A stretch of DNA of 64,000 nt. Source: Phormidesmis sp. GTDB taxonomy: Bacteria > Cyanobacteriota > Cyanobacteriia > Leptolyngbyales > Leptolyngbyaceae. A program made the position numbers and the translations under genes. Below, one piece after another: positions 1 through 64,000 of the stretch (position 1 is its first letter; each line of letters opens with the position of its first letter). The notes below the pieces were generated by a model. The model was given only the letters and a program-made list of their open reading frames with translations. It searched no databases and was not told the origin of the DNA. The stretch lies in the NCBI GenBank assembly GCA_965248535.1, contig CBDFJR010000005.1, forward strand, positions 320,001 to 384,000. The letters are read 5' to 3'.

Positions 1-1
1 C

Positions 2-904
2 ACTGCTGCTGCTTATGCAATGCTTGCTCATCGCACCAATGATGGCTCTGAAAATATGGATGCCTACACTCCGGGCACCAACGCTGGAGATTGGCGACCC
101 ACCGGATCGGGAGATGCCGTCACGCCCTACTGGAGTAAAGTTCGTCCGTTTGCCATGCAGAAAGGCGATCAGTTTCGTCCCTCTCGACCCGCAGGTTATG
201 CCAGCAAGCGCGACCTGTTGAGTAGCCCTGAATATGCCGCGCAGTTTAACGAAGTCAAGCGGTTAGGGTCAGCCACATCGGGCAGCCGCACCGCCGAAGA
301 AACCGAGATCGCCTTCTTTTGGGCTAACGACTTAGACGGAACCTATAAGCCACCGGGTCAACTATTCCGATTTACACAGATTGTTGCCGAGCAGCGCCAA
401 CTCTCGATCGTCGAAAGTGCCCGTCTGTTTGCCCTAGTTGGGTTGGCTCTCGGAGATGCCGGAATCGTCGCCTGGGATGCTAAATATTCCACTGACCTAG
501 ATCTATGGCGACCTGAAACCGCCATTCACCTAGCTGATATGGATGGAAACCCTGCCACTGCTCCTGATACTGCCTGGGAACCGCTGTCGGTCGATCGGAA
601 CGGCAAGCACTTTAGCCCCGCCTTCCCTGCCTACGTTTCAGGTCACGCCACCTTTGGCGCAACCCACGCAGGCATCATGCGAAATTTCTTCGGAACCGAT
701 AATGTCACCTTTAAGCTCGAAACCAATGACCCCAAAGCTGACGGTGTGACGCGAGCCTTTAACAGCTTCTCGTCGGCGGCGTTGGAAAATGGCAGAAGCC
801 GGGTCTACCTCGGTGTGCATTATCAGTGGGATGCCGATGCTGGCTATCTTTCTGGCACTGGACTAGCCGATTATGTGTCTGCCAATTATCTACAAGCGCT
901 ATAG
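2..904 (+). CDS. Vanadium-dependent haloperoxidase / PAP2-superfamily protein, probably 5'-truncated by the window edge
   Basis: Motifs K(x)WRP, PAFPAYVSGHATF and SRVYLGVHY; the frame is open back to the window start. Confidence 0.85.
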   Translation, partial: TAAAYAMLAHRTNDGSENMDAYTPGTNAGDWRPTGSGDAVTPYWSKVRPFAMQKGDQFRPSRPAGYASKRDLLSSPEYAAQFNEVKRLGSATSGSRTAEETEIAFFWANDLDGTYKPPGQLFRFTQIVAEQRQLSIVESARLFALVGLALGDAGIVAWDAKYSTDLDLWRPETAIHLADMDGNPATAPDTAWEPLSVDRNGKHFSPAFPAYVSGHATFGATHAGIMRNFFGTDNVTFKLETNDPKADGVTRAFNSFSSAALENGRSRVYLGVHYQWDADAGYLSGTGLADYVSANYLQAL

Positions 905-911
905 ACATAGG

Positions 912-947
912 TCGTGTCGGGGCGTTCACCACCCCGACACGTTTTTT
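912..947 (+). terminator. Intrinsic terminator
   Basis: CGTGTCGGGG...CCCCGACACG stem followed by TTTTTT just after the haloperoxidase stop. Confidence 0.75.
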
Positions 948-1051
948 AGAATTGCGGATTAAAATCGTGGATTATGAAAATATCAGTAATAAAGTCAAGC
1001 TAGGAAACGCTTGAGGCGACGATCGTCAAACATTTTGCAATCAACACAGTC

Positions 1052-1249
1052 ATGTCAGACCTTCCCCCTCAACTCACTCCAGCAGAACTGCATGAATGGC
1101 AGCAAAGCCTTGAGGAAGCGGATCGGCATAACATTTTTTGTCACTGCCGAGAGTGCGACTACGAATGGGTTGCCTCTAAACCTGAAACCTGTATCTGTGG
1201 CAGCAAACGTGTGGAATACATCGCCTGTTGGCAGTTTCCAGATGGTTGA
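1052..1249 (+). CDS. Small Cys-rich (zinc-ribbon-like) hypothetical protein
   Basis: 65 aa with CHCRECxxEW...CICG...IACWQFPDG, a pattern I recall from small cyanobacterial proteins. Confidence 0.75.
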   Translation: MSDLPPQLTPAELHEWQQSLEEADRHNIFCHCRECDYEWVASKPETCICGSKRVEYIACWQFPDG

Positions 1250-1424
1250 GAAAGAAGGCAGGGGGAGGTTTCAAAATTCTGTGGTGTGGCTTTGCACCGT
1301 TTTCTCATTTTGAGCAGTTTTGTTTAAGCCACATCCGTCGAGAATCTTCGTGCTTGATCACAACCTAGGAGGAAAAGTACCGAGCGTGAATAATTCTGCT
1401 ATTCTCAGTCACTATCGAAACGGA

Positions 1425-1742
1425 ATGGCAGCCTATGACTGTTGCCACCCTCCGACCTTTCAGTCTCAATGGACAGCATTCACGGCAGAACTGAAAGAAT
1501 TTATTGTAGAGCCAAGTTCAGAAAAAGCTTGGGACGTGTTGCATTCCTTTGGTCGGTTGGTTTGGAAAATTACAGGAGTTCCGCTACATCTGCTGGCTTA
1601 TCCCACGGTGAGAAAGCATGGACAGCGTTATGCGGCAACTGGCTGTATCCGTAGTAGCCGCAATTGTGAGGGGCGTTGCTACCTTCTTAAGTGCAATGGT
1701 TGCAGTGATTTGATTGCTCACTTTACCTTTCCTCATGGGTAA
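1425..1742 (+). CDS. Hypothetical protein
   Basis: ORF 1320..1742, likely ATG start at 1425 (MAAYDCC...); contains ELKEF...WDVLH and KHGQRYAATGCIRS. Confidence 0.6.
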   Translation: MAAYDCCHPPTFQSQWTAFTAELKEFIVEPSSEKAWDVLHSFGRLVWKITGVPLHLLAYPTVRKHGQRYAATGCIRSSRNCEGRCYLLKCNGCSDLIAHFTFPHG

Positions 1743-1835
1743 CGTACTCAAAGCTCAGAATAGGTGCTAAACCGTTCCTGAATCTGGATGTCCTGGTAGT
1801 TAAACTGGTAGAAATTGTCATTGAGACTGGAGTGA

Positions 1836-2700
1836 GTGCGTGTGATTAGTGGAGTTGCCCTACGCAAAACTTCCGATGGATGGAAGTTCGCCAGTGAAGC
1901 CGCCCTCGAAAACTTCGTCTGGGAAGCTCTTCCTCAAATGTTTGGAGTCACCCCTCTCAAACAGCAGCACATCGCGAATGGGGAGATCTGCGACATTCTT
2001 GCGGTGGATGGTGATAGAGGGTTGGTCGTGTTGGAGTTGAAGAATGTAGAGGATCGCTATCTGATTCAGCAACTCACCCGCTACTATGCAAACCTTTTAG
2101 CCGAAAAGCCATTTCAGGAAAAGAGGTCGATTATTCTCGTCCAGTCCGACTGATTGCTATCGCTCCAACCTACCATCGACACAACTTAATTGATAAATCT
2201 TATAACACCCTGCACTTCGAGCTTCTACAATTTTCTGTAGTCAGGGAAGCTAATGAGGCGTTTTATTATCGGCAGATCAGTAGAACAACGACTCGGTTCA
2301 ACAGGAAACTTGATTCCCTACCTCAACCGATCGAGACCTCAACAGTAGAGAACATTTCAGAACCTCCAGAACTACTAATGAGATGGCTAGGAGTATTGCA
2401 CTCGTGAAGAACAGGAAGGCTTTCTTGATAGGTGAGAAGACAAGCTTCTTGCCTGTAGTCCTCGAATGAAAGAGATCTCGTAAATCGATCGTCCATTGAA
2501 CTGAAGGCTCATTAACCTCCAATATGCCAGACTTAAAAATGTGCGGAGATCCTACGTTTCTCAGCAGTTGAAGGGTGCACAAAGATCTACGTTATTCTTA
2601 AGCGGTGCCGACATTTAGTTAAATGCTGACTTCAACGGATACTCATTTAGAGAATGCCGGATTTGAAGGATGCCATGTTTACTGTAAAAAATGCTAATCT
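1836..2700 (+). pseudogene. NucS/DUF91-like PD-(D/E)xK endonuclease-domain gene, broken by several frameshifts (3' end approximate)
   Basis: FASEAALENFVW...ICDILAVD...VVLELKN...QQLTRYY; continues in another frame after ~2120 (EVDYSRPVRLIAIAPTYHRHNLID), with more indels at 2280-2700. Confidence 0.65.
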
Positions 2701-3094
2701 AAACTCCGCCACCGTAGGGAGCAACACCTTAGAAAAGACGGACTTCAGTGCAACACTGTCTTACCCATGTGGGCACAGTGTCAGAATCGCGATTGTGCAA
2801 AATGCAAAATGGAAGCAGGTATCTCAAAAATAGACCCCTTCTGATGAATCTATTCGTCTCTCCGAACTTTCACGATTGACGTTCTAAATTCACATTTGTC
2901 CCAGCAAAAAGGAAAGCTACCTGAGCTATTCAGAGAATACTGAGATGTCTGTCAAATTACTGAACCGGGAAAAAAGACTCTGATCCGACTTCGTCGATCG
3001 AGAACGTTAGACCAGCAGGACAATTTAACCCGAATCGTTAACAAAATTTTGGAATCGGGTACGCTACACAAATTTTGGTTTATATGGACGATCG

Positions 3095-5635
3095 CTAATA
3101 TACGCTTTCCATTTTGATTTCTTCGACCCCTTGCTCTTGATAGACAAACTCCTGCACTCGCAGGCGATATTCTCGCAGCGTCTCATCGACCCAGCCCCGA
3201 TCGTGACTGTTGGCGTAAATATGCACCAACGGTTCGCCCGCGTCAGGCAAAATCAGCACCCAGCTATCGCGGGGATGGTTAAAGATTTTTACTCCGTCAA
3301 TTAGTTCTAAGGTTTCAACCGGGTGGCTCTCGACCAAGTGACGCATGAGCGCCCCCTTCACCGTCCAGGGGCACCGCACCGAGTAGGTTTTGTGGGAAAT
3401 GCGCGGACAGTCAGCCCGAATCTGCGCCAGCGTTCGCTCTTGCAGGGTCAACATCTCGATCAGTTTAGCAATGCAAAACATCGCATCAAACCCCGGATGC
3501 AGTTGCGGAAAGATAAAGCCCATTTCGCCGCTGCCGCCCAACACAGTGCTGTGATTGGTGTGACAAGCCTCCATTAACGCCGTTGGGTTGGCCTTAGTGC
3601 GAATGACTTTGCCATCGTGACGACGAGCAATCAACTCTACTGCGCTTGAGGCGTGAACTGGAACCACGATCGTGCCCCTAGGGTTAGAAGTCAAAATCAT
3701 ATCCACCATCAGCGCCGTCAGAGTTTCGCCCCGAATTGGGCTGCCCGTCTCGTCTACCAGCACCAACTGTTCGCCATTAGCCGAGACTTGAACGCCAAAG
3801 GTTGCCTTGAGAGCTTCGACGACGTGACCGAGTTGATTGAGCAAGCCTTCTCGATCGGCGATCGTGGGAGCCGTCTGCGTCAAACTCGCGTTGAGAACGA
3901 CCGCATCGCAGCCAAACTTGGCCAGCAGTTGCGGCAACACCGCCCCCGAAACTGCATAGGCATAGTCAATCACCACTTTAGAACTGCTGTGATGAACGGC
4001 GTGGAGATTTAGGTGCTTCTCAAACCCGCGACTGTAGAGATCAATGGCATGGTTGACGATCGATACATTGCCGATTTCGTGAACTTGTGCTCGTCTAAAG
4101 TCTTCTTTAAAGAAAGCTCCCTCAATTTTCTTTTCAATGGTTTTAGAAATGTTGATGCCTTTTTGATCAAAGAATTCAATCAAAATGTGATCCGATCGCT
4201 CTGGGTGCACCCGCACATGAATGCCTCCCACCACATTCATCGTTGGCATCACCGATCGCGCCACTGGAATCGAAGTGGCTTCTAGATTTTGCACATTCAC
4301 CCCGACTGACATCAGCCCGGCAATCAACGATCGTGACACCATGCGGGCGATCGGGCGCTGATCGCGTGACACCGTGACATGGGCCCCCGATTTGAGCGTC
4401 GAGCCATAGGCCGCCCCCAACTTAACGGCAAACTCTGGAATGATATCGACGTTAGCCAGCCCCGAAACGCCGCGCTGCCCAAATAGGTTCCGGTGAGCCG
4501 CATAGCCCCAGATCAGGTTGGTGTTGAGTGTTGCACCCGCCTCGACGCTTTTGCTGGGCCACACCCGCACGTTAGGGCTGACCTGCGCCTCTTCGCCAAT
4601 GCTTGACAGTGGGCCAACCACGGCCCCTTCTAAAACGTGGGCCCGCCGATCGACCCTCGCGCCCCGTGCAATCACACAGGCCCGCAAGTGGACTTCTTCA
4701 CCCATCATCACGCCATTCCACACGATCGGGCGCTTGAGATCGGCATCGGCTCCGACGGTGACATTATCCCCGATCGAGGTGCCCCCTTCAATGTGCACTC
4801 TGGCCCCAATGCGGCAATTATTGCCAATAATTGTGGGTGTCTCGATCCGAGCCGAGGGATCAATGTAGGTATTTTCTCCCACCCATAAACCCGGCGATCG
4901 CTCGGTGTAAGGAAAGGTGAGCTTTACTTTTCGCAACAGCCCATCATATTGAGCTTCGCGGTAGGCATCTAAATTTCCCACGTCACACCAATAGCCATCG
5001 GCGACATAGCCATACATTGGCTCTTCTTTTTCTAACAACAGGGGAAAAAGATCTCTTGAAAAATCGGCTTCTTCATCAAAGGGCAGATAGTCTAAAACTT
5101 CTGGCTCCAGAATATAAATGCCCGTGTTGACTGTATCCGAGAAGATTTCGCTCGTTGAAGGTTTTTCTAAAAAACGGCGAATTCGATAATTTTCGTCAGT
5201 GATCACGACCCCAAACTCGATCGGGTTGGGCACTCGCGTCAAAATCAACGTCGCTTTAGACTGTTTTCGCTTGTGAAACTGAATGGCAGCCGTCAGATCA
5301 AAATCGGTGATGCTGTCACCGCTAATCACCAAAAACGTGCCGTCGAGCAACTCAACGATATTTTTGACACAGCCAGCCGTGCCGAGAGGTTGATCTTCTT
5401 CAACGGCGTAGGTCATCTGCACCCCAAACTCGCTGCCATCTTGAAAATAATCGCGCATGATGTCGGGCAAATAATGCAGCGTGGCGATCACTTCGCGAAT
5501 GTGATGACGCTTGAGTAAATTAATAATGTGTTCGGCGATCGGGCGATTGAGAATCGGCACCATCGGTTTAGGCAGATCGCAAGTGAGGGGGCGCAGTCGC
5601 GTTCCCGATCCACCTGCCATTAGCACTGCTCGCAT
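3095..5635 (-). CDS. Mannose-1-phosphate guanylyltransferase with C-terminal phosphomannomutase-like domain
   Basis: MRAVLMAGGSGTRLRPLT NTP-transferase motif, hexapeptide repeats, PGM/PMM-like C-terminus; 846 aa. Confidence 0.92.
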   Translation of the reverse strand: MRAVLMAGGSGTRLRPLTCDLPKPMVPILNRPIAEHIINLLKRHHIREVIATLHYLPDIMRDYFQDGSEFGVQMTYAVEEDQPLGTAGCVKNIVELLDGTFLVISGDSITDFDLTAAIQFHKRKQSKATLILTRVPNPIEFGVVITDENYRIRRFLEKPSTSEIFSDTVNTGIYILEPEVLDYLPFDEEADFSRDLFPLLLEKEEPMYGYVADGYWCDVGNLDAYREAQYDGLLRKVKLTFPYTERSPGLWVGENTYIDPSARIETPTIIGNNCRIGARVHIEGGTSIGDNVTVGADADLKRPIVWNGVMMGEEVHLRACVIARGARVDRRAHVLEGAVVGPLSSIGEEAQVSPNVRVWPSKSVEAGATLNTNLIWGYAAHRNLFGQRGVSGLANVDIIPEFAVKLGAAYGSTLKSGAHVTVSRDQRPIARMVSRSLIAGLMSVGVNVQNLEATSIPVARSVMPTMNVVGGIHVRVHPERSDHILIEFFDQKGINISKTIEKKIEGAFFKEDFRRAQVHEIGNVSIVNHAIDLYSRGFEKHLNLHAVHHSSSKVVIDYAYAVSGAVLPQLLAKFGCDAVVLNASLTQTAPTIADREGLLNQLGHVVEALKATFGVQVSANGEQLVLVDETGSPIRGETLTALMVDMILTSNPRGTIVVPVHASSAVELIARRHDGKVIRTKANPTALMEACHTNHSTVLGGSGEMGFIFPQLHPGFDAMFCIAKLIEMLTLQERTLAQIRADCPRISHKTYSVRCPWTVKGALMRHLVESHPVETLELIDGVKIFNHPRDSWVLILPDAGEPLVHIYANSHDRGWVDETLREYRLRVQEFVYQEQGVEEIKMESVY

Positions 5636-6036
5636 ACGGTCTCCTTGCTGGTTTGCGGGTAATGGTGTGACTCAACCACCCTCGATCGCTGATGTTGGGT
5701 CAACGGTTGGGGTCGCTTAACTTTATTTGACAGTGCTGACGATTTTTGTGCCATCAAACCTAACAATTGTTAGCAAATCGTTTTAATCTCAGAACTTTGC
5801 CACATCAAAACGACAATTTTCAAGAAATATTGCCCACGATCGCCCTTTCTCGGCGATTAGATCTGCACCCTATCCTTAGAGTTGATCAGGGCTTGCTAGA
5901 ATCGCTAATATAACAATCCCATTCTGGCTGTGAGAGAGGGATAGGCTTTTGACGGCACCGTCCCAGATGCTCATCCATTCTTTAGGGTTGCTATAGTTCT
6001 ATTCTCTTTGTTTTATCGTCGATTGGGAGTCATGAA

Positions 6037-6213
6037 ATGGGAATACTTGGCTTTTTAGCATTCGTCGTTTATCTAGGCGGCGCTTGGAAATTTTGGACAG
6101 GCTTTCGTCGCACCAATTTTAGTCAAGGACGGTTTTATCTGGCGTTGCTCTGGCCCGTCATGCTGGTCAGTAAGTCCTATCGCCAAAATTTCACCAAAGC
6201 ACTGAAGGGATAA
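6037..6213 (+). CDS. Small membrane hypothetical protein (58 aa, below the ORF-track cutoff)
   Basis: My translation MGILGFLAFVVYLGGAWKFWTGFRRTNFSQGRFYLALLWPVMLVSKSYRQNFTKALKG; GGGAG upstream; abuts the next gene. Confidence 0.75.
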   Translation: MGILGFLAFVVYLGGAWKFWTGFRRTNFSQGRFYLALLWPVMLVSKSYRQNFTKALKG

Positions 6214-6218
6214 GCGTT

Positions 6219-6899
6219 TTGAATGAATCCCTAGACTGGCAATCTCAGATTTCTGCCGTTGCCCAGCGTTTTAACCAAGAATATCGGGGAGAGCCATTTG
6301 ACCTTCCCGCAGAAGTTCAAGCTATGCCGATCTTTCGAGAGCGCACCTCTGGCATCTTGCAGGCAAAGTTGACTTCTCCGTTTTGGCAACTGGCCCAACC
6401 GCAAAAAAATCAGCGCTGCCTAGATATTGGCTGTGGGGTCAGTTTTTTGATCTACCCTTGGCGAGACTGGGGAGCGCTGTTTTATGGACAAGAAATCAGC
6501 CCGATCGCCAGAGATTTGCTCAACGCTCGTGCCCCCCAACTCAACTCAAAGTTGTTTAAAGGCGTAAATTTGGGCCCGGCTCACGAGTTGCACCATGAAG
6601 CTCATCAGTTTGACCTAGCGATCGCCACCGGGTTTAGCTGTTATTACACGATCGACTATTGGCTGACCGTGCTCACTGAGGTCAAGCGAGTGCTCAAACC
6701 AGGCGGAATTTTTGTTTTTGACGTGCTCAACCCCGACGCTCTGTTAGCTGAGAGTTGGGCAATTTTAGAAATGTATATGGGAGCAGAAGTGCTTTTAGAC
6801 CCATTGCCTGAGTGGGAAAAAGCCATCAAATCAGAAGGGGGGAAAATCGTGAAGACTTTACCCGGTGAGTTGTTTCAGCTATACAAAGTGACCTTCTAA
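6219..6899 (+). CDS. Class I SAM-dependent methyltransferase
   Basis: CLDIGCG motif I, FDLAIA, RVLKPGG. Confidence 0.85.
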   Translation: MNESLDWQSQISAVAQRFNQEYRGEPFDLPAEVQAMPIFRERTSGILQAKLTSPFWQLAQPQKNQRCLDIGCGVSFLIYPWRDWGALFYGQEISPIARDLLNARAPQLNSKLFKGVNLGPAHELHHEAHQFDLAIATGFSCYYTIDYWLTVLTEVKRVLKPGGIFVFDVLNPDALLAESWAILEMYMGAEVLLDPLPEWEKAIKSEGGKIVKTLPGELFQLYKVTF

Positions 6900-6908
6900 T
6901 TTTGCTCA

Positions 6909-6946
6909 AAAAATAAGGGGAGGTTACCGTTAGCAACTTCCCCTAA
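6909..6946. terminator. Hairpin between convergent genes (possible terminator)
   Basis: GGGGAGGTT...AACTTCCCC stem preceded by an A-tract; followed by a 15-bp tandem duplication AAAATTCACTCAGTC. Confidence 0.55.
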
Positions 6947-6977
6947 TTAAAATTCACTCAGTCAAAATTCACTCAGT

Positions 6978-8300
6978 CTATTTGATAGAGTTCACCAGAC
7001 TCTGCTGCGAAGGCTTGTCTTGGTTGGGCTGCGCGAAGGCCGTCTGCTCAAGAGCCGCTAGCGCTCGTGCATATTGAGGGTCTTGCTTGGTGCCAATCAG
7101 TTTGGGGTTGGTGGCCAAAAACTGACGTTGGGCATCGGTCAGGTCAATTTTGATGTCTGGGGTGATGCCTTTGTGACTGATATCAGTCCCGGCTGGGGTG
7201 TAGTAGTGAGCGATCGTCACTGCCAGCCCCGACCCATCTGACAGCGAGTGCACCGACTGTACCAAGGCTTTGCCAAAGGTCTGGCTGCCAATCACGGTGG
7301 CTCGTTTGTTGTCTTTGAGTGCGCCTGTCAAAATTTCGCTAGAGCTAGCGGAGTTGCCATCAACCAGCACCGCCAGAGGCAGCTTGGTGAGAGAGTTGCC
7401 GTTAGAGACAAACTCTTCTTTGCCGCCCTTGCGATCGACGGTTCGCACGATCGCGCCCTTGTCCATCCACATCCGGCTAATCTCAATGCTGGCTTGCAGC
7501 AGCCCACCAGGGTTGCCCCGCAGATCTAGCACATAAGCATTCACCTTTTGAGCCGCCAAGTCTTGAATGGCGCGCTGCATCTGCTCAGAGGCGTGGCTGC
7601 TAAACTCGTTGAGACGAATGTAGCCAATTCGGTTTTTGCCTTCTTGATGGAGGCTATATCGAACGGTTTGTAGCTCAATCTTGGCTCTCGTTAGCGGCAG
7701 GTCAAACTCACTGGTGCCGTCTCGCCCAATTCTCAGAGACACTTTTGAGCCGACTTCGCCCCGAATCTGGTTGGAGGCATCTTCGACACTCATGCCCTTG
7801 GTCAGTTTGCCGTTGATCGCGGTGATGCGATCGCCCGCCTGAATGCCTGCTTTGATCGCCGGAGAGTTTTCAAGTGGCTCAACCACGGTCAAAACTTTTG
7901 TCTTGTCATTGAGTTCTAGCCGGATGCCGACTCCTGAAAGTTCGCCAGACGTTTGGCTGCTCAGGGCTTCATATTGCTTAGGGTCCATGAAGCGCGTGTA
8001 GGGATCGTTGAGCTTCTTAAGCGCGTCGCGCAACGCATCGTAGGCTTGTTTGCGTGAGGTGTAATTTTTGTCTAACAAGCTTTGACGAATGGCTCTCCAA
8101 TCCGTGCGGTTGAAGGTGCCGTCTACATATTCACGGTTAACGATTTGCCAAGCTTCGTCTACTACGGTTTTGGGGCTATCTTGCAGCGCCGCTTTGACGG
8201 AGTGATCGGAGCCAAACAACGTGAGGGTAGCCGTAGCAGCCACTACGCCACTGCAAAGGGCAACTTGGAGAAGCGGGAAACGCCTGGTAGGTCGGTTCAT
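6978..8300 (-). CDS. ctpB: Carboxyl-terminal processing protease (S41), CtpB-type
   Basis: Signal region, PDZ domain, DLRGNPGG, SASSSEI, TFGKALVQ. Confidence 0.85.
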   Translation of the reverse strand: MNRPTRRFPLLQVALCSGVVAATATLTLFGSDHSVKAALQDSPKTVVDEAWQIVNREYVDGTFNRTDWRAIRQSLLDKNYTSRKQAYDALRDALKKLNDPYTRFMDPKQYEALSSQTSGELSGVGIRLELNDKTKVLTVVEPLENSPAIKAGIQAGDRITAINGKLTKGMSVEDASNQIRGEVGSKVSLRIGRDGTSEFDLPLTRAKIELQTVRYSLHQEGKNRIGYIRLNEFSSHASEQMQRAIQDLAAQKVNAYVLDLRGNPGGLLQASIEISRMWMDKGAIVRTVDRKGGKEEFVSNGNSLTKLPLAVLVDGNSASSSEILTGALKDNKRATVIGSQTFGKALVQSVHSLSDGSGLAVTIAHYYTPAGTDISHKGITPDIKIDLTDAQRQFLATNPKLIGTKQDPQYARALAALEQTAFAQPNQDKPSQQSLVNSIK

Positions 8301-8743
8301 CGAGTTGTTTTAGGAGTGAAGTGAATAGCTGTCGCAGCAAAGCTGCATCTGAGGGCAAGCTTTGAGAAGGTAAATCTACGGCTCACAAAGCGATTGCCAG
8401 ATCGTAACGTTTTCTCTTGAGATTGGGTTGCAACAGAGCCAGTTAATTGCAGCATCGCCTTTGAGACCAATCACTGAGCTAGTTTAGCTATAGAGTATAC
8501 AAGCCTGCACTGAGAGCCACTTGGAATTATGACAGTTCATGAAGTGTCTTTCTAAACAGGCGAGGGTGATGCACTGACAGGTGTTTGAATAGAAATGCAA
8601 GCTCTCTGACAATCTAACTGAATCTAGATGAAATATTCTAGAGTCAAGCTGCGAGTTGTATTAAGTTTTTTGACAGGGATTCATCTCTTGCTTAAGCGTG
8701 AACTATTAGCTCAAAGAAAGTTTAATCTAGGAGACGATCGGGG

Positions 8744-9568
8744 ATGGTGATCAGTAACAATCAATACCGTTGGCGATCGCTGATTTTGCACGGAGCGATC
8801 GCGGGGTCAGCGATCGCGATCGTGATCACCCTACAGCGCATTCAGCTTGCCAAAAATTCTCTCTGGGTCGAAAACCCGCAGCAGGCAGAGCAACAAGAAA
8901 CCCTGCGATTGGATCTCTTGCAGAAAACGCCTACCTTTGGCTTTGATAATGTCATTGCGGACTGGACGTTTCTCAACTTTTTGCAATATTACGGAGACGA
9001 TGAAGCTCGTAAGCAGACGGGTTACTCCCTAAGTTCTAACTATTTTGATGTAATCACTCAGCGCGATCCGCGATTTGTCGATAGCTATTTATTTTTATCG
9101 GGCACGTTGTCTTATCAACTGGGTGAGCCAAAGCGATCGCTGGAGTATCTCAAGCGGGGCACCGATGCTCTTTCGCCTCAAAATCACCCGCGAGCCTTTA
9201 CGGTGTGGCGCTATGCTGCCCTTGATCAACTGCTGCTGCTGGGCGACACGCCGGGGGCAATTCACTCGTTAGAAATGGCTTCAAAATGGGCCAACGACGT
9301 GCCCGAATACCATCCGGCGGCGGCGGTTTTTCAATCGGCCGCTAACTTTTTGAAGACCGATCCTGACAGTCGGCTGGTGCGATTTCAAGCGTGGGGTTCG
9401 GTTTATCAACAGGCAATGGCGATGAGCGATCGTAAGACTCAAGCCCGCGCTAAACAAGAGATATTGACCTTGGGAGGCGTGGAGAAAGTAGACGCAAAGG
9501 GAACCCATTTCTTTGCCTTTTCCCAGCCTGCAAAACCGCAGTCAAATTCATCGGGGGCAGCAAAATAA
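8744..9568 (+). CDS. Hypothetical protein with N-terminal TM anchor
   Basis: 274 aa; FGFDNVIADWTFLNFLQYYGD...DPRF motif recalled from cyanobacterial proteins. Confidence 0.75.
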   Translation: MVISNNQYRWRSLILHGAIAGSAIAIVITLQRIQLAKNSLWVENPQQAEQQETLRLDLLQKTPTFGFDNVIADWTFLNFLQYYGDDEARKQTGYSLSSNYFDVITQRDPRFVDSYLFLSGTLSYQLGEPKRSLEYLKRGTDALSPQNHPRAFTVWRYAALDQLLLLGDTPGAIHSLEMASKWANDVPEYHPAAAVFQSAANFLKTDPDSRLVRFQAWGSVYQQAMAMSDRKTQARAKQEILTLGGVEKVDAKGTHFFAFSQPAKPQSNSSGAAK

Positions 9569-9643
9569 AAGTCCCTCAGTGGGTAATAGGCTTTACAAAT
9601 TGCAAGGCTTGAATAGAAGTAGAAACCGATATCTACTAGTTCT

Positions 9644-9949
9644 ATGAAGAGTCAAGACACTTGTCGATTTGGAGTTCAGATTGCGTTTAGCTCAGTCATT
9701 CTCATGTTCTGTATGTATAAGCTCACCGTTATGCCCGAAAATCAGGGCAGCAATGCCATTTATTGGAGCGGCATCACGAGCATTTTGGCGTGGTGGATGC
9801 CCTCACCAGGCGGCAAAAGAGAGGGAAATCCATCAGTTGAGATGGATCATGTCAACATTGAAAAAGCCGAGACAAAGTTTGCTGGAAGGACTCAAGATGT
9901 GTCTGTGAATGTGGATCACGAGTCTCTACGATCGCGGGACAATAACTAA
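9644..9949 (+). CDS. Small 2-TM hypothetical protein
   Basis: 101 aa, two hydrophobic segments ending in WWMPSP. Confidence 0.65.
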   Translation: MKSQDTCRFGVQIAFSSVILMFCMYKLTVMPENQGSNAIYWSGITSILAWWMPSPGGKREGNPSVEMDHVNIEKAETKFAGRTQDVSVNVDHESLRSRDNN

Positions 9950-9956
9950 GGTTTCT

Positions 9957-10818
9957 TCAACCCAAAAGCTGCTGAATCATGCGATTTGACTGCGATTCAT
10001 AGCTGCCGCCAAACAGGTTAAAGTGATTGATAATGTGATAGAGATTATAGAGAGTTTTTCGAGACTGATAGCCACTTTCTAAGGGGAAAGTCTGGTGATA
10101 ACCTTGATAGAATTCTCCCGGAAATCCCCCAAATAATTCTGTCATTGCTAGGTCAACTTCCCGATCGCCCCAATAGATCGCAGGGTCAAAAATCACAGGT
10201 TCACCTGATTGAGTCACGGCAGCATTGCCTGACCACAAATCACCGTGAACGAGAGCAGGCTGAGGCGTATGTTCTAACAGTTTGGGAATGGCAGACGAGT
10301 AAGCGATCGCCCTGGGGAAAGTGTCCACCTTTTTGTTGCGCTAGCTGAAGCTGATAGCCAATTCGATAACGGGTAAAAAAATCACACCAGTCCGATGTCC
10401 AGGTATTAATTTGAGGAGTTGCCCCGATCGTGTTGTCTCGCTCCCAGCCAAACGCCGTCGATTTTTTGACTTGGTGAAGTCTAGCCAATTGCCGCCCCAT
10501 TTCTTCCCAAGTTTGGCTAGTGCCACGCCCCAGATCTAACCACTCTAAAACGATGTAGGCAGACTTATCCACGGTTCCCCAACAGATCGGAGCCGGAACC
10601 AAGATGGTCTCTGTCTCGCGCATTTGCTCAAGTCCCAGCGCTTCGGCGGCAAACATCGCGACCTGGCTAGCTTGATTGAGTTTGACAAAATAAGTCTGTG
10701 CGCCATCGGTGACGCGATAGCCCTGATTGATGCAGCCGCCACTGACAGAACGGCGATCGCGACTCTCAAATCTCTTCCCCGTGGATTGAGTAATGTGTTC
10801 AGCAATCTGTGTCCACAT
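9957..10818 (-). CDS. Fructosamine kinase family protein, with a frameshift near 10296
   Basis: N-half SVSGGCIN...FVKLN...FGWERDNTIG and C-half LVHGDLWSGN...FDPA...DREVDLAM are in different frames; removing one base joins DRLL-SAIPKLL. Confidence 0.85.
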
Positions 10819-10827
10819 CGAAGCCGT

Positions 10828-12120
10828 TTATGCTCCTGGTTTAATGGTCACAATGCCATAAGCGGCGGTGGGGAGATAGGTTTGAGCCGCAGCCTGCAAC
10901 TCAGCCGTGGTCAGCGATTGAATGTGAGTCGGGTAGTTAAAAGCTGGCTCTAAACTGCCGATTTGTGACTGATAATAGCCATATAAACCTGAGCGATCGC
11001 TGGGGGTTTCGTTGCCAAAAATAAAGTGATTGGCCACTTGAGTTCGCACTCGTGACATCTCAGACTCAGTGACAAACTCAGCTTGCAGGGTTTGAAGGTG
11101 TTGGACGATCGCCGTCTCTACAGCTTCTAAATTCTCAACGGGCAAATGAGCCGACACGCAAAACAATCCCTGATGGCGATAGGTCATATTGCTGGCAGAA
11201 ACGCTAGAGACTAAACCCCGTCGTTCGCGCAAATCTTGCACCAGTCGGGAGGTGCGCCCGTGACCCAAAACGCTAGCCAGAACATCAAGCGCGTAAGTTT
11301 TTGATAAGTCATCAAGTCCCGGTACGCGCCAGATCATTGTCAATCGGGCTTGTTGAAGGCTGGTATCGACATACTCCTGCCGCACAATCTCTGTAAACGG
11401 CCTCTCAGACGCATATTGAGTTCTCGCAGGCTCTTGCCCTCTGACCTTTGACCCCAAACTATTAAAACTATCTTCAACCGTGCCGATTAGCGTCTCGACG
11501 GGCAGGTTCCCGATCGCCACGGCTGTGATTGAAGCAGGCTGATACCACTGGTGATGAAAGTCTCGCATCTGTTGAGCCGCCAGATTTTCGATCACGGTGG
11601 CAGGGCCGAGCACTTGGCGGCGATAGGGAAGTTTGTCAAAGGCCAAATCGGTCATGCGCTGATAGTTGCGGCGGCGGGCATTGTCTTCCGATCGCCGAAT
11701 TTCTTCTAACACCACAAAGCGCTCTCGGTCAAACCCATCATCAGGAATGCTGGCATTCAGCACCACATCCATTTGCAAAGGGGCCAAGTCTACAAAATCT
11801 TTAGGAGCCGTCGTGATGTAGTAGTGCGTGTAATCTTGGCTGGTCGCCGCGTTGGTGACTGCGCCGCGTTCTTCAATCTGCTTTTCAAAGTCGCCACTGT
11901 TGAGGCGAGCCGTGCCTTTAAACACCATGTGTTCTAAAAAGTGAGCCATGCCGTTGATCTCATCTGACTCGATCGCCGACCCGACATTGAGCCACACATT
12001 GAGGTTGACCGCCTCGATCGGAAGCTGCTCGGCAATAATAGTCAACCCATTGGGCAAGCGGTGAATCGTAGGAGCGTTGAGTTTGGCGATCGAAGAAGAC
12101 TTGACAAGAATTGAGGTCAT
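10828..12120 (-). CDS. M16 (pitrilysin) family zinc peptidase
   Basis: HFLEH inverted zinc motif, NAATSQDYT. Confidence 0.9.
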   Translation of the reverse strand: MTSILVKSSSIAKLNAPTIHRLPNGLTIIAEQLPIEAVNLNVWLNVGSAIESDEINGMAHFLEHMVFKGTARLNSGDFEKQIEERGAVTNAATSQDYTHYYITTAPKDFVDLAPLQMDVVLNASIPDDGFDRERFVVLEEIRRSEDNARRRNYQRMTDLAFDKLPYRRQVLGPATVIENLAAQQMRDFHHQWYQPASITAVAIGNLPVETLIGTVEDSFNSLGSKVRGQEPARTQYASERPFTEIVRQEYVDTSLQQARLTMIWRVPGLDDLSKTYALDVLASVLGHGRTSRLVQDLRERRGLVSSVSASNMTYRHQGLFCVSAHLPVENLEAVETAIVQHLQTLQAEFVTESEMSRVRTQVANHFIFGNETPSDRSGLYGYYQSQIGSLEPAFNYPTHIQSLTTAELQAAAQTYLPTAAYGIVTIKPGA

Positions 12121-12244
12121 GATTTGCCCAATGTTGGCGACTGCTTCATTCATCTTAATGGTCTCAAAGTCTTAAAGCGAGATTTTTCGGTCGAGAACAG
12201 GAGGACGTTAGAATATGAAGACAAGTGTTAAGAAATGTGACGTT

Positions 12245-13780
12245 ATGTCTACACAGGTTGCTGCTGACCAATCTTCTCGCGTCGTCGTAATTGGTGCCGG
12301 AATCGGTGGCTTAACGACGGCAGCTTTGTTGGCACATCGTGGCTATCAGGTGTTGGTGTTAGATCAAGCCTTAGTTCCGGGTGGATGTGCTTCGACTTTT
12401 AAGCGACAGGGTTTCACGTTTGATGTAGGCGCGACTCAGGTAGCAGGCTTAGAACCCGGAGGCATTCATCATCGAATTTTCTCTGAGCTAGAAATCGACT
12501 TGCCTGAAGCGATTCCCTGCGATCCTGCCTGTGCGGTTTTTTTGCCCGGTGAAACTGAGCCAATCAACGTCTGGCGTGATCCGCAAAAATGGCAGGCAGA
12601 ACGAGAGCGGCAGTTTCCTGGCAGTGCTCCTTTTTGGCAGCTTCTGGCGGATTTGTTCAAACATAGCTGGGCGTTTCAGATGCGCGACCCGGTGCTGCCG
12701 CCTCGCAATATTTGGGATTTGTGGCAACTCACCAAAGCCGTGCGTCCCGACACGTTGATGACGCTGCCTCACACCTTCTCAACGGTCGGAGATGCCCTAC
12801 GCGGATATGGGTTGGGTGACAATCAGCGCTTGAGAACCTTTTTAGATTTGCAGCTTAAACTCTATTCTCAAGTTAACGCTGAGGAGACGGCTTTGCTTTA
12901 TGCAGCAACCGCTTTGGGCGTTTCGCAAGCGCCACACGGGTTGTTTCACCTTGAGGGCAGTATGCAGGTGTTGAGCGATCGTCTCGTCTCGGCGTTAGAG
13001 CGCGTTTACCCCGAAGGGGGAACTGCTGCGCAACGCGGTCACCTCCTAATGCGTCACACGGTCGAAAAGATTCACCTCCAAGCCGGAAAGCCCACAGGAG
13101 TCACGATCCGCAATCAGAAGACAGGCGAAACTTGGGTTGAACCCGCCGATCGCGTTGTTGCCAATGTCACGGTTCAAAATCTGATGCAGCTTTTAGACGA
13201 AGATGCCCCAAAAGGCTATCAGCGTCGAGTTGATAAGCTGCCTCCGTCTTCTGGCGCATTCGTCATTTATTTAGGCGTTGATCAGTCGGCGATTCCTGAT
13301 CACTGTCCGCCACATCTGCAATTTTTATATGACTATGAGGGCGCGATCGGAGAAAACAATTCTCTATTCGTCTCAGTCAGCCATCCTGGAGATGGTCGCG
13401 CTCCTGACGGCAAAGCGACGGTGATCGCGTCGTCCTTCACCGATTCGGCACTGTGGTTTCAGTGCGATGACTATGAGGCGTTGAAGAAAAAATATAGTGA
13501 GGAAGCGATCGCTCGTCTCAGCCAGTTCTTTGATTTAGAGGGCACGATCGTTTACCAGGAAGCCGCGACTCCTCGGACGTTTCAACACTTTACGGGGCGC
13601 GATCGCGGTGCAGTTGGCGGCATTGGTCAGCGAGTGCCAACGTTTGGCCCGTTTGGATTTGCCAATCGCACCCCGATTAAAGATCTGTGGCTTGTAGGTG
13701 ACTCAACTCATCCCGGTGAGGGCACGGCGGGCGTGAGTTATTCGGCTTTGACTGTGGTGAGGCAGATCGAAGCGGAGTAA
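12245..13780 (+). CDS. crtD: Carotenoid C-3',4' desaturase CrtD
   Basis: GAGIGG FAD motif, FDVGATQVAGLEPGGIH, GDSTHPGEGTAGVS. Confidence 0.85.
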   Translation: MSTQVAADQSSRVVVIGAGIGGLTTAALLAHRGYQVLVLDQALVPGGCASTFKRQGFTFDVGATQVAGLEPGGIHHRIFSELEIDLPEAIPCDPACAVFLPGETEPINVWRDPQKWQAERERQFPGSAPFWQLLADLFKHSWAFQMRDPVLPPRNIWDLWQLTKAVRPDTLMTLPHTFSTVGDALRGYGLGDNQRLRTFLDLQLKLYSQVNAEETALLYAATALGVSQAPHGLFHLEGSMQVLSDRLVSALERVYPEGGTAAQRGHLLMRHTVEKIHLQAGKPTGVTIRNQKTGETWVEPADRVVANVTVQNLMQLLDEDAPKGYQRRVDKLPPSSGAFVIYLGVDQSAIPDHCPPHLQFLYDYEGAIGENNSLFVSVSHPGDGRAPDGKATVIASSFTDSALWFQCDDYEALKKKYSEEAIARLSQFFDLEGTIVYQEAATPRTFQHFTGRDRGAVGGIGQRVPTFGPFGFANRTPIKDLWLVGDSTHPGEGTAGVSYSALTVVRQIEAE

Positions 13781-13809
13781 ATGCTACGATCGTTCCTATT
13801 CTTTCACGG

Positions 13810-14094
13810 TTGACGGTGATGAATCTTCCTCCTCAGCTACAGCAAAAAGTTGAACAATGGTCAAATTTGCAGGGAATTGAGCCAGAGCAATTCATTATGG
13901 ACGCGATCGCCGAGAAAGTGAATCGGCTCGATCTGCAACAACCCAAACTTCTTTCTGAACCTAGACTCTATCGAAAAAGCGGTGTCTTAGTTGTAGAAGC
14001 TGGATGGGATGAGGACATAGATATTAACGAATTTATTGACCGTTTGCGTGAAGAGCGGAATCAGGAGATATGGGCGGGTGAAAGTTCTATTTGA
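13810..14094 (+). CDS. Putative antitoxin
   Basis: Small acidic protein overlapping a downstream PIN gene. Confidence 0.6.
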   Translation: MTVMNLPPQLQQKVEQWSNLQGIEPEQFIMDAIAEKVNRLDLQQPKLLSEPRLYRKSGVLVVEAGWDEDIDINEFIDRLREERNQEIWAGESSI

Positions 14095-14513
14095 TACTTC
14101 TGTTTTGGTTGCCTGCACTTGTGGTAGAGCATCCTCGGCATTCCGTTTGTTTTCCCTGGCTCGAACAATCGAGACAACAGGAAATTCAGGCATTCATCTC
14201 GACTCATACATTAGCTGAAGCATATTCTGTATTGACAGGTACTCCTACTCGATCGCGGATTTCTCCGGCGGTTGCTCAAGAACTGCTGACAGATTGCTTG
14301 CGATATTTTGAAGTAGTTTCTATCGATGCTGATGATTATCAAGCAGCGATCGCTCAAATGGTCGCACTGAACCTACCAGGCGGTGGAATCTATGACGCAC
14401 TGATTGCACAGGCCGCTCTTAAAGGTAATGCAGAGGTCTTACTGACGCTAAACGCGAAGCATTTCACTCGATTGGGAGATACGATCGCGCCTCTCGTACA
14501 AACTCCACAGTAG
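14078..14513 (+). CDS. PIN-domain (VapC-type) toxin, with a frameshift near 14113
   Basis: GTG start gives MKVLFDTSVLVA; continues in the next frame as ALVVEHPRH...HTLAEAYSVLT...IYDALI...LLTLN. Confidence 0.8.
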
Positions 14514-14553
14514 TTTTTTGCAATCAAATCAGAGTTTTTCAGTTAGAGGAACT

Positions 14554-16227
14554 CTACAACCGCCAAAGTGTTTTTAGACAGTTGATAAGTTTTATCTGCC
14601 GTCGATCAATAACTATTGATGTCCACTCTTCATCATGAAGCACTTGTGTTGTTAGTGCAAAAGGGCAAACTCCAGAGCTTGTAGTGAAGTATTTCTTCTT
14701 CTTTGTCCCGAATTCATAGTTCTGTGACTCACTATTTTTTGCACGCGAGAGCAAAACTAAGTTACCTAGACGATGAACATACTGCTGACGAATTTCTTCA
14801 GTAGGAAACCACTGCATCCATTCACTTTCGCTTGCCGGATTTTGGGGCAATACGTGTTCAACTGTAATAATGCGATGATCATAAGAAGCTTCGCCTGTGG
14901 AAAGTTCAGCATCCAAACGTAGCAAAACATACAGGCGAATTCTTCGAGCTAAATAGAGATCACCATTAAGGTTTCGTAAAATATTGTGCTGTTCTTCAGA
15001 AGTCAATTGAAGAGGCGAGTCTACTTGAAATAAGTCTCCCTCAGCGTTGATCGCGCTCAACAAACGGCTGAATCGTTCGATTCGCTGATTGATGTTTGAT
15101 CGTTGAATCATCAGACCTGCGGCAAGCCTCTCTAAGTCTGTGAAAAAACGAATAAGCAGATCAGAATCGTTGCGATATTTTGACAGAAAAAGGATCGCGG
15201 GTGGCACCCAATCAGAACTATCGACCCAGTTCAGCCACTTGAACAAGCTGTTGACTTTCTCTGCCCGTCGATCGCTCTGATAAGTTAACGTGTAAATTTC
15301 TTGAAAGGCATCAGCAAGGGGACAAAGAATCTCATCGATAAATTTCTGAGGGTGCTCGGTTGGCTTTACGTGCTCACGAAATTCTTTGATCACGCTGCCA
15401 GCAGGTTTTGCCTTGCGATAAATCATGCGAATGTGAGAGAACAGGCCTTTGAATTGCTCTCTGCCTAACCTCTCTTCAGTGTCTTCCCATCGAATTGTGT
15501 ATTTCTCTTGGTACTGTTCAGGGAGTTTTCCAATGACCTCAGCTTTGAGAATGTCTGTAGGGGATAGATCGAGTCCTCGATCATTCATGACTGAGAATAT
15601 TCGATAGGCAGAATCAGAATCGGGTGTGGTGACGACAACTAGGAAGCATCTTGTTGCAATGAACTTTCCCAAGCGGATGCGCTGTGATTCTGATATTTGT
15701 TCAAGTCTAGATAGCAGTTTGTTTGCATTATCTTTGATATTGCATTGGCTATCGGAGAGTCCGTTAGAGTTTAAGATCTTGAGCTTGTCAACTCCATTCT
15801 CGTCTTGAATGTATTTTCTGAAAAACTCTTTATCTCGATCGCGCAAGGTTAAACGATAATGCTTCTCTACCCCAGCAAACGAGTCCTCTGGCTGACAAAG
15901 ACGAAGTGTTATGCCACTTGCGAAATCGGAAGGTACTAATGTTCGCAGTGCTGATAACAGGATCGTTATGGTTGTGAGGCGCTGCTGACCATCCACAACT
16001 TCAGAATCACGCTCAGTTCCCTTAATCAGCACAATGCTGCCAAGAAAATAGGGATCATTCTGATCAATTTCTTCGCTACCATCGCCCAAAGCTGTGATAA
16101 GGTCATCTAGCAAATCTTCAGATTGCTCAGTCGTCCAAGCATAGGGGCGTTGGTAGCCTGGAATTTTGAAGGTGAATTCATCACTAAAAACTTTGTAGAG
16201 GGGATATTCAGCAGCTTTAATAGACAT
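14554..16227 (-). CDS. DUF262 + DUF1524 (HNH) protein, GmrSD/SspE-like restriction nuclease
   Basis: IPGYQRPYAW, VVDGQQRLTT, FSVMNDRGLDLS; EHVLPQ...HRLGNLVLLSRAKNS. Confidence 0.88.
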   Translation of the reverse strand: MSIKAAEYPLYKVFSDEFTFKIPGYQRPYAWTTEQSEDLLDDLITALGDGSEEIDQNDPYFLGSIVLIKGTERDSEVVDGQQRLTTITILLSALRTLVPSDFASGITLRLCQPEDSFAGVEKHYRLTLRDRDKEFFRKYIQDENGVDKLKILNSNGLSDSQCNIKDNANKLLSRLEQISESQRIRLGKFIATRCFLVVVTTPDSDSAYRIFSVMNDRGLDLSPTDILKAEVIGKLPEQYQEKYTIRWEDTEERLGREQFKGLFSHIRMIYRKAKPAGSVIKEFREHVKPTEHPQKFIDEILCPLADAFQEIYTLTYQSDRRAEKVNSLFKWLNWVDSSDWVPPAILFLSKYRNDSDLLIRFFTDLERLAAGLMIQRSNINQRIERFSRLLSAINAEGDLFQVDSPLQLTSEEQHNILRNLNGDLYLARRIRLYVLLRLDAELSTGEASYDHRIITVEHVLPQNPASESEWMQWFPTEEIRQQYVHRLGNLVLLSRAKNSESQNYEFGTKKKKYFTTSSGVCPFALTTQVLHDEEWTSIVIDRRQIKLINCLKTLWRL

Positions 16228-16334
16228 CCGTATAAATTTTCTCAGGGAAGCATTATTGGTTACGTTTCTGTAATCAATGGTGGCTCATTTTCACTTAAAT
16301 GTCACAGTTTCTGAGAAGCACGGTTATTGGAATC

Positions 16335-16442
16335 CTCAAGTACGTCACAGTACGCCTCTTCCTCCAGCGCATCGGCGGTCGCTATCGCTTTATTCACAAG
16401 CTTTTGCAAGAACACTTTGCAGGAATGAGGGGTGAGGGATGA
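16335..16442 (+). repeat. NACHT-protein 3'-tail remnant, copy 1
   Basis: Translates LKYVTVRLFLQRIGGRYRFIHKLLQEHFAGMRGEG*; no parent gene. Confidence 0.75.
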
Positions 16443-16490
16443 GAAACTGGGCAAGGTAAACTAGAGTGAATCCTTACTGCTAGAACCGCA

Positions 16491-16706
16491 ATGCAAGTCA
16501 AAGATTTAACGACCGACGAACTTAAGACTTTAATTCGCGAAACCGTTCTAGAAACCTTAGAAGCGTTTCTGGATGACCCCGATGAAGGCAAAGAAATTCG
16601 TCCAGAAGTAAAACAACAACTGATCGACTCACTACAGCAGACACGCACCGGAGAACGCGGAATTCCAGCAGCAGAAGTCGCCAGAAAACTGGGCTTGTCC
16701 TGGTAA
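16491..16706 (+). CDS. Antitoxin (RelE partner)
   Basis: 71 aa, TAATG overlap with the toxin, ends EVARKLGL. Confidence 0.8.
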   Translation: MQVKDLTTDELKTLIRETVLETLEAFLDDPDEGKEIRPEVKQQLIDSLQQTRTGERGIPAAEVARKLGLSW

Positions 16707-16966
16707 TGGAATACACAGTTGAATTTAAGGCTGCGGCACTTTCCCAACTAGAACACATTAGCCAGAACAATCAGAAACGAATCCTTCGTAAAATTCGTTG
16801 GCTCACAGATAACTTTGAGCAACTCACGCCCCAACCGCTCACAGGGGAGTTAAGTCGTCTATTTAAGCTGAGAATTGGTGATTATCGCGCCCTCTACTCC
16901 TTCGATGAGGAAACCCAAATCATCACCTTCCATCGCATTGGGCACCGCAGCGAAATCTACTTGTGA
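16706..16966 (+). CDS. RelE/ParE family toxin
   Basis: LTGELSRLFKLRIGDYRALY...IGHRSEIY. Confidence 0.9.
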   Translation: MEYTVEFKAAALSQLEHISQNNQKRILRKIRWLTDNFEQLTPQPLTGELSRLFKLRIGDYRALYSFDEETQIITFHRIGHRSEIYL

Positions 16967-16980
16967 GACAGCGCCTCCAA

Positions 16981-17112
16981 TTTCTCCACTACGCCACCGA
17001 TCGCCTCTTCCTCCAGCGAGTCGGTGGTCGCTACCGCTTCATTCACAAGCTCTTGCAAGAGCACTTTGCAGCGATGAGTGAAGTTTCCGCTCCGCTTCGC
17101 GAGGAGAGATGA
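16981..17112 (+). repeat. NACHT-protein 3'-tail remnant, copy 2
   Basis: Translates FLHYATDRLFLQRVGGRYRFIHKLLQEHFAAMSEVSAPLREER*. Confidence 0.8.
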
Positions 17113-17152
17113 GGAATTAAACTGAGAAAGTTAGAAGTTCTCGAAAAGCAAG

Positions 17153-17413
17153 ATGGACGTTAGTAAAGAAAGCCAACAACCCTCGATCGACCCCTCTCAA
17201 TCCCCAGCAACAGTGGATGAACCATTGAGAGCGATCGCCTACAGTATGGATGTCCTGATTCCAGGCTTTTATCTCTGGCTCGGTGCCTTCAAACTTCGCA
17301 TCGGTGGCAGCCTGCCAGAAACGACCTATCCTGGCACACTCCATAGCTTTGCTGGCATTTCCGTTGTTTTACCAGGCTATCGAATCTACACAACCTATCA
17401 CGGCAGTTATTGA
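17153..17413 (+). CDS. Hypothetical protein (first of a coupled pair)
   Basis: 86-aa ATG ORF overlapping the next ORF. Confidence 0.65.
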   Translation: MDVSKESQQPSIDPSQSPATVDEPLRAIAYSMDVLIPGFYLWLGAFKLRIGGSLPETTYPGTLHSFAGISVVLPGYRIYTTYHGSY

Positions 17414-17640
17414 CCCTCGATAAACACAAAATCGATGGAGTGCCCCAAATTACCGTGAGAGTTTTGCCAACCGAAGAGTTCGACGCACTGCTGATACAAG
17501 CTGGATACCGCAAGATTGGATCGGCTCCTGCTCAAGGAAACCGCATCAAAAGCGGGTGGATTCATTCAACATTTGCCAGAGTCGAAGCGATTTACAGCCC
17601 AGACGGAACCCTAGCAATTACCGCATATCACATCACTTGA
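17410..17640 (+). CDS. Hypothetical protein, loosely HicA-like
   Basis: 76 aa; FDALLIQAGY...QGNRIKSGWIH pattern. Confidence 0.6.
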   Translation: MTLDKHKIDGVPQITVRVLPTEEFDALLIQAGYRKIGSAPAQGNRIKSGWIHSTFARVEAIYSPDGTLAITAYHIT

Positions 17641-17667
17641 TAGAGAATTACTGAGTACCCCACATAA

Positions 17668-17814
17668 CGCCTCTTCCTCCAGCGAGTCGGAAAACACAAC
17701 GTGTGGCGAAGCTTTCGCGATGCCCTCGGCTCTCGTTTGTGAGTTCGCTTCATTCACAAGCTCTTGCAAGAACACTTCGCCAAAATGGAAAAATCGGGAC
17801 GATCGTCCCCGTGA
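17668..17814 (+). repeat. NACHT-protein 3'-tail remnant, copy 3, with an internal insertion
   Basis: RLFLQRVG-[insert containing a stop]-RFIHKLLQEHFAKMEKSGRSSP*. Confidence 0.75.
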
Positions 17815-17848
17815 TATCTTGACTCCATCACCCCACCCACATTGAGCT

Positions 17849-18085
17849 ATGAACCCCTCTCAACCCAAACAGCAATTTACCGCAATCATTGAACGAGAAG
17901 GTGATGGATATGTTGCGCTCTGTCCTGAACTGGATATTGCAAGTCAAGGTGACACCGTAGAGCAAGCTAAACAGAATCTCACCGAAGCGGTAGAGCTATT
18001 TTTTGAGGTTGCCGACCCTTCAGAAGTTAAGAGACGCTTGCGAACCGACGTGTTTATTACCCGATTGGAGGTCGCCGTTGGGTAA
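17849..18085 (+). CDS. hicB: HicB family antitoxin
   Basis: FTAIIEREGDGYVALCPELDIASQGDTVEQAKQNLTEA. Confidence 0.9.
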   Translation: MNPSQPKQQFTAIIEREGDGYVALCPELDIASQGDTVEQAKQNLTEAVELFFEVADPSEVKRRLRTDVFITRLEVAVG

Positions 18086-18302
18086 GCTTCGCGTGTTATC
18101 AGGGCAACAAGTTTGCCGCATTCTCGAAGAACAGGGGTTTATTGAAGTTCGGCAAAAAGGCAGCCACATCATCATGCAGTTTGCAACCGATGAGACGACT
18201 GTGACGGTTCCAATACCCAACCATTCAGAACTTCGTACTGGAACATTACGCTCCATCATTCGCCAGTGCGGTCTTCCTCGTGAATTGTTTGAGGTGACTT
18301 AG
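18078..18302 (+). CDS. hicA: HicA family toxin
   Basis: TTG start MGKLRVLSG...GFIEVRQKGSH...PNHSELRTGTLRSII. Confidence 0.9.
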   Translation: MGKLRVLSGQQVCRILEEQGFIEVRQKGSHIIMQFATDETTVTVPIPNHSELRTGTLRSIIRQCGLPRELFEVT

Positions 18303-18313
18303 CCAAGTTTCTA

Positions 18314-20272
18314 TCACCGCCCCACAATTTTCTTCCACGCTGCAATCTGAAGTTGAGCTTGAGCATAGGCATTTGTGCGCGGCGGAATCTTTTGAGCCGT
18401 CACGATCGCGCCCCCCATATCCGTGTCTGCTTGGCTAATAGCCGCCTGCAAAATTTGCTGACTCCACAGCCCGATCGCTTGCTCAGCCTCACTCCTTTGA
18501 GGACTCGCACCCGGAACCCCATTAGCCAACCGAATCGCTTCAACAAGGGAATCAGGAGTGCCACCATTGGCTGCAATTTTGGCTTGCTGAAGGCCTTGTT
18601 CGGCTTGCTGTCGGCGCTGCCAAGTTTGCAACTTTGATTGAGCATCGTCATAGATTGCGCTTTTAGAGCCGATGCTTTGAGTAAGCGCGATCGCGCCAGG
18701 TAAATCACCTGACTCAGCCAACCTGTCGGCCTGACTCAAAATCGGCGCATCTTGCAGTTGAGCCAACTGACGATTCCACTGTCTGATTCGGTTTTGGGCC
18801 TCTTTATAGAGAGTCCGACCTGGCCCAATCTGGCTAGCCTGATCCATTGCAGTTTGCAGGTTGGCAATATCACCGCGACTCGCAAACTGATCGGCTTGGT
18901 CGAGCAATGGACGGTCTTGCTGAGTTTGCATTTGTCCGCTCAGATCGGTCGCGAGTTTTTGCGCTTCCTGAGAGCGAGGATTGCTAGACGGCACCAGAGA
19001 CGCTTGAGCGATCGCTGCCTGCAAATCTTCAGGTTTGCCCGACTGAGCCAACTGGCGCGCTTTCTCTAACTGAGCAATGTCGCCCTTCTCTGATTGCCAG
19101 CGATTGAGAAGCGTCTGAGCTTTTGCATAAAGTGGGCGACCCATCTCGACTTTTTGAATCTGAGCGATCGCTTCTTCTAGATCAGCCACTGTTCCGCTCC
19201 AAGATTTAGCCTGAGCGCGGGCAATCACCTCAAAATCTTCGGCTTCGCGCTGCAAGTTGGCGATCGGCGGAATTTTGCTCACAATCTCCAGTGCTCCCTG
19301 CAAGTCGCGGCGGGTCAGGGTGTCTTGCGCCAAATCGAGCATTTTTTGCCCAAACTTAGCGATCGTGTCTTGCGCCTCTTGATAGACATAGCTCTTGGCA
19401 TCGACGTTAGACGCGAGTTTAATCGCCTCCAGCAGGTTAGAAACGCCGCCCCGATCGGCTAAATCTTTGGCTTTGGCAATCTTGCTGATGTCGGCGCGAG
19501 TCACGGTGATTTTTTCGGTCAGTTCTTGATATTTTGTGGTCTGCCAGAAGTTATTCTCAATGGAAAGTAACCGAGCCGCGTCAGAGGACGCTTTACGCCA
19601 ATTTTGATCGCGCAGCGCATCTTCGACTCGCCGATAGATCGCTTCTGCATCTGACCAAATCGCTTGCCAACGGGTGATGCGGGCTTCGACTTCGCTATGG
19701 ATGCTGGCGCTTTGAGGCACCTTGTGAGCAGTGGCGATCGCGTCACCCAACTTGCCCGCGTTAAACGCATCATCGCCCAACTGCAAAATCTCGGTTGACC
19801 ACTGCTCAATCAGTCGCGAAGACTCTTGGTGCAGGGGGTGATCGGGGGGCAAACTGTTGAGAAGCTGAATCGCCTCTAGCAAATCGTTGACCGTTTGCTT
19901 GTTGGCGGCCAGTTGAGCGCAGTGCAGCCGCAGCGAGGCAGAGGCCAGCGGCCAAAAAATAGCCGGACAGTTGGGCACGGCAGGCAGCTTAAACAGAAAC
20001 CCGATCGCCAAAAATGACATCCCACCCGTTAGGGCCAACCCCAAACCTGCTGCGACTCTCCAATCGGTTAAGGCTTGTCTCAGCCGCTTTTTGAAGCGGG
20101 ACTTTGAGAGATTCTGAGACCCCGCAGAACTGGACTGAGATGCCACGATCGCCTCTAAAGGCTGGCTCGGTTGATGCAGAGACAATGACTCTGGGGAGGG
20201 TAACTCAAAGGGGTTCCCTGGTTTTTGCGATTTGGGAAGCCGCCGATCTGGAATGCCGCGATCTCTAGTCAT
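18314..20272 (-). CDS. Membrane-anchored helical-repeat protein (family often labelled chromosome segregation ATPase)
   Basis: TM segment, LPAVPNCPAIFWPLASAS motif, repeated A..I..W helices. Confidence 0.75.
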   Translation of the reverse strand: MTRDRGIPDRRLPKSQKPGNPFELPSPESLSLHQPSQPLEAIVASQSSSAGSQNLSKSRFKKRLRQALTDWRVAAGLGLALTGGMSFLAIGFLFKLPAVPNCPAIFWPLASASLRLHCAQLAANKQTVNDLLEAIQLLNSLPPDHPLHQESSRLIEQWSTEILQLGDDAFNAGKLGDAIATAHKVPQSASIHSEVEARITRWQAIWSDAEAIYRRVEDALRDQNWRKASSDAARLLSIENNFWQTTKYQELTEKITVTRADISKIAKAKDLADRGGVSNLLEAIKLASNVDAKSYVYQEAQDTIAKFGQKMLDLAQDTLTRRDLQGALEIVSKIPPIANLQREAEDFEVIARAQAKSWSGTVADLEEAIAQIQKVEMGRPLYAKAQTLLNRWQSEKGDIAQLEKARQLAQSGKPEDLQAAIAQASLVPSSNPRSQEAQKLATDLSGQMQTQQDRPLLDQADQFASRGDIANLQTAMDQASQIGPGRTLYKEAQNRIRQWNRQLAQLQDAPILSQADRLAESGDLPGAIALTQSIGSKSAIYDDAQSKLQTWQRRQQAEQGLQQAKIAANGGTPDSLVEAIRLANGVPGASPQRSEAEQAIGLWSQQILQAAISQADTDMGGAIVTAQKIPPRTNAYAQAQLQIAAWKKIVGR

Positions 20273-20423
20273 AGACTCTTTAAGAACAGCGCTGTCGCTT
20301 CAGTTTTTTCTAACCATAGACAAGACAATAGATGCAATCCTACTCTTCATCTTGCAAAAAACCAACTTTCTGCCCAAGATTGAGAGGTTTAACAGGTTAA
20401 GATCCGACCTTTCACAATTTTAA

Positions 20424-21266
<843 letters not shown>

Positions 21267-21270
21267 AAAT

Positions 21271-21316
21271 CGTAGAGGTCTGGCCTTGCCGTGCCCATGA
21301 GACGATGCCAGACCCC
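21271..21316. repeat. REP-like palindromic element (degenerate)
   Basis: CGTAG-GGTCTGGC...GCCAGACC; shares TTGCCGTGCCC with the 59145 element. Confidence 0.45.
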
Positions 21317-21356
21317 GATCGGAGTGAATCAGCGTAAATCTACACGTCTAAAGCTC

Positions 21357-21791
21357 TTAGCCTTTGGGTTTGACGACCCAGACTGAGCAAGGAGCATCGG
21401 TGACGATTTGGCTGCTGACCGACCCTAGCAAAATTCGCTGCATCCCCGTCAAGCCGCGACTGCCGATCAAAATCAGGTCGGCTTTATAGATGTTGGCTAA
21501 CCGAATGATTTCTTCGGCTGGATCGCCCGTCACAATCTCAATTTCACTCTGGCAGAGCAAAGTTTTTTGATAGCGGTGTAGCTGCCTTTCGATGCGATCG
21601 TGAGGAAACCCTTCTAAATTAGCCTGGGGTCGATCAACGACCACTTCAACTTCAGTCTGCGTCGCCCCAATCACATGGGCCAAAATCACCGTTGACTCAG
21701 GCTCAAGACTAAGCTGCTGTAGAGCCTGCATCACTTGATCGGCCAGAGGATCAGGCTCGACATCTAAAGCAACCAAAATTGTTTTTAACAT
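21357..21791 (-). CDS. Universal stress protein
   Basis: GDPAEEI...DLILIGSRG...LLGSVS. Confidence 0.9.
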   Translation of the reverse strand: MLKTILVALDVEPDPLADQVMQALQQLSLEPESTVILAHVIGATQTEVEVVVDRPQANLEGFPHDRIERQLHRYQKTLLCQSEIEIVTGDPAEEIIRLANIYKADLILIGSRGLTGMQRILLGSVSSQIVTDAPCSVWVVKPKG

Positions 21792-21861
21792 CGCACCGTT
21801 CTCCGATCGCGTCACCTATGTGATCACCCTACAATGGTTTTAGGGCGGCGCGATCAAAGGT

Positions 21862-22230
21862 TTATTTATCGTTGCTGAGGGAGTCGGCGGTGAGAGGCTC
21901 GGCAGTGACAGGATCAGTCAAGGTGAGATCAGGTGCGCCGTTTGGCGACTCTACGACGGTTTCGGCGATCGGTCTGACTCGCCGAATTTGGAGGTTGGCA
22001 ATTAACGCCGTAGATCGTTGATTATTTTCTAACGAAATCTCGGTCGCTTCGTCGTCAAGCTCGACATAGCGCGAGACGACTTCTAAAATTTCTTTTCGCA
22101 TCGCCTCGATCACACTGGGAGGCAAGTCTGCCCGATCGTGGGCCAGCACGAGCTTTAGACGGCGCTTAACGTCTTGGCGGCTGTTGTCACCTCCGCGGGG
22201 AAAAAGTCGTTCTAAAAGTTCAATGATCAT
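21862..22230 (-). CDS. minE: Cell division topological specificity factor MinE
   Basis: [13 protein letters not shown]...[13 protein letters not shown]; downstream of minD. Confidence 0.93.
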
Positions 22231-22349
22231 GGAGGGCTAGAAAAAATCAGGGTAGGGCGATCGAGAGCCTAGAGACGTTAAGAACTGGATGTAGAGAAAG
22301 TCAGTCAGGTGCACCTTTTCTTAACTGTTTCACTTTTGGGCGGTTTAGA

Positions 22350-23150
22350 TCACTTTTTTGACAGAATTTTACGCAATCGAGTAAAGAAGCTGTCATTGGG
22401 CACGGTCAAATCTTGGAAGGGCACTTTTTCACCATCCAACCGCCGAATGATGTTGTCGAAGGCGGTGCCCGCTAGGGAGGGCGTTTCAGACAAAACGAGC
22501 GGCTCACCTTTGTTGGTCGAGACGATCACCCGCTCATCATCGGGCACCACGCCAATCAAGGGCACCGCTAAGATCTCTTGCACATCTTCGACCGACATCA
22601 TATCGTTGGCCGCCACCATCGCAGGCTTGAGACGATTGACAATCAGATGAATGCGTTTGACGTTGTTGGCTTCGAGTAGACCAATCACCCGATCGGCATC
22701 GCGCACGGCGGCAATTTCGGGTGTGGTGACAATGAGCGCTTCTTTGGCGGCGGCGATCGCGTTTTGAAAGCCCATCTCAATCCCAGCGGGGCAGTCGATC
22801 AAAATATATTCATAAACTCGCGCTAGAGCATTGACCAATTGCCGCATCTGATCGGGCGTGACGGCATCTTTGGTGCGGTTTTGCGCGGCTGGCAGCAGCA
22901 CTAGGTTATTAAATCGCTTGTCTTTGACTAAGGCTTGCTCTAAGCGGCACTGCCCGGCCAACACTTCAACGGCGGTATAGACCACGCGATTTTCTAGCCC
23001 TAGCAGCAGGTCAAGATTTCTCAAGCCAAAATCGGCATCGATCACGGCAACTTTGCGCCGCCGCTTGGCCAAAGCCATACCTAAATTTGCTGTGCAGGTG
23101 GTCTTGCCGACTCCACCTTTGCCCGATGTGATGACGATGATACGAGCCAT
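22350..23150 (-). CDS. minD: Septum site-determining ATPase MinD
   Basis: TSGKGGVGKTT, DFGLRNLDLLLGLE, C-terminal amphipathic helix. Confidence 0.95.
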   Translation of the reverse strand: MARIIVITSGKGGVGKTTCTANLGMALAKRRRKVAVIDADFGLRNLDLLLGLENRVVYTAVEVLAGQCRLEQALVKDKRFNNLVLLPAAQNRTKDAVTPDQMRQLVNALARVYEYILIDCPAGIEMGFQNAIAAAKEALIVTTPEIAAVRDADRVIGLLEANNVKRIHLIVNRLKPAMVAANDMMSVEDVQEILAVPLIGVVPDDERVIVSTNKGEPLVLSETPSLAGTAFDNIIRRLDGEKVPFQDLTVPNDSFFTRLRKILSKK

Positions 23151-23339
23151 TGCAATGATGCGACTACAGAACGATGAGCGTTGACCCAACCGGATCGGTT
23201 TTTATAAGCTTTTCAGGATACCCGAAACCACGATCGAGAAATTGCTGATCGTGAACCTTCAGCCAAGAGTATCAGAAAACTCGCTCGAATGATTGATCTA
23301 TGCCCCAGAAGTTAACCGTCGAAATGGAGCACAAAGCTT

Positions 23340-24158
23340 TTATCCTGGTTTTTTGGTTTCTTGTTCGGGGGCGGGTTGTCGCACAAAATCGGTGGCTCTA
23401 GCGATGCGAATATTACCTTGAGGCGCAACGTAGGCAACTTCAGGATGATATTGAGCCGGGGGCGTTTCGGGCGCTCTAGCCACAAAATCAGCAATCCGAA
23501 TTTGGGTCGGTTCGAGTTGCAGGGCCATGATCAAGCAGCGGGCATTGCCTTTGCAGCCCGCGTGAGCCACGCCCCGCAGCCGACCCCAGACGAGAATGTC
23601 TCCTTCTGCAATCACACTGCTGCCGGGGTTGAGATCGCCTAAAACAATCACCGTGCCACTGTGACGAATCTCGGTGCCCGATCGCAGCGTCATCTGCACA
23701 TAGAGCGGCTCATCCATCGCTTGTCCGGCTTCGGGTTGAGCCTGATTGAGCGGGGTGACGGAGGCAGACGACTGCTGCTCGATCGAATAGCCAGCCGTGG
23801 CAGCAGCAACCGCCGTTTGACGACGACTGGTGAAGACCCGCTTGAGTTGAAGCTGCACCTCGGTCAGAGCATCGGCGATCGCCTGAAGCTGGCGGCTGTC
23901 GAGCAGACGATCGCTGACGACTAAATCCACGCTGGTGGCGGGCTGCCAAAATCGTTCTCTAGCATCTAGCTGCTGTTTAAACTGCTGCCAGATCTCTCCC
24001 CAAGTCAGTGCCAGCGAAGCATTCACATTAGTCGCTTCCGATTCAGGAGGCAAGGTCAACACGAGTCGTCCTCCTTCACTTCTAAGCCGAACCTGAAGGA
24101 TGGGATTAACCTCGACAGGAAGAGGGCTAGGGGGAGTCGCGGAGGTTTCAGAAGTCAT
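23340..24158 (-). CDS. minC: Septum site-determining protein MinC
   Basis: TLRSG...GDLNPG...GRLRGVAHAG. Confidence 0.93.
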   Translation of the reverse strand: MTSETSATPPSPLPVEVNPILQVRLRSEGGRLVLTLPPESEATNVNASLALTWGEIWQQFKQQLDARERFWQPATSVDLVVSDRLLDSRQLQAIADALTEVQLQLKRVFTSRRQTAVAAATAGYSIEQQSSASVTPLNQAQPEAGQAMDEPLYVQMTLRSGTEIRHSGTVIVLGDLNPGSSVIAEGDILVWGRLRGVAHAGCKGNARCLIMALQLEPTQIRIADFVARAPETPPAQYHPEVAYVAPQGNIRIARATDFVRQPAPEQETKKPG

Positions 24159-24303
24159 GCAAGAGATTGGCGGCAACGGATCAAATATATTACTTTTGCT
24201 TGACTTGGAGAGCATGAGTCAGAAAGTTAGTTCTTTTGGCTAAGAATAGTTGACCGCCGATCGTGAATTAATAGAGATTCAGTCAAAAAAATTTACATCC
24301 TAG

Positions 24304-25041
24304 ATGCTGTTTGATTTAATTCGCAATCTGAGTAGACGATTGATCGCTGAGTGGCGGCGCAGAGTGGGAGTTAGGCTGCAACCGCTTCTGACCACTGTGA
24401 GATTAGGAGGGTTGGCGCTGGCGGCGATCGCGCTCTGGCTGTTTGCTTATATTGCAGAAGAAGTTTTTGAGCATGAGACTCAGGGGTTTGATGCTAGCGT
24501 TTTGCTGTCTATTCGATCGCTGCACCAATCGTGGCTCGACCCAATCATGGTGTTCGTCACGAATGTTGGTGATCCCAGAGTGCTGTTGGTGATTTGTGTG
24601 GGTTTGAGCGTGATTTTGGTTTTACGTCACCACCGGGCGGAAGCGATGACGATCGCGATCGCCGGATTCGGAGCCTTGGGGCTAAATTTTGTGCTCAAAA
24701 ATTTATTTGAGCGGGCGCGTCCTGAGTTGTGGTCTCGCATTGTCGATGTAACAAACTACAGCTTTCCTAGTGGTCACGCGATGCTGTCGATGGTGATGTA
24801 TGGGCTATTGGGCTATTTGTTAGCCACTCAGTTTGATCGGTGGCGGGTGGTGATTGCGACGATTTCAACTCTCTTGATTCTGCTGATTGGGTTTAGCCGT
24901 CTCTATCTGGGTGTTCATTGGTTTACTGATGTGATTGGAGGCTATGCGGCAGGGCTAGTCTGGCTGATCACCTGCATTCTCAGTTTAGAAATCTGGAGAC
25001 ATCGCCATGATTTGACCCAGCCAAAATCTTTGTCTAAATAG
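24304..25041 (+). CDS. PAP2 family phosphatase
   Basis: K...RARP, SFPSGH, SRLYLGVHW. Confidence 0.9.
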   Translation: MLFDLIRNLSRRLIAEWRRRVGVRLQPLLTTVRLGGLALAAIALWLFAYIAEEVFEHETQGFDASVLLSIRSLHQSWLDPIMVFVTNVGDPRVLLVICVGLSVILVLRHHRAEAMTIAIAGFGALGLNFVLKNLFERARPELWSRIVDVTNYSFPSGHAMLSMVMYGLLGYLLATQFDRWRVVIATISTLLILLIGFSRLYLGVHWFTDVIGGYAAGLVWLITCILSLEIWRHRHDLTQPKSLSK

Positions 25042-25066
25042 CTAAGATTGTGTTTGGGAACAGGAG

Positions 25067-26290
25067 TTAAATTGCTCGATCGAAGGTCTCAAACAGCTTG
25101 ACCAACACAACATTAGAAAACAGAAATCCTTCGGGATCGGTGAGTCTAATATAGCCTTGATCAGGTAAGTGAGAATTGAGTGAGATAGGATGACGATCGC
25201 TATTCAAAACTTCAATCCATCCCGACTTCTGAAACGGCTGTAGACAAGTCCAAATCTCTGCTATTTTCTCCTGTCCAAACTGTTGAATTAACGCTGATAT
25301 ATTTAACCCTTCAGCTAATCGCAACCCTACCATTAAAGTATCTAAAAGAATCTCGACTAAATCGGGATCATTTGGACTCATAGATTCCTGTGGTTGCTCA
25401 ACCCACTCGTAATATTCGCGAGTCTTGCGAGGACGAGACACCCGATCGCCCTTCACATAGCTTGTTGCCCCCATGCCAAACCCATAGAACGATTGATTTT
25501 TCCAATACACTCGATTGTGACGACACTGAAACCCCGATCGGGCATAGTTTGAGATTTCATAATGCTCATATCCGGCAGCAGTCAAGGTGCTCTGAGCCAG
25601 ACGATACATGGCTGCGGTCACTTCGTCGGTGGGTAAGGGCGTTGATCCCGGCTGATAGCGTTTGCCAAAGGGGGTCATGGGTTCGATCGTCAGATCATAG
25701 ACAGAAACGTGGCTGGGAGAAAGCGCGATCGCCCGATCTAACGAGTCTTGCCACTGAGCGATCGTCTGATTGGGCAACCCCGAAATCAGGTCTAAACTAA
25801 AGTTAGAAACTCCGGCTTGCTCGATTAACTGAATCGATTTATAAACCTCTTCAACGCTGTGAGTTCTGCCACAAGCAGCAAGCAAACTCGATTGAAAAGC
25901 TTGCACCCCTAAACTAACGCGATTGATCCCAGAAGATCGATATCCTTGAATCTGATCTAAATCAAACGTGCCGGGGTCAACCTCCATTGAAATCTCGGCA
26001 TCGGATGAAAGTCTAAACTGTTGATCTAACGTGTTAAGAATTCGACTCAGTTGATCAACCGACAATAGCGACGGCGTGCCGCCTCCAAAGAACACTGTTT
26101 TGAGCGGTTGACCTAAGGATTTAGTTAGTCGAATTTCATCACACAGCACTTCGACATAGCGCCCGATCGTGCCCGAATTAGTGCCGTTGCGCCGATCGCC
26201 CACCACCGAGATGGGAAAGTCGCAATAAAAACAGCGCCGCCGACAAAACGGGATGTGAACATAGGCAGAGCTTGGAACGCTAAATTCCAT
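25067..26290 (-). CDS. hemW: Radical SAM heme chaperone HemW
   Basis: YVHIPFCRRRCFYCDF, GGGTPS, YEISNYA, HNRVYW. Confidence 0.88.
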   Translation of the reverse strand: MEFSVPSSAYVHIPFCRRRCFYCDFPISVVGDRRNGTNSGTIGRYVEVLCDEIRLTKSLGQPLKTVFFGGGTPSLLSVDQLSRILNTLDQQFRLSSDAEISMEVDPGTFDLDQIQGYRSSGINRVSLGVQAFQSSLLAACGRTHSVEEVYKSIQLIEQAGVSNFSLDLISGLPNQTIAQWQDSLDRAIALSPSHVSVYDLTIEPMTPFGKRYQPGSTPLPTDEVTAAMYRLAQSTLTAAGYEHYEISNYARSGFQCRHNRVYWKNQSFYGFGMGATSYVKGDRVSRPRKTREYYEWVEQPQESMSPNDPDLVEILLDTLMVGLRLAEGLNISALIQQFGQEKIAEIWTCLQPFQKSGWIEVLNSDRHPISLNSHLPDQGYIRLTDPEGFLFSNVVLVKLFETFDRAI

Positions 26291-26615
26291 GAATCTTTTA
26301 TAAATTCTTTGTATTCTCAAACTATCGCAACGAATCTTCTTTAATTCCCGTATTTTTTATTGATTTTTGTATCGTAAATCACAGGCAATAGTAGGGTTAA
26401 CCGCCCACAGGGAAAGGGATTTGCGCGAAAATTCGATAAACCCACAAGATATAATGATGACAAGTCAGTCTGATCAAAAAGATTGCCTCTTAAATCTAAG
26501 ATTTTGGATTGCTTTTAAATTCGTAATCCACCCTTTATAAAAAGCTCTAAACATCCGTCCCTTACAGTCTAAAGTCGCCGATCTAAAATCGACAAAATCC
26601 CTCATTCCAAAGATT

Positions 26616-27695
26616 ATGGTTGATGCAGTCATTATTATTTCATTCATCCTAGCAGGAGCAGGAATTGGCTTTCACGGCATCGAAGCGCTGCCAGGCGGCG
26701 TTTTGCAGCAGGTGACCAACCCTGATGCCCTGCGCTGGGTCTGTTCAGGCTTTGGGGCCATGATTGGCTTTGCAGTCGGTTTATTGGCTCAGTCTAGCTA
26801 CCGTCGGGTGGCTCGCCAGATTCGCGAGATGCCTGCCCCCTTGCTGCTGAGTCGATCGGTAGGCTTAGTTTTGGGCCTATTGGTCGCAAACCTGCTGCTG
26901 GCACCGATTTTTCTTCTGCCAATTCCTCAAGAGTTTTCATTTATTAAACCTCTCGCCGCCGTGGTCGGCAGCATTATGTTTTCGGTTTCTGGCGTGTCGC
27001 TGGCTGATCTGCACGGGCGATCGCTGCTGCGGCTGATCAATCCCAACAACGTTGAAACGATGCTGCTGGCCGAAGGCTCTCTCAAACCCTCTAGCACCAA
27101 GGTTTTAGACACTAGCTGCATTATCGATGGCCGCATTTCTGCCTTGCTGGATACCGGGTTTTTAGAAGGGCAGCTTCTTGTGCCGCAGTTTGTTTTGCAA
27201 GAGTTGCAGCAAGTCGCCGATGCCTCTAACGATCAAAAGCGAGTGCGGGGACGGCGCGGACTAGATGTTTTAAATCAGATTCGGGAAGCCTACCCAGAGC
27301 GGGTTGTGATTCACTCGGCTGACTATGAAGACATCCCCACTGTAGATGCAAAACTGGTGCGGCTCGTGCAAGACATCAATGGCACCCTGCTGACAACTGA
27401 CTACAACTTAAACAAGGTCGCCACCGTCCAGAGCGTTCCGGTGCTGAATGTCAATGATTTGACTCAGGCCGTCCGCCCCTCCTATCTTCCGGGTGACAGC
27501 ATTGATCTCAAGATCTTGCGAGAAGGCAAGGAAGCGGCCCAGGGCGTTGGCTATCTCGATGATGGCACCATGGTGGTGGTTGAAGAAGCCCGTGCCTTTG
27601 TGGGAGGTGAGCTTCAGGTGATTGTCACCAGTGCGCTGCAAACTTCTGCGGGGCGGATGATTTTTGCTCGACCCAAGGCCTCAGCGATCGCTTAA
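26616..27695 (+). CDS. Membrane PIN/TRAM domain protein (YacL-like)
   Basis: TM N-terminus, LDTSCIIDGRI, RGRRGLD, QGVGYLDDGTMVVVE. Confidence 0.88.
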   Translation: MVDAVIIISFILAGAGIGFHGIEALPGGVLQQVTNPDALRWVCSGFGAMIGFAVGLLAQSSYRRVARQIREMPAPLLLSRSVGLVLGLLVANLLLAPIFLLPIPQEFSFIKPLAAVVGSIMFSVSGVSLADLHGRSLLRLINPNNVETMLLAEGSLKPSSTKVLDTSCIIDGRISALLDTGFLEGQLLVPQFVLQELQQVADASNDQKRVRGRRGLDVLNQIREAYPERVVIHSADYEDIPTVDAKLVRLVQDINGTLLTTDYNLNKVATVQSVPVLNVNDLTQAVRPSYLPGDSIDLKILREGKEAAQGVGYLDDGTMVVVEEARAFVGGELQVIVTSALQTSAGRMIFARPKASAIA

Positions 27696-27707
27696 CTCAA
27701 GACGAAG

Positions 27708-27887
27708 ATGGTGCGATCGCGTCAAAAAACCTGTGCTCTCTGCAAAAAATCCGCTCCCGTGCTCTACCGTGTGCAACACGACGAGTCAGCCGAGTGGATT
27801 TTTGTTTGTCGTGAATGCTGGCCGCTAGTTAGTCAAGAAAACCCGTTTTATGGTTATGGCGGCACCTGGAAAGCGCAAAAGCAATAA
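27708..27887 (+). CDS. Small zinc-finger-like hypothetical protein (59 aa, below the ORF cutoff)
   Basis: My translation MVRSRQKTCALC...LYRVQ...WIFVCRECW...YGYGGTWKA; two CxxC. Confidence 0.7.
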   Translation: MVRSRQKTCALCKKSAPVLYRVQHDESAEWIFVCRECWPLVSQENPFYGYGGTWKAQKQ

Positions 27888-27995
27888 GCTGCCCGCTTGC
27901 GATCGCTCCTCCCTTGAGAAATAATCGCGTTGCTACCAAGCCAATAGGGTTGATACTAATGAAGAAATGCGTGTTTTTACTTCATCATTGGGGTC

Positions 27996-29318
27996 ATGGG
28001 TCAGCCTCTTCATTCAAAAGCCAATTATTTTTTTCAGCAGGGGCAGCAGTTGAGCAAGGCAAAAGCTTATGCAGCCGCGATCGCTCAGTTTGATAAAGCC
28101 TTAGAAAACCAGCCCGATTTCCACGCCGGGTGGTATGAGCGCGGCAAAGCTCTTTATGACTTGGGCGATTATCAGGCGGCGATCGTCAACTTTAAAGAAG
28201 TCATTGTGCTCAGATCTGACTATGCCCCAGCCTGGAACAATCAAGGTATGGCTCTGGCAAAGCTAAACCGCCATAACGAAGCGGTTGCTAGCTACGATCG
28301 AGCGATTGAGCTATATCCCAAAAACTACAAGGCTTGGTATAACCGGGGCAATGCGCTGATGAAGCTCAACTCTAGCCAAGAAGCCCTTCGCAGCTATGAA
28401 GAGACGCTCAAACTCAAGCCCGACTATGCAAGAGCCTGGTATAACCGGGGCATTGTTTTAACCCATCTGCGGCGCTATGAGGCTGCGATCGCCAGTTATG
28501 ACAAAGCTCTAGAGGTGCGTCCTCACTTTTCAGATGCTCACTACAATCAAGGGAATCTTTTTAGCCGATTGGGGCGGTTTCAAGATGCCCTCAATAGCTA
28601 CGATCGGGTGTTAGAAATTAAGTCCAGTGTGCCCGATGTGTGGCTTGGTCAAGCCCATGCACTGCACAAGCTGGGGTTTCATGAGCAGGCACTGCAAAGC
28701 TATGATACGGCGTTGCAGTTAAATCCGGCGGCTCACGAAGCCTGGTATAACCGGGGCAACACGCTAGAGACGCTTTGGCGCTATGAAGATGCGATCGAGA
28801 GTTATCATCGCGCTCTGCAATTAAAGCCAGACTTTCCAGAAGCTCTTTATAACCAGGGATGCGCCTTTCAGAGGTTAGGCGACTTGGCTCAGGCGATCGA
28901 CTATTACGATCGGGCTGTGGCTGCTAAACCCGACTTTTATGAAGTTTGGAGTGGTCGCGGCGTTGCTCTGCGTAAATTGGGGCGCTATGACGAAGCGATC
29001 GAGAGCTTCGATCGAGCGTTGGCGATCAATCCTGATTGTGATGAAAGCTGGTATCGTCGGGGTCGAGCGCTCGATCATATTGGGCAAAGTGAGGCGGCGG
29101 TAGCAAGTTATGACAGAGCGCTGAGTCTGTCTCCTGAGTTTGACAAAGCTTGGTATAGCCGAGGCGTGGCGCTGAGTCGATTAGAGAATCACGAGGGCGC
29201 GATCGTCAGTTATGACAAAGCGCTGGCGTTGACTCCTGACTTTCCCAACGCTCAAAGCAGCCGCAGCCTCTCAATGAAGTATTTGCAGCAGAGTCAGTTG
29301 CCTTTGGTCGATCCATAA
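27996..29318 (+). CDS. Tetratricopeptide repeat protein
   Basis: About 12 repeats of AWYNRG...A...YD+AL...P. Confidence 0.92.
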   Translation: MGQPLHSKANYFFQQGQQLSKAKAYAAAIAQFDKALENQPDFHAGWYERGKALYDLGDYQAAIVNFKEVIVLRSDYAPAWNNQGMALAKLNRHNEAVASYDRAIELYPKNYKAWYNRGNALMKLNSSQEALRSYEETLKLKPDYARAWYNRGIVLTHLRRYEAAIASYDKALEVRPHFSDAHYNQGNLFSRLGRFQDALNSYDRVLEIKSSVPDVWLGQAHALHKLGFHEQALQSYDTALQLNPAAHEAWYNRGNTLETLWRYEDAIESYHRALQLKPDFPEALYNQGCAFQRLGDLAQAIDYYDRAVAAKPDFYEVWSGRGVALRKLGRYDEAIESFDRALAINPDCDESWYRRGRALDHIGQSEAAVASYDRALSLSPEFDKAWYSRGVALSRLENHEGAIVSYDKALALTPDFPNAQSSRSLSMKYLQQSQLPLVDP

Positions 29319-29382
29319 GACAGCGATCGACCAAAAAGCTGATCCTAGACTAACTAGCCATCATGCAAAATGAGGAACATTT

Positions 29383-29757
29383 TCAATCTAGCTGAATTGT
29401 TGTTTTGTTGTGCAACTCCTCTACTTGAATTAATGAACCACTACCCAGAACAATGTTGAATTTCACTAAAGAACGTTCAACCTGATAACCGGGCAACACT
29501 CGAACAACTTGATACTCTGTGGTCAAATCACTGGTGCCATCCCACTTCAGAAATGCCAGTTGATTAGACGCAATCTCACTCAGTTGTGAAGTGAAGTCTT
29601 CAATGTGATCGCTAACATCCAAAACAATGCCAGACGACATGAAGAGATAACGCTCTTGTAAATCCAAAGTCACACTCACCCGATAACGCTTTTCGATTGA
29701 GCAACGTAACTCAACCGTAAACGAAATCGAGCTAGGCACGATCGTCCTAACTCCCAT
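29383..29757 (-). CDS. Hypothetical protein
   Basis: 124-aa ATG ORF with an AAGAGG RBS inside a perfect hairpin. Confidence 0.6.
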   Translation of the reverse strand: MGVRTIVPSSISFTVELRCSIEKRYRVSVTLDLQERYLFMSSGIVLDVSDHIEDFTSQLSEIASNQLAFLKWDGTSDLTTEYQVVRVLPGYQVERSLVKFNIVLGSGSLIQVEELHNKTTIQLD

Positions 29758-29796
29758 GTTTTTGTCCTCTTAGTTAAGTTAAAGAGGACAAAAACA
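29757..29796 (-). promoter_or_regulatory. Perfect 15-bp hairpin covering the RBS and first base of the start codon
   Basis: TGTTTTTGTCCTCTT (29757-29771) / AAGAGGACAAAAACA (29782-29796). Confidence 0.6.
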
Positions 29797-29893
29797 CGGA
29801 TCTCTCAGACATTGGGTTGGGGTGAAAACTGTATGCAGGATCTTGATTCCAGCCTTTCAAGATCCCATAGCAAAGCCGACGGTGTACAATCAT
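29774..29893 (-). CDS. Putative 39-aa leader ORF
   Basis: CAGGAGG RBS then ATG; MIVHRRLCYGILKGWNQDPAYSFHPNPMSERSVFLSSLT*; stop falls in the hairpin loop. Confidence 0.45.
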   Translation of the reverse strand: MIVHRRLCYGILKGWNQDPAYSFHPNPMSERSVFLSSLT

Positions 29894-30406
29894 GAACGCC
29901 TCCTGAGTTAATGGTTCTAACTAGGGATGGAAGTCCTCGGAGTTCTGATCTCGTAAATCAGACTTCGGGGCACAACTCCATCACTGCGGTGTATTCTACA
30001 GGAGTTTTTTGTTTTTTGGAAGGCTGAGTTTTTTTGGGGGAGGGGGAAGCGATCGTAAATTCTCCCTGATTTATGTTCCAGTCGAGCAACGGCATGGGTG
30101 CGATCGACTCAGCGCCATGACCGATCTATCGGGACGAGACAATTTATTTTTGGCTCCCTTAGAATCGAAAAATCTGAGCGCCATTCCGTATAAGTACTCG
30201 AAAGTGGAGAGTTATCCTGTGGGAATTCAGTATAATTCCTAAAAAAATGGGAGTTGTCCGGTTTCCATACGGCATGATTTCCATGAGAGGGATATTTATC
30301 CTGTTTGATAGGAGTTCAAACGGCAGAAATAGTAGTTAGCCCCCTTGCGCCAAATGAACATTCGCACTGATGAGTTAGCATTTGAGAGCGATTACAAGGA
30401 TAAGCA

Positions 30407-30934
30407 ATGAAAATTTTGGAGACTAATCGGCTCATCCTGAGACATCAGGTACTGGAGGATCTTGATAGTCTCTACGGGCTTTATTGCGATCCAGCGGTGA
30501 AGCAGTATATTCCCAATGCGCCCCAGACGTATCAAGAGACGAAGGAGGAGTTGGAGTGGTTTCTCAAGGGACATCCAAAGTATCCAGAGTTAGGGCTTTG
30601 GGCAACCATTCATAAAAAAACAAATCAGTTCATCGGACGGTGCGGGTTGCTGCCTTGGACGATTGATGGGTGTGAAGAAGTGGAGGTAGCCTATTTGCTG
30701 TCTAAGGCGTATTGGGGACAAGGGTTAGGAACTGAAGTGGCGCAGGGGGTCGCGCGATATGCCTTTGAGCAATTGCATCTGACGCGATTAATTTGTCTGA
30801 TCGATCCCGAAAACCAGGCTTCGATTCGTGTTGCGTGCAAGCTCAGCATGGAATTTGAGAAAGAGTTCGAGGATGAATACGGACGATGTTTGGTGTACTC
30901 GACCTCAAGATCAGGTGGTGTGAGAAATCGATGA
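30407..30934 (+). CDS. GNAT N-acetyltransferase (RimJ/RimL-like), cassette gene
   Basis: ILETNRLILR, YWGQGLGTE, PENQASIRV. Confidence 0.9.
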   Translation: MKILETNRLILRHQVLEDLDSLYGLYCDPAVKQYIPNAPQTYQETKEELEWFLKGHPKYPELGLWATIHKKTNQFIGRCGLLPWTIDGCEEVEVAYLLSKAYWGQGLGTEVAQGVARYAFEQLHLTRLICLIDPENQASIRVACKLSMEFEKEFEDEYGRCLVYSTSRSGGVRNR

Positions 30935-30982
30935 TTCAACAAGCCAACCGCTAGCCAACGCTTAACCTGCTGTCAGAGCGGA

Positions 30983-31071
30983 GGCTAACAACGCCCATGC
31001 ACACCGACCGCTAAGAGTTGATCGGTGATGATGCAGAGGCTACTTGCGGCGGGTGATGGGCAACGTTGGGC
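30983..31071 (+). other. attC site
   Basis: R'' GGCTAAC, inner arms GCCCATGCACAC / GGGTGATGGGC, R' GTTGGGC. Confidence 0.85.
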
Positions 31072-31117
31072 TGGTGCGAATAGCGAATAGAAGCGCGAAT
31101 TGATAGAATCGAAGACT

Positions 31118-31618
31118 ATGGTTGATTATGATGAAGCGATGAAATCCGTCATGAATGGAGACTTGAAGCATTTACAATTTCTGGCGAGTAAGCATGAAGA
31201 TTTTCCCAATGGTAAAGATGCATTCATCCAACGCCATTGGATAACCAATGCTGTAGATTGCGGAACATTTGAAGTCGTGCAATGGATGCTGACCCAAAAT
31301 GTCTCGCTTAAATTCCGAGATGATGAGGGATACACACCTCTTCACTCGGCTATTGATAGGGACAATTCAGACAAACATCGTGTCCTTGAACTTTTATGTT
31401 TAGCTGGGGCCGATACGAATGCACATGGAATTAATGATTGGACACCACTTCACATGGCCGCAGCAAGGAATGATGTAGAAGCGTTGAGGATTCTGCTTAC
31501 TCATGGAGCTGATGCCAGCGTAAGAACTCGTATTGATGATTATTCGACTCCTTTAGAAGAGGCTAAATTACTTGGCTCCAGTGATGCAGTAAAATTTTTG
31601 GAGCATCCAAATAATTAA
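31118..31618 (+). CDS. Ankyrin repeat protein, cassette gene
   Basis: GYTPLHSA, WTPLHMAA, GAD, TPLEEA. Confidence 0.88.
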   Translation: MVDYDEAMKSVMNGDLKHLQFLASKHEDFPNGKDAFIQRHWITNAVDCGTFEVVQWMLTQNVSLKFRDDEGYTPLHSAIDRDNSDKHRVLELLCLAGADTNAHGINDWTPLHMAAARNDVEALRILLTHGADASVRTRIDDYSTPLEEAKLLGSSDAVKFLEHPNN

Positions 31619-31638
31619 CGCCATAATCCTCAACACCA

Positions 31639-31738
31639 GCCCATAAAGGCGCTGCACCCGACCGCCTACAGCCTGCGCTACGCCTCGTTCCTCGGCTCCG
31701 CTTCGGCTTCCGGCGGCGGGTGAGCTTAGTCGTTGGAC
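31639..31738 (+). other. attC site (R'' degenerate)
   Basis: GCCCATA...GCTGCACCCGACCGCC...GGCGGCGGGTGAGC...GTTGGAC. Confidence 0.8.
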
Positions 31739-31901
31739 TGCTCCATCTCTCGGTAGGGAAGGTACAGCAAGGTTATTTGTTGGTGTTGAGGATTAATCGC
31801 CGTAAGGTTGTCTGTAGGGCATTGCCTTGAGGGGAATGGTGAGGCGATCTCGCGAACCACAATTACGGCGTAAAATCAAGACATAGTTTCATGCAACGGA
31901 T

Positions 31902-32105
31902 ATGTTAAAAACACTGTGGGCTACGGTTCGGCAGGGAAAAATTGAGCTATTGGAGTCAGCCGAACTACCAGAAGGGGTAAGAGTACTGGTAACAGTCTTG
32001 CCCAGCGACGAGGCTGAGTTCTGGCTACAAGCAAGTCAAATATCACTCGATGCAGTTTGGGATAATACTGAGGATGACGTATATGCCCAGCTACTCCAAG
32101 CATGA
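31902..32105 (+). CDS. Putative antitoxin
   Basis: GKIELLE...LPEG...WDNTEDDVY; overlaps a MazF-type gene. Confidence 0.75.
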   Translation: MLKTLWATVRQGKIELLESAELPEGVRVLVTVLPSDEAEFWLQASQISLDAVWDNTEDDVYAQLLQA

Positions 32106-32412
32106 TGTTATATTGGTGCGCTATCCCTTCTCAGATTTATCGAGTTCAAAGGTAAGACCTGCTGTTGTTGTGAGTACGTCGCATCCATCTCAAGACATTC
32201 TCATTACTCCTTTAACAAGCAAAACAAGTGCATTACTAGCAGGAGAGTTTGTGCTGTTTGAGTGGGCAGCAGCCAAATTGAACGTAACTACCGCAGTCAA
32301 AAGAGGGGTATATACAGTACATGAAAGTTTGGTGATTAAAGTAATTGGTCAGTTGGTTAAGGTCGATGCTGATCAACTTAAGCAATCTTTGCAAAGCTGG
32401 TTAGGTTTGTAA
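32083..32412 (+). CDS. PemK/MazF family toxin
   Basis: DVILVRYPFSDLSSSKVRPAVVVS...PLTS. Confidence 0.88.
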   Translation: MPSYSKHDVILVRYPFSDLSSSKVRPAVVVSTSHPSQDILITPLTSKTSALLAGEFVLFEWAAAKLNVTTAVKRGVYTVHESLVIKVIGQLVKVDADQLKQSLQSWLGL

Positions 32413-32506
32413 TTTAAGCCAATAGCCACAGCCCAAGGCAGTGTTGGTTTGCAAATGAGTATGATGGGAAGTCTCAAGAGCAAATGCTCAGGTATGGTAT
32501 GCAACT

Positions 32507-33081
32507 ATGTCTAACAGATTGGAGTGTGCACAAAGACTATATGAAAGTGTTTTGGACTGGTACAAAAGTGCAGATTCAAAGGCTCAGGTAGTTTTAGCAA
32601 TCGATGCTGGCTTCTTAGCATTTCTCACAAGTACAGTTTTTTCCGAGCCTGATAAGCTACGAGCAATTCTTGCTGAATTCAATTGGGTAACCTGGTCAAC
32701 TCTAACTTTGATGCTTTTGTCGTTAATAGTATCGATTGGATCATCTATAGCTTGCATTTGGTCACGAATGTATTCATCCAATGAAGTCAAGCGAATTATT
32801 AAAAAAGCCGAGTTGGAATTTAACGACACTAATACTTACCCGCCGGAAAAATAATGTGGTTTTTCCAATTTATTGAAGGTTTGAACCAGCAAAAATTTCA
32901 AGCTACTCTTGAGTCCATTGAGGAGGAATTCGAGCTTAAAGTGATGGCAGAAGAAATTTATATTCTTTCAAAGAATGCTCGCGAGAAACACTTCATATTT
33001 AACATTGGCTTTGGGTTTGCAGCATTAAGTTTAATTCTTTTTGTCGTCGCGGCTGTGAGTTATTTATCCTCTGTCGCTTAA
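32507..33081 (+). CDS. Pycsar-effector-like (DUF5706/PycTM) membrane protein, split at the A5 run 32847-32851
   Basis: DWYKSADSKAQVVL motif, 2 TMs, then WFF...LSKNAREKH and a terminal TM; the halves differ by one frame. Confidence 0.65.
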
Positions 33082-33097
33082 GTTCTAAGTAAACGCA

Positions 33098-33184
33098 GCC
33101 CAACAACCCGGCTGGAGCGGACTGAAGGGAGATCTTGGTAGAAATGCGAAGGTTATTTGCAGCCGCTCAGCCGGAACGTTATGC
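33098..33184 (+). other. attC site
   Basis: R'' GCCCAAC, arms CCGGCTGGAGCGGACTG / CAGCCGCTCAGCCGG with extrahelical bases, R' GTTATGC. Confidence 0.9.
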
Positions 33185-33255
33185 CGCCGAAAATTCAGTG
33201 TGAGAAAGGCATTCAAGCTTTTTAGTTGAGTGTTGTAGTACCTGAAAAATTGAGG

Positions 33256-34194
33256 CTAATTACCCTGATGCTTGGATAAGTCCTCAACAACTTCGAGGAA
33301 ATTCCTTAGAACGGTTGACTGATTGTGAGTTCTCCTAACAGCAACAATTTCTAACACTGGAGAGAATTCCTGAATATCGCGGTAAATGACCCCAGTCCGT
33401 CGAAGGTTTTTCACATTAGCTGGAAGCACTGAAACACCCATCCCTCCAGCGACCAAACTCAACACAGTTGTTATCCAGGCTGCCTCTTGGACAATGACAG
33501 GCTTACAGTGAGCGCTGATGCAAAGTTGATCAATTTTATCGCGTAAGCCACGAAGTAAGGTGTGCGGTGGTAGAACAAACTCCTTGCCGTTAAGCTCTGC
33601 GAGTGAAACACTCGTTTTTTTAGCTAAGAAATGCTTCTCCGGGAGGACAAGCACGAGTGATTCATGAAGAACCAGAGTGTCAGAAAAAGACTCGCTATCC
33701 TCTTTAAGCAAGTCTTGTAAGTTGTGTTTATGGAAAAAGCCAATATCGATTTGATGATTGCGTAACTGTTCGATTTGATCATAAGAAGCCAGTTCATGCA
33801 GAACAAGATTAACGTTCGGAAACTGTTCGCGAAAATCTCGGATAATACTGGGTAATTTGCTATTTGCAATTGATGTATTGATTCCTACATCCAATCGACC
33901 GTATTTTCCTGCTTGGGTTTCCTGTGCGAGTTCAATGGCTTTTTTTGTCTGCTCGATGATTTGCTCGGCTCTTATCAAGAAAGCCTGTCCCGCATCGGTT
34001 AATCCTAAGGGACGAGTTGAGCGATCGAAGAGATCGAAGCCCAACCTTGTTTCTAGTCTCTGGATCTGTTTACTTAAAAAACCTTGGTCAAGATCGAGCG
34101 CAAGGGCTGCTTGAATGAATCCTTTATGATTTTTCAGGGCGATCGCATATTCCAGATGTCGCAACTCAAGTTCGTGCCATCTTGCCGATTTCAT
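33256..34194 (-). CDS. LysR family transcriptional regulator
   Basis: ELRHLEY...LSKQIQRLETRLGFDLFDRSTR...LTDAG HTH; LVAGGMGVSVLP. Confidence 0.92.
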   Translation of the reverse strand: MKSARWHELELRHLEYAIALKNHKGFIQAALALDLDQGFLSKQIQRLETRLGFDLFDRSTRPLGLTDAGQAFLIRAEQIIEQTKKAIELAQETQAGKYGRLDVGINTSIANSKLPSIIRDFREQFPNVNLVLHELASYDQIEQLRNHQIDIGFFHKHNLQDLLKEDSESFSDTLVLHESLVLVLPEKHFLAKKTSVSLAELNGKEFVLPPHTLLRGLRDKIDQLCISAHCKPVIVQEAAWITTVLSLVAGGMGVSVLPANVKNLRRTGVIYRDIQEFSPVLEIVAVRRTHNQSTVLRNFLEVVEDLSKHQGN

Positions 34195-34203
34195 GCTTTT
34201 ACT

Positions 34204-34268
34204 ATGACGCTTTAGTCATGTACTCATGTCAATGATAGCGATTTTATCATATTCATCTCCCCTATACT
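34204..34268. promoter_or_regulatory. Divergent promoter region with two inverted repeats (candidate LysR sites) and a -10 box
   Basis: ATGAC-N6-GTCAT (34204-34219), ATGATA-N7-TATCAT (34232-34250), TATACT (34263-34268). Confidence 0.45.
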
Positions 34269-34324
34269 GTTTTCATCCGAGCAAGCCGCTCAGTCATGCT
34301 TATAACAACAACAAAGAGGAATGA

Positions 34325-34552
34325 ATGATTAAACGTGTTTTGCTGGTAGGCGGGACTCATGGCAACGAACTCATTGGAGTTTATCTCATCAAGAAATTTG
34401 AGCAAGACCCGGAGCTAGTTCGTAGAAACAGTTTTGAAACATTGACTCTGTTAGGTAATCCGAGAGCTATAGAAGCAACTGTCCGCTACATCGACAAAGA
34501 TTTAAATCGTTGTTTCGAGGTTCAGGAGTTCAACTATGAGCAACCTAAGTAG
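34325..34552 (+). CDS. Aspartoacylase N-terminal part
   Basis: GGTHGNE zinc motif, [16 protein letters not shown]. Confidence 0.85.
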
Positions 34553-34591
34553 TACTTATGAAACTCAACGAGCGACAGAAATTGACCATGA
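34521..34591 (+). repeat. 71-bp direct repeat, copy 1
   Basis: 60/71 identical to 35407-35477 by my count; contains AGGAG-N7-ATG. Confidence 0.9.
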
Positions 34592-35394
34592 CACCTATTA
34601 TTATCTATCCATTTACATCAGTCGGAACTGAGGCAACAGACTTATCCATTCATGCCATCAAATACATTTCAGATCCCTTTTTCCTAGCTTTATGCATCAT
34701 CTTTGTTGTTTGCACCTGTACAGGGATCGTGATTCACTCTTGTAAGCCAGCTTTCGTAGATCCAATTGCTAACGTCAAGATGTCAGGTTCTCCCGACCAA
34801 ATTGATTATGTAATAACTGGCTTCTTAATAAATGGATTTGGTTTGATCCTCGCAGCATTTGCTATGCCAAGATTCATACAATTAGAGCCAGTCAAGGCTT
34901 TTATATCGTTCTCTGGAAGTTATCTGTTAGGAATGTTTATTGGCGGATGGTTATATTTTTTATCTCGAAGGACTTTGCTAAGGCTTAGGCTTATTTCACC
35001 GTGGACTACGATTCGCAAACTCCACTGTCAGGAATGCAGGAGATCCCTTCATCTAATTGCATCCTCTAATTCATTTGAAAACCTGTTGTTTAACTATTTG
35101 AATTCAGCCGAGCAAGTAGCTGCAAGACTTGGCAGCACAGACTTTGAGATATGGCAGTGTTCTCACTGTCACCCATCCGCTAATCGGGATAGTGTACATC
35201 TGCGAGGCTATAGAAGATCCGGCTCTGTAATTTGCCCAACGTGTCACGAGGCTACGATGAGTGCAGGTCATGTATCCATCACTCGGAAAGGTCCTCAGGA
35301 AGAAGAAGAAGAGACGACTTACACCTGTCTTTGCTGTTCTAATAGGATGCGGAAGACTCGTACTATTACTTGGTCGGAGTTTGATCCAGTATAA
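34558..35394 (+). CDS. 3-TM membrane protein with C-terminal zinc ribbons (like the tail of TPM-domain proteins)
   Basis: CQEC...AEQVAARLGSTDFEIWQCSHC...CPTC...CLCC. Confidence 0.7.
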   Translation: MKLNERQKLTMTPIIIYPFTSVGTEATDLSIHAIKYISDPFFLALCIIFVVCTCTGIVIHSCKPAFVDPIANVKMSGSPDQIDYVITGFLINGFGLILAAFAMPRFIQLEPVKAFISFSGSYLLGMFIGGWLYFLSRRTLLRLRLISPWTTIRKLHCQECRRSLHLIASSNSFENLLFNYLNSAEQVAARLGSTDFEIWQCSHCHPSANRDSVHLRGYRRSGSVICPTCHEATMSAGHVSITRKGPQEEEEETTYTCLCCSNRMRKTRTITWSEFDPV

Positions 35395-35406
35395 GTCATG
35401 AATAGT

Positions 35407-35477
35407 TTCAGGAGTTGAAGTATGAGAAACCTAAGTAGTATCTATGAAACTCAACGGGCTAGAGAAATTAGCCGTGA
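35407..35477 (+). repeat. 71-bp direct repeat, copy 2
   Basis: Matches 34521-34591; supplies the RBS and start of the aspartoacylase C-terminal part. Confidence 0.9.
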
Positions 35478-36114
35478 GTTTGGATCAGAAGGACGAATGC
35501 CTGTAGATATGATCATCGATCAGCACAGTACCACCTCTAATGCAGGATTAATGCTGATTCTGGATCAGCTTGATGCTTTTACCTTGAATTTGGCAGTCTA
35601 CCTGACTGTTATACAGCCTGCTCTAAAGGTCTATAGTTCTACTAATTCGGGGCGAAATCGCGATTCCCTGCGATCGATTGCCAAATATCGGATTGGGATT
35701 GAGGTTGGTCCTATTGCTCATGGCATACTACAAGCAGAACTGTTGCAAAAAACCGAAGACTTGATTTATCCGATTTTAGATTATGTGGAGCAGTACAACA
35801 ACAACATGGTTGCCCTTGAGACTTCTCCGTTGCTCCTTTACCAGTATGTTGGTGTGATCGACTATCCCAGAAATGACCGGGGCGAGATTGCAGCAATGAT
35901 TCATCCTCAGCTTCAGTTCCAAGACTATGAAGCATTGAAGCCTGGTGCGCCAATGTTTTTGACTTTTGATGGGGAAACGATCTGCTATTCAGGAGATGCA
36001 ACTGTTTATCCCCTTTTCATTAATGAAGCCGCTTATTATGAAAAAGGCATTGCGATGTGTCTGACTCAAAAGCAGCGATTTCATGTCAACCTTAACCCAC
36101 TTGAGCATTTATGA
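35422..36114 (+). CDS. Aspartoacylase C-terminal part
   Basis: YETQRA, IIDQHSTTSN, GIEVGP, IDYPR, MIHPQLQ, FINEAAYYEK. Confidence 0.85.
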   Translation: MRNLSSIYETQRAREISREFGSEGRMPVDMIIDQHSTTSNAGLMLILDQLDAFTLNLAVYLTVIQPALKVYSSTNSGRNRDSLRSIAKYRIGIEVGPIAHGILQAELLQKTEDLIYPILDYVEQYNNNMVALETSPLLLYQYVGVIDYPRNDRGEIAAMIHPQLQFQDYEALKPGAPMFLTFDGETICYSGDATVYPLFINEAAYYEKGIAMCLTQKQRFHVNLNPLEHL

Positions 36115-36725
36115 TATTTCGACAGAATCTAACCACGATCGCGACAATCATCGGAATGTCAATCATGCCACTGCCAGCTTTCTCTACAGAGGTTCTAATT
36201 AGAGTAGACTGTCTGAGTCCAACTCAAGGCGCAGGAGCCTGCGAGGTGAGATGGCCTAATTTTCCCAACACTGATATCTGGGATGTGACATGGCTAGATG
36301 GCGTGCAAACTAGAATCAGAATGTCTGGGAAAAATGGGCCGCAACGCTGGAATCCACAAAATAAACAGTGGGCTGACGGCTCCAGCGTCGGTCTTTGCTG
36401 GGATCGCCAATGCATTCATCTTCCCCGAGACCAATGGAAATCTTTAGCATCTAAAACGACCAGAGCGCCAATCGAGTGTTCAAATCCTACTCTGCAAGAA
36501 AGTACATGTCAGATGGAATATGTGCGCGAGACAAAAGGTGTTCGAGTTTATTGGCCAGATGGTTCTATCGAACATTACCTCAGTTCGCCAAGTGACAATC
36601 GCTCTGCATTGCAGTGGCGCAAATGGAGCCACAATAAAAATAGATGGATTGAGGTGGCAAATTTTGGGATATGCCTTGACAAAATGTGCTTGCTTTTTGA
36701 TGCTGATTTCTTCAAGAAACGATGA
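36111..36725 (+). CDS. Secreted hypothetical protein with two internal Cys/Trp-rich repeats
   Basis: Signal peptide ending PAFS; repeats V.W.DG...W...W...G.C.D..C. Confidence 0.7.
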   Translation: MIFRQNLTTIATIIGMSIMPLPAFSTEVLIRVDCLSPTQGAGACEVRWPNFPNTDIWDVTWLDGVQTRIRMSGKNGPQRWNPQNKQWADGSSVGLCWDRQCIHLPRDQWKSLASKTTRAPIECSNPTLQESTCQMEYVRETKGVRVYWPDGSIEHYLSSPSDNRSALQWRKWSHNKNRWIEVANFGICLDKMCLLFDADFFKKR

Positions 36726-36809
36726 TGGTTAAGAATGTGAGTTCCATACTGACTTCTGACTGCTAAATCTTGACTTTAAGGTTAGAGCTTGTATAGAGAT
36801 GCCCGAACT

Positions 36810-37049
36810 ATGAAATGCCCTAAGTGTGGTTACAACAATTTGCCGGAAGGAACACGGGATGGGAGATGTGATGAGTGTGGATATCTGATGTTGCCTGAGC
36901 GTGATAATTTTGATCCTAAATGTCCTAAATGTGGTTACAACAATTCGCTGGAAGCGGCACAAGATGACAAATGTGATAAGTGCAAATGTCTGATGTCGCA
37001 TGAGCGTGAGAACATTAGAATGATGGATATTGCATGCTTTTTAGATTGA
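36810..37049 (+). CDS. Tandem zinc-ribbon protein
   Basis: KCPKCGYNN...CDEC and KCPKCGYNN...CDKC. Confidence 0.65.
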   Translation: MKCPKCGYNNLPEGTRDGRCDECGYLMLPERDNFDPKCPKCGYNNSLEAAQDDKCDKCKCLMSHERENIRMMDIACFLD

Positions 37050-37198
37050 GTTTGAGCGTGAGAACATTATAAAGATGAACACTGTTGTAGAGTATAAACG
37101 CATCGACTGGAAAACGCATTGTCAACTTCATTGCCTTAGGGTCGTCTTTCAGCGTTTAACCTCAAGAAATCAAATTGAGATTTTTAATAACGGCATCT

Positions 37199-37528
37199 TC
37201 TGATACGGTCTCTAGACTATGGGTTATTTAAGATTTTGACAGGGTAATTCTTATACTTCTAGAAAATAGATTATGGGGAAGATTTTCTAAAGGGGAAGTT
37301 AAGCCATTTAGCTTAAACAGTAGAGTCTTTAGTTCTAGTCTATAAGATGTTTGAAGTGAGCTTTCTGGTGATGAAGCTGTTAATTCTGATAGCAACCATT
37401 ACACTGGATTTTGTATAGATCGCAAGTTCTGTCTAGACAATAAGGTACACCTCATGATGCCCATTTTCAAGAAGTATAAAATTTTCAAACATACAATGTA
37501 CAATGTGATGGGTAAAGCCGCTGCATAA
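37199..37528 (+). pseudogene. Decayed cassette ORF (start approximate)
   Basis: One frame with scattered in-frame stops ends ...MGKAAA-TAA inside R'' of the next attC. Confidence 0.45.
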
Positions 37529-37609
37529 CAATTCAAATGCATCGGACAGTCGAAAGTTTCTGGTGCTGAGTTTGAGTCTGTCTGCCGCCGCTGACTAGGA
37601 ACGCTATGT
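37523..37609 (+). other. attC site (R' degenerate)
   Basis: R'' GCATAAC...R' GCTATGT. Confidence 0.7.
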
Positions 37610-37636
37610 ATTACAATCTGTGTTTCTGGAGCTCGT

Positions 37637-38161
37637 ATGGAAAAGCATAAGATCACAACACTACAAAATATCTTCAGTTCTAGACTCGATACCTTGAGCC
37701 ATCTCTTAAAGGTAGCCGAGAGTCATTTCGCAGAAGATTTGGAATCTGTATTGCAGCTTCGCATAGCATCCGATATGTTTCCTTTCGGTACACAGATTAT
37801 ATTCACTTGCAATCAGCCTCGCAACTTCGCATTGTGGTGCTTAGAAAAGCCAGAGAGCAACCTAAACCCCGATGTCGCATCTTTAGCTGAGGCTCGTAGT
37901 CATATTTCATCCACTAAGGAGCTTCTGGCAAATATCAATGCTATCGATACTAAGTTGTCAGAGATCAAACGAGTTGAGCTTGGGCAAGGGCTGTATGCAG
38001 AATTATTGGGACTCTCGTATGTAGATGATTTTCTAATGCCAAACTTTTATTTCCATCTGACGACGGCATACGACATCATGCGTATGGCAGGAGTGCCAGT
38101 AGGTAAGCGCGATTTTATGATGCATTTAGTGCCTTTCGTAAACCATCAAAGTGATGCATAA
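37637..38161 (+). CDS. DUF1993 family protein, cassette gene
   Basis: RIASDMFPFGTQI...PNFYFHLTTAYDIMR..GVPVGKRDF; stop lies in attC R''. Confidence 0.88.
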   Translation: MEKHKITTLQNIFSSRLDTLSHLLKVAESHFAEDLESVLQLRIASDMFPFGTQIIFTCNQPRNFALWCLEKPESNLNPDVASLAEARSHISSTKELLANINAIDTKLSEIKRVELGQGLYAELLGLSYVDDFLMPNFYFHLTTAYDIMRMAGVPVGKRDFMMHLVPFVNHQSDA

Positions 38162-38241
38162 CAACTCCAACGCACCGGACTAAAGTCAGTGGTTAATGAG
38201 TTGTAAAAGATATCTGTGTCCGATGATTGGGAACATTATGC
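38156..38241 (+). other. attC site (R' degenerate)
   Basis: R'' GCATAAC, arms TCCAACGCACCGGAC / GTCCGATGATTGGGA, R' ATTATGC. Confidence 0.75.
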
Positions 38242-38292
38242 AGAAAAATCTAAGGGTTAAAATAGGGGTGTCGTTGAAACGAGGTTAAGCCC

Positions 38293-38419
38293 AGGACAGT
38301 TCGACAGCCTCGCTACAGCAAAGAAGAATTTGCTCGACGCGGCGATGAGATCTATAGAATCTCAGGTGCGGCCCCAAGTCGAGGAAGATAATCATGGGAA
38401 GATTGTGGCGATCGACCCA
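38293..38419 (+). pseudogene. Fragment of a small cyanobacterial TA-associated gene
   Basis: (M)TVRQPRYSKEEFARRGDEIY / SQVRPQVEEDNHGKIVAID; start mutated, frameshifted, truncated. Confidence 0.6.
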
Positions 38420-38476
38420 TACCGAAACAGCAAGCCTTGAAGTGAGTTAAAATCGAGAGACTGCGATCGACTATCT

Positions 38477-38603
38477 ATGAGTGAAACCGTCTATTGAAAC
38501 CAGTAGCTTGGGCTACCTGACTGCTCGACCTAGCCGAGACACTGTTGTGGCTGCCAGTATTGACATAACGAGGGAGTGGTGGGACACACGTCGCGGCTAC
38601 TTC
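38477..38603 (+). pseudogene. 5' fragment of a PIN/VapC-type toxin
   Basis: MSETVY / ETSSLGYLTARPSRDTVVAASIDITREWWDTRR. Confidence 0.65.
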
Positions 38604-38644
38604 AAAAATCGCATCCCAACGACTAGAAGTCCTTCGTAATCTTG

Positions 38645-38684
38645 TGCAAAAGATACTAGCTGCCGCTCAACTTAGCCGTTCGGC
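38645..38684 (+). other. attC right half
   Basis: AAAAGATACTAGCTGCCGCTCAACTTAGCC-GTTCGGC resembles the right arms of the other attCs. Confidence 0.6.
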
Positions 38685-38716
38685 AGCTTGTGCGCGGTGT
38701 TGTATACTGAGCTAAT

Positions 38717-39100
38717 ATGTCAAATCAATCTGCACCAGAAATCGAGCTGCTACGGGCAGCGTATTCGGCCTTCAACGCGCGCGATATTGATGCCGCTCTC
38801 GCCCTCATGACTCCCGACGTAGCTTGGCCGAGGGCGTTCAAAGGCGGTTTTGTCCGTGGGCCTGAGGAAGTCCGCGCCTACTGGACAGAGCAGTGGAGCG
38901 AGATCAATCCACACGTCGAGCCGATTGCCTTTTACTCGGAGGACGCTGGGCAAGTCTTGGTTGATGTGCATCAAGTTGTGCGCGATCTAGCCGGAGCCTT
39001 ACTTGCTGATGAGCACGTTGGCCACCGTTTCACCATTGAGCATGGCTTGATTCGAGCCATGGAAGTCTGTTCACTGCCATCGTCTGGTCTCGGTGCTTAA
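38717..39100 (+). CDS. SnoaL-like / NTF2 family protein, cassette gene
   Basis: AYSAFNARDIDAALALMTPDVAWP...GPEEVRAYW; GC-richer than neighbours; stop lies in GCTTAAC (R''). Confidence 0.88.
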   Translation: MSNQSAPEIELLRAAYSAFNARDIDAALALMTPDVAWPRAFKGGFVRGPEEVRAYWTEQWSEINPHVEPIAFYSEDAGQVLVDVHQVVRDLAGALLADEHVGHRFTIEHGLIRAMEVCSLPSSGLGA

Positions 39101-39247
39101 CCCATGCTCTGTGGTCATAACTATCACAGCCCCTAGTGGATTATGCTTTTGTCTCAACTGATGTGCCTTTAGAATTCATCTTCTGTTTAAACAAGCATCG
39201 CCACTCTGCCATTAGACAAGCAGCCGCACAAACCTATGCACCCGGCT

Positions 39248-41557
39248 CTAGCGTTTCTTCCCAAATTTCGATTTTAAGTCGTCTAGCGTTGGCGATTTTG
39301 ATTCAGACGTGGGTTGCTTAGGTTGAGTCTCACGTTTAGGAATCGATTGAGTTTCCTGTTTGCGAATCGGTTGAGATTCCTGTTTACGAATCGGTTGACT
39401 CTCTGAGCGATCGCCCGACTTCATCGATAGACTAATTCGTTTCAAGCCCTGATTGACTTCTAATACTCGAACCATTACAACCTGTCCAACTTTGACGATC
39501 TGCTGCGGGTCACTGACAAAGCGATCGGCGAGTTGTGACACATGGACTAAACCATCTTGATGCACTCCCACATCGACAAATGCGCCGAAGTTGGCGACGT
39601 TGGTGACTACGCCTTCTAGCTCCATTCCGACTTTGAGATCAGACATTTCTTTTACGCCTTCTTTAAAGGTGGCGTATTTGAACTCAGCGCGAGGGTCACG
39701 TCCGGGCTTTTCTAACTCTGCAATGATGTCGCGCAAGGTGGGTTCTCCGATCGTGTCACTCACATAGTTTTTGAGATTGGCTTTGAGGTGATCGGCAATT
39801 TGGCTCGTCTGCGTCAAGGGCAGCGCGAAATCTTTGGCGATCGCTTTCACCACACCATAGCTTTCGGGGTGAACGGCGGTATTGTCGAGAGGATTGTCAC
39901 CATCGCGAATCCGCAAAAATCCGGCGGCTTGCTCAAAGGTTTTCGGCCCCAGTTTGGCAACTTTGAGTAGGGCTTTGCGATCGCGAAAGATTCCGTTCTG
40001 ATTGCGATAGGTCACAATGTTATTAGCAATGGCAGGCGAAATGCCAGAGACAAAGGTTAGTAACTCTTTAGAAGCCATGTTGAGATCGACTCCGACATAG
40101 TTGACGCAACTCTCAACCGTCTCGTCTAGCTTCTTTTTGAGCAGTTTTTGATCGACATCATGCTGATATTGCCCCACCCCGATCGACTTGGGATCGATTT
40201 TGACCAATTCCGCGAGGGGATCTTGCAATCGTCGGCCAATGCTAATCGCGCCTCTGACGGTGATATCTAGGTCAGGAAACTCGGCGATCGCCACATCACT
40301 CGCCGAATAAATCGAGGCTCCCGACTCATTCACCATGACTTTAATCGGCTTTCGGTCTAGCGTTGCCAAAACTTCGGCGACGAATTCATCGGTTTCTCGT
40401 CCGGCGGTGCCGTTGCCGATCGCAATCAATTCAATCTTGTGTTGATCAAGCAGTTGTTTTAGCGTGGCGATCGCCTGCACTCGCTGATGTGATCCTGTGT
40501 GCGGAAAAATCGCCTGGTATTGCAAAAACTTTCCCGTTTGGTCGAGAACGGCGACTTTGCATCCCGTCCGAAATCCCGGATCGAGGGCTAGGGTTGGCTT
40601 CATTCCGGCGGGCGCAGACAGCAGCAACTCCCGCATATTTGACTCAAAGGTTTTGATCGATTCGATATCGGCTTCAGTCTTTTTCTCAGCCCGAACTTCT
40701 GTGATCAAAGACGTTTTCATCAATCGATTAAACGCATCTTTAAGCATCGATCGATAGAACACTCGCACCGATTTTATCTGACTGCGAATCTCGGATTCTA
40801 GATAATTTAGAACCGCATCTTCGTCAAAATCTAGATCAAAGTTCAGAATATTTTCGGTCTCACCCCGATAGAGTGCCAGTAGGTTATGAGGCGCGATCGC
40901 GCTGACTTTTGCCTGAAATTTGCGATACATCTCATACTTTGTGGAACCTTCGGCGTGGTCACTTTTAATGCTCGATCGGAACACGCCCGTCTCTAACAAA
41001 AACTCGCGCAGATAAGCCCGGAGTTCTGCCTTTTCTGAGACTTCTTCTGCCAGAATGTCGGCGGCCCCCTTGAGCGCTTCTTCAACCGTTTTAACGCCCT
41101 TCTCTTCAGACACAAACTTTGCGGCTTCGGCTTCTAACGATCGTGCTGCCCCATTGGGTTGATTGAGAGACTTGATGAACTGTGCTAACTCTCCTAAGCC
41201 TTTTTCTTTGGCGATCGTGGCCCGCGTCCGGCGTTTGGGTCTAAACGGCAGATAGAGATCTTCTAGCTCATTTTTTTGCAAACAAGATTCAATCTTCACC
41301 CTAAGCGGCTCAGTGAGCTTGTCTTGAGATGTGATCGAATCGAGAACCGTTTTTTTGCGCTCTTCTAACTCGGTTAAATAGGCGAAGCGATCGGACAAAT
41401 CGCGCAACTGCACCTCATCCATTTCGCCCGTGCGCTCTTTGCGATATCGCGCAATAAATGGCACAGTGGCTCCTTCTGCAAACAAATCCAGCGCACTTTT
41501 AACCTGAGCAGGATGCAGAGACAACTCTTCTGCCAGAAATTGGGAAATATTTAACAT
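39248..41557 (-). CDS. tex: Tex family RNA-binding transcription accessory protein
   Basis: GATVPFIARYRKE, LDPGFRTGCK, IGNGTAGRET, S1 domain; ESQPIRKQ repeats near the C-terminus. Confidence 0.93.
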   Translation of the reverse strand: MLNISQFLAEELSLHPAQVKSALDLFAEGATVPFIARYRKERTGEMDEVQLRDLSDRFAYLTELEERKKTVLDSITSQDKLTEPLRVKIESCLQKNELEDLYLPFRPKRRTRATIAKEKGLGELAQFIKSLNQPNGAARSLEAEAAKFVSEEKGVKTVEEALKGAADILAEEVSEKAELRAYLREFLLETGVFRSSIKSDHAEGSTKYEMYRKFQAKVSAIAPHNLLALYRGETENILNFDLDFDEDAVLNYLESEIRSQIKSVRVFYRSMLKDAFNRLMKTSLITEVRAEKKTEADIESIKTFESNMRELLLSAPAGMKPTLALDPGFRTGCKVAVLDQTGKFLQYQAIFPHTGSHQRVQAIATLKQLLDQHKIELIAIGNGTAGRETDEFVAEVLATLDRKPIKVMVNESGASIYSASDVAIAEFPDLDITVRGAISIGRRLQDPLAELVKIDPKSIGVGQYQHDVDQKLLKKKLDETVESCVNYVGVDLNMASKELLTFVSGISPAIANNIVTYRNQNGIFRDRKALLKVAKLGPKTFEQAAGFLRIRDGDNPLDNTAVHPESYGVVKAIAKDFALPLTQTSQIADHLKANLKNYVSDTIGEPTLRDIIAELEKPGRDPRAEFKYATFKEGVKEMSDLKVGMELEGVVTNVANFGAFVDVGVHQDGLVHVSQLADRFVSDPQQIVKVGQVVMVRVLEVNQGLKRISLSMKSGDRSESQPIRKQESQPIRKQETQSIPKRETQPKQPTSESKSPTLDDLKSKFGKKR

Positions 41558-41593
41558 GGGTCAATGTGAAGTGCAGTCGATCGGGTAAGCCAG

Positions 41594-42295
41594 TTAGTAC
41601 AAAGCCGGAATGGGTTGCTCTGAGGCCGCAGGCTGAGAGGTTTTTGGGGCCTGAGTCTGGGGTGAAGGCTGAGTCGAGGGCTGGGTTTGAGTAGAAGGCT
41701 GAGTGGTCGAAGGAATAATCGGAGTGGGAACCGCCGAAGGAGTGGTAGGAATAGGAATCTCTCTGCCGATCGGAATAAAAGTCGGCAGCAGATCACGAGG
41801 ACGATCGCTGGCATCAAGACAAGACGCGATCGCTTGTTTGCCGCCCACCTTAAGCTGGCTATTTAGCCCCACCACACAATCTGAAAACGTTTGAGGCAAC
41901 AGACTTCGACGACAGCTATCGAGCACATCGACGATCGCCGTATCGGTCACGCCGCGACGAATGCCCACCACGCAGCTTGCTGCATCAACCGGCCGCCGCA
42001 CTTGACGACAGATCGACAAGGCATCGGCTGCCGCCACTTTTTCATCAACGATGCGATTGACGCAGGTGCCCAAATCATCGGGTTTGAGGGCTTGACCACA
42101 CGCGTTAGCCGCCTCTGCTGCGGAAACTTTAGCACGGGTCAAATCAGCCGCGCAGGATTGATAGGGGTCGATCGCTCTCCCAAAAAGAGCCTTTGCCGGG
42201 GCCGCAGGTAGGGCGATCGCAATCAAACTTGCGGTCACGATCTGCGCGACGGGAAGCCGAAGCCCTTTGAGACTCATCAAATTTTGAATGTTCAT
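41594..42295 (-). CDS. Secreted Cys-repeat hypothetical protein with Pro/Thr/Gln tail
   Basis: Signal peptide, repeated C...P.....CV motifs. Confidence 0.75.
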   Translation of the reverse strand: MNIQNLMSLKGLRLPVAQIVTASLIAIALPAAPAKALFGRAIDPYQSCAADLTRAKVSAAEAANACGQALKPDDLGTCVNRIVDEKVAAADALSICRQVRRPVDAASCVVGIRRGVTDTAIVDVLDSCRRSLLPQTFSDCVVGLNSQLKVGGKQAIASCLDASDRPRDLLPTFIPIGREIPIPTTPSAVPTPIIPSTTQPSTQTQPSTQPSPQTQAPKTSQPAASEQPIPALY

Positions 42296-42443
42296 TATGG
42301 TCACACCAGCTAGAGAAGAGATAAAAGCGCCAAGTCGATCGTAGGGCACCCAGAGAAAATTGTGGCACGGAACTGGCAAGAAGCGATCACGATCGGGGTT
42401 CTTTTCCGAACCGACTTGCAGAATCGCTGTCTAAACTCAACCC

Positions 42444-42479
42444 AAAAAGCCCCCAATCCTAAATGAGAATTGGAGGCTT
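42444..42479 (-). terminator. Intrinsic terminator
   Basis: AAAAAGCCCCCAAT...ATTGGAGGCTT, T-tract on the minus strand. Confidence 0.6.
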
Positions 42480-42499
42480 AACTTAAGAGCTAAAACAGG

Positions 42500-42769
42500 T
42501 TAGTAAGCGCGGCGGCTGAACTGGTAGTACAAGAACAGCGCAATGATTGCACCAATGACAGCAACAATGATGCCAGGAATGCTTAAGGATGCAGACGTGA
42601 ACGCTAAGGTGCCTGTGTTGATCAAAGTAAAGATTGTGCCGCCAATAAAAGCGCCGACAATACCTAAGACCATTGTGCCCAAGATGCTGCCACCCTGCTG
42701 ACCGGGATAAATCGCTTTAGCGATCGCACCTGCAACAATTCCTAAAACGATCCACGCAATAATATTCAT
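42500..42769 (-). CDS. GlsB/YeaQ/YmgE family stress membrane protein
   Basis: IIAWIVLGIVAGAIAKAIYPG...LGIVGAFIGG. Confidence 0.9.
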   Translation of the reverse strand: MNIIAWIVLGIVAGAIAKAIYPGQQGGSILGTMVLGIVGAFIGGTIFTLINTGTLAFTSASLSIPGIIVAVIGAIIALFLYYQFSRRAY

Positions 42770-43183
42770 TGGCTTAACTCCTGTATGGTTTGTATGGTTT
42801 CAGTCTGGGTTATTTTCGCGATCTTGGGCTTCGCGATTTTTAAACTAGCTGGGTCAGAAATCGAAGGCTACTGAACTGAAATAGTTTGAAAGCTTTTGTG
42901 AAACTGCTTTCTCAAATTCAGACCAACTGCTCAGATCAACGATGTAGATGACTAATCACCAAGCTTTGCAGTGGCTCTTGTATCCAAATTACTCTCTAGA
43001 CGGCGGGCGACCATGTATCTATGGAAATAACGCTTCCTCTAGCCAAGGGCTGATTCTCGCAAAATGATGCCATCCCTAACGAAACGCCATCGGTTATGGT
43101 TTGCGATCGCAGTGCCAAAGCCCCTGACTCAATTGCCTGAGATGCAGGGAAATCTAATGCTAGACCCTCAAGGTAACTGCAAA

Positions 43184-44293
43184 ATGACTGAACCGGAGAA
43201 TGAATCAGAGTTAATAAAGCAAGCCAACCGAGGCGAGATCAGGGCAATTTTAGCGTTGCTCAAGCAGGCTTTTGCCGATCGAGAAATCACCGTGAAAGTG
43301 AGTCTGCAATCAAACTGTCTGCGAATCTTATTAGAATCTGATCGGGTGCCTGATGCTAAAGCTGCGATCGCGCTGATTCACGAAAAATTGCAGCATCTTA
43401 GAAGCGATCGCATTCAGTCAGTTCAGGTTTTTGGGCGAGTGACCGAAGTCAATCAAACTAGCTGGGCTGAGACCTTAAACTTAGCTCCAACGTCAACTGT
43501 AGCGGTTGATCTCGCTCAGACTCAGGCTGTCAAGCCGTCTCCCCGATCGCTAACTCAACCCATTGACTCAAAGGGACTGGGTGCATTGCTAACGGGATTC
43601 ATTCTTGCTATTTTCCTTACAATCATCAGTCCGTTGAGAGTTCTATTCTACGGCTTTCTTATTCTGGTTCATGAAGTTGGGCACGCAGTGACTCATTGGC
43701 TGTTTGGTCGCCCTGCCATCCCGACGGTTAACCTAGCTTATGGAGGCGGTGTCACCTTAACTTTCGATCAGTCTAAAATTGTTCTCTGTTTGATCTATCT
43801 TGCGATCGCGTTTCTGGTTTACTATTGTCGTCACTATCGATTTATTCTAGTGTTGTTAGGAATTTTCACTAGCGTTTATAGCTTTTGTCTAGCCAATTCC
43901 ACTAATTTAATGCTTTCGACGTTTATGGGTCACGGCATGGAGTTAGTTGCGATCGCGACCTGTCTATATTTATCAATGAGCGGATACTTTTGTCGGTTTT
44001 CGGGCGATCGCTCAATTTATAGTATGTTGGGATTTTTTACCCTATTCGCCGATGTTGATTTTTCCTGGAAATTAACTCATGATCTCGACTATCGAGAAAT
44101 GTATGAAGGAGGCATCGGTGGCGTGATCGATAACGATTTTGTGATTTTAGCGCGAGATTACTTTAACGTTAATCTATCCGTCGTAGCAAACGATTTTTTG
44201 ATCGGCTGCCTAGTGATTCCTCTCGTGATATTTCTAGTGTTTCGCTATGAGTTTTGGCTGCGTAAGCGGCTCGATTACCTTCTGCGATATTAA
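43184..44293 (+). CDS. Membrane metallopeptidase-like protein (M50-like; start uncertain)
   Basis: VHEVGH within a TM region, DND motif, multiple TMs. Confidence 0.7.
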   Translation: MTEPENESELIKQANRGEIRAILALLKQAFADREITVKVSLQSNCLRILLESDRVPDAKAAIALIHEKLQHLRSDRIQSVQVFGRVTEVNQTSWAETLNLAPTSTVAVDLAQTQAVKPSPRSLTQPIDSKGLGALLTGFILAIFLTIISPLRVLFYGFLILVHEVGHAVTHWLFGRPAIPTVNLAYGGGVTLTFDQSKIVLCLIYLAIAFLVYYCRHYRFILVLLGIFTSVYSFCLANSTNLMLSTFMGHGMELVAIATCLYLSMSGYFCRFSGDRSIYSMLGFFTLFADVDFSWKLTHDLDYREMYEGGIGGVIDNDFVILARDYFNVNLSVVANDFLIGCLVIPLVIFLVFRYEFWLRKRLDYLLRY

Positions 44294-44300
44294 ATAGCCG

Positions 44301-45446
44301 TCAGTCTTGCCACAAGCGCCGTCCTGGTTTGCCGTTTAATCGTTGGTGAGCATCGTTTAACAATTTAGGAATCTCTAGATTTTCTGGGCAGCGCGGCAGA
44401 CAGTCACCGCAATCATTACAGCGATTGGCTTTATTACCCGGAAACCAGTGCCCTGCATTCTCAAACATCCGATAGCGATATTCTCCAAAGCGAGTCATGT
44501 CATAAGCGATCGCCAAGTTTCGCAATCGCAGTACCTCTGGGATATGAATCCCTTGGGGGCAAGGCAAACAGGCATAACATTGGCTGCACAAATCAGTTTT
44601 AAGGGTCTGGGCTTGGTGAGTTTGCAGACGAGCGATCGCGGCTCTCCAGCCCGTGTTTGTAGCGTCTAAATCAAACTCTAGAAGCCCCTTGTCAGTCCCC
44701 ATCCAGGGCAGATCGAGTTCGGTGGAGTTGGCGGCTCCGACGCTCAGAGTCGTGATCGCCGGGCTGTCGAGCAGAAATCGATAATTTAGCTCCAAGGGCG
44801 AAAAAGGTGCACAGAGATCGATCAGCGTTTGAGGAGGCGTATGGAGCAGCCCAGCTTTATCGGCAGGCGAGATAATAAACACGCCCATGTCTTTTTGTTG
44901 GGCCAGCGCGATCGCTGCCTGATTGCGCTGAAAAAACAAGGAGTAGTGCAGATTAACAAACTCAAACAGATCGGTGGCGATCGCCGCTAAAATCACCTCT
45001 AAAAACCCGTGGGTCGAAAACCCCACATGGCGCACCCTTCCATCCGCAACTGCCTGCCGCACTGCCTGCATACATCCGTTTTCAGCCGTTACCAAGGTCA
45101 GATGCTCCCAGGTGTTTAAGCCGTGGATGGCCAGCGTGTCTAAATAATCGACCTTTAATCGCTGCAATGACTCCTCAATGGCTCGTTCCATCGTTGCTGC
45201 ATCAGGAGTGGGCGCAATTTTTGTCGTGATATAAAGCTGCGATCGCGGCAGCCCATTTTGCAGCGCCGCACCTAAAAATCGCTCACTTTCGCCATAGCCT
45301 CTCGCCGTCTCTAGGTGATTGATGCCTAGGGCGATCGCCCGTCTGATCGTCTGTTCTGCCACGTCTTGAGAAGTCAGGCAGCGCATTAACCCCAGAGAAA
45401 AGATCGACAGAGACAGATTAGTTTGACCAAAACGACGATAGTTCAC
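44301..45446 (-). CDS. Aldo/keto reductase with 4Fe-4S domain
   Basis: GINHLETARGYG; CSQCYACLPCP and CNDCGDCLPRCP. Confidence 0.9.
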   Translation of the reverse strand: MNYRRFGQTNLSLSIFSLGLMRCLTSQDVAEQTIRRAIALGINHLETARGYGESERFLGAALQNGLPRSQLYITTKIAPTPDAATMERAIEESLQRLKVDYLDTLAIHGLNTWEHLTLVTAENGCMQAVRQAVADGRVRHVGFSTHGFLEVILAAIATDLFEFVNLHYSLFFQRNQAAIALAQQKDMGVFIISPADKAGLLHTPPQTLIDLCAPFSPLELNYRFLLDSPAITTLSVGAANSTELDLPWMGTDKGLLEFDLDATNTGWRAAIARLQTHQAQTLKTDLCSQCYACLPCPQGIHIPEVLRLRNLAIAYDMTRFGEYRYRMFENAGHWFPGNKANRCNDCGDCLPRCPENLEIPKLLNDAHQRLNGKPGRRLWQD

Positions 45447-45454
45447 TAACGGTT

Positions 45455-45961
45455 TTATTGCGCCTCACCGCTGCTAAAGCGCCCGCGCTGGCTAAAATCT
45501 TCGGGGCTGAGTTGGTCAAGAAACTCACGAAACGCTTTGCGCTCGGCTTCATCGGCATCGCGATCGACGGGAATAGACGCATCGGCAATCACTTCTTCCA
45601 TCACCCAGATCGGGCTATTGGTGCGAATGGCGATCGCGATCGCATCGCTGGGTCGCGCATCAATTTCTCGTTTTGCTTCGCCCTGGTTCACAATCAGCAC
45701 AGCATAGAACGTATTATCTTGTAGAGAGTGAATCACGACGCGATCCAGAGTCATCTCCCACGATTCCATCAAATTGACAAACAGATCATGAGTGAGGGGG
45801 CGCGGAGGAGTCTGGTTTTCTAGAGCGCTGATGATCGCCTTTGCCTGATCTTGCCCAATATAGATCGGCAATGCTCGGCGGTCAGTGCCATCTTTGAGGA
45901 GCACGATCGGGCTGCGGGTTGCCGCGTCCAACGCAATTCCAGCGACCTTCATTTCAATCAT
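45455..45961 (-). CDS. Bifunctional nuclease family protein (DUF151)
   Basis: LPIYIG, RPLTHDL, DARPSDAIAIA. Confidence 0.92.
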   Translation of the reverse strand: MIEMKVAGIALDAATRSPIVLLKDGTDRRALPIYIGQDQAKAIISALENQTPPRPLTHDLFVNLMESWEMTLDRVVIHSLQDNTFYAVLIVNQGEAKREIDARPSDAIAIAIRTNSPIWVMEEVIADASIPVDRDADEAERKAFREFLDQLSPEDFSQRGRFSSGEAQ

Positions 45962-46285
45962 CGGTATAGCCTCTAGAACACTTGCAGCAAAAGAAACGTT
46001 AGATTCGTGAATAATGACAGAATCACCCGACTACTTAGCACACCTCATTTGGGGATCAAACAGGGATGCAGTCATCAGTATGCCCTGATTTACCCCCTGA
46101 TCCTAAATGATCCGCTTTAGAATTTGACAAAATAAAGAAGACTTCTCAGTTTTATCAAGTTTCTCAAAACGATTATTTGCTGACAAATTCAGCAAGCTCT
46201 CACAGATCGACTTCAGCCCACCGCCGCCAAAACTCTATCGCAGATTACGGCGAAAATCCCCATCCTTTACACCCCTTTAAGACTC

Positions 46286-46963
46286 GTGTTTACAGGACTG
46301 ATTCAAACCGTGGGCACCCTGCAAGCTTTAGGATCTGAGCGTCTTCAGATCCATTGCTCAACTTCTACAGCCGCCTTAATTTTAAAGGACTTAGCGATCG
46401 GCGATAGTGTTGCCGTCGATGGAGTCTGCCTCACGGTGACTGAGATTTTGACACCGGGGTTTGTGGCGGTTGTCTCTCCTGAAACCACAGGGCGCACCAC
46501 GCTGTCTCAGTCTACGGGCAACTCGCAGGTCAATCTAGAAACCTCTCTGCGGGTTGGCAGCAAGTTGGGCGGTCACTTTGTCACAGGTCATATAGATGGA
46601 ATAGGAACTCTCAAATCGGCTGTGCAAACCGCTAGCTCTTGGGAGATGACGTTTACGACGACCAGCGATCGGGTGTCCCGCTACATTCTCCCTAAGGGCA
46701 GCGTGGCAGTTAACGGCATTAGCTTGACGGTGGCAAACTGTGATCCCGATGGGTCGTGGTTCACGGTGGCGGTGATCCCTCACACCTATGCAGAAACCAA
46801 TCTCTGTCTCCTCAGCCCCGGCAGTTGGGTGAATTTAGAGGGCGATATTTTGGGTAAGTATGTGGAGAAGTTTCTACGATCGGGTTCCGCCAATCATGAG
46901 ATGGCGATCGGGTCTCCTGCTGACCTCAGTTCCGACTTTTTAGCAGAACACGGCTATCTGTAA
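46286..46963 (+). CDS. ribE: Riboflavin synthase
   Basis: MFTGLI, GDSVAVDGVCLTV, GGHFVTGH. Confidence 0.93.
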   Translation: MFTGLIQTVGTLQALGSERLQIHCSTSTAALILKDLAIGDSVAVDGVCLTVTEILTPGFVAVVSPETTGRTTLSQSTGNSQVNLETSLRVGSKLGGHFVTGHIDGIGTLKSAVQTASSWEMTFTTTSDRVSRYILPKGSVAVNGISLTVANCDPDGSWFTVAVIPHTYAETNLCLLSPGSWVNLEGDILGKYVEKFLRSGSANHEMAIGSPADLSSDFLAEHGYL

Positions 46964-47270
46964 ATTCATCAAAAATGTTGCATTGCAAGGTTCTACAGCG
47001 AAAAAGTTGAGTAGAGCCTTTTTTCATGGTTTTCATGGTTTAAAGCTTGCAAAAAAGACCAAACTATGGAAATGGAAAAATAAAGTTAAAGTACCACGAC
47101 TTTCCAGGTTAGCAGCAATGCCCGAAACCCGGCACAAAATGATTCTGCTGTCACAGCGTCTCATAAATGCTCTGCATCACCACCAGTCTGTCAGTCCCCA
47201 GTCTTTATCTAGGCGCGATCGGCTACGGTTAGCAATCCCGTGTCTACACTGACAACTTGAATATTGGAAG

Positions 47271-47546
47271 TCACGTAGCATTGCTCAATAAACTGTGTTT
47301 GGGTGTGCCGTAGAGATAGTGATCATGCTCGATCGCCCAATCTTCCGGCATATCTTTCACGGTTCCTACATAATTCTTGAGAACATCCCAAGCATTACCT
47401 CTTTCATTTGAGGATTCGGTTTGAGACAGCGGCACTTCGTCAATCACAAGGACAATTTTGTGATCACCTGCGGGAATGTCAGCAGGTAGCTGGAGCGTCA
47501 GCTTTCCGTCTGGAGCGACATGAGCGATCGTTTCGATAGTTTTCAT
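47271..47546 (-). CDS. Orphan antitoxin-like protein, running into a remnant of a PIN toxin
   Basis: WAIEHDHYLYGTPK motif; an overlapping frame at 47230-47295 reads QFIEQCYVTSNIQVVSVDTGLL. Confidence 0.65.
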   Translation of the reverse strand: MKTIETIAHVAPDGKLTLQLPADIPAGDHKIVLVIDEVPLSQTESSNERGNAWDVLKNYVGTVKDMPEDWAIEHDHYLYGTPKHSLLSNAT

Positions 47547-47594
47547 CTCAGGGTAGAAAGTTATTCGGTGAATGTTACGATCGCCAATTCTTTT

Positions 47595-48695
47595 CTAAGA
47601 TTTGCTGTTGCTCAGTTGGGCCGGAGCTTTCTGGGCGGTCTGCAAAGACTTGACTAACTGAGCCATTGCGTCTTCTAACTGCACGCCGGGATCTTGAGCC
47701 ACCCAGCCTTCGGTCGTCAGTTGTCTAAACTCAAAGTGCAGGTGAGGCCCGGTAGAGTTGCCCGTGCTGCCGACTCGCCCGATCGCTGTGCCTTGTTTGA
47801 CGATTTCACCCGGTTTGACAAAGATTTCTGAGAGGTGTCCATACAGGGTTTGCTGCCTGCCGTTGTCGTGTTCAAGCGCGATCGCTAATCCATATCCACC
47901 AAAAAAGTCTGCTAACACCACTCGACCTGACAGCGCTGCTAAGACTGGAGTGCCCATCGGCGCGCCGAGATCGGTTCCAGAGTGAAAGCGGGCATCGCCT
48001 GTGATCGGGTGAATTCGCCAGCCAAAAACTGAGGTGATTGCCACCGGAATCGAGATCGGAAACATCAGCCGCAGATTGCCGTTGCCCGGCTGACCCAGAG
48101 GGCGAATCGTGCGGTTATAGTAATCTTTGACAAAGCTGTAGGCGGGCGCTGCGGCAGCCGTGGCCGTGGTTTCTGAGCTATTAGAGAACTCTCTAGTCGT
48201 AGAAGCCAAACTAATGGGCACAGACTCGACCTGATCCACGATCGCAGTGCCATCGCTTTGGACGGGGGCGCTAGCTGCAACTGGGCGCTGACTACCACAG
48301 GCCCCTCCCACGATCGCTTGTCCAGGGTTAAGGGTGATCTCACAGCCCGATGCCCGATTGGTAATCACGATCGTGCTAGGTGCCTCGTAGGAATCTGACG
48401 GCGATCGGGGCACAGCAGGCAAAGGCTGCACGTCAACCTGCACGCGTTCTGATGTCGCAGCAGATGGCAGAGCCAAGGCAGCCGCGCCGCGAGTGGCAGG
48501 GCTGAGTTTTTGAGGGGCGGGTTGAACCCTAGTTGAGGGAGTCGAGACAATAACTAGAGGCACGTTAGCAGGAGCTTGGGCGATCGCAGACCCACTGCCC
48601 AAAATGCCAACTCCACCCAGATAACTCAACCGCCTGATCAATAAACGTTGCCTCCAAAAAAGCTGCTGGCGGGTTGCGTTGGGTTGCTGAGTCAT
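47595..48695 (-). CDS. M23 family metallopeptidase
   Basis: FGWRIHP, HSGTD, YGHL, GNSTGPHLHFE. Confidence 0.9.
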   Translation of the reverse strand: MTQQPNATRQQLFWRQRLLIRRLSYLGGVGILGSGSAIAQAPANVPLVIVSTPSTRVQPAPQKLSPATRGAAALALPSAATSERVQVDVQPLPAVPRSPSDSYEAPSTIVITNRASGCEITLNPGQAIVGGACGSQRPVAASAPVQSDGTAIVDQVESVPISLASTTREFSNSSETTATAAAAPAYSFVKDYYNRTIRPLGQPGNGNLRLMFPISIPVAITSVFGWRIHPITGDARFHSGTDLGAPMGTPVLAALSGRVVLADFFGGYGLAIALEHDNGRQQTLYGHLSEIFVKPGEIVKQGTAIGRVGSTGNSTGPHLHFEFRQLTTEGWVAQDPGVQLEDAMAQLVKSLQTAQKAPAQLSNSKS

Positions 48696-48843
48696 GATCA
48701 ATCTCCTCACAAATTGCTGGCTGCGCTGGCGTAGATGACTCTTGTCGAAAAGGCCCGTTGACAAGTTCCAGTCTACCCGACAGGATCGGGCTTTTCCAGC
48801 TAAAGTGAACGTGACTCTATTGACTACGCAGTCTCAATTATTC

Positions 48844-49614
48844 ATGCACACTTGGCACTGGCAAATCTGGAATCATCTCCCCTATTTAACGTGTAGCCTT
48901 CTAGAGCCTTGGCAACACGGCTTTTTTACGCAGCAGTTTGCGCCACGATCGCCCTTTGAGATCACGGAGTCGCTGTATCCATTAGCTCAGGCCTATCGAG
49001 TCAAACAAGTTCACGGCAACGTCGTGCTGGCACCGTCAGAGATGCCGAATCCATTGACGAACGAGAATTTGCTGGATGCCGATGGCGTGATTTCAGAGCG
49101 GGCCCATCAAGCGGTGTGGGTTTGCAGCGCCGACTGCACCCCCGTGCTGATTGCAGATGTCAAGACGGGTCAAGTGTCTGCTGTCCATGCTGGGTGGCGG
49201 GGAACGGCTCAAAAAATTGTGCCCACAGCGATCGCTCGTCTCGGTCAGCAAGGCAGTCAGATTCAAGATCTGCGAGTGGCAATGGGCCCGGCGATCGCCG
49301 GAGAAGTCTATCAGGTTTCGACTCAGGTGGCCGTTGAGGTGGGGGCAACCGTGACGGATCTCAAGAACTCTTTAGACGCGAATCTAGAGCAACTACTAGC
49401 ATTGCCTAATTCTCCGGTGCGGGCTGACTCGACACCAGGGCGGGCACGATTGGATGTGCGACGAGTCAACGCGATGCAGCTAGAGCGATTAGGACTGAGT
49501 GCAGAACAGATCGCGATCGCGCCTCACTGCACCTATCAAGACCCAGTAAATTTCTTTTCCTACCGACGTGAAAAATTGAAAAAAGCTCAATGGTCTGGCA
49601 TCGTGAGCGGTTGA
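48844..49614 (+). CDS. pgeF: Peptidoglycan editing factor PgeF (YfiH)
   Basis: QVHG, ADCTPVL, HAGWRG, FFSYRR. Confidence 0.9.
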   Translation: MHTWHWQIWNHLPYLTCSLLEPWQHGFFTQQFAPRSPFEITESLYPLAQAYRVKQVHGNVVLAPSEMPNPLTNENLLDADGVISERAHQAVWVCSADCTPVLIADVKTGQVSAVHAGWRGTAQKIVPTAIARLGQQGSQIQDLRVAMGPAIAGEVYQVSTQVAVEVGATVTDLKNSLDANLEQLLALPNSPVRADSTPGRARLDVRRVNAMQLERLGLSAEQIAIAPHCTYQDPVNFFSYRREKLKKAQWSGIVSG

Positions 49615-49648
49615 GGACGGGTCAATTTTATCTGCTGGACTGAGCGTT

Positions 49649-50092
49649 TTAGCCTTTGCCGTAGTATTTTTCTAGCAGCGATCGCAGCATATCCACCATG
49701 GGAATGTCGTCTTCGACTGCTTTCGCTTTAATAGCTTTGTGTAGCGGCTTAGAAATATCTAAAGTCAGCCGCTTCATTTTGACTGATTTCTCAGGCTGCT
49801 CTTTGGAGTCTTTGGCAGATTTTTTAGCGGGGATTTCAACGGGGGTCTCGTCAGGCTCTGCTGTCTCGATCGGGGCAGCAACCTTTGTTTTTGCCCCCTT
49901 CTTCGCAACCTGGACTGACTTTTCAGCGACAGGTTCTACGGCTGCAACGGGTTCTGCGATAGAAATTGACGCGACGAGAGCGGGGCTTTCTTCCACATTT
50001 TTTCTAGCAGCCCGCTCATCTGAGTGGGTGGGGGCTAACATTCCGTTTGATTTTGGGCTAGCTTTCGTTTTCTTGCTGACCATGTTCTGCAT
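49649..50092 (-). CDS. Hypothetical protein: disordered N-terminus, C-terminal ribbon-helix-helix-like domain
   Basis: KRLTLDISKPLHKAIKAKA...MVDMLRSLL. Confidence 0.65.
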   Translation of the reverse strand: MQNMVSKKTKASPKSNGMLAPTHSDERAARKNVEESPALVASISIAEPVAAVEPVAEKSVQVAKKGAKTKVAAPIETAEPDETPVEIPAKKSAKDSKEQPEKSVKMKRLTLDISKPLHKAIKAKAVEDDIPMVDMLRSLLEKYYGKG

Positions 50093-50168
50093 TTACGATT
50101 TAGTGTTTTTGCAGAATATCGTATTTACAGAAGCAAAGATCAGCGAGTTTACAAGAGTTGTCCGATCG

Positions 50169-50842
50169 CTAAGTAAACTGCTGGCTCAGGGTGACTGGGT
50201 TGTGCACCGTGATTTTTTTCTTGTGAATTGAGATCATTTTGTCTTGGCGTAAGTCGCCCAGCAGCCGAGTCACGGTGACGCGAGTCGAGCCGATCGCTTC
50301 AGCAATAGCCTGGTGTGACAGCTTTAGGTCGATCGTGATCCCATCTTGACTGGGCACCCCAAAATCACGGCAGAGAATCAGCAAAAAGCTGACCAATCGT
50401 GACCCCATATCTCGATGAGCCAGGGTTTCGATCATCATCTCAGTCTGCAAGATTCGAGAAGACAAGCCCCGCAGCATCAGCATTGACAATTCAGGATTGT
50501 CTTTGAGAGCTTTCTCAACTTGCTCGATCGGCACCGACAGCAACTCAGCCGGGGTGAAGGCCACGGCGTGATAGAAGCGATCGGCCCGCTGCCCCGTAAT
50601 CAGCGACAACACGCCAAATACGCTATTCTCACGCAGCAGAGCTACGGTGATTTCTTCGCCAGCTTCATAGACTCTAGAGAGCTTTACAGCCCCTTTTAGC
50701 AGAGAAAGTAAACCCGTTCGGCTGGGTCGCCTGGGAAGAAAATCGTCTTGCCGCGCTCAAACGTCTCGACGACTGGCGGGAAGGCTCCGCCGCCAATCTG
50801 ACGAAACATGGCTGCTAACGGTCGCTCTTTGGTCACTACCAT
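50169..50842 (-). CDS. ntcA: Global nitrogen regulator NtcA, frameshift near 50700
   Basis: [15 protein letters not shown] / [25 protein letters not shown]...[15 protein letters not shown]; upstream of fabI on the opposite strand. Confidence 0.92.
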
Positions 50843-51148
50843 TTCCTTTGTCGTAACTCCTACGCCAACGTTCTCCATGTCATCGATCGCGCCTTAAGCT
50901 AGAACTTTCCTGTGAGAGATTGATGACTTTAGAACACTTAAACTCACTCTCACAGTAGTTTTTGTGCTTAATATTACCTTATTTCTTCTAGTAGCCTGAA
51001 GTTTTCTGAAAACCGGGTAAAGATTCTGCCGATCCCTTAATTTTTTTAACGACTTATGAAGATTTTGCACCCCTGCGATCGCTCAGTAAAGCGATTTGCA
51101 CGTCATCCGTTCCGTGGCGCTGTAGGCTAATAGATGCCATTGAAATGA

Positions 51149-51952
51149 ATGTCTATGTTGAACCTGACTGGAAAAAACGCGCTGGTGACGGGAATCGCCA
51201 ATAACAAGTCGATCGCTTGGGGCATCGCTCAACAACTCCACAAAGCGGGCGCAAACCTCGGCATCACCTACCTGCCCGACGAAAAGGGACGCATGGAAAA
51301 AAAGGTGGCCGAGCTAGTAGAGCCATTGCAGCCCAGCTTATTTTTGCCGCTCAACGTTCAAGACGACGACCAGATTCAGGCGACGTTTGACACCGTGCGC
51401 GATAAATGGGGGCAGTTAGATATTCTGATTCACTGTCTAGCGTTTGCGAGCAAAGATGATCTGTCGGGCGACTTTAGCAACACGAGTCGGGCCGGGTTTA
51501 ACCTAGCTCTCGATATTAGTGCTTATTCGCTGATCAAGCTGGCGGGAGTTGCTAAACCGTTGATGACTAGTGGCGGCAGCATTGTCACGCTGACCTATTT
51601 TGGCGGGGTGAAGGTGATCCCCAACTATAATGTCATGGGCATCGCCAAGGCGGCCCTAGAGATGAATGTGCGCTATCTGGCCTCAGAAATGGGGTCACAA
51701 AATATTCGAGTGAACGCGATTTCGGCCGGGCCAATTCGGACGCTGGCCTCGTCGGCGGTGGGCGGCATTTTAGACATGATTCACCACGTTGAAGCGGTGG
51801 CTCCTCTGCGGCGAACGGTGACTCAAACTGAGGTCGGCAACACGGCAGCGTTTTTGTGTAGTGACTTGTCTAGCGGCATAACCGGGCAAACGATCTATGT
51901 CGATGCAGGCTACGAAATTATGGGCATGACGGGATCAAAATCTGCTGAGTGA
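51149..51952 (+). CDS. fabI: Enoyl-ACP reductase
   Basis: GIANNKSIAWGIA, YNVMGIAKAALE, AGPIRTLA. Confidence 0.95.
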   Translation: MSMLNLTGKNALVTGIANNKSIAWGIAQQLHKAGANLGITYLPDEKGRMEKKVAELVEPLQPSLFLPLNVQDDDQIQATFDTVRDKWGQLDILIHCLAFASKDDLSGDFSNTSRAGFNLALDISAYSLIKLAGVAKPLMTSGGSIVTLTYFGGVKVIPNYNVMGIAKAALEMNVRYLASEMGSQNIRVNAISAGPIRTLASSAVGGILDMIHHVEAVAPLRRTVTQTEVGNTAAFLCSDLSSGITGQTIYVDAGYEIMGMTGSKSAE

Positions 51953-52100
51953 TGATATCCGCATCGTTCTTATGTGACTCCGGGAGTGGCGGCTAGAAAG
52001 TCTAGAACACTGCCGGATTTTTTAAAGGTTTCTTGAATGCGACTCGCGATCGCGGTTCAGATTGCAGAGATAATAGAAAACGATCCTCAAAATGATTTCT

Positions 52101-52742
52101 ATGCAGACTAGCGATCGTCTTCAAGTTGCGCCTAACTCCTACATTCCTGAAGGAAATCGGACTGCCTCGATCAGCCGCAAAACGGGCGAAACCGATGTGC
52201 ACGTCAGCCTCAACTTAGATGGGACGGGTCAGTGTGTTGCCAAAACTGGGATTCCGTTTCTCGATCATATGCTGCATCAGATCTCGTCTCATGGGCTGAT
52301 CGATCTAGATGTGCAGGCAACGGGCGATATCGAGATCGACGATCACCACACTAATGAAGATGTTGGCATCACTCTAGGAATGGCGATCGCAAAGGCTTTG
52401 GGCGATCGTAAAGGCATTGTGCGGTTTGGTCACTTTGTGGCACCGCTAGATGAAGCCCTCGTTCAAATTGCCCTGGATTTTTCGGGTCGTCCTCATTTGA
52501 GTTATGGGCTAGAGATTCCGACACAGCGAGTGGGAACCTATGACACGCAGCTAGTGCGAGAATTCTTCGTGGCGATCGTTAATCACGCCCAGATGACGCT
52601 GCACATTCGTCAGCTAGACGGCATTAACTCTCACCACATTATTGAGGCGACGTTTAAAGCGTTTGCGCGATCGCTGCGGATGGCAACCGAAATCGATCCG
52701 CGTCGTGCCCACACAATTCCTAGCTCTAAAGGGGTGCTATAA
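52101..52742 (+). CDS. hisB: Imidazoleglycerol-phosphate dehydratase
   Basis: [24 protein letters not shown]. Confidence 0.95.
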
Positions 52743-53370
52743 CCACGATCGTGACCAACTATTTCTCAATCTGCTATGCGCCGATGAGAATGCCTCGTGA
52801 ATTCTGTGATGGTTGCCCCATGACAATTTTGACGATCGCTAGATGAATTGTTTTAAGCGATCGTCTACTATTTTCTGATCAAGGCAATCTGCACACTCAA
52901 GATCACGAAGGGGATAAAAAATGTCACTGATGACTCGCTGCTTTGGGTTGCACCCATTTTGGGGCTGTGATTGCAGGGGCGGTTTATTCTGCCCTGTTTA
53001 GCGAAGCGATCGTTGCCGAGGAAGAACGAGTCAGAGAGCGGGCTTAGAAAGTAAATTCCATCCTGTGAAATCTCGCGCCTTCACCTCAGGCAGACGAGTT
53101 GGCGGGCCCTGCGACCCGTTTCGCCTTGGGGACGGAAGACGGTCACACTGTTGACAGGTGCCCCTGCTCTCTGGCTGCTGACGGGGTTAAAGCCTAAATT
53201 TTGCCTCACCTTTTCTACTAATAGTCAAGCATTTCGTCAATTTCTGACCTGCGATCCCCACCTTGCGATCGGGCTTTGTTAACCCCCATTTTCCTCTAAT
53301 AATTTCTTTACCTTTTGAGATATGATATGTCTCATCAATAGGTATTTATCTACAGAGGGCAAGCGCAGTC

Positions 53371-54381
53371 ATGAGAGTAGCGATTAACGGCTTTGGACGC
53401 ATTGGGCGAAACTTCATGCGTTGCTGGGCGGGCAGGGAGAACAGTCAAATAGAAGTAGTCGCTATCAATGACACGTCTGATCCCAAAACCAACGCTCACT
53501 TGCTGACTTATGACACGATGCTGGGCAAGTTTAAGGCCGATGTCAGCGCCGACGAAAACACCATCACCGTCAACGGTCATGTGATTAAGTGCACCAGCGA
53601 TCGCAACCCAGAAAACTTGCCCTGGAAAGATTGGGGAATCGACCTGATTATTGAATCGACTGGCGTGTTTATCAGCAAAGAAGGAGCTTCTAAGCACATC
53701 AACGCTGGAGCCAAAAAAGTTCTGATCACGGCTCCTGGCAAGGGTGACGATGGCACATTTGTGGTTGGCGTAAATCATCTAGATTATGATCACCACAAGC
53801 ACAACATTATTAGCAACGCTAGCTGCACCACTAACTGCCTTGCCCCTGTTGCTAAAGTCATTCACGAAAACTTTGGCATCATCAAAGGCACGATGACCAC
53901 GACTCACAGCTACACGGGCGACCAGCGTTTGCTTGATGCGAGTCACCGCGATCCGCGTCGGGCACGGGCTGCCGCGATGAACATCGTCCCCACTTCGACG
54001 GGCGCAGCAAAAGCTGTAGCGTTGGTGTTGCCAGAGTTGGCGGGCAAGCTAAACGGCATTGCGATGCGGGTTCCGACTCCTAACGTGTCGGTGGTTGATT
54101 TGGTGGTGCAGGTTGAGAAAGCAACGATCGCCGAGCAGGTCAATGACGTGCTGAGAGCGGCGGCTGAAGGCCCCATGAAAGGCATTCTCAAATATTGTGA
54201 TCTGCCTTTGGTGTCGAGCGATCACGCCGGAACCGATGAGTCTTCGATCATTGACGCGGCTCTGACGATGGTGATGGGCGGCGACATGGTGAAGGTGATC
54301 GCTTGGTATGACAACGAGTGGGGCTATAGCCAACGGGTGGTTGACTTGGCTGAAATCGTGGCTCAGAAGTGGGTCGCTTAA
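53371..54381 (+). CDS. gap2: NAD(P)-dependent glyceraldehyde-3-phosphate dehydrogenase
   Basis: [33 protein letters not shown] (photosynthetic-type S-loop). Confidence 0.92.
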
Positions 54382-54401
54382 GATCTGTTAGACATTAGCT
54401 T

Positions 54402-54440
54402 TAAGGCCCTCAATTCCAAGTTAGGAGTTGGGGGTTTCTT
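54402..54440 (+). terminator. Intrinsic terminator after gap2
   Basis: CCCTCAATTCC...GGAGTTGGGGG then TTTCTT. Confidence 0.6.
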
Positions 54441-54480
54441 GTATAGTCGAAGTAGCATTGTCAAGTAGCTGGTATTTGTC

Positions 54481-54657
54481 ATGAGTACACTGAACGAGAT
54501 CAAAGAGGCTGTTAGTCGCTTTGCACCAGAGGATCTTGCTGCTTTTCGCGCCTGGTTTGTGAAATTAGATAGGGATGCATGGGAGCAAAAGATTGGAGAG
54601 TGTGTGAAGGCGGGTCGGTTGAATCCACTGTTTCTAGAACTTCTTGAAGCTTTATGA
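54481..54657 (+). CDS. Antitoxin-like small protein (58 aa, possibly degenerate)
   Basis: My translation MSTLNEIKEAVSRFAPEDLAAFRAWF...AWEQKI...AGRL. Confidence 0.55.
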   Translation: MSTLNEIKEAVSRFAPEDLAAFRAWFVKLDRDAWEQKIGECVKAGRLNPLFLELLEAL

Positions 54658-54684
54658 GACGTAGAAGTTCAGACAGATGCGCTC

Positions 54685-54870
54685 ATGCAAAAAGATCACA
54701 AAAGACTTCTAGAACAGTATTGGGCAGATGAGATTAACTTAGAATCTCAAGGACTTGATCAAGCGCAGGCTCAGATTCTACGATCGAGCTTCACCACTTT
54801 CTCAGAGGATTGGGACAGTCCTGAAATGAGCATCTATGACAACTACGAAGCAGCCAAAGCCAGTCTTTAA
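54685..54870 (+). CDS. Antitoxin-like small protein followed by a truncated toxin start
   Basis: FSEDWDSPEMSIYDNY motif; overlapping ORF MTTTKQPKPVFKRG loses PemK-like character after KRG. Confidence 0.55.
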   Translation: MQKDHKRLLEQYWADEINLESQGLDQAQAQILRSSFTTFSEDWDSPEMSIYDNYEAAKASL

Positions 54871-54993
54871 GCGAGGTGGTCGTATTGGTGTGTGTGCTTT
54901 TGTCAAAGGGTTCCCCCGCAGTAGCGTTACTGGGAACGGTAACGCTAATTGTTGGGCTGTTGAACTGATTTTTTGCATAGTAGGTATAGATCC

Positions 54994-55929
54994 ATGCGCC
55001 TCCAAACCATTCCCGTAGTTGATCTCCGAGATTTTCTGTCTGATTCACCCCAGAGGCAGCAGGGTTTTGTGTCAGCGATGGGGTCTGCGTTAGAAGACAT
55101 TGGCTTTTTTGCGGTGATTAATCACGGCGTTGACTCGACTTTAATTCAGTCTGCTTACCAGGTTGCTGAGGTTTTTTTTGAGCTTCCAGAAACGGTCAAA
55201 CAACGCTACGAAAAGCCAGAACTTCACGGACAGAGAGGCTTTACAAGCTTTGGTCGAGAACACGCCAAAGATCACCCCGTCCCTGACCTCAAAGAATTTT
55301 GGCACGTTGGCGCGTCAAAGTTGCCGAACCTAGAGGTTGCAGAAGTGCCTCAGTTTGCCCCGATTCTCAGCGACCTTCACGCCCAACTTGCTGCCTGTGC
55401 CGCTAGATTGCTAGAAGCCTGTGCGCTGTATTTAGGAGAGTCTAAAAATCTGCTGCGAGAGATGACGATCGGGGGTGACACGATTTTGCGCGTGATTCAC
55501 TATCCACCCGTTGCACTAGATGCCCACCCAGCCAGTTTGCGATCGGCTCCCCACGAAGACATCAATCTGATTACGCTCTTGTGTGAAGCCACCGCCGAGG
55601 GGCTAGAGCTTCAGCAGCGAGATGGCGTGTGGCGGCCGATTCACGCCCTCGACGGGCAAATTATTGTCGATAGCGGCGACATGCTTCAGCAGTTAACAAA
55701 TGGATTGTTCAAGAGCACGACTCATCGAGTGGTCAACCCCGACGGCGATCGCACTCGGCGCTTTTCGATGCCTTATTTTGTCCATCCTCAAGCCGAGACA
55801 GACTTAACTCCTCTCTCCAGCAGTCTGGCCAAAACTAGAGGGCCTGCACGGTTTCCGCCGATCACGGCAGGGGCCTATCTTCAACAGAGGCTTCAGGAAA
55901 TCGGCCTGAAAAGAACCGGATCAGTCTGA
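54994..55929 (+). CDS. 2OG-Fe(II) oxygenase, isopenicillin N synthase family
   Basis: IPVVDL, HEDINLITLL (HxD), STTHRV, RFSMPYF. Confidence 0.9.
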   Translation: MRLQTIPVVDLRDFLSDSPQRQQGFVSAMGSALEDIGFFAVINHGVDSTLIQSAYQVAEVFFELPETVKQRYEKPELHGQRGFTSFGREHAKDHPVPDLKEFWHVGASKLPNLEVAEVPQFAPILSDLHAQLAACAARLLEACALYLGESKNLLREMTIGGDTILRVIHYPPVALDAHPASLRSAPHEDINLITLLCEATAEGLELQQRDGVWRPIHALDGQIIVDSGDMLQQLTNGLFKSTTHRVVNPDGDRTRRFSMPYFVHPQAETDLTPLSSSLAKTRGPARFPPITAGAYLQQRLQEIGLKRTGSV

Positions 55930-56269
55930 AGTCTCTGATCCTGCATTCCTGCGTTATCCGCCTGCGGCAAAGGTTGCCATAACCAACACCGATAGTAGAA
56001 TGCCGGGAGACAGCATTAAAGCCAACATGAGCAAATCGTGGGTCGTCATAGCAGTTTTTTCTAGAGAAGGTGTGATCGTAAAGACTAAAGCTGATGATTG
56101 TGCCAAACAGCACAGCCCATCACGACTTCTTTCATGCTAATTAGATTAACAGGAGTTTTCTCCTTGCTTGGGTTGAGAAAACCTAAAGATTCAGATTCAG
56201 CGATCGCCCGATTGATCTAAGATTCACTGTCGTTAGCTCAAAAATTTTCACTAGGGTCAGCATCTCACC

Positions 56270-56620
56270 ATGAATCACTTCTCTTTTGACGAGTTGCAGA
56301 GAAAAGACCTCTTCATTGCGCTGGGTCTCTGGGTGACCGTGGAGTTGGTTAGTTTTATCTTCTTTCCGGCGGTGGCGCTGATCACTCCGGGCGAGCGCCT
56401 CAAAACCTGGTTTTTAATCAGCATTCCGCTAGGGTTGGGGGGCGCATTGCTGATTAGCGCGAGTTCTCGATTTGTGGCCCTGTCGCACCAGCGATCGAGC
56501 GGAGCTACCAAAACGCTCCTGGTTTTTTTGGGGCAGTTTGGCGGCTGGATGGGGCTAGTGGGCATCTTGTTTCCATTTTTTATGGTGTGTTCAGAGTTTT
56601 TCTCAACCCTAAAATATTAA
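56270..56620 (+). CDS. 3-TM hypothetical membrane protein
   Basis: 116 aa, hydrophobic. Confidence 0.7.
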   Translation: MNHFSFDELQRKDLFIALGLWVTVELVSFIFFPAVALITPGERLKTWFLISIPLGLGGALLISASSRFVALSHQRSSGATKTLLVFLGQFGGWMGLVGILFPFFMVCSEFFSTLKY

Positions 56621-56632
56621 GACTTAACGCTT

Positions 56633-57202
56633 ATGGCCAGTCTCACCAAAGCCCTGAAGGAATGGGCGATCGCGATCGAGGGTTTAGAAACGGGGCGCAC
56701 GATCGCGCTGCTCAGAAAAGGCGGCATTCGAGAAGAGGGCAACCGCTTCAAGGTCGAACAAACTCAGGTGGTGCTCTACCCGACCTATGAGCACCAGCAG
56801 CCTCATCTGCTAAAAGACGACCTTCAGACAAAGGTGAACCCCGTGCCGTCTGGCTGGCATCCTGAAACAGTGCAAATTAGCTCAGTGGCAGCGATCACCG
56901 ATAGGTTTCAAGTCACTGAGGCGGAAATTCTAGACTCCCTGTTGCCGTTTCATATTGGAAACGATCAGTTTGCCGCAGAGCGCTTTCAATGGAAGCCTAA
57001 ATCGCCGCTCTATCTCCTGCTTTTGCGGGTGTCTAAGCTTGCCCACCCCCAGATTATTCCTTATCAGACTGAATATGGTGGCTGTCGATCGTGGATTGAT
57101 CTAACAACGGCGATCGACCTAGAGGGTGCAACTCCCGTTTTGAGCGACTCAAACTATTCAAGCCAGGTTGAGACGATTCGCTCTCTGATTCCAACTCCCT
57201 AA
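56633..57202 (+). CDS. DUF1802 family protein
   Basis: ALKEW...LLRKGGIRE...LYPTYEHQ...YGGCRSW. Confidence 0.88.
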   Translation: MASLTKALKEWAIAIEGLETGRTIALLRKGGIREEGNRFKVEQTQVVLYPTYEHQQPHLLKDDLQTKVNPVPSGWHPETVQISSVAAITDRFQVTEAEILDSLLPFHIGNDQFAAERFQWKPKSPLYLLLLRVSKLAHPQIIPYQTEYGGCRSWIDLTTAIDLEGATPVLSDSNYSSQVETIRSLIPTP

Positions 57203-57473
57203 CTTTTCTGACAGAATTTGTTTCAAACTCAACACTTGGCATTATCCTGTGAACCAGGTTTGTTGAAGGCTTTTGCGTGACCGAAAAAATGGGATACAGG
57301 CCCCGTCCTTCTAGGACGGCTTTGATTGGGATGTCTGGTACGATAAAGGCAAGTCGCCATAGGGCATTGGGAGACTCTAAACGGATGTGGAGGGACGATA
57401 AGACTACTTCGGTAGCGCCTCCCCATGAAGCGTCAAGGAATCCTCGCTCTTTTAGGACGAGGAGGTATGTCAA

Positions 57474-59125
57474 ATGAAGAAAAAACCGCCCAGCAGGTTG
57501 GGTAAAGGGGTCTTTTATCTGGTCTCTCTCGCCGTTTGCCTAGGAGCGGCTCCGGCGTGGGCAACTCCTCTAAAGGACTGGCAATATGACCCGACCGCAA
57601 ACCAGCTAGAAGTCACTTTAAAAGATGGGGTGAAGCCGCGCTATTTTCTGATGGCTCGACCCGCCCGCATTGTCTTAGAGTTGCCTAACACCGAAGTGGG
57701 CAACGTTCAGCGACAGCAAACCTATGAGGGGGCGGTGCGCCAGGTGCGGGTTTCTCAGGTTAAACCAGGGCTAACGCGGATTGTGCTAGAGCTTTCGCCC
57801 GACGCGACCCTGCTGCGAGGGCAGGCGCAACTGCAACGAGTCGGTGATGCCGCGCAGTCTACGAGCGATCGCTGGGTGTTGCGTCCCCTTTTGGCTCAGG
57901 CAACTAATCCACCTACCCCGACTTCGAGCCTGCCGCCGACTCCCACCAGTCCGACTCTCATCAATCCGGCTCCCCCTGTGGTCTATCCGCCGGGGATCTC
58001 GCCCCCTAGCCCAGAAGTCAGTGGATCGCGTGCCGTCGATCGGGCCATTCCAGACGCTCAAGACAGACCCATCGATATTGTGGTGCCCCGACCCGCGACA
58101 CCCTCTGTTTCGACCAATCCGCCTCCCGCGATCGTGCCTCTAGTGGTAGCATCGTCGCCAAAAATTGCCGCGCTCCGACTCCCCCATCGCCCGAAAACTT
58201 TCCGCCGGGAATCGCTCCCAGTTCTGAACCACCTGTTACTCAGCCAACGGCTGCCCAAAGGTCAGGCTCAAACGGTGAAGCGGTTTCTAAGATTGCTCAA
58301 AAGCCAGCCTCTAATCTGCAACTCCCAGACATTAATCCCAGTCTGGCGATCCCAGAGTCTTTGCCGCCTGTCACGGTGCCCAACCCTGCGATCGCGGCTC
58401 CTACCGTGAGTGTGCCGCCCCTCACCCCTAGTCGCGAAACGAGCGCGCCGGACTTGCCCCCCGCCGCCACCTTTAATCCCTCAGCCGCCGTGAGTGTGCC
58501 CCCTCTTAAGACAACGGCACCTGCCACCCTCTTAGAGCGACCTGCCCGATCGGGGCGACTCAACCCGATCGAGTTTGGTCAACCGCTACCCACATCGCCA
58601 GCGCAGTCACGATCGTCTCAGCCGACCAGCCCAATTAGCTATAACCCTGGGGCACTGCTTCCGGCGGGCACGGTGCTGAGTTTGCGATATTCTGGCAGCA
58701 AAGCTCTGCCCCTGCAACCCGATCAGCCTCGTCAAGAAGTCTTGGTGTTGCAGAATGGTTTGCACGATCGAGCAGGTAATTTAATCGCCCCCGAAGGCAC
58801 CCAAGTCTTAGGCAAGTTTGAAACGAGCAGCGGCGGCAGTCGCTTCATTGCCCAAGCGATCGTGGTGCAAGGAAAAAATGTGGCGATCGCCGCCCAGTCA
58901 GACGTGTTGGGCGGTGCTCGCAAAGTCTCTGACAACCGACTGATTCGCAACTCAGGCATTGGCGCGCTAGCAGGTGCTATCTTAGGCGGACTCTCTGGCG
59001 GCAACGTGATCGGCGGAGCCGCAGCAGGAGCCGCAGTCACCTACGCAACGGCTCCCAAGTTTGCCACAATTCAGCCAGGGCAAATTCTAGAAGTGCGATT
59101 GATCGAAGATTTAATGCCCATTTAA
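57474..59125 (+). CDS. AMIN-domain secreted protein with Pro-rich linker, frameshift near 58170
   Basis: PARIVLELP...VRQVRV...TRIVLEL; the alternative frame from ~58172 runs open into ORF 58361..59125. Confidence 0.8.
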
Positions 59126-59144
59126 TCGGGTAAACGGCCCAAAC

Positions 59145-59195
59145 CGTAGGGGCACGGCATTGCCGTGCCCCCACAAACGCCGTGCCCCCACAAAC
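59145..59195. repeat. REP-like palindrome with a 17-bp tandem duplication
   Basis: CGTA-GGGGCACGGCA-T-TGCCGTGCCCC; GCCGTGCCCCCACAAAC twice. Confidence 0.65.
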
Positions 59196-59197
59196 GA

Positions 59198-59770
59198 TCA
59201 GAATTTTTCATTATCCGGCGGAGTCGCCCCCGATCCAGGCGTAGCAAGAAAGAGATTTTTGGCGTTGTCGCTCTGATAGACACAATCAATTTTAGGATTG
59301 CTCTCCAACGCCCCGACATAGCCAAACGTATTCATCCGTTGACGGCACTCACGAGTCTGGTCAGGCGTGATCAAATTGCGCTGCTCTAGCACCTGCCAGT
59401 TAGCACTCCGCAGCACACACCCCGGTTGGGTGCTGGCTTGAGCCACATAGACCTTAAACGGATTAAGCGTCACAAAAAAGCGGGTCTCTAGCGCGATCGC
59501 GCTGGCCCCATTTTGAATGCAGATTTCTGGGTTAGGGGCTTTCGCATCAATTTGCACATTGCTGACCACATTCGTGTCGTTGGTCGAAGCCGTCGAGCTA
59601 AACCCAATGCCTACACCAATGCCCAGAATAAAAATGCCCGCAATGATAAAGAGAGAGGTGTAGTTAAACGGCGTTTTTGGCTTACTCGGCTTGCCTTTGT
59701 CGGGCGGCGTGTAAGCATCCTCATCATCTCTTTCGTAATCGTAGGAATTATTTCGGGGTCTACGTTTCAT
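59198..59770 (-). CDS. DUF3172 family protein
   Basis: TM, APNPEIC...GASA...TLNPF...QPGCVLR...CRQRMNTFG. Confidence 0.8.
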   Translation of the reverse strand: MKRRPRNNSYDYERDDEDAYTPPDKGKPSKPKTPFNYTSLFIIAGIFILGIGVGIGFSSTASTNDTNVVSNVQIDAKAPNPEICIQNGASAIALETRFFVTLNPFKVYVAQASTQPGCVLRSANWQVLEQRNLITPDQTRECRQRMNTFGYVGALESNPKIDCVYQSDNAKNLFLATPGSGATPPDNEKF

Positions 59771-59962
59771 AGTGGCTTGCAAATTGAGAAACTGAGCGAG
59801 AGCAGGCTATCACTCTATCGTCTAACAGTATGACAAATCTCACCCCTCCTTGACTGAGATTTTTGCCTGGGATAGCTGCAAGAACGTCTCATCAGATGAG
59901 CAGAAATCGCGTATCCTAGACTCACCCTTGGGTTATTCTACGCAGACGCAATTCTCTGTCTT

Positions 59963-60592
59963 ATGTCTGAAGCGCTCTTACAAAACCGCGACTACACGAT
60001 CGTCGTTGCCAAAACTGCTGCCAGCCTAGTCAAAACGCCACCGGGATATGAACAGCGATGGTTAGCGGCCCACGATGCCATTCTATCTCTGGCGCAAACT
60101 TGCGAGACCTTTGACCCTGATGGCATCACGGTTTATATGTCGTGCCGAGATCAAGCCGATCTGTTTAAGCAATATAAGCAGGTGTTGCCCAGCCAGGTGA
60201 CCGCGATTTTTGACGCGCACTATCCGCCTGACACGCTCAATCTGCTCACCGTGCTGCAAACGGCACTAGATGACTATTTCACTCGCAAAGCCGCCGCTCA
60301 AACCAAGCTTAACGGCGAAATGATTCTTGTGCTGATTGACGGAGAACCTCAAGATCGGATGGCGATCGCTAAACTGATCATCCACACTACCGTAAAGCTC
60401 GATCGAGATCACGAACTCGGCATTGGCTTTCTTCAGCTAGGCGATGACTTTATCGCCAGAGGGTTTCTTAACGCTTTAGATGAAAACCTCAAGTCGGCAG
60501 GTGCTAAATTTGACATCGTTCACACTCAGACTTTTGCAGAAGTCAGCCCTGACTCTCTGACTAGATTTTTGCTTGACGTGCTGAAGGACTAA
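59963..60592 (+). CDS. vWA-like hypothetical protein
   Basis: RDYT...FDPDGITVY...ILVLIDGEP...FDIVHT. Confidence 0.7.
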   Translation: MSEALLQNRDYTIVVAKTAASLVKTPPGYEQRWLAAHDAILSLAQTCETFDPDGITVYMSCRDQADLFKQYKQVLPSQVTAIFDAHYPPDTLNLLTVLQTALDDYFTRKAAAQTKLNGEMILVLIDGEPQDRMAIAKLIIHTTVKLDRDHELGIGFLQLGDDFIARGFLNALDENLKSAGAKFDIVHTQTFAEVSPDSLTRFLLDVLKD

Positions 60593-60662
60593 GCGCTGAG
60601 ACTGTCACAACCTGATAAGCTGAAGGCGGAACTGGATACCGCAACTACCGATATAAAACCCT

Positions 60663-61292
60663 ATGGAGTGGCACGCATCAGATGCCCAGAGTCTCGCGAT
60701 TATCGATCGTGAAATTGGCGACCACGCTTTCTCACCCGCAGAATATGAGATTGTGCGTCGGGTGATTTATTCGACGGCAGACTTTGAGTATAAATCTCTG
60801 GTTCGATTCTCAGAGTTGGCGTTGCAGTCGGGGGCCGCCGCCTTAGCCGCCCGCACCACGATCGTGGTCGATGTGCCAATGGTGCAAGTGGGCATCACAA
60901 CTAACATTCAAACCACCTTCGCAAACCCGATCTATTGCAGCATGGAGGCGATTACCCGTCCTCAAAAAGAAAAAACTCGCGCCGCCTGGGGCATCGAAAC
61001 TCTGGCCAGACGCTACCCCGAAGGAATTTTTGTGGTTGGTCAGTCTCAAACCGCTCTCGCTGCCCTCGTCGAACTGATTGAGGCTGAAGAAATCAAGCCT
61101 GCGCTGGTGATTGGCACCCCGTCAGGGTTTGTCGATGTCGATGTGGCTAAAGCTCGCCTCAACGATTCTCTGATTCCCCACATTCGCACCGAGGGGCGGA
61201 AGGGCAGCGCTGTCGTGGCAGCGGCGATCGTCAATGGGTTGGTCGATCTGGCCTGGCAAGCTTATGGGCGTGAAGGCAACGGCGTAGGATAA
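60663..61292 (+). CDS. cobH: Precorrin-8X methylmutase family protein
   Basis: IVRRVIYSTADF, PALVIGTPSGFV, GRKGSAVVAAAIVN. Confidence 0.8.
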   Translation: MEWHASDAQSLAIIDREIGDHAFSPAEYEIVRRVIYSTADFEYKSLVRFSELALQSGAAALAARTTIVVDVPMVQVGITTNIQTTFANPIYCSMEAITRPQKEKTRAAWGIETLARRYPEGIFVVGQSQTALAALVELIEAEEIKPALVIGTPSGFVDVDVAKARLNDSLIPHIRTEGRKGSAVVAAAIVNGLVDLAWQAYGREGNGVG

Positions 61293-61418
61293 CGGTTCAG
61301 ACATCAGATTAACCACTGCTAGAGATTTCTAATTGAAGTTCCGCAGTTGAAATTTTTGGATCTCAGGCTGCTGTAGTTAGAATGGGAGAATCAACCTGGC
61401 TTGACCGGAAGGTTTCAC

Positions 61419-61640
61419 ATGGTTTCATCAGAGTTAATCTTGAACTTGAGAGGACTGAGCCGTTCAGACAAGTTTCACATTATACAAATTCTGATCTCGG
61501 AACTAGCCCAGCAAGAAACGGATCTGATTAAACCTGACCAAGCTTACCCAGTCTGGTCGCCCTATGATGCGGTTGAGGCAGCAGATACGATGTTACAGGT
61601 GCTACGTGCTGCCAAGGCTCAAGATCATGCGGGACGGTGA
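61419..61640 (+). CDS. Small hypothetical protein coupled to an aspartic protease
   Basis: LSRSDKFHIIQ...YPVWSPYDA; overlaps the next start. Confidence 0.7.
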   Translation: MVSSELILNLRGLSRSDKFHIIQILISELAQQETDLIKPDQAYPVWSPYDAVEAADTMLQVLRAAKAQDHAGR

Positions 61641-62055
61641 GCGATACCCATTCATTTCTAGTGATGCAACATTGGGCGAGGCTAGTTTTCGCCCGTATTT
61701 ACCACTCACCCTGTTTCACCAACAAGTTTCTGTCACAGCATCTGGACTGCTAGATACTGGAGCAAGTGTCAATGTATTGCCATATTTGACAGGGGTTGAG
61801 CTTGGATACGAATGGGAACGGCAAACAACCGCGCTGAGTTTGACAGGAAACTTGGCCCAGTATGAGGCGCGTGTTGTGCTTGCTCAGGCTGTCGTTGGGC
61901 AGCTTGAGCAAGTGCAACTTGTATTTGCCTGGACACAGGCTACGAACGTACCACTTATCTTGGGACAAGTTAATTTCTTCATGGAGTTTGATGTTTGTTT
62001 TTACCGTTCACAGCTAGAGTTTTCAATCAGCCTCAAAGTTCCTGCCTCAGAGTAG
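61627..62055 (+). CDS. Retroviral-like (clan AA) aspartic protease family protein
   Basis: LLDTGASVNVLP, PLILGQ..FF. Confidence 0.8.
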   Translation: MRDGERYPFISSDATLGEASFRPYLPLTLFHQQVSVTASGLLDTGASVNVLPYLTGVELGYEWERQTTALSLTGNLAQYEARVVLAQAVVGQLEQVQLVFAWTQATNVPLILGQVNFFMEFDVCFYRSQLEFSISLKVPASE

Positions 62056-62227
62056 CTTGTTGTTATTGCCAACCATCTAACACTGCGTTGGTGCGAACGA
62101 GACAGAAAGGTTATCGGTAGGAGTTTGAGGCTGTTTGTCGCCGCATAACTTCACCGATGTGTGACTTTCATAAAACCGCTCAGAACTGACTCTCACCCTA
62201 GAACCAGAGATTTCTTGAGAGCTAGTA

Positions 62228-63046
62228 TTAATTATCAAAACTGCGGCGGCCCGATCGTCGCCCTGAGTTTTTGCGCGGACGGCGGTTTCTAGAGCCACTA
62301 TTCCGAGTGCGACTCGAATTTTTGCGCGTGGGCTTGGGTTCGTCATGCTCAATGCGGCGGCGAGGCTGATCGTCATCGTCAGAGCGATCGTCAAAATCAG
62401 GGTCTGCGTCTAATCGACGACTCACTGACTCAAACTCATCGCGCCGCAGATAGGGATAGTCGCTCACCCACACGCCGCACCGAGGCACAAAAATATCCGT
62501 GACTTTGGCAATGCGGCTCAGGTCAGAGCGATTGGAGAGCACCACCATTTCGGCAGTGTCACCGGGGGCGATCGCTTGATGTTCTCGCTTGATCGGCACC
62601 TGTAGCTCGGTCATAAACCCAGATTCGTCTTCGACCACTAGATTCAACTTGCGCTCTCGGTTTTCGACCACGACTAGCTCGCCGCGATCGTTGACCGTTT
62701 CTTCTTTGCCGACTACCTCATCTGAAACGTAGACATCCATGACCTCGCCGCGCAAAAAGCCTGCATATTTATAGCGGCGATATTCAATGTTTTTCAACCC
62801 TGCCTGCATCACGGGTCGCCACAGACAATAGACGAGGGCAAACAACCCCAAAAAGAAGCGCAGCCCGCGCAGCTCTTCGATCGGCAGCAGCCAACTCACC
62901 AGCAAAATCACCGCCAGCGCCGAAATCGAGATCAGCACTCGCAGCAAAAAATCTGAAAAGCTGCCCCAAAAGTAGGCATATTGGGCACCCGTCCCCACCG
63001 CAGGGATCAACTGTTCTAGCTTTTTGCGACTGAGAGGAATTAGCAT
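62228..63046 (-). CDS. 2-TM hypothetical protein
   Basis: MLIPLSR...IPAVGTGAQY..YW, WVSDYPYL, basic tail. Confidence 0.75.
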   Translation of the reverse strand: MLIPLSRKKLEQLIPAVGTGAQYAYFWGSFSDFLLRVLISISALAVILLVSWLLPIEELRGLRFFLGLFALVYCLWRPVMQAGLKNIEYRRYKYAGFLRGEVMDVYVSDEVVGKEETVNDRGELVVVENRERKLNLVVEDESGFMTELQVPIKREHQAIAPGDTAEMVVLSNRSDLSRIAKVTDIFVPRCGVWVSDYPYLRRDEFESVSRRLDADPDFDDRSDDDDQPRRRIEHDEPKPTRKNSSRTRNSGSRNRRPRKNSGRRSGRRSFDN

Positions 63047-63418
63047 CGGGCGGACTCAAAAAACCAGTCTGGCTCACCTAGCCTAATATGATTTTGGCTC
63101 AGGAAAGTCTAGGATTATCGCCATTCTAGCGGTTCCAGTCTTTTTACGGACGGGTCAAATGCGCTAGATCACCCGTGATCAGGGAGATCCTACGGATTCT
63201 TTCTCGATCGTCCAGAATTTGTGTACTAAAACTTGAGTACTTCTCGTGAGGGGGGATGGAAATCTATATTCCACAATGAGGACAAGTCAGAGGAACGTAG
63301 TTCGGAAAGGCTAGACAACTAGGGGGCAACTAAGTTTGTTTAGAAATTTTCGGTTCAACGCGTTCTTCAGATGAACTGCCTGACTCCGGGGGCTTTTAGG
63401 GGTCAGGCAATTTTTTGT

Positions 63419-64000
63419 TTAAATGAGTTTCTCTAACCCATAGACCAGGCTTTTGAGAGAGAGCACCTTGCGAATGGAAAGCAAGACCCCAGGCATATAG
63501 CAGGCGCGATCGCTGGTGTCGTGCCGCAGACTATAAATCTGTCCAGGGGCACCAAACATCACTTCTTGGTGGGCGATCAGTCCCGGTAGTCGAATGCTGT
63601 GAATCCGAATCCCTTCAGCCGCTTGTCCGCCTCGCGCTCCCGGAATTTTCTCGGTTTCTTCAACCATGGGTGCATTAAAAGTTTTGCCTAACTCTGCCAA
63701 CATCTGGGCCGTCTGAACGGCCGTCCCGCTGGGAGCGTCGGCTTTTTGATTGTGATGTAGCTCAATAATTTCGACGTGCTCAAAATATTGAGAGGCCTGA
63801 ATCGCCGCTTGCTGCAACAGCACCATGCCGATCGAGAAGTTAGGAATAATCAAACATCCCGTGCTGGCTTTGTCGGCAAAGATTTCTAGCTCGTGAATTT
63901 GACCAGCACTTAACCCGGTTGTACCGACGACGGGGCGAACTCCGTAAGCGATCGCCGATCGCACATTCCCATAAACTGAATCTGGATGCGTCACATCGAC
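63419..64000 (-). CDS. dapB: 4-hydroxy-tetrahydrodipicolinate reductase, 5'-truncated by the window edge
   Basis: [31 protein letters not shown]. Confidence 0.95.

Follow-up and report, generated by a model that had tools for sequence, protein, structure and literature searches.

A 64,000-nt window of the genome of a Phormidesmis species carries an array of three small two-gene modules, each preceded by a direct repeat that encodes the extreme C-terminus (the last ~35 codons) of a membrane-associated NACHT NTPase. We think it probable that the array arose by serial displacement or exchange of a gene's 3' end through recombination within this conserved tail, as at Rhs loci and at the effector-immunity loci of type VI secretion systems (T6SS). 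The process is of a known kind and has not been described for the NACHT gene family; in the literature we found no report of such arrays in NACHT or cyanobacterial toxin-antitoxin loci. The observations behind this reading are the identity of the tail, the arrays of related genomes, the reshuffling of their cassettes, breakpoints that lie within tails, and the decay of tails from 5' to 3'.

The repeats lie on the forward strand at 16335-16442, 16969-17112 and 17654-17790 of the window, the third being interrupted by 55 nt. A repeat search of the window returned a 95-nt pair with 84% identity (16335-16429 and 16984-17078) and two three-copy families, of 37 nt (16339, 16988 and 17654) and 43 nt (16385, 17034 and 17745), and an IUPAC consensus (35 nt) drawn from the 3' block has three matches in the window and none in any of 100 shuffles. 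Recognised by repeats, translation and a tail HMM, tail 1 (16335-16442; LKYVTVRLFLQRIGGRYRFIHKLLQEHFAGMRGEG, then a stop; 73 bits) and tail 2 (16969-17112; 77 bits) are orphan NACHT 3' ends that translate as RLFLQR(I/V)GGRYRFIHKLLQEHFA, a further 7-14 residues and a stop codon; they are 84% identical to one another and their longest common run is 17 nt. The original prediction, that all three repeats encode this peptide followed by a stop, stands for these two copies and fails for the third, in which a 55-nt insert containing an in-frame stop (17691-17745) parts RLFLQRVG from RFIHKLLQEHFA. The 5' half of tail 3 (17654-17690) and its 3' half (RFIHKLLQEHFAKME…, 17746-17790) are both assigned by repeat family and tail HMM, the latter also by the IUPAC consensus, and both read on the forward strand. 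The insert is probably a deletion scar, and a second copy of it was found in neither the genome nor the loci compared. The whole genome has five tail loci, one of them a fourth orphan tail with a decayed VapBC downstream; a weak DNA match to the tail also occurs at C2:266332 (E=0.12).

As predicted, a different two-gene module follows each tail: a RelB-like/ParE pair, a conserved pair belonging to no family, and a HicB/HicA pair, all on the forward strand. The first gene of module 1 is an open reading frame for a 71-aa candidate antitoxin (16491-16706), RelB-like by position, that matches no Pfam or NCBIfam family and whose close homologues always lie 5' of ParE in the arrays of relatives. The second is a ParE/RelE-family toxin gene (16706-16966; ParE_toxin PF05016, 47.1 bits, cut-off 23), and tail 2 begins within a few bases of its stop codon. 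Module 2 consists of gene A (17153-17413), which encodes 86 aa with a hydrophobic stretch and whose frame is kept in this genome (G000) and in the relatives G007 and G004, and gene B (17410-17640), which encodes 76 aa in a conserved frame and overlaps the end of gene A. This pair has the layout of a toxin-antitoxin module without a family match: neither gene belongs to a Pfam or NCBIfam family, the named ones among 131 gene B homologues are all 'hypothetical' and cyanobacterial where named, and a complex prediction for the two products gave a score of 0.00, which speaks neither for nor against binding. Module 3 opens with a HicB-like antitoxin candidate (17849-18085), so designated by its position 5' of HicA, whose matches to HicB_lk_antitox, UPF0150 and DUF7387 are all sub-threshold (17 bits, cut-off 27). 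The HicA toxin frame (18003-18302 as listed; HicA_toxin PF07927, 66.1 bits, cut-off 27, residues 34-91) probably has its true start at a TTG near 18078 that, read by eye, overlaps the HicB stop. With PF05016 and PF07927 above their cut-offs and the partners assigned by position only, modules 1 and 3 are predicted type II toxin-antitoxin modules.

The array ends at the HicA stop codon; one contig of the public run X3 rejoins the window at 18305, and a convergent reading frame of 652 aa (18314-20272, reverse strand) marks the boundary as right neighbour. The left neighbour, also on the reverse strand, is a GmrSD-type restriction endonuclease gene (14554-16227; GmrSD_N 142.7 bits, GmrSD_C 92.5 bits), which fills the position of the NACHT gene body in relatives and whose junction with tail 1 is common to G004 and one X3 contig. 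The window itself has no NACHT gene, as had been claimed: all 10 over-cut-off PF05729 matches of the genome fall outside it.

The proposal that membrane-associated NACHT proteins end in the repeated peptide is borne out by full-length tail-bearing reading frames from other genomes, since PF05729 is present in all 39 of those scanned, and in nearly all such frames several hydrophobic segments lie 5' of the tail. The tail is present in 39 of 61 relatives and, as the end of NACHT proteins of 500-1100 aa, in 178 of the 401 cyanobacterial genomes searched; many of the short-frame matches in the class-wide sample are frameshifted full genes and not isolated tails. This genome has a single full-length tail-bearing gene (639 aa with the same C-terminal peptide; PF05729, 39.8 bits, cut-off 26.7), so that the multi-copy family originally supposed does not hold here. 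Between 30 and 150 nt from the stop codon 78-82% of 2756 ordered gene pairs could be aligned, against 12-20% in the membrane region, a conservation that is inflated because the loci were selected by their tails; by sequence comparison the tail is an island of DNA homology in the NACHT gene family. As had been anticipated, differences among orphan tails are almost all synonymous (dN/dS 0.03-0.04 at dS 0.5-1.3), and these copies diverged under selection at the protein level. A truncated NACHT gene of G007 has a tail 90% identical to tail 2, and for the C5 orphan tail identity is 92% with a full-length gene's tail from another genus and at most 84% with the tails of its own genome.

Arrays of tail and cassette occur in at least 10 of 60 relatives, a minimum count since it comes from 20 fetched regions, and full-length NACHT genes followed by the same modules were seen among them, in keeping with the original prediction. 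Removal of 8 duplicate loci left 14 arrays; in 8 of these a NACHT reading frame that is long (343 aa or more) or broken stands at the head. In 13 of the 14 the top HMM score belongs to the 5'-most tail, and in 12 the scores fall monotonically, as in G010, where they run 68, 59, 40 and 26 from 5' to 3' before a degenerate fifth copy. Best-tail-first order is found in 12 of 13 arrays when one doubtful array is set aside (P=3e-4 under random order), a polarity that is partly trivial where the first tail is part of a selected gene; for orphan-headed arrays alone the figure is 4 of 5 (P=0.11). The arrays of the window, G004 and G007 are orthologous and therefore not independent, and stop codons lie within tails of both these relatives.

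Cassettes are common to several genera, where they stand in varied orders and at different loci; those reshuffled include RelB/ParE, an 81-aa gene, an AbrB-type VapBC and the gene A/gene B pair. Toxin-antitoxin families are enriched 3' of tails, as predicted, with 17 of 124 reading frames compared with 4 of 150 distant ones. Tail fragments begin directly after the stop codon of the preceding toxin, the 5' ends of the fragments vary by ~60 nt, the spacer after the tail moves together with the downstream module, and no part of a NACHT gene other than the 3' piece was found between modules. A single tail in G004 takes the place of tail 1, RelB/ParE and tail 2 of the window, and an X3 contig that is ~97% identical over 15900-16420 diverges just past the tail core. 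Low-depth contigs from public runs carry other joints (17077 to 17765, and 17794 back to 16333); they show ~91% identity and were taken to be other strains, and among the contigs of these runs neither a circle nor a recombination intermediate was seen.

We suggest that the locus originated as a membrane-NACHT immune gene, into which units made of the last ~35 codons and a small toxin-antitoxin module would have recombined serially via the conserved tail, every new unit shifting the older tail and module downstream. Each tail would have been taken from a once-functional NACHT gene, and the tails would therefore be fossil gene ends, neither mobile repeats nor recombinase sites; they may keep the locus recombinogenic, so that units can be gained, lost and swapped between arrays, loci and genomes. 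Possible routes include homologous recombination, integration of excised circles by a single crossover and, following DNA uptake, homology-facilitated illegitimate recombination. The NACHT body would have been lost from this genome, or replaced by the GmrSD gene; because the window has no intact NACHT gene, displacement is read from the relatives. The recombination route, and the persistence of toxin-antitoxin modules through their addictiveness, are what we infer from these patterns. At their level of identity and with so short a common run, tails 1 and 2 would be a poor present-day substrate for RecA-type recombination, and the tail island of ~120-150 nt is at or under the usual length of anchors for homology-facilitated illegitimate recombination. 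The homology anchor of the original prediction, conjectural as a mechanism, fits the breakpoints inside tails and the absence of an att-like core. Its 'cassette capture', however, implied a dedicated system, and the decay of tails from 5' to 3' looks more like the scars of passive displacement.

Polarity and duplication of a gene end would also be expected from integration, and the tails might be attachment sites: tail and module would then be non-autonomous cassettes moved by a tyrosine recombinase in trans, with the NACHT 3' end as a target duplicated at each integration and the array here a frozen relic. Small (184-218 aa) PF00589 recombinases do lie within 1 kb 3' of tails at five Nostocales loci (L081, L085, L103, L111 and L143), a short unscored reading frame at L076 aligns with the recombinase of L127, and all five array-bearing relatives searched encode small tyrosine recombinases elsewhere in the genome, so that the description of the array as integrase-free holds in cis and is qualified by these genes. 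We nevertheless judge this explanation unlikely. The excess of PF00589 near tails (5 of 124 reading frames vs 1 of 150 far from them) is not significant (P=0.09), the near-tail recombinases form three unrelated subgroups, and none of those in the five relatives is on an array contig. The present genome has five PF00589 matches, all outside the window and none small, and its best match to a small recombinase reaches 25 bits. Nor do the tails share a DNA core: among 92 distinct tails conservation at third codon positions ranges from 43 to 92%, and no run is longer than 2 nt at 95% conservation or more, or than 5 nt at 90% or more. Their 5' ends are variable, neither hairpins nor inverted repeats were found at tails, and no tail-derived direct or inverted repeats surround the Nostocales recombinase genes, the direct repeat of 26 nt that flanks that of L085 being unrelated to the tail.

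Were the tails functional parts of the modules, either as a translated peptide of 26-49 aa or as regulatory DNA or RNA co-selected with the pair, orphan copies would for that reason still look protein-constrained. Their dN/dS agrees with this, as do the travelling of the spacer with its module and the open frames over tail 1, tail 2 and the C5 copy (47, 49 and 26 aa), several tail frames starting at an ATG within the motif RMFLQ. The low dN/dS is, however, equally explained by divergence inside a functional gene before displacement, distal copies decay through stops, inserts and truncations (tail 3; G007 and G004), and the same modules are found without tails (10 of 16 matches for RelB/ParE, 11 of 16 for the 81-aa gene). 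A consensus scan found no promoter or terminator in the tails, Rfam no RNA family in 15500-19000 at E up to 1, and single-stranded folds of the tails on both strands were no better than those of shuffles (z +0.2 to -1.6). A function for the tails within the modules is accordingly very doubtful.

It is highly improbable that the tails are what is left of three tandem NACHT paralogues, decayed by independent deletions. Pseudogenised NACHT genes are indeed common, with frameshifts or truncations in G007, G011 and several further loci, and the glmS locus has a full NACHT gene in G002 and a tail alone in this genome; yet every fragment comes from the same 3' part, the rest of the gene is absent between modules, fragments start directly after the preceding toxin stop codon, and this genome and G004 differ by one whole unit. 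That the repeat is of a known type, whether a MITE, the attC site of an integrase-less integron cluster (a CALIN array) or the repeat pair of a diversity-generating retroelement, is scarcely credible even though ~100-nt direct repeats among same-strand cassettes with toxin-antitoxin genes recall large chromosomal integrons, because the five genome copies all lie at module boundaries, as predicted, with coding-type divergence and no terminal inverted repeats, the tails lack an attC-like fold, an Rfam match or an integrase in the window, and their codon-structured differences, at third positions, affect all bases and are not adenine-specific.

Integrons and integrase-less attC clusters are compact, with mostly same-strand cassettes, repeats of ~100 nt and frequent toxin-antitoxin cassettes. 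The NACHT arrays are unlike them in that no IntI was found, there is no attC hairpin, and the repeats derive from coding sequence and vary with codon structure. In tandem accretion at the 3' end of a target gene, and in the Xer-dependent dif modules of Acinetobacter plasmids, a repeated target flanks recombinase-less modules, and toxin-antitoxin cargo is common; both need a known recombinase and a short, defined core, whereas the 92 tails have no core and the arrays of the window's relatives have no recombinase close by.

The displacement that we favour has closer parallels. Rhs (and CdiA) C-terminal displacement leaves orphan 'tips' in arrays (Jackson et al. 2009, PMC2935791). Pieces of the gene's own conserved part lie downstream of the intact gene, each with different cargo; fragment lengths vary, new units displace older ones downstream, an integrase is not involved, and homologous recombination by way of excised circles is proposed as the route. 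In relatives, 8 of the 14 NACHT arrays have a long or broken NACHT reading frame in the place of the intact head, while in the window the GmrSD gene precedes tail 1. Shared with displacement arrays are the three different modules and the varied order of cassettes across genera, tails that resemble genes of other genera more closely than one another, and the polarity, weaker in orphan-headed arrays. In the Rhs arrays a variable toxin tip follows the fragment and alters the protein, and the cargo is its immunity gene (PMC2935791). In the NACHT arrays what is repeated is the conserved extreme C-terminus, so that the protein is not diversified, only 7-14 residues following the motif and the cargo consisting of separate reading frames. 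The NACHT arrays further differ in their free-standing toxin-antitoxin cargo, their cyanobacterial anchor and their persistence without the gene. A second parallel comes from Vibrio cholerae, in which effector-immunity modules of the T6SS are displaced sequentially (Kirchberger et al. 2017, PMC5361080): horizontally acquired modules are inserted beside a conserved anchor and older genes move downstream; homology-facilitated illegitimate recombination is suggested as the route, and a parallel with integrons is drawn, no integrase having been found. There, kept orphan immunity genes are clearly beneficial, and the anchor is upstream of the module and is not a duplicated end (PMC5361080), whereas the NACHT arrays have a duplicated gene end at every junction.

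These findings extend sequential-displacement arrays from proteobacterial polymorphic-toxin loci to a cyanobacterial family of NACHT immune genes, and indicate that toxin-antitoxin and defence genes may pile up at one address independently of a recombinase. The tail peptide offers a simple marker for such hotspots, orphan tails explain small spurious reading frames in annotations, and the tail suggests itself as a natural landing site in competent cyanobacteria. More speculatively, and we would not put it higher than a tentative proposal, the conserved NACHT tail could be a portable homology address for a phylum-wide, integrase-free cassette system whose addictive cargo guards the locus from deletion. 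If so, toxin-antitoxin modules carrying a tail would enter any cyanobacterium with a gene of this family through recombination alone, whole defence genes (GmrSD, or ParA/ParB-like pairs placed before a tail) would sometimes travel likewise, and the immune gene would stay intact upon entry of the cassette.

The window carries three direct repeats, each a copy of the tail, by which we mean the last ~35 codons of a cyanobacterial membrane-associated NACHT NTPase gene, standing as an orphan without the gene body: tail 1 at 16335-16442, tail 2 at 16969-17112 and tail 3 at 17654-17790. The repeats of the original prediction are real. A repeat search of the window recovered a 95-nt pair (16335-16429 and 16984-17078, 84% identity), and the 5' block (16339, 16988 and 17654) and the 3' block (16385, 17034 and 17745) each form a family of three copies; a 35-nt consensus of the latter had three matches in the 64-kb window and none in any of 100 shuffled versions. 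Copies 1 and 2 translate to RLFLQR(I/V)GGRYRFIHKLLQEHFA, then 7-14 residues and a stop, while in copy 3 a 55-nt stretch with an in-frame stop lies between ...RLFLQRVG and RFIHKLLQEHFA. The prediction also held that the window has no NACHT gene, and all 10 over-cut-off NACHT matches of the genome indeed lie elsewhere.

Each tail is followed by a compact gene pair on its own strand: a 71-aa gene without family and a ParE/RelE-family toxin (PF05016, 47 bits) after tail 1, overlapping genes A and B (86 and 76 aa, no family) after tail 2, and a weak HicB-like gene with HicA (PF07927, 66 bits) after tail 3. Only a few bases separate a toxin stop codon from the start of the following tail; the HicA stop ends the array, and a convergent gene begins 12 nt on. 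Both reading frames of the A/B pair are maintained in three genomes and gene B has 131 homologues, the named ones all 'hypothetical'; by these homologies the pair is conserved. Upstream of the array, on the opposite strand, is a GmrSD restriction gene, directly preceded at 13810-14513 by a 94-aa ORF without family and, after it, a PIN-domain gene (PF01850, 48.6 bits), and the variable island therefore spans ~13.8-18.3 kb, bordered by an amine-oxidase-like gene (12215-13780) and a convergent 652-aa gene. At 9957-10818, on the reverse strand, one ORF matches positions 2-181 of the fructosamine kinase profile and the ORF next to it positions 180-286; these two halves may represent a single gene that is split or frameshifted.

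The same genome has a fourth orphan tail on another contig (C5:74489-74605). After it come a VapB-like gene interrupted by a stop codon and a truncated 61-aa ORF, both immediately upstream of glmS; the 61-aa ORF has no Pfam match of its own and is read as PIN-like because two relatives (G007 and G002) have intact PIN-domain homologues. The only full-length tail-bearing gene in the genome (C2:154242-156161) encodes a 639-aa protein with a NACHT domain (39.8 bits, cut-off 26.7), a hydrophobic C-terminal half and the final residues ...IFLQKVGGGYIFVHRMLLEHFARME. A profile of the four tails detected this motif in 39 of 61 relatives; in a class-wide sample of 401 genomes, 178 had it. The majority of matches are the ends of open frames of 500-1100 aa. 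Among named cyanobacterial records PF05729 was present in all 39 full-length tail-bearing ORFs scanned, several hydrophobic segments stand immediately before the tail in nearly all such ORFs, and the N-terminus often carries EAD1, EAD10, CHAT, caspase or kinase domains; the identification of the peptide as a NACHT NTPase C-terminus in the prediction is thus correct. Upstream of the C2 gene, a 125-aa gene of no Pfam or NCBIfam family (L017:6182-6556, reverse strand) ends in a …ISGGTVQG…TQNF motif, which is found again in the N-terminal part of that NACHT protein; the gene may encode a partner or adaptor. At one further locus (L174:30-1244) a tail fragment comes directly after an ORF ending in a 'NACHT C-terminal Cys/His' domain (PF22730), and a long toxin-antitoxin array continues from there; NACHT genes whose ends are of another kind can therefore have tails behind them too.

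Arrays in which tails alternate with small gene modules, or cassettes, recur in relatives. Twenty regions were picked for several matches or short-frame matches, and 11 of these proved to be such arrays, in 10 of 60 relatives, which is a lower bound. The G010 array reads full NACHT gene, 81-aa gene, tail, RelB/ParE, tail, DUF6883 gene, tail, HTH/PIN, degenerate tail; that of G002, full NACHT gene, VapBC, tail, RelB/ParE, glmS; and that of G018, ParA-like/ParB_N gene pair, tail, MazF, half tail, PIN, half tail, RelB/ParE, 81-aa gene. Cassette families comprise RelB-like/ParE, AbrB-type VapB/PIN, HTH_17/PIN, MazF, BrnT/BrnA, DUF6883/DUF4926, Uma2, HicAB, the 81-aa gene and the window's A/B pair, and the class-wide sample adds a three-tail array with UPF0175/DUF3368, nucleotidyltransferase, RelB/ParE, HicB and PIN_3. 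At the named loci, toxin-antitoxin matches were enriched as anticipated, with 17 of 124 ORFs starting within 1 kb downstream of a tail against 4 of 150 lying more than 2.5 kb away (Fisher P=0.0009), DUF433/DUF5615 being scored as a pair after the PIN-COG2442 pair, named as toxin-antitoxin in PMC3834315. These modules are not bound to tails: of 16 matches each, only 6 for the RelB-like gene and 5 for the 81-aa gene lie inside tail arrays, and tail-less RelB/ParE copies are homologous to the window only across the coding module (16486-16959). Two genomes have an array headed, with no NACHT gene, by a ParA-like (AAA_31) gene and a downstream neighbour (L050:1404-3442 and L175:3716-5739) whose stop abuts the first tail; the neighbour matches ParB_N/Rho_N in L050 and has no Pfam match in L175. 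G-rich runs of the type GGGAGTGGGGAGTAGGGAGT occur right after the stops of many tails in three genera (L049, L050 and L055).

Orthologous loci differ by whole units, and the breakpoints fall in tails. Where the window has tail 1, RelB/ParE and tail 2, one tail is all that G004 has, and G007 has a truncated NACHT gene fused to a tail-2-like copy and then the A/B pair (91% identity); these three arrays are orthologous and hence not independent. The glmS locus has a full NACHT gene in G002 and a tail alone in G007 and the window's genome. In a public sequencing run from a related organism, one contig is ~97% identical from the GmrSD gene across the tail core to 16420 and diverges beyond, and a second joins a different tail plus ~300 nt to the window's right flank at 18305; both are of low depth and indicate presence only. 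The arrays are polar: after removal of 8 duplicate loci, 13 of 14 arrays had their highest-scoring tail at the 5' end (12 of 13 without one doubtful second match, P=3e-4 under random order; 4 of 5, P=0.11, among arrays not headed by a gene), and in 12 of 14 the scores fell monotonically. Differences among orphan tails are almost only synonymous (dN/dS 0.03-0.04 at dS 0.5-1.3), and the C5 tail resembles the tails of full-length genes in other genera (92% identity) more than it does the remaining tails of its genome (at most 84%); each tail would therefore have evolved inside a working gene and been imported separately, rather than duplicated in place. Split tails look like deletion scars, and the insert of one in G009 matches the vapB/vapC junction of a VapBC cassette (28 nt, 93%, E=3.5e-4).

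When 53 full-length genes were compared in 2756 ordered pairs, 78-82% of the pairs aligned as DNA at 30-150 nt from the stop, but 12-20% did so in the membrane region and at most 40% in the NACHT domain, with the caveat that the loci had been selected by their tails. By this measure the tail is the island of DNA homology within the family, and it is of roughly the same length as the tail fragments. Conservation in 92 distinct tails follows the codon, at ~90-100% for positions 1 and 2 and 43-92% for third positions; the longest conserved run was 2 nt at ≥95% and 5 nt at ≥90%, and the 5' ends of tail fragments spread over ~60 nt. Single-stranded folds of the three copies, on both strands, were no better than shuffles, and the tails had no Rfam match and no promoter or terminator consensus.

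That a trans-acting recombination enzyme moves tail-flanked units seems unlikely to us. It is kept as a candidate because tyrosine recombinase genes of 184-218 aa lie within 1 kb downstream of tails at five Nostocales loci (L081, L085, L103, L111 and L143), a short unscored ORF in L076 aligns with the L127 recombinase, and each of the five array-bearing relatives searched has small recombinases, located outside its arrays. The near-tail excess, however, amounts to 5 of 124 ORFs compared with 1 of 150 distant ones (P=0.09), and the window's own genome lacks a close homologue (best match 25 bits); its five tyrosine-recombinase matches, in open frames of 323-423 aa, all lie outside the window. 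One of these, a 359-aa gene (C2:161787-162389), is ~5.6 kb from the full-length NACHT gene, which may be coincidence. The five near-tail recombinases fall into three subgroups; in L085 a 26-nt direct repeat lies on both sides of the gene, and in L103 (752-1065; Nostoc) 46-nt inverted repeats, 85% complementary, enclose a 222-nt segment between the NACHT stop and a 193-aa recombinase gene, a layout that resembles an invertible switch.

The best-supported reading, which we hold with moderate confidence, is that the arrays form by serial 3'-end displacement and exchange through recombination within the conserved tail. An arriving segment would supply a replacement gene end together with its module, and the old end, with its own module, would be pushed downstream and then decay. 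A limit on this reading is that the tails as they now stand are just 84% identical and agree over at most 17 nt in a row. Among described processes two come nearest: Rhs loci undergo C-terminal displacement, for which Jackson et al. (PMC2935791) proposed homologous recombination via excised circles, and in Vibrio cholerae T6SS effector-immunity modules are displaced sequentially, with homology-facilitated illegitimate recombination as the suggested route (PMC5361080). In the literature on NACHT or cyanobacterial toxin-antitoxin loci we found no account of the present arrangement. It differs from both parallels in that the anchor is a cyanobacterial NACHT immune gene, the cargo consists of free-standing toxin-antitoxin modules, and what recurs is the conserved extreme C-terminus, which leaves the anchor protein undiversified. 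The arrays also outlast the gene body, which has been lost or replaced, by GmrSD here and by a ParA/ParB_N pair elsewhere, and the excess of toxin-antitoxin modules within them probably reflects the resistance of such modules to loss.

Follow-up and report, generated by a model that had tools for sequence, protein, structure and literature searches.

A probable degenerate chromosomal integron with a deleted integrase gene and a partly decayed cassette array in Phormidesmis sp.

The region between a TPR gene and tex in a 64,000-nucleotide stretch of Phormidesmis sp. DNA (the window) contains an integron cassette array, and as a whole it is probably a degenerate chromosomal integron, composed of a platform with a deleted integrase gene (intI) and a partly decayed array of cassettes. 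A sequence-only reading had described a decaying chromosomal CALIN of about eight cassettes without an adjacent integrase gene, and this was borne out by covariance-model matches and by the differences of the TPR-tex interval among relatives, the number of cassettes being about seven to eight. That the array might be orphaned, as also proposed there, did not hold, as it keeps its own attI-type junction and a stub of intI. The platform would originally have had the order ORF123, structured region X, intI, intergenic region and attI, at its site between the TPR gene and tex. A deletion of about 930 bp removed the integrase and left 57 nt of the 5′ end of intI, and some seven cassettes, each bounded by an attC of the type common in cyanobacteria, would have been inserted from the attI-type end (G/TT, 30335) by integron-integrase recombination.

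Cyanobacterial attC sites are described as conserved in both sequence and structure and have been given a taxon-specific covariance model (Ghaly et al. 2021, PMC8352920). Rfam is without an attC family, and the E values reported here come from our own covariance model, R1, with no curated attC model behind them. R1 was trained on 13 attC-like sites, all outside the window and four of them adjoining the two intact intI genes of the genome, and the whole window was scanned with filters off. The five attC sites of the sequence-only reading were all matched on the + strand, with E values from 1.5e-23 to 9.8e-4: attC1 at 30983-31071 (R1 match 30978-31076, E 2.9e-12), attC2 at 31639-31738 (31633-31746, E 9.8e-4), attC3 at 33098-33184 (33093-33191, 87.4 bits, E 1.5e-23), attC4 at 37523-37609 (37518-37617, E 4.1e-12) and attC5 at 38156-38241 (38151-38249, E 1.3e-8). 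The covariance-model hits expected of a cassette array were thus obtained in the window, where the only further matches with E < 0.01 were the reverse strand of attC3 and a solitary site at 62070-62169. The attC3 match ranks fourth genome-wide. R1 also finds three and four sites adjoining the two IntI genes of the genome, and among 31 related genomes of the class it finds sites in 30, with IntI above the cut-off in 17. In this the sites are like the cyanobacterial type of PMC8352920, as far as that source describes it, and R1 and its model presumably represent the same family. The five sites lie on the ORF strand, their polarity relative to the ORFs being fixed.

A site of the attC kind has pairing R″ (RYYYAAC) and R′ (GTTRRRY) boxes with conserved AAC and GTT triplets, an unpaired central spacer and a variable terminal structure, within a total of about 57-140 nt. 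GTT is invariant and AAC nearly so in the 13 R1 reference sites, and the array sites are 86-100 nt long with a variable central loop of about 35-50 nt. attC1 and attC3 have both triplets unchanged. Mutated core triplets, which had already been noticed, are present in attC2 (AAC to ATA in R″), attC4 (GTT to GCT in R′) and attC5 (GTT to ATT in R′), and cleavage should be impaired at these three of the five sites. According to PMC5027507, two or three extrahelical bases, 6 bp apart, are placed in the L″/L′ stem on the AAC arm of the top strand, the farthest being T and the nearest usually G on the bottom strand. In the R1 alignment (A1) the top strand's 5′ arm, which carries AAC, has an extra G and an extra A, in columns 24 and 31 with six paired columns between them; arm, spacing and the far T of the bottom strand agree with the published rule, whereas the near base is C here instead of the usual G, and most sites have an internal loop of 3+3 nt (AAC/AAC), against 5-6 nt in that source. 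Compensatory changes were seen in 5 of the 15 predicted pairs. DNA folding of the five sites gave top/bottom strand energies of -21.5/-17.6, -23.0/-25.2, -15.9/-18.5, -9.1/-9.4 and -10.3/-9.2 kcal/mol, the bottom strand being more stable in three of five with no consistent advantage over the top. The reported complementarity of each cassette's 5′ end to its own R″ was reproduced: the first 12 nt, reverse-complemented, match at 9, 10, 9, 10 and 9 positions, against 2-9 of 12 for the R″ of other cassettes. The own R″ is the row maximum in all five rows, one of which becomes tied when the AAC/GTT triplet is removed, and such own-end complementarity is the signature expected of a circular cassette intermediate.

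All cassettes, and segment 4, are oriented on the + strand. Cassette 1 (30335-31064, own-end match 9/12) carries a GNAT acetyltransferase gene (30407-30934; Pfam PF13302, E 3.9e-31) and attC1, and cassette 2 (31065-31731, 10/12) an ankyrin-repeat protein gene (31100-31618; Pfam Ank_2, E 1e-18) and attC2. Cassette 3 (31732-33177), ending in attC3, contains a small ORF with a PemK/MazF-like toxin gene (31902-32412; Pfam PemK, E 2.1e-6), and a PycTM/2TM-effector-like gene in two pieces, 32507-32854 and 32854-33081 (PADLOC PycTM halves, E 7.4e-10 and 1.4e-8). The following segment 4 (33178-37602, 4.4 kb) ends in attC4 and holds several genes recognised with Pfam: a LysR regulator on the - strand (33256-34194), an aspartoacylase/AstE-like gene interrupted by an inserted 278-aa ORF (34325-34552 and 35422-36114), a 204-aa ORF and a zinc-ribbon ORF. 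No internal attC was found in it in the R1 scan of the whole window. Segment 4 may not be a true cassette, given its size and that the divergent LysR-aspartoacylase pair is an ordinary one, occurring in G072 with an intact 297-aa AspA and no attC nearby. Cassette 5 (37603-38234) carries a DUF1993 protein gene (37637-38161; Pfam PF09351, E 1.2e-37) and attC5. Cassette 6 (38235-38675) is a relic of ORF fragments, none longer than 52 aa, ending in a right half (L′-R′) attC at about 38655-38682. The right half site had been noted before; positions 38662-38680 fit the L′-R′ pattern of the family exactly but have no R1 match, and the pattern scan overall gave 10 matches against 4.35 expected, so that its support for the half site is weak. 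Cassette 7 (38676-39245) encodes a SnoaL-like protein (38717-39100; Pfam SnoaL_2) followed by a 140-bp tail and a truncated attC. The lone R″ reported at 39095-39101 is an R″-like relic, located where the attC of the SnoaL cassette starts in relative G071, but it is not the last site; this lies further on, as a truncated left half (R″-L″ only) at 39218-39245 against the tex stop codon (39248). In G086 the same 140-bp tail is followed by a whole attC, and at other loci, in G086, G089 and G071, the SnoaL gene is flanked by attC sites. Of the three stop codons said to fall inside R″, two were found among ORFs of at least 50 aa (the DUF1993 end at 38161 and the SnoaL end at 39100) and the third was not confirmed. 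The described decay is evident in the three mutated core triplets, the half site, the truncated end site and the broken genes. The GC content of the array is 0.385-0.47, compared with about 0.50 outside.

At the head of the array stands a leader of 950 bp (29390-30334), extending to the first G/TT junction. Its outer end is occupied by ORF124 (29383-29757, - strand), a conserved protein of the ORF123 family; this family numbers 17 copies in the genome, of which 16 are intact (123-124 aa), with differences of 0.081/0.038/0.213 per codon position. No match to ORF124 was found in Pfam, NCBIfam or PADLOC, and its 404 homologues are all named hypothetical. In four integrons of the genus, ORF123 is the immediate 3′ neighbour of intI. 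Region X (29758-30035, - strand) is a conserved structured non-coding region with a mean pairwise identity of 0.92 (7 copies), and is located just 3′ of intI in integron I2 of the same genome and in G004:C1009, G004:C928 and G002:C58. The predicted RNA fold of 29700-30040 (- strand) has -106.2 kcal/mol and a z of -4.6, and an 18-bp perfect hairpin at about 29754-29799 spans the ribosome-binding site and start codon of ORF124. An intI stub of 57 nt (30073-30130, - strand) comprises the first approximately 19 codons, with the start codon lost, one stop and one frameshift, and aligns with the start of intI in G004:C1009, where the gene is intact (319 aa). This relative matches the window at 29731-30021, continues with the intact intI, and matches again at 30073-30338; it thus has the same leader with a whole intI, from which a deletion of about 930 bp of integrase in the window follows. 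The former intI-attI intergenic region (30131-30334, + strand) has an attI-like end of about 45 nt that finishes at the G of G/TT (30335). Seven full leader copies have these last 45 nt in common, save for a single mismatch in one of them, and diverge immediately after ...AGTAG/TT into different cassettes, whereas the third codon positions of the adjoining ORF123 differ by 21%. Leader-end matches in the own and related genomes all end at query position 274-279 of 279 (25/25, with 22 at 279), and at 12 of 24 leader loci in these genomes an attC on the matching strand follows within 1.5 kb downstream. The intI-deleted platform recurs in the genome in eight or nine copies, each at the head of another attC array, and the same deletion is found in two other species (G003 and G004). 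A promoter scan of the leader gave two consensus sites against 2.0 expected, no excess over shuffled sequence, and only three of seven leader copies retain a TATAAT box (30230-30235).

The initial impression that no integrase is in view stands inasmuch as the window has no intI gene and no TIGR02249 match, but the 57-nt stub had escaped it. Intact intI genes were found elsewhere in the genome at C2:161487-162425 and C2:1131581-1132513 (TIGR02249 468 and 466 bits, cut-off 265), and the catalytic R, HxxR and Y residues are visible in the alignment of both proteins. The integrase cognate to the attI type of the leader is 56-57% identical to both of them, and the TIGR02249 profile search detected no intact IntI of this cognate type anywhere in the genome. 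The attI regions of the resident integrons I1 and I2 have about 190 bp in common; against the leader only a 21-nt stretch is similar. The two IntI on this other contig could act on the array in trans and, with no integrase in cis, further excision or reshuffling must rely on them. As integrases are generally not restricted to cognate attC sites, attC × attC reactions would be the likeliest. According to PMC2095811 attI is recognised by its cognate integrase only and, with no intact cognate IntI found in the genome, insertion at the leader attI may no longer be possible.

Between the TPR gene and tex, G006 has 0.46 kb, and G007, G001 and G002 have 2.8-4.1 kb containing other genes; in none of these four does the interval have DNA in common with the 9.9 kb of the window. 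Gene content thus differs in every relative examined, consistent with an acquired array as first proposed. In each of two sequencing runs one contig joins 30334 to 31065, skipping exactly cassette 1, and GTT fits both sides. This joint between leader and cassette 2, not found in the assembled genome, hints at cassette turnover. Against this, the shorter side of these contigs is only 27-30 nt, matched at 90% likeness, and both runs are from one study that is possibly the source of the present assembly.

One alternative is that the array is an inert fossil, built long ago by an integrase, no longer recombined, and now consisting of ordinary chromosomal genes in slow decay. The mutated triplets in three of five sites, the half and truncated terminal sites, the split PycTM-like and aspartoacylase genes and the fragments of cassette 6 all suit this explanation, as does a genome without the cognate IntI type, and the intI deletion must be old, being common to G003 and G004. 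It is nevertheless rather doubtful in view of the intact attC1 and attC3, the latter fourth-best in the genome, the two intact IntI genes with visible catalytic residues, the leader-cassette 2 junction in two runs, and an attI end nearly invariant over 45 nt in seven copies beside an ORF with 21% third-position difference. The sites, the junction, the intI stub and the family of platform copies are directly observed; past insertion by IntI and present mobilisation in trans are what we infer for the degenerate integron.

Separation of the array from a complete C2 integron by chromosomal rearrangement, a CALIN source proposed for genomes encoding IntI elsewhere (PMC4889954), is contradicted by the array's own attI-type end with an intI stub of a third lineage and by the dissimilarity of the I1 and I2 attI regions to the leader beyond the 21-nt stretch, and is very improbable. 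Cassettes have been shown to insert at places other than att sites (bioRxiv 10.1101/2022.09.11.507474), and about 13 solitary attC matches occur in the genome; for one of these, at 62070-62169 (+ strand, R1 25.1 bits, E 4e-5), outside the array and after an ORF pair ending at 62055, secondary-site insertion is plausible. That IntI placed the array cassettes singly at such a non-attI hot spot (attG-type) is contradicted and very improbable, as the first junction is the end of a conserved platform heading 8-9 arrays at the same G/TT position, and in G004:C1009 the leader-end sequence is found upstream of intI. Some other palindromic repeat family flanking genes by chance might be suspected in repeat-rich cyanobacterial genomes (the HIP1 octamer has 5128 copies here), all the more as Rfam offered no curated attC model to apply, but the same repeat family builds the arrays adjoining both IntI genes, and the AAC...GTT R″/R′ boxes, the two extra bases in one arm of the L stem, the variable loop, the compensatory changes in a third of predicted pairs and the strand polarity relative to the ORFs make it extremely improbable.

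Among known systems, the definition of a CALIN in PMC4889954 (Cury et al. 2016) requires at least two attC, neighbours being less than 4 kb apart, and the absence of intI from the surrounding 4 kb. The sites are spaced at 0.6-1.4 kb for attC1-3 and 0.5 kb for attC4-5, and the 4.3-kb gap between attC3 and attC4 exceeds 4 kb, so that the default rule would report two CALINs. The array is otherwise alike in having at least two attC without nearby intI, about five sites as in a typical CALIN, cassettes mostly of non-resistance or unknown function, and IntI elsewhere in the genome, as in half of the CALINs reported there. It differs in that its origin is readable from the platform, the attI-type junction and the 57-nt intI stub; recognisable intI pseudogenes were reported in that text near only 15 of 279 CALINs, by profile searches that would miss such a stub. 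Xanthomonas integrons with inactivated intI (bioRxiv 10.1101/2025.06.18.660453) are likewise based on an ancestral platform, with early integrase loss in some lineages and stable arrays, but their platform is single, its locus being downstream of ilvD, whereas here one deletion allele occupies 8-9 loci of a single genome, all heading different arrays, and two intact integrons belonging to other lineages are present as well. The sedentary chromosomal integrons of Vibrio, outlined in PMC5371416, are alike in chromosomal site, homogeneous attC, a toxin-antitoxin cassette and mostly unknown-function cassettes, but there the array is single and large and has its working integrase in cis, in contrast to the many small arrays here, most without one.

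The array is therefore a known kind of element, and is unusual only as one of many integrase-less platforms in one genome. A further reading, speculative and distinctly unlikely, is that ORF123, X, the deleted intI and attI together form a self-maintaining integrase-less satellite platform, which would have spread to at least 8-9 loci after integrase loss, be kept by selection across species and trade cassettes through the resident integrases in trans, with ORF123 as a new platform-associated factor in platform mobility or recombination control. Selection would be indicated by the intactness of ORF123 in 16 of 17 copies and the almost invariant attI end, and the role of ORF123 by its place directly 3′ of intI in four integrons and its start codon locked in a perfect hairpin.

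CALINs are abundant and their origin is debated. Here that origin is traceable, as one short deletion allele is found across 8-9 loci and into two other species, beside an intact ancestor-like copy in a relative. ORF123, which is conserved and attached to intI in the genus, is a candidate for a new accessory factor of integrons. If the integrase-less platforms still exchange cassettes, they would be a natural system in which to test IntI trans-activity on foreign attI, and many dispersed arrays would share one or two integrases, so that integron capacity would be counted differently.

The array lies between a TPR gene (27996-29318, plus strand) and tex (39248-41557, minus strand) in a 5.03 Mb genome of 5 contigs and 50% GC, which contains 5128 copies of the cyanobacterial HIP1 octamer. 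GC content within the array falls to 0.385-0.47. A search of the genome with TIGR02249 (cut-off 265 bits) returned two matches, both integron integrases far over the cut-off, at 161487-162425 (468 bits) and 1131581-1132513 (466 bits) of contig C2, which carries the two complete integrons of this genome, I1 and I2. The same search found no intI within or close to the window, as the sequence-only reading had stated, but a 57-nt remnant of an intI 5′ end is present at 30073-30130.

Candidate palindromes were collected by a rough scan that covered the cassette side of each intI gene and the whole genome, and they closely resembled the sites that had been read from the sequence. The first heuristic attC finder and a motif regular expression gave many chance matches and were used only for choosing reference sites. 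The covariance model R1 was made from 13 of these palindromes, none of which lies in the window and four of which are beside integrase genes; the consensus fold of their alignment, A1, has 15 pairs with compensatory changes in five, and the structure of R1 was set by hand at 22 pairs. When R1 was searched with filters off against all 64 kb, all five proposed attC sites were recovered on the plus strand, with E values of 1.5e-23, 2.9e-12, 4.1e-12, 1.3e-8 and 9.8e-4. The test is not circular because the model contained no window sequence, and the covariance-model check, which had been set beforehand as a possible refutation, came out in favour of the array. Rfam has no family for attC, and nothing relevant came from it for the whole window at gathering scores or for 28000-41000 at E up to 10; only weak hairpin matches appeared.

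On the top strand the sites are ordered as R′′ (ending AAC), a 3-nt spacer, L′′, a variable loop, L′, a 3-nt spacer and R′ (starting GTT), and the L′′ arm has two unpaired bases, G and A, with six pairs between them. According to the rule of Nivina et al., it is the AAC arm of the top strand that carries the extrahelical bases, six pairs separate the first from the last of them, and the far base is a conserved T on the bottom strand (PMC5027507). The window sites agree with the canonical attC described there in the placement on the AAC arm, the six-pair spacing and the far T, but differ from it in the near bottom-strand base, which is C and not the usual G, and in a shorter central spacer. Folding energies gave the bottom strand no consistent advantage. 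The proposed complementarity between the 5′ end of each cassette and its own R′′ was confirmed at 9, 10, 9, 10 and 9 of 12 positions, against 2-9 in other pairs, and mutated core triplets are indeed found in three sites, attC2 (ATA), attC4 (GCT) and attC5 (ATT). Among the reference sites, 4 of the 13 have a conserved 5′ flank in common, and their R′′ contains an additional C (GTACAC and not ATAAC at its end; columns 1-14 of A1); they may be an attC subtype, or belong to a cassette family with a conserved 3′ end.

The array genes encode a GNAT acetyltransferase, an ankyrin-repeat protein, a PemK/MazF-type toxin with a small ORF upstream, a PycTM/2TM-effector-like protein split in two ORFs (32507-33081), a DUF1993 protein and a SnoaL-like protein (38717-39100). 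In PADLOC the abutting ORFs at 32507-33081 correspond to the N-terminal (E = 7.4e-10) and C-terminal (E = 1.4e-8) halves of PycTM/2TM defence effectors and are a frameshifted lone effector gene, with the MazF-type toxin in the same cassette. Segment 4 (33178-37602, 4.4 kb) is atypical, consisting of a divergent LysR-aspartoacylase pair with a broken aspartoacylase, an inserted 278-aa ORF and two more ORFs, and no attC was found inside it, the best R1 match having an E value of only 8.7. The related genome G072 contains the same pair with an intact 297-aa enzyme and no attC nearby, and segment 4 may therefore be captured chromosomal DNA and not a classical cassette. The aspartoacylase/AstE-like gene at 34325-36114 is in pieces of 75 and 230 aa around the 278-aa ORF, which has a Cys-rich C-terminus and belongs to no family; direct repeats of about 55 nt, seen by eye near 34536 and 35420, stand either side of the insert and carry the same in-frame stop. 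A paralogue of the aspartoacylase lies just outside the ORF123 end of I2 (C2:1130586-1130784) with 73% DNA identity to window 35856-36054.

The right half site noted earlier does survive as a right half alone, at 38662-38680, though it is absent from the R1 matches. The SnoaL gene, a travelling cassette, has 77-88% DNA identity to genes in many genomes of the family and is flanked by attC sites in three of them (G086, G089 and G071). A lone R′′ had been placed at 39095-39101, and the attC of the SnoaL gene in G071 begins at the stop codon, in this same spot. In G086 the 140-bp tail known from the window separates the SnoaL gene from a complete attC. Of that site the window retains only R′′-L′′, at 39218-39245, cut against the tex stop codon.

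Searching DNA of the family with 29320-39245 revealed a repeated stretch, 29390-30340, which holds the leader heading the array. By local BLAST there are 17 copies containing the conserved gene ORF123, a minus-strand ORF at 29383-29757 (124 aa) in the window, and one partial copy. The seven full copies, the partial one and another that is interrupted extend to window 30333-30342; their last 45 nt are almost invariant, and the sequences part right past AGTAG/TT, the pattern that would be expected where different cassettes have used an attI-attC junction. The shorter copies end near 30031-30056, one of them adjoining the stop codon of the I2 intI. Contig C1009 of the relative G004 matches window 29731-30021 at 88%, continues with an intact minus-strand intI of 319 aa, and closes with a 73% match to window 30073-30338, where the contig stops. 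Window 30073-30130 aligns with the first 57 nt of this intI, with the start codon lost and a stop and a frameshift present. Because the flanks match and only the 5′ end of intI remains, the window has the platform of G004:C1009 minus about 930 bp of intI. In the other long copies, and likewise in G003:C1 and G004:C63, the alignments run unbroken over the deletion point, and therefore one deletion was inherited by all, older than the split of those species. The deleted integrase belonged to a third lineage: the IntI of G004:C1009 shares 57% and 56% identity with the two resident IntI proteins, and these share 69% with one another.

A relationship of the leader to the attI regions of I1 and I2 was considered and rejected, as alignment gave only a 21-nt match, within the 5′ coding region of the I2 intI. 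I1 and I2 have about 190 bp in common, ending at the same GTT junction, and between the I2 intI and its first cassette (C2:1132612-1132770) four tandem repeats of about 41 bp were seen by eye, each an imperfect palindrome, which may be protein-binding sites of that attI. An identical GC-rich stretch (84-nt match) is present in both arrays, in one copy in I1 and in two copies in I2; the Rfam search of the window returned no group II intron. A promoter and terminator scan of the leader found no more sites than in shuffles.

ORF123 is intact in 16 of 17 copies, and the differences between copies at the three codon positions (0.081, 0.038 and 0.213) indicate purifying selection. All 404 homologues are called hypothetical and the few with a source name come from Phormidesmis; the family was not found in Pfam, NCBIfam or PADLOC, the ESM Atlas gave no usable match, and an AlphaFold2 model from 16 near-identical sequences had a mean pLDDT of 40.5. 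An IS200-like transposase was considered for its size, copy number and hairpins, and was rejected since there was no match to Y1 transposases and the HUH motif was absent by eye. Beside ORF123 lies the structured non-coding region X, with a strong RNA fold on the ORF123 strand (z = -4.6), and a perfect 18-bp hairpin spans the ribosome-binding site and start codon of ORF123. Region X is found directly 3′ of intI in four integrons (I2, G002:C58, G004:C1009 and G004:C928); neither I1 nor any of four integrons checked in other genera has it. The non-coding parts of the leader copies differ by 8-11%, against 21% at third codon positions of ORF123, and such a sequence comparison suggests that they are under constraint. 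The 17 copies in this genome form a unit of about 710 bp, made up of a 58-bp terminal hairpin, ORF123 and the region with the hairpin-locked start codon; the terminal hairpin is absent from the window copy (29383-30035), and for six of the copies the 6 kb downstream contain no attC array.

Over the whole genome, R1 at E up to 0.01 gave 43 matches, representing 42 sites in 23 clusters after removal of one opposite-strand duplicate, and the co-occurrence of leader copies and attC clusters expected by chance from area is about a quarter of one cluster. Of 25 leader loci listed, 24 were scanned with R1, the window's own being omitted, and 12 of these 24 have an attC within 1.5 kb downstream, always on the matching strand; nine of the 12 are in other genomes. 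Long-type leader copies are followed by attC in nine cases out of nine. One solitary attC was seen in the window at 62070-62169 on the plus strand (R1 25.1 bits, E = 4e-5), 15 nt past the overlapping ORFs 61401-61640 and 61564-62055, the second of which is retropepsin-like. It has cbiC on one side, a 272-aa ORF on the other and no leader copy close by, and resembles a lone cassette at a secondary site.

Seven sequencing runs contain part of the stretch, none of them recorded as RNA. Contigs of runs X1 and X2 cover the array and have one organism label and one study in common, and these runs may be the source of the assembly; X3 and X4 contributed only scattered pieces at depths of 2-6. One contig in each of X1 and X2 runs straight from 30334 to 31065 and so leaves out exactly cassette 1, with a GTT that fits both sides; the shorter side of the joint is just 27-30 nt, at a likeness threshold of 90% and in runs rich in related genomes. 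Depths in X2 are nearly additive: the contig running from cassette 1 into cassette 2 has 11.9 and the joint 5.1, against a depth of 18.2 in cassette 2. Those in X1 (49.6, 30 and 35.9) are not. This junction is absent from the assembled genome, where the start of cassette 2 is unique. Other joints were left out, having a shorter side below 30 nt or an end within sites. Excision of cassette 1 at the attI end, or its insertion there, would produce a junction of this kind, which is taken here only as a hint.

Gene content of the TPR-tex interval is not identical across relatives, an identity that had been named as possible evidence against the array. In seven genomes of the same genus tex has 91-92% protein identity, and its neighbour is the TPR gene in 4 of the 5 relatives with flank compared; in G003 no TPR gene was found within 20 kb of tex. 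The interval measures 0.46 kb in G006 and 2.8 to 4.1 kb in G007, G001 and G002, and in none of these four does it share any DNA with the 9.9 kb of the window. The genes found at this spot in the relatives (intervals L030, L033 and L034) encode a reverse transcriptase (604 aa, in G001 and G007), a NACHT-GUN4 protein (785 aa, in G002) and toxin-antitoxin-like PIN or DUF4160/DUF2442 pairs; the spot is a hot spot for accessory and defence-like genes. R1 found in the relatives' intervals only L033:12636-12727 on the minus strand (E = 0.92), and the intergenic DNA of G006 has diverged too far for an empty-site comparison to place the insertion ends exactly.

Integrons are known from Cyanobacteria (PMC4889954; PMC2426708) and a published attC model for this phylum exists (PMC8352920). 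Cury et al. 2016 defined CALINs, found them to be abundant and proposed integrase loss, rearrangement and secondary-site insertion as their origins, with intI pseudogenes near only 15 of 279 CALINs (PMC4889954); in Xanthomonas intI was lost early and the arrays are stable (bioRxiv 10.1101/2025.06.18.660453). No treatment of integrons in Phormidesmis or Leptolyngbya was found among the top-ranked papers, and the literature covered, which lay outside subscription journals and supplements, yielded no description of a multi-copy family with a deleted platform such as this one. What was noticed in the sequence is confirmed and the interpretation first given to it is supported, the array being a degenerate integron of a known kind. 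The new part is that one platform deletion allele is present in many copies, each with its own array and tied to the conserved gene ORF123, and it is this multi-copy deleted platform together with its companion gene that is worth pursuing.

Follow-up and report, generated by a model that had tools for sequence, protein, structure and literature searches.

The window, by which we mean the whole stretch of 64,000 nucleotides that was analysed, carries an aspartoacylase gene divided into two open reading frames (ORFs), with another gene, here called gene X, nested between them (Table 1). This arrangement had been noticed beforehand from the letters of the DNA (the sequence-only reading), and it is confirmed: the ORF list, a profile search and a repeat comparison place every element where that reading had put it. 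The N-terminal chain, whose ATG at 34325 has GAGGA 5 nt before it, gene X and the C-terminal chain are followed by an ORF of 204 codons (ORF204), which probably closes the operon, since its ATG overlaps the stop of the C chain (ATGA). A divergent LysR neighbour, 54–77% identical, also stands beside the aspartoacylase gene in 13 of the 19 loci of closest relatives that were tested. A scan of positions 33900–37300 for promoters and terminators returned seven promoter-like and two terminator-like sites, no more than in shuffled sequence, and base composition over 32000–38500 (GC 0.35–0.50 throughout) gave no sign of foreign origin, gene X not standing out.

Table 1. Features of the split aspartoacylase locus, with positions in the window
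Feature	Position	Strand	Remarks
LysR-type regulator	33256..34194	-	312-aa ORF; PF00126 and PF03466; divergent from the aspartoacylase operon
Divergent intergenic region, presumed promoter/operator serving both LysR and the N-X-C operon	34195..34324	.	Assigned from position only
N chain of split aspartoacylase, 75 aa	34325..34552	+	HGNE zinc ligands, RY.D.DLNR substrate residues
Junction repeat copy 1	34518..34591	+	N-chain tail and TAG 34550-34552, AGGAG 34524-34528, ATG 34536
Putative extra nucleotide causing the +1 shift	34541	+	C in copy 1; in copy 2 an A, at 35427
Nested gene X	34588..35394	+	268 aa; 278 aa from upstream ATG 34558
Spacer, stop of gene X to repeat copy 2	35395..35403	+	9 nt; right end of the inserted DNA
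Junction repeat copy 2	35404..35477	+	AGGAG 35410-35414, C-chain ATG 35422, other-frame relic of N-chain tail and TAG
C chain of split aspartoacylase, 230 aa	35422..36114	+	DQH zinc ligand, GIEVGP, AAYYEK, barrel-sandwich domain
Downstream ORF (ORF204), 204 aa	36111..36725	+	Signal-peptide-like start, Cys- and Trp-rich; no Pfam/NCBIfam family

Judged by its profile matches, the locus is a member of the AstE/AspA family by descent, atypical in architecture. The N chain matches PF24827 at profile positions 2–67 of 192 (E=2.9e-20) and the C chain at positions 76–191 (E=3.1e-10), the C chain also matching PF04952 (E=4.6e-26). The NCBIfam aspartoacylase model NF002601, with a cutoff of 180 bits, is covered at positions 3–73 by the N chain (103.5 bits) and at 76–292 by the C chain (252.3 bits), and both the catalytic and the barrel-sandwich domains of the AstE/AspA profiles are represented. 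In place of the single polypeptide of about 290–320 aa that is usual in the family there are two ORFs, 870 nt apart and in different frames, the C frame being the N frame +1. Eleven residues follow DLNRCF before the N chain ends, in ..NYEQPK, and the C chain begins 7 residues before a conserved YE. The zinc ligands (H and E of HGNE, H of D.H) and the substrate and catalytic residues are kept, at columns that are invariant in the alignments. Transferred via the alignment of an intact relative (L004), the N-chain residues correspond to H21/E24 and R63/N70/R71 of human ASPA, and we take their roles at the zinc and substrate sites to be, in part, those described for ASPA. The N chain would accordingly hold two zinc ligands and three substrate-binding residues, with the third zinc ligand and the catalytic Glu left to the C chain.

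The junction between the two chains is present twice, as a direct repeat of 74 nt, 84% identical, at a spacing of 886. The sequence-only reading had found the repeat and its spacing and had given its length as 71 nt (60/71 identical), which remeasurement replaces. Scored without gaps, the strongest repeat within 33900–36600 lies at offset 886 and reaches 39, as compared with a maximum of 13 over 30 shuffles. Both copies contain AGGAG-N7-ATG (34524–34538 and 35410–35424), out of frame with the N part and followed by the same TAG, as had been read before. The old-frame stop lies 14 nt beyond the new-frame ATG and the AGGAG 21 nt before the stop; the ATG of copy 1 at 34536 opens merely a 31-codon remnant of the C chain (34536–34631). 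In 125 distinct 60-nt stretches following DLNR, drawn from 161 intact loci among the matches listed, AGGAG occurs in 3 and AGGAG-N5-9-ATG in none. At the position of this Shine-Dalgarno (SD) element a Q-E pair is encoded in all four split N chains, as against 2 of 62 intact proteins scored, the SD of the other split relatives being read from the Q-E residues alone. Homology to intact relatives holds in frame A as far as ..YE and in frame B from N-L-S-S onward, and removal of one base leaves a 13-residue loop that aligns with those of P0017 and P0021; from this homology and the restored loop we infer an extra nucleotide at 34541. The 16% divergence of the two repeat copies could reflect a diverged donor instead of age. 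A search of the insert ends for inverted repeats, and of the genome for further copies of the junction, found none.

The split locus is not a misassembly. Contigs from two runs of the same organism (X1 and X2) are identical to the window over 33900–35293 and 35405–36500, and a short bubble at 35264–35434 in X1 and X2 holds two alleles per run, one of them identical to the window; the second haplotype departs from it over roughly the final 100 nt of the insert, ending exactly at the first base of copy 2. In a different organism (X3), ~96% identical, one contig of 1864 nt spans 33980–35823, which takes in the N chain, gene X and the start of the C chain. Across its 75 substitutions there are no indels in the N chain, the body of gene X or the C start, and its nine gap letters all fall in the 3' tail of gene X (35299–35375: 3+2+2+1+1, a multiple of 3). 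A further N chain, P0122, from a contig of 2823 nt, is 93% identical, likewise 75 aa long, and stops at the same codon. These contig matches, the spanning contig of X3 and the P0122 chain together indicate that the architecture is real and inherited, which answers the suspicion of misassembly that the sequence-only reading had wished to see checked against reads. For the related C chain P0001, which is cut at its N end, the same architecture is presumed from X3 and P0122.

Among homologous loci the intact state prevails. Of the 179 listed, 178 consist of one ORF, the exception being truncated by its contig end; scans of metagenomes and of genomes with the C chain each covered at least 80 loci, all of them single-frame among the matches listed. 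The LysR-linked paralog itself is patchy: in a search of 90 genomes of the order with P0004, it appears in 4 of the 89 others, all four copies being intact, and it was not found in the 7 genomes of the same genus that were searched. A split in the same loop, without insert, occurs in two pairs of chains, P0123/P0004 and P0227/P0007. For both P0123 and P0004 the record gives a single contig, 2802 nt long, and for both P0227 and P0007 one of 2502 nt, and we take the members of each pair to share one contig. The N tail and C head of each pair can be encoded together only as a +1 overlap of 8 codons, or 23 nt; swapped N/C pairs are incompatible, and none of 2000 shuffled heads fits. The question raised from the sequence, whether homologs are intact, split at the same site or hold different inserts, can therefore be answered as nearly all intact, with a same-loop split in two insert-free contigs and no different insert seen.

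In a tree of the C part the two split groups stand apart, the window and P0001 being sister to the intact P0002, and constraining the split groups to one clade costs 35.9 lnL (AU p=0.042). The insert-free split thus probably arose independently of that in the window, as far as the tree can tell; the AU test is marginal, and a single origin with reversions consequently retains some likelihood. The inferred lesions also lie at different places in the two split lineages. The branch leading to the window and P0001 (0.19, with end branches of 0.049 and 0.014) is not longer than that of the intact sister P0002 (0.21).

The repeats invite the idea that gene X could be deleted by recombination between them, so that the nested form and a plain overlapping two-ORF form would alternate, as a switch or as a step in the exchange of cargo. 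Direct repeats of 74 nt with 84% identity, the insert-free state of another lineage and the second haplotype, with its differences in about 100 nt at the end of the insert up to the first base of copy 2, count in its favour. It is nevertheless very improbable: no contig joint skipping 886 nt was found in four runs, though contigs drop rare variants, no recombinase is encoded nearby (ORF list, Pfam), and the insert-free contigs come from a different clade. The slot for swapping cargo suggested in the sequence-only reading fares no better, for the only states seen are no insert (two contigs) or the same insert (the window, X2 and X3), with no other cargo, and gene X is single-copy in the genome. 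The same reading had held that clean excision would not rebuild a single ORF, and this is borne out, the remaining repeat copy still carrying the +1 offset.

A recoding event, in which programmed +1 ribosomal frameshifting or transcriptional slippage would restore the full-length enzyme, had also been put forward. The offset has the same direction, +1, in both split lineages, and with its upstream SD-like element the junction superficially resembles prfB. In prfB-type +1 frameshifting a slippery codon adjoins an in-frame stop, an SD is found about 3 nt upstream, and a full-length product results; these features are absent here, where the distance from the SD is 21 nt to the stop and 7 nt to the ATG, the codons before TAG are CCT AAG, with no slippery codon at the stop, and no long homopolymer (A/T run of at least 7) occurs. 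A shift in copy 1 would reach the 31-codon remnant alone, with gene X intervening before the C chain, so that for the window frameshifting already fails and is rejected. The different places of the inferred lesions in the two lineages likewise speak against it, and we give it next to no credence.

Whether the two halves are still in use can be approached from their substitutions. Selection was assessed on protein sequences, by permuting differences relative to near-invariant columns, on a few pairs. For the C chain, the window and P0001 show 10 differences in 198 columns, none of them in the 38 near-invariant ones (p=0.0002), and P0004 and P0007 show 23 differences in 223 columns (p=0.0018). 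Near-invariant columns are kept in 41/41, 41/41, 40/41 and 38/38 cases in the C chains, the window keeping 41/41, and in 21/21 cases in the N chains of all four split forms. The N-chain pairs, with 5 differences each, gave p=0.0057 (window and P0122) and p=0.09 (P0123 and P0227). Both halves thus look, from the pattern of their differences, as if selection continued after the split.

This pattern bears on the possibility that the split gene is a dispensable paralog. The genome also contains an intact paralog, 51% identical (G000:C2:1130167-1130799), and the split copy could for that reason be dispensable and a decaying pseudogene: inactivated by the frameshift, it would later have received the insertion, its halves staying open because little time has passed or because they serve as spacers or translation ramps for gene X and the downstream ORF. 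Such a history would suit the fact that nearly all homologs listed are single ORFs, as well as the patchiness of the LysR-linked paralog (0 of 7 genomes of the genus, 4 of 89 others of the order). It sits poorly with differences that avoid conserved columns (p=0.0002, 0.0018 and 0.0057) while near-invariant residues are kept, with the lack of indels in the N chain, gene X body and C start of X3 across 75 substitutions, with a branch not lengthened relative to the intact sister, with a second and probably independent split in the same loop, and with an SD and ATG that none of 125 intact loops possesses. The old pseudogene serving as an expression scaffold, one of the options in the sequence-only reading, is hence conceivable and weakened by the signals of selection; we regard the dispensable paralog as unlikely, if deserving to be kept in view.

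The N and C chains are predicted to form a complex. The model scored 0.92, against 0.00 for the best of three controls, a result that may reflect no more than likeness to the aspartoacylase structures already solved; in the benchmark of this score, 116 of 157 solved complexes and 2 of 215 mismatched pairs attained that mark. At least 93% of contacts are common to the runs, partner pLDDT is at least 85, and the N chain is buried against the C chain with 152–171 confident contacts. The complex modelling proposed in the sequence-only reading thus predicts that N and C bind, while being blind to the difference between a working and a dead split. The predicted interface also tells against a history in which only the C chain, which holds the greater part of the catalytic domain as well as the C-terminal barrel, is still used, perhaps in a changed role, and the N chain is a leftover that feeds ribosomes to gene X. 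The selection signal is indeed stronger for C than for N (5 differences per N pair, one test at p=0.09), and the gene X ATG at 34558 lies 5 nt past the N-chain stop, a typical distance for re-initiation. Yet in each of the four split forms the N chain retains all 21 near-invariant columns, and it carries two zinc ligands and three substrate-binding residues, so that C alone could not form the active site of the family; use of the C chain alone is, in our estimate, improbable.

The product of gene X has three predicted membrane helices followed by two CxxC...CxxC zinc ribbons. Its upstream ATG at 34558 would give the 278-aa form; in the closest relative, P0134 (42% identical, 265 aa), residue 7 aligns with residue 19 of that form. 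Eight Cys are invariant across 16 members of the gene X family. No Pfam family scored above cutoff and no NCBIfam model matched. The AF2 model (pLDDT 83.7) retrieved nothing from the PDB with Foldseek at E<=0.001, the best rows being generic zinc ribbons. Some longer relatives (4 of 10 scanned) contain a TPM domain. Genes of this kind are rare, with 1 of 250 other genomes of the class containing one at E<=1e-15, and a word-index search with gene X, in which partial copies shorter than 152 aa would not be listed, matched gene X itself alone.

We cautiously favour the reading in which the locus encodes a two-chain enzyme that arose by a +1 frameshift, and whose stop-SD-start junction was later duplicated so that a gene could nest inside without loss of either half. 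The two-chain enzyme, first proposed from the sequence, gains indirect support from the ~96% identical relative, the parallel split in the same loop, the avoidance of conserved columns and the finding of SD plus ATG in none of 125 intact loops. On this reading a second, LysR-linked copy of the AstE/AspA aspartoacylase would have undergone gene fission and would now probably function as two chains. An extra nucleotide in the variable surface loop after DLNRCF (about residues 74–87 of human ASPA) would have put the remainder of the gene into the +1 frame, where AGGAG, 7 nt, a new-frame ATG and then the old-frame stop would form a compact stop-SD-start module. The chains would be translated separately and may co-fold into one active site. 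Later, and in this lineage only, the 74-nt junction would have been duplicated, with an 812-nt stretch containing gene X placed between the copies. A template-switch or microhomology event would be the likeliest mechanism of insertion, since the homology runs out at the gene X start codon, in (A/G)TGA. Copy 1 would retain the N tail and stop and copy 2 the SD and ATG, and neither half would have been lost because each copy keeps what one half needs. The outcome would be an operon N - X - C - ORF204 under a divergent LysR regulator.

Several known systems resemble parts of this arrangement. The intact LysR-linked aspartoacylases of cyanobacteria (locus L004 of G038, 293 aa and 68% identical; P0002, 73%) share the family, the LysR neighbour and the conserved residues, but are single ORFs with neither SD and ATG in the loop nor a nested gene. 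The nifD, fdxN and hupL elements of heterocystous cyanobacteria also interrupt genes with DNA bounded by direct repeats; they encode their own recombinase and their excision rebuilds one ORF, whereas the present insert, in which gene X is the sole ORF, has no recombinase and excision would leave a frameshift. Insertional fission into complementary genes has reportedly befallen mitochondrial cox2 (PMC5374615), in animal mitochondria and in another gene. In phage Aeh1, the account given in Crona et al. 2010 (PMC3045599) has nrdA split into nrdA-a and nrdA-b by the homing endonuclease mobE, the halves, with new short junction tails, being said to reassemble into an active enzyme whose active site draws on both. 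Compared with that account, an enzyme gene is here too cut into two ORFs by an inserted ORF, but the insert encodes a membrane zinc-ribbon protein and matches none of the homing endonuclease types GIY-YIG, HNH and LAGLIDADG, the host gene had probably been split by a frameshift already when the insert arrived, 74 nt of the junction occur twice, the locus is on a cellular chromosome, and reassembly is a prediction of the complex model. The fractured genes of Dassa et al. 2009 (PMC2677866), which contain split inteins and have a free-standing endonuclease lying between their halves, likewise have two halves on one strand and a foreign ORF between them; they differ in that the present locus has no Hint/intein Pfam match and tails of just 11 and 7 residues.

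Conserved frame transitions have been assigned to translational coupling or to gene fission (Antonov et al. 2013, PMC3711429). As set out in passages of that article, two overlapping frames over one Pfam domain with a downstream start near the upstream stop are the state that the 2802- and 2502-nt contigs would have; none of the classes found in those passages has a gene lying within a duplicated junction, and neither aspartoacylase nor succinylglutamate desuccinylase occurs in its main text. A search of the open-access literature found no paper on a split aspartoacylase. The kind of system is not new, gene fission, translational coupling and "genes in pieces" having been described already, and gene callers or pseudogene filters would label such a locus a broken aspartoacylase plus a hypothetical protein. 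A bolder proposal, which we hold to be doubtful as a whole, is that the AstE/AspA fold can function as an obligately two-chain enzyme, that the duplicated stop-SD-start junction lets a new gene settle without harm inside the old one and join the operon, that the gene X product is a functional partner (e.g. tethering or gating assembly at the membrane), and that the loop, split at least twice independently, is a natural fission point. If the chains do assemble, the locus would represent a chromosomal metabolic enzyme that outlived the fission of its gene, two polypeptides contributing to its active site, and the duplicated stop-SD-start junction would be a route by which an unrelated gene can come to lie inside a gene without loss of function. 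The parallel split in the same loop would then show where the carboxypeptidase-like AstE/AspA fold tolerates fission, and such a point would help in the design of split enzymes.

The window covers C5:320001-384000 of a 5.03-Mb cyanobacterial genome, which encodes one of its aspartoacylases in two pieces, placed on either side of another open reading frame, here called X. In the NCBIfam aspartoacylase equivalog (293 positions) the N-part matches positions 3–73 and the C-part 76–292, and since only a few loop residues lie between the two profile matches, the pieces represent, as judged from the profiles, a single gene severed at one point. The reading frame of the C chain is that of the N chain +1, and X is flanked by a 74-nt direct repeat whose copies are 84% identical and 886 nt apart (repeat score 39; best of 30 shuffles, 13). 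Each copy contains AGGAG 7 nt upstream of an ATG and, 14 nt further on, the TAG that closes the N frame; the ATG of copy 1 opens merely a 31-codon remnant of the C chain. The sequence-only reading had described the two halves, the bracketing repeats, the AGGAG-N7-ATG, the shared TAG and the frame offset correctly in every detail.

Features of the split aspartoacylase locus and its surroundings (window coordinates)
Feature	Coordinates	Strand	Remarks
LysR-type regulator, divergent	33256-34194	-	
N-part ORF, 75 aa	34325-34552	+	AstE/AspA catalytic-domain profile positions 2-67 of 192
Direct repeat, copy 1	34518-34591		
Middle ORF (X), 278 aa	34558-35394	+	
Direct repeat, copy 2	35404-35477		
C-part ORF, 230 aa	35422-36114	+	AstE/AspA catalytic-domain profile positions 76-191, plus C-terminal barrel-sandwich domain
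Downstream ORF, 204 aa	36111-36725	+	ATG overlaps C-chain stop (ATGA)

The downstream ORF, which gave no match to a Pfam or NCBIfam family, begins like a signal peptide and contains two repeats rich in Cys and Trp. Beyond it lies a second zinc-ribbon gene (36789–37049, 86 aa) with two KCPKCGYNN...C..C motifs, and on the far side of the regulator overlapping small ORFs of 67 and 120 aa (31902–32412) form an antitoxin/toxin-like arrangement.

The architecture, which the sequence-only reading had proposed to check against the reads as a possible misassembly, is not an artefact. Contigs of two sequencing runs of the same organism, X1 and X2, equal the window exactly over 33900–35293 and 35405–36500, and a single 1864-nt contig from X3, a run of a different organism (organism B), covers 33980–35823, that is, the N chain, the insert and the start of the C chain. 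This contig differs from the window by 75 substitutions, and its nine gap letters, in total a multiple of three, all fall at 35299–35375, within the 3' tail of X. P0122, a database N chain, is 93% identical to that of the window and shares with it both the length of 75 residues and the position of the stop codon. The locus is real, inherited and unusual. Organism B also has a one-base insertion behind 36396, within the region of the 204-aa ORF. In X1 and X2 alike, the contig graph contains a bubble at 35264–35434 with two alleles, one of them that of the window. The other carries 18 substitutions and 13 gap letters, all within roughly the final 100 nt of X plus the 9-nt spacer, the last difference being at 35404, the first base of copy 2, and the flanks being otherwise (near) identical; allele depths are 13.8:4.3 in X1 and 11.2:19.4 in X2. 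The bubble suggests either a patch of recombination or the presence of a second strain.

The same genome contains a second, intact aspartoacylase outside the window (C2:1130167-1130799, a 320-aa open frame, 51% identical to the C chain), which is the copy common to all seven same-genus genomes searched (46–52% identical, one match each). The split gene falls in another, LysR-linked paralog group: a LysR gene 54–77% identical adjoins 13 of the 19 closest loci tested, and the paralog occurs in 4 of 89 other genomes of the window's order, intact in all four. Its closest relative among the genomes searched, L004 in genome G038, is 68% identical and consists of a single 293-aa ORF with the same divergent LysR neighbour. 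The homologue comparison suggested by the sequence-only reading gave a divided answer: the split state is found in relatives of the window and in two other pairs of proteins, and 178 of the 179 non-own loci among the matches listed (from relatives, metagenomes and species-representative genomes, some records being in both collections) encode both parts in the same frame, with −29 to +40 nt between them, the remaining locus being cut by a contig end. In a same-family genome, G016:C37:9235-9868 holds a broken copy that gives two matches, one in an open frame of 199 aa and the other in one of 108 aa, with a single internal TGA, an example of a plainly decaying aspartoacylase.

Selection on the two halves was assessed from the position of protein differences, with column variability scored on intact homologs only. 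Between the window and its close relative P0001, the C chains are 95% identical and differ at 10 of 198 columns, at none of the 38 near-invariant ones, with a mean column entropy at the differences of 2.27 against 1.19 overall (permutation p=0.0002); the split C chains P0004 and P0007 differ at 23 of 223 columns (p=0.0018). The four split C chains retain 41/41, 41/41, 40/41 and 38/38 near-invariant columns and all four split N chains retain 21/21, the N-chain pairs, with five differences each, giving p=0.0057 (window and P0122) and p=0.09 (P0123 and P0227). The branch leading to the window and P0001 (0.19, with end branches of 0.049 and 0.014) does not exceed in length the branch of P0002, the intact sister (0.21), and of the 13 X3 differences listed within the C chain 9 lie at third codon positions, a hint drawn from the 40 of 136 differences listed. 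Taken together, the conserved-column, branch-length and codon-position results argue that both halves went on evolving as working protein after the split. A pseudogene, for which the intact paralog in the same genome leaves room, is still a conceivable alternative.

If both halves work, the active site would be made up from the two chains. Alignment of the intact L004 to human aspartoacylase (2o4h, E=1.1e-66) assigns H21/E24 and R63/N70/R71 to the N chain, assigns H116 together with the catalytic residues that follow it to the C chain, residue roles being those of the ASPA literature, and places the cut in the variable loop 74–87 (human numbering). A model of the N and C chains in complex reached a score of 0.92, whereas the best of three controls reached 0.00. 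Of 157 solved complexes 116 attain the mark used, as do 2 of 215 mismatched pairs; the runs share at least 93% of their contacts, and partner pLDDT is at least 85. Because aspartoacylase structures have already been solved, the model score indicates likeness to them and not binding of these particular chains. On balance, we lean slightly towards the two chains forming a working enzyme.

Translation of the C chain appears to have its own signal. Among 125 distinct 60-nt stretches after the DLNR motif (from 161 intact loci), AGGAG occurs in three and AGGAG-N5-9-ATG in none, and Q-E at the SD-encoding position is present in 4/4 split N chains vs 2/62 intact proteins with a scorable loop; by these counts the SD-ATG signal is specific to split forms. 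Either the signal was a rare feature that had to be present for a split to be tolerated, or it was selected afterwards. The suggestion of recoding found no support: 21 nt separate the SD from the stop, no slippery site is present and a shift here leads into the 31-codon remnant. The sole intact loop of the 125 in which a four-base SD core (AGGA) stands 8 nt before an ATG is that of L156, an intact gene in a Leptolyngbyaceae MAG. Its ATG, after DLNRCF in the +1 frame, is formed by Asn-Ala codons, the same residues as at the C-chain start in P0123/P0004, and the loop looks like a possible pre-adapted state.

In the two other split pairs, the records of P0123 (79 aa) and of P0004 (223 aa) each give one contig of 2802 nt, while those of P0227 (79 aa) and of P0007 (223 aa) each give one of 2502 nt; the members of each pair are taken to share their contig. 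P0004 and P0007 begin at the alignment position of the window's C chain. One DNA can encode the N tail with its stop and the first eight C residues of each pair only as a +1 overlap of eight codons (no solution exists at a +2 offset, swapped partners cannot be combined and 0/2000 shuffled heads fit), so that these contigs would carry the split without any insert. A C-region tree keeps the split groups apart, window and P0001 being sister to the intact P0002 (support 87) and P0004 and P0007 diverging earlier, behind starred branches; enforcing a single split clade costs 35.9 log-likelihood units, a marginal result (AU p=0.042). Compared with the intact P0017 and P0021, which have 13 residues between CF and YE, the window's loop is homologous through ..Y-E in the old frame and from N-L-S-S onward in the new one, and an additional base at 34541 (35427 in copy 2) would account for the shift. 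For the second split lineage, homology in the new frame is present already at K-N-N, so its lesion would lie upstream of its ATG. As the lesion sites differ between the lineages, we infer that two independent one-base insertions struck the same loop; a single origin with later reversions, disfavoured marginally by the tree, keeps some likelihood.

X is single-copy in this genome and was found in 1 of 250 other genomes of the class at E<=1e-15. Its family has eight invariant cysteines, as four CxxC pairs, behind a helical membrane part (AF2 model pLDDT 83.7); searches of Pfam and NCBIfam gave no curated family, and a fold search gave no match beyond generic zinc ribbons. The closest relative is P0134 (42% identical, 265 aa); its alignment with the 278-aa form starts at residue 7 of P0134 and residue 19 of X, which places the ancestral start at ATG 34588 (268 aa). 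Upstream of this ATG, ten codons consist of aspartoacylase repeat read in the third frame, and ATG 34558, 5 nt past the N-chain stop, could serve for re-initiation. Some longer relatives, four of the ten proteins scanned, have a TPM domain in front; in P0136, P0138 and P0153 a ~200-aa N-terminal domain with a conserved W-H-L-H-L-T-Y-T motif, unnamed by Pfam, stands in place of the TPM domain of others. X as an endonuclease or recombinase was also considered, and no test run here indicates either.

The inserted DNA (34592–35403) is almost exactly the X ORF, and homology between the repeat copies stops in (A/G)TGA at the X start codon. What the locus displays directly is the +1 offset in both copies, the duplicated junction and one ORF between them. 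Since both copies carry it, the frameshift probably came first, with duplication and insertion afterwards. The split would turn the junction into a self-contained stop-SD-start module; once duplicated, copy 1 would end the N chain and copy 2 start the C chain, and DNA between them would therefore cost nothing. In one step, a replication template switch may have left the gene at 34591, copied X and re-entered 74 nt upstream; two other routes would fit as well, namely a tandem duplication with a later insertion and the integration of a circle bearing a diverged junction. Over 34553–34591, where copy 1 has ceased to encode aspartoacylase, 8 of 39 positions differ from copy 2, which keeps the family consensus across the matching segment; this suggests a duplication older than the ~4% divergence from organism B, unless the donor had already diverged. 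The cargo swapping once envisaged is not borne out, the matches listed containing only the no-insert state and this one insert. Excision of X likewise lacks support, with no contig of the runs examined joining across the 886 nt and no recombinase; as had been anticipated, excision alone would not rebuild one ORF, both copies holding the +1 offset.

No paper on a split aspartoacylase was found in the open-access literature searched. The closest described case is nrdA of phage Aeh1, where the mobE endonuclease divides the coding sequence into two genes; according to PMC3045599, the two products together form an active enzyme. In PMC3711429, frame transitions in which the second ORF starts close to the stop of the first make up a recognised class, that of translational coupling or fission. 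We read the present locus as a variant of gene fission, in which a gene is nested within a duplicated junction.
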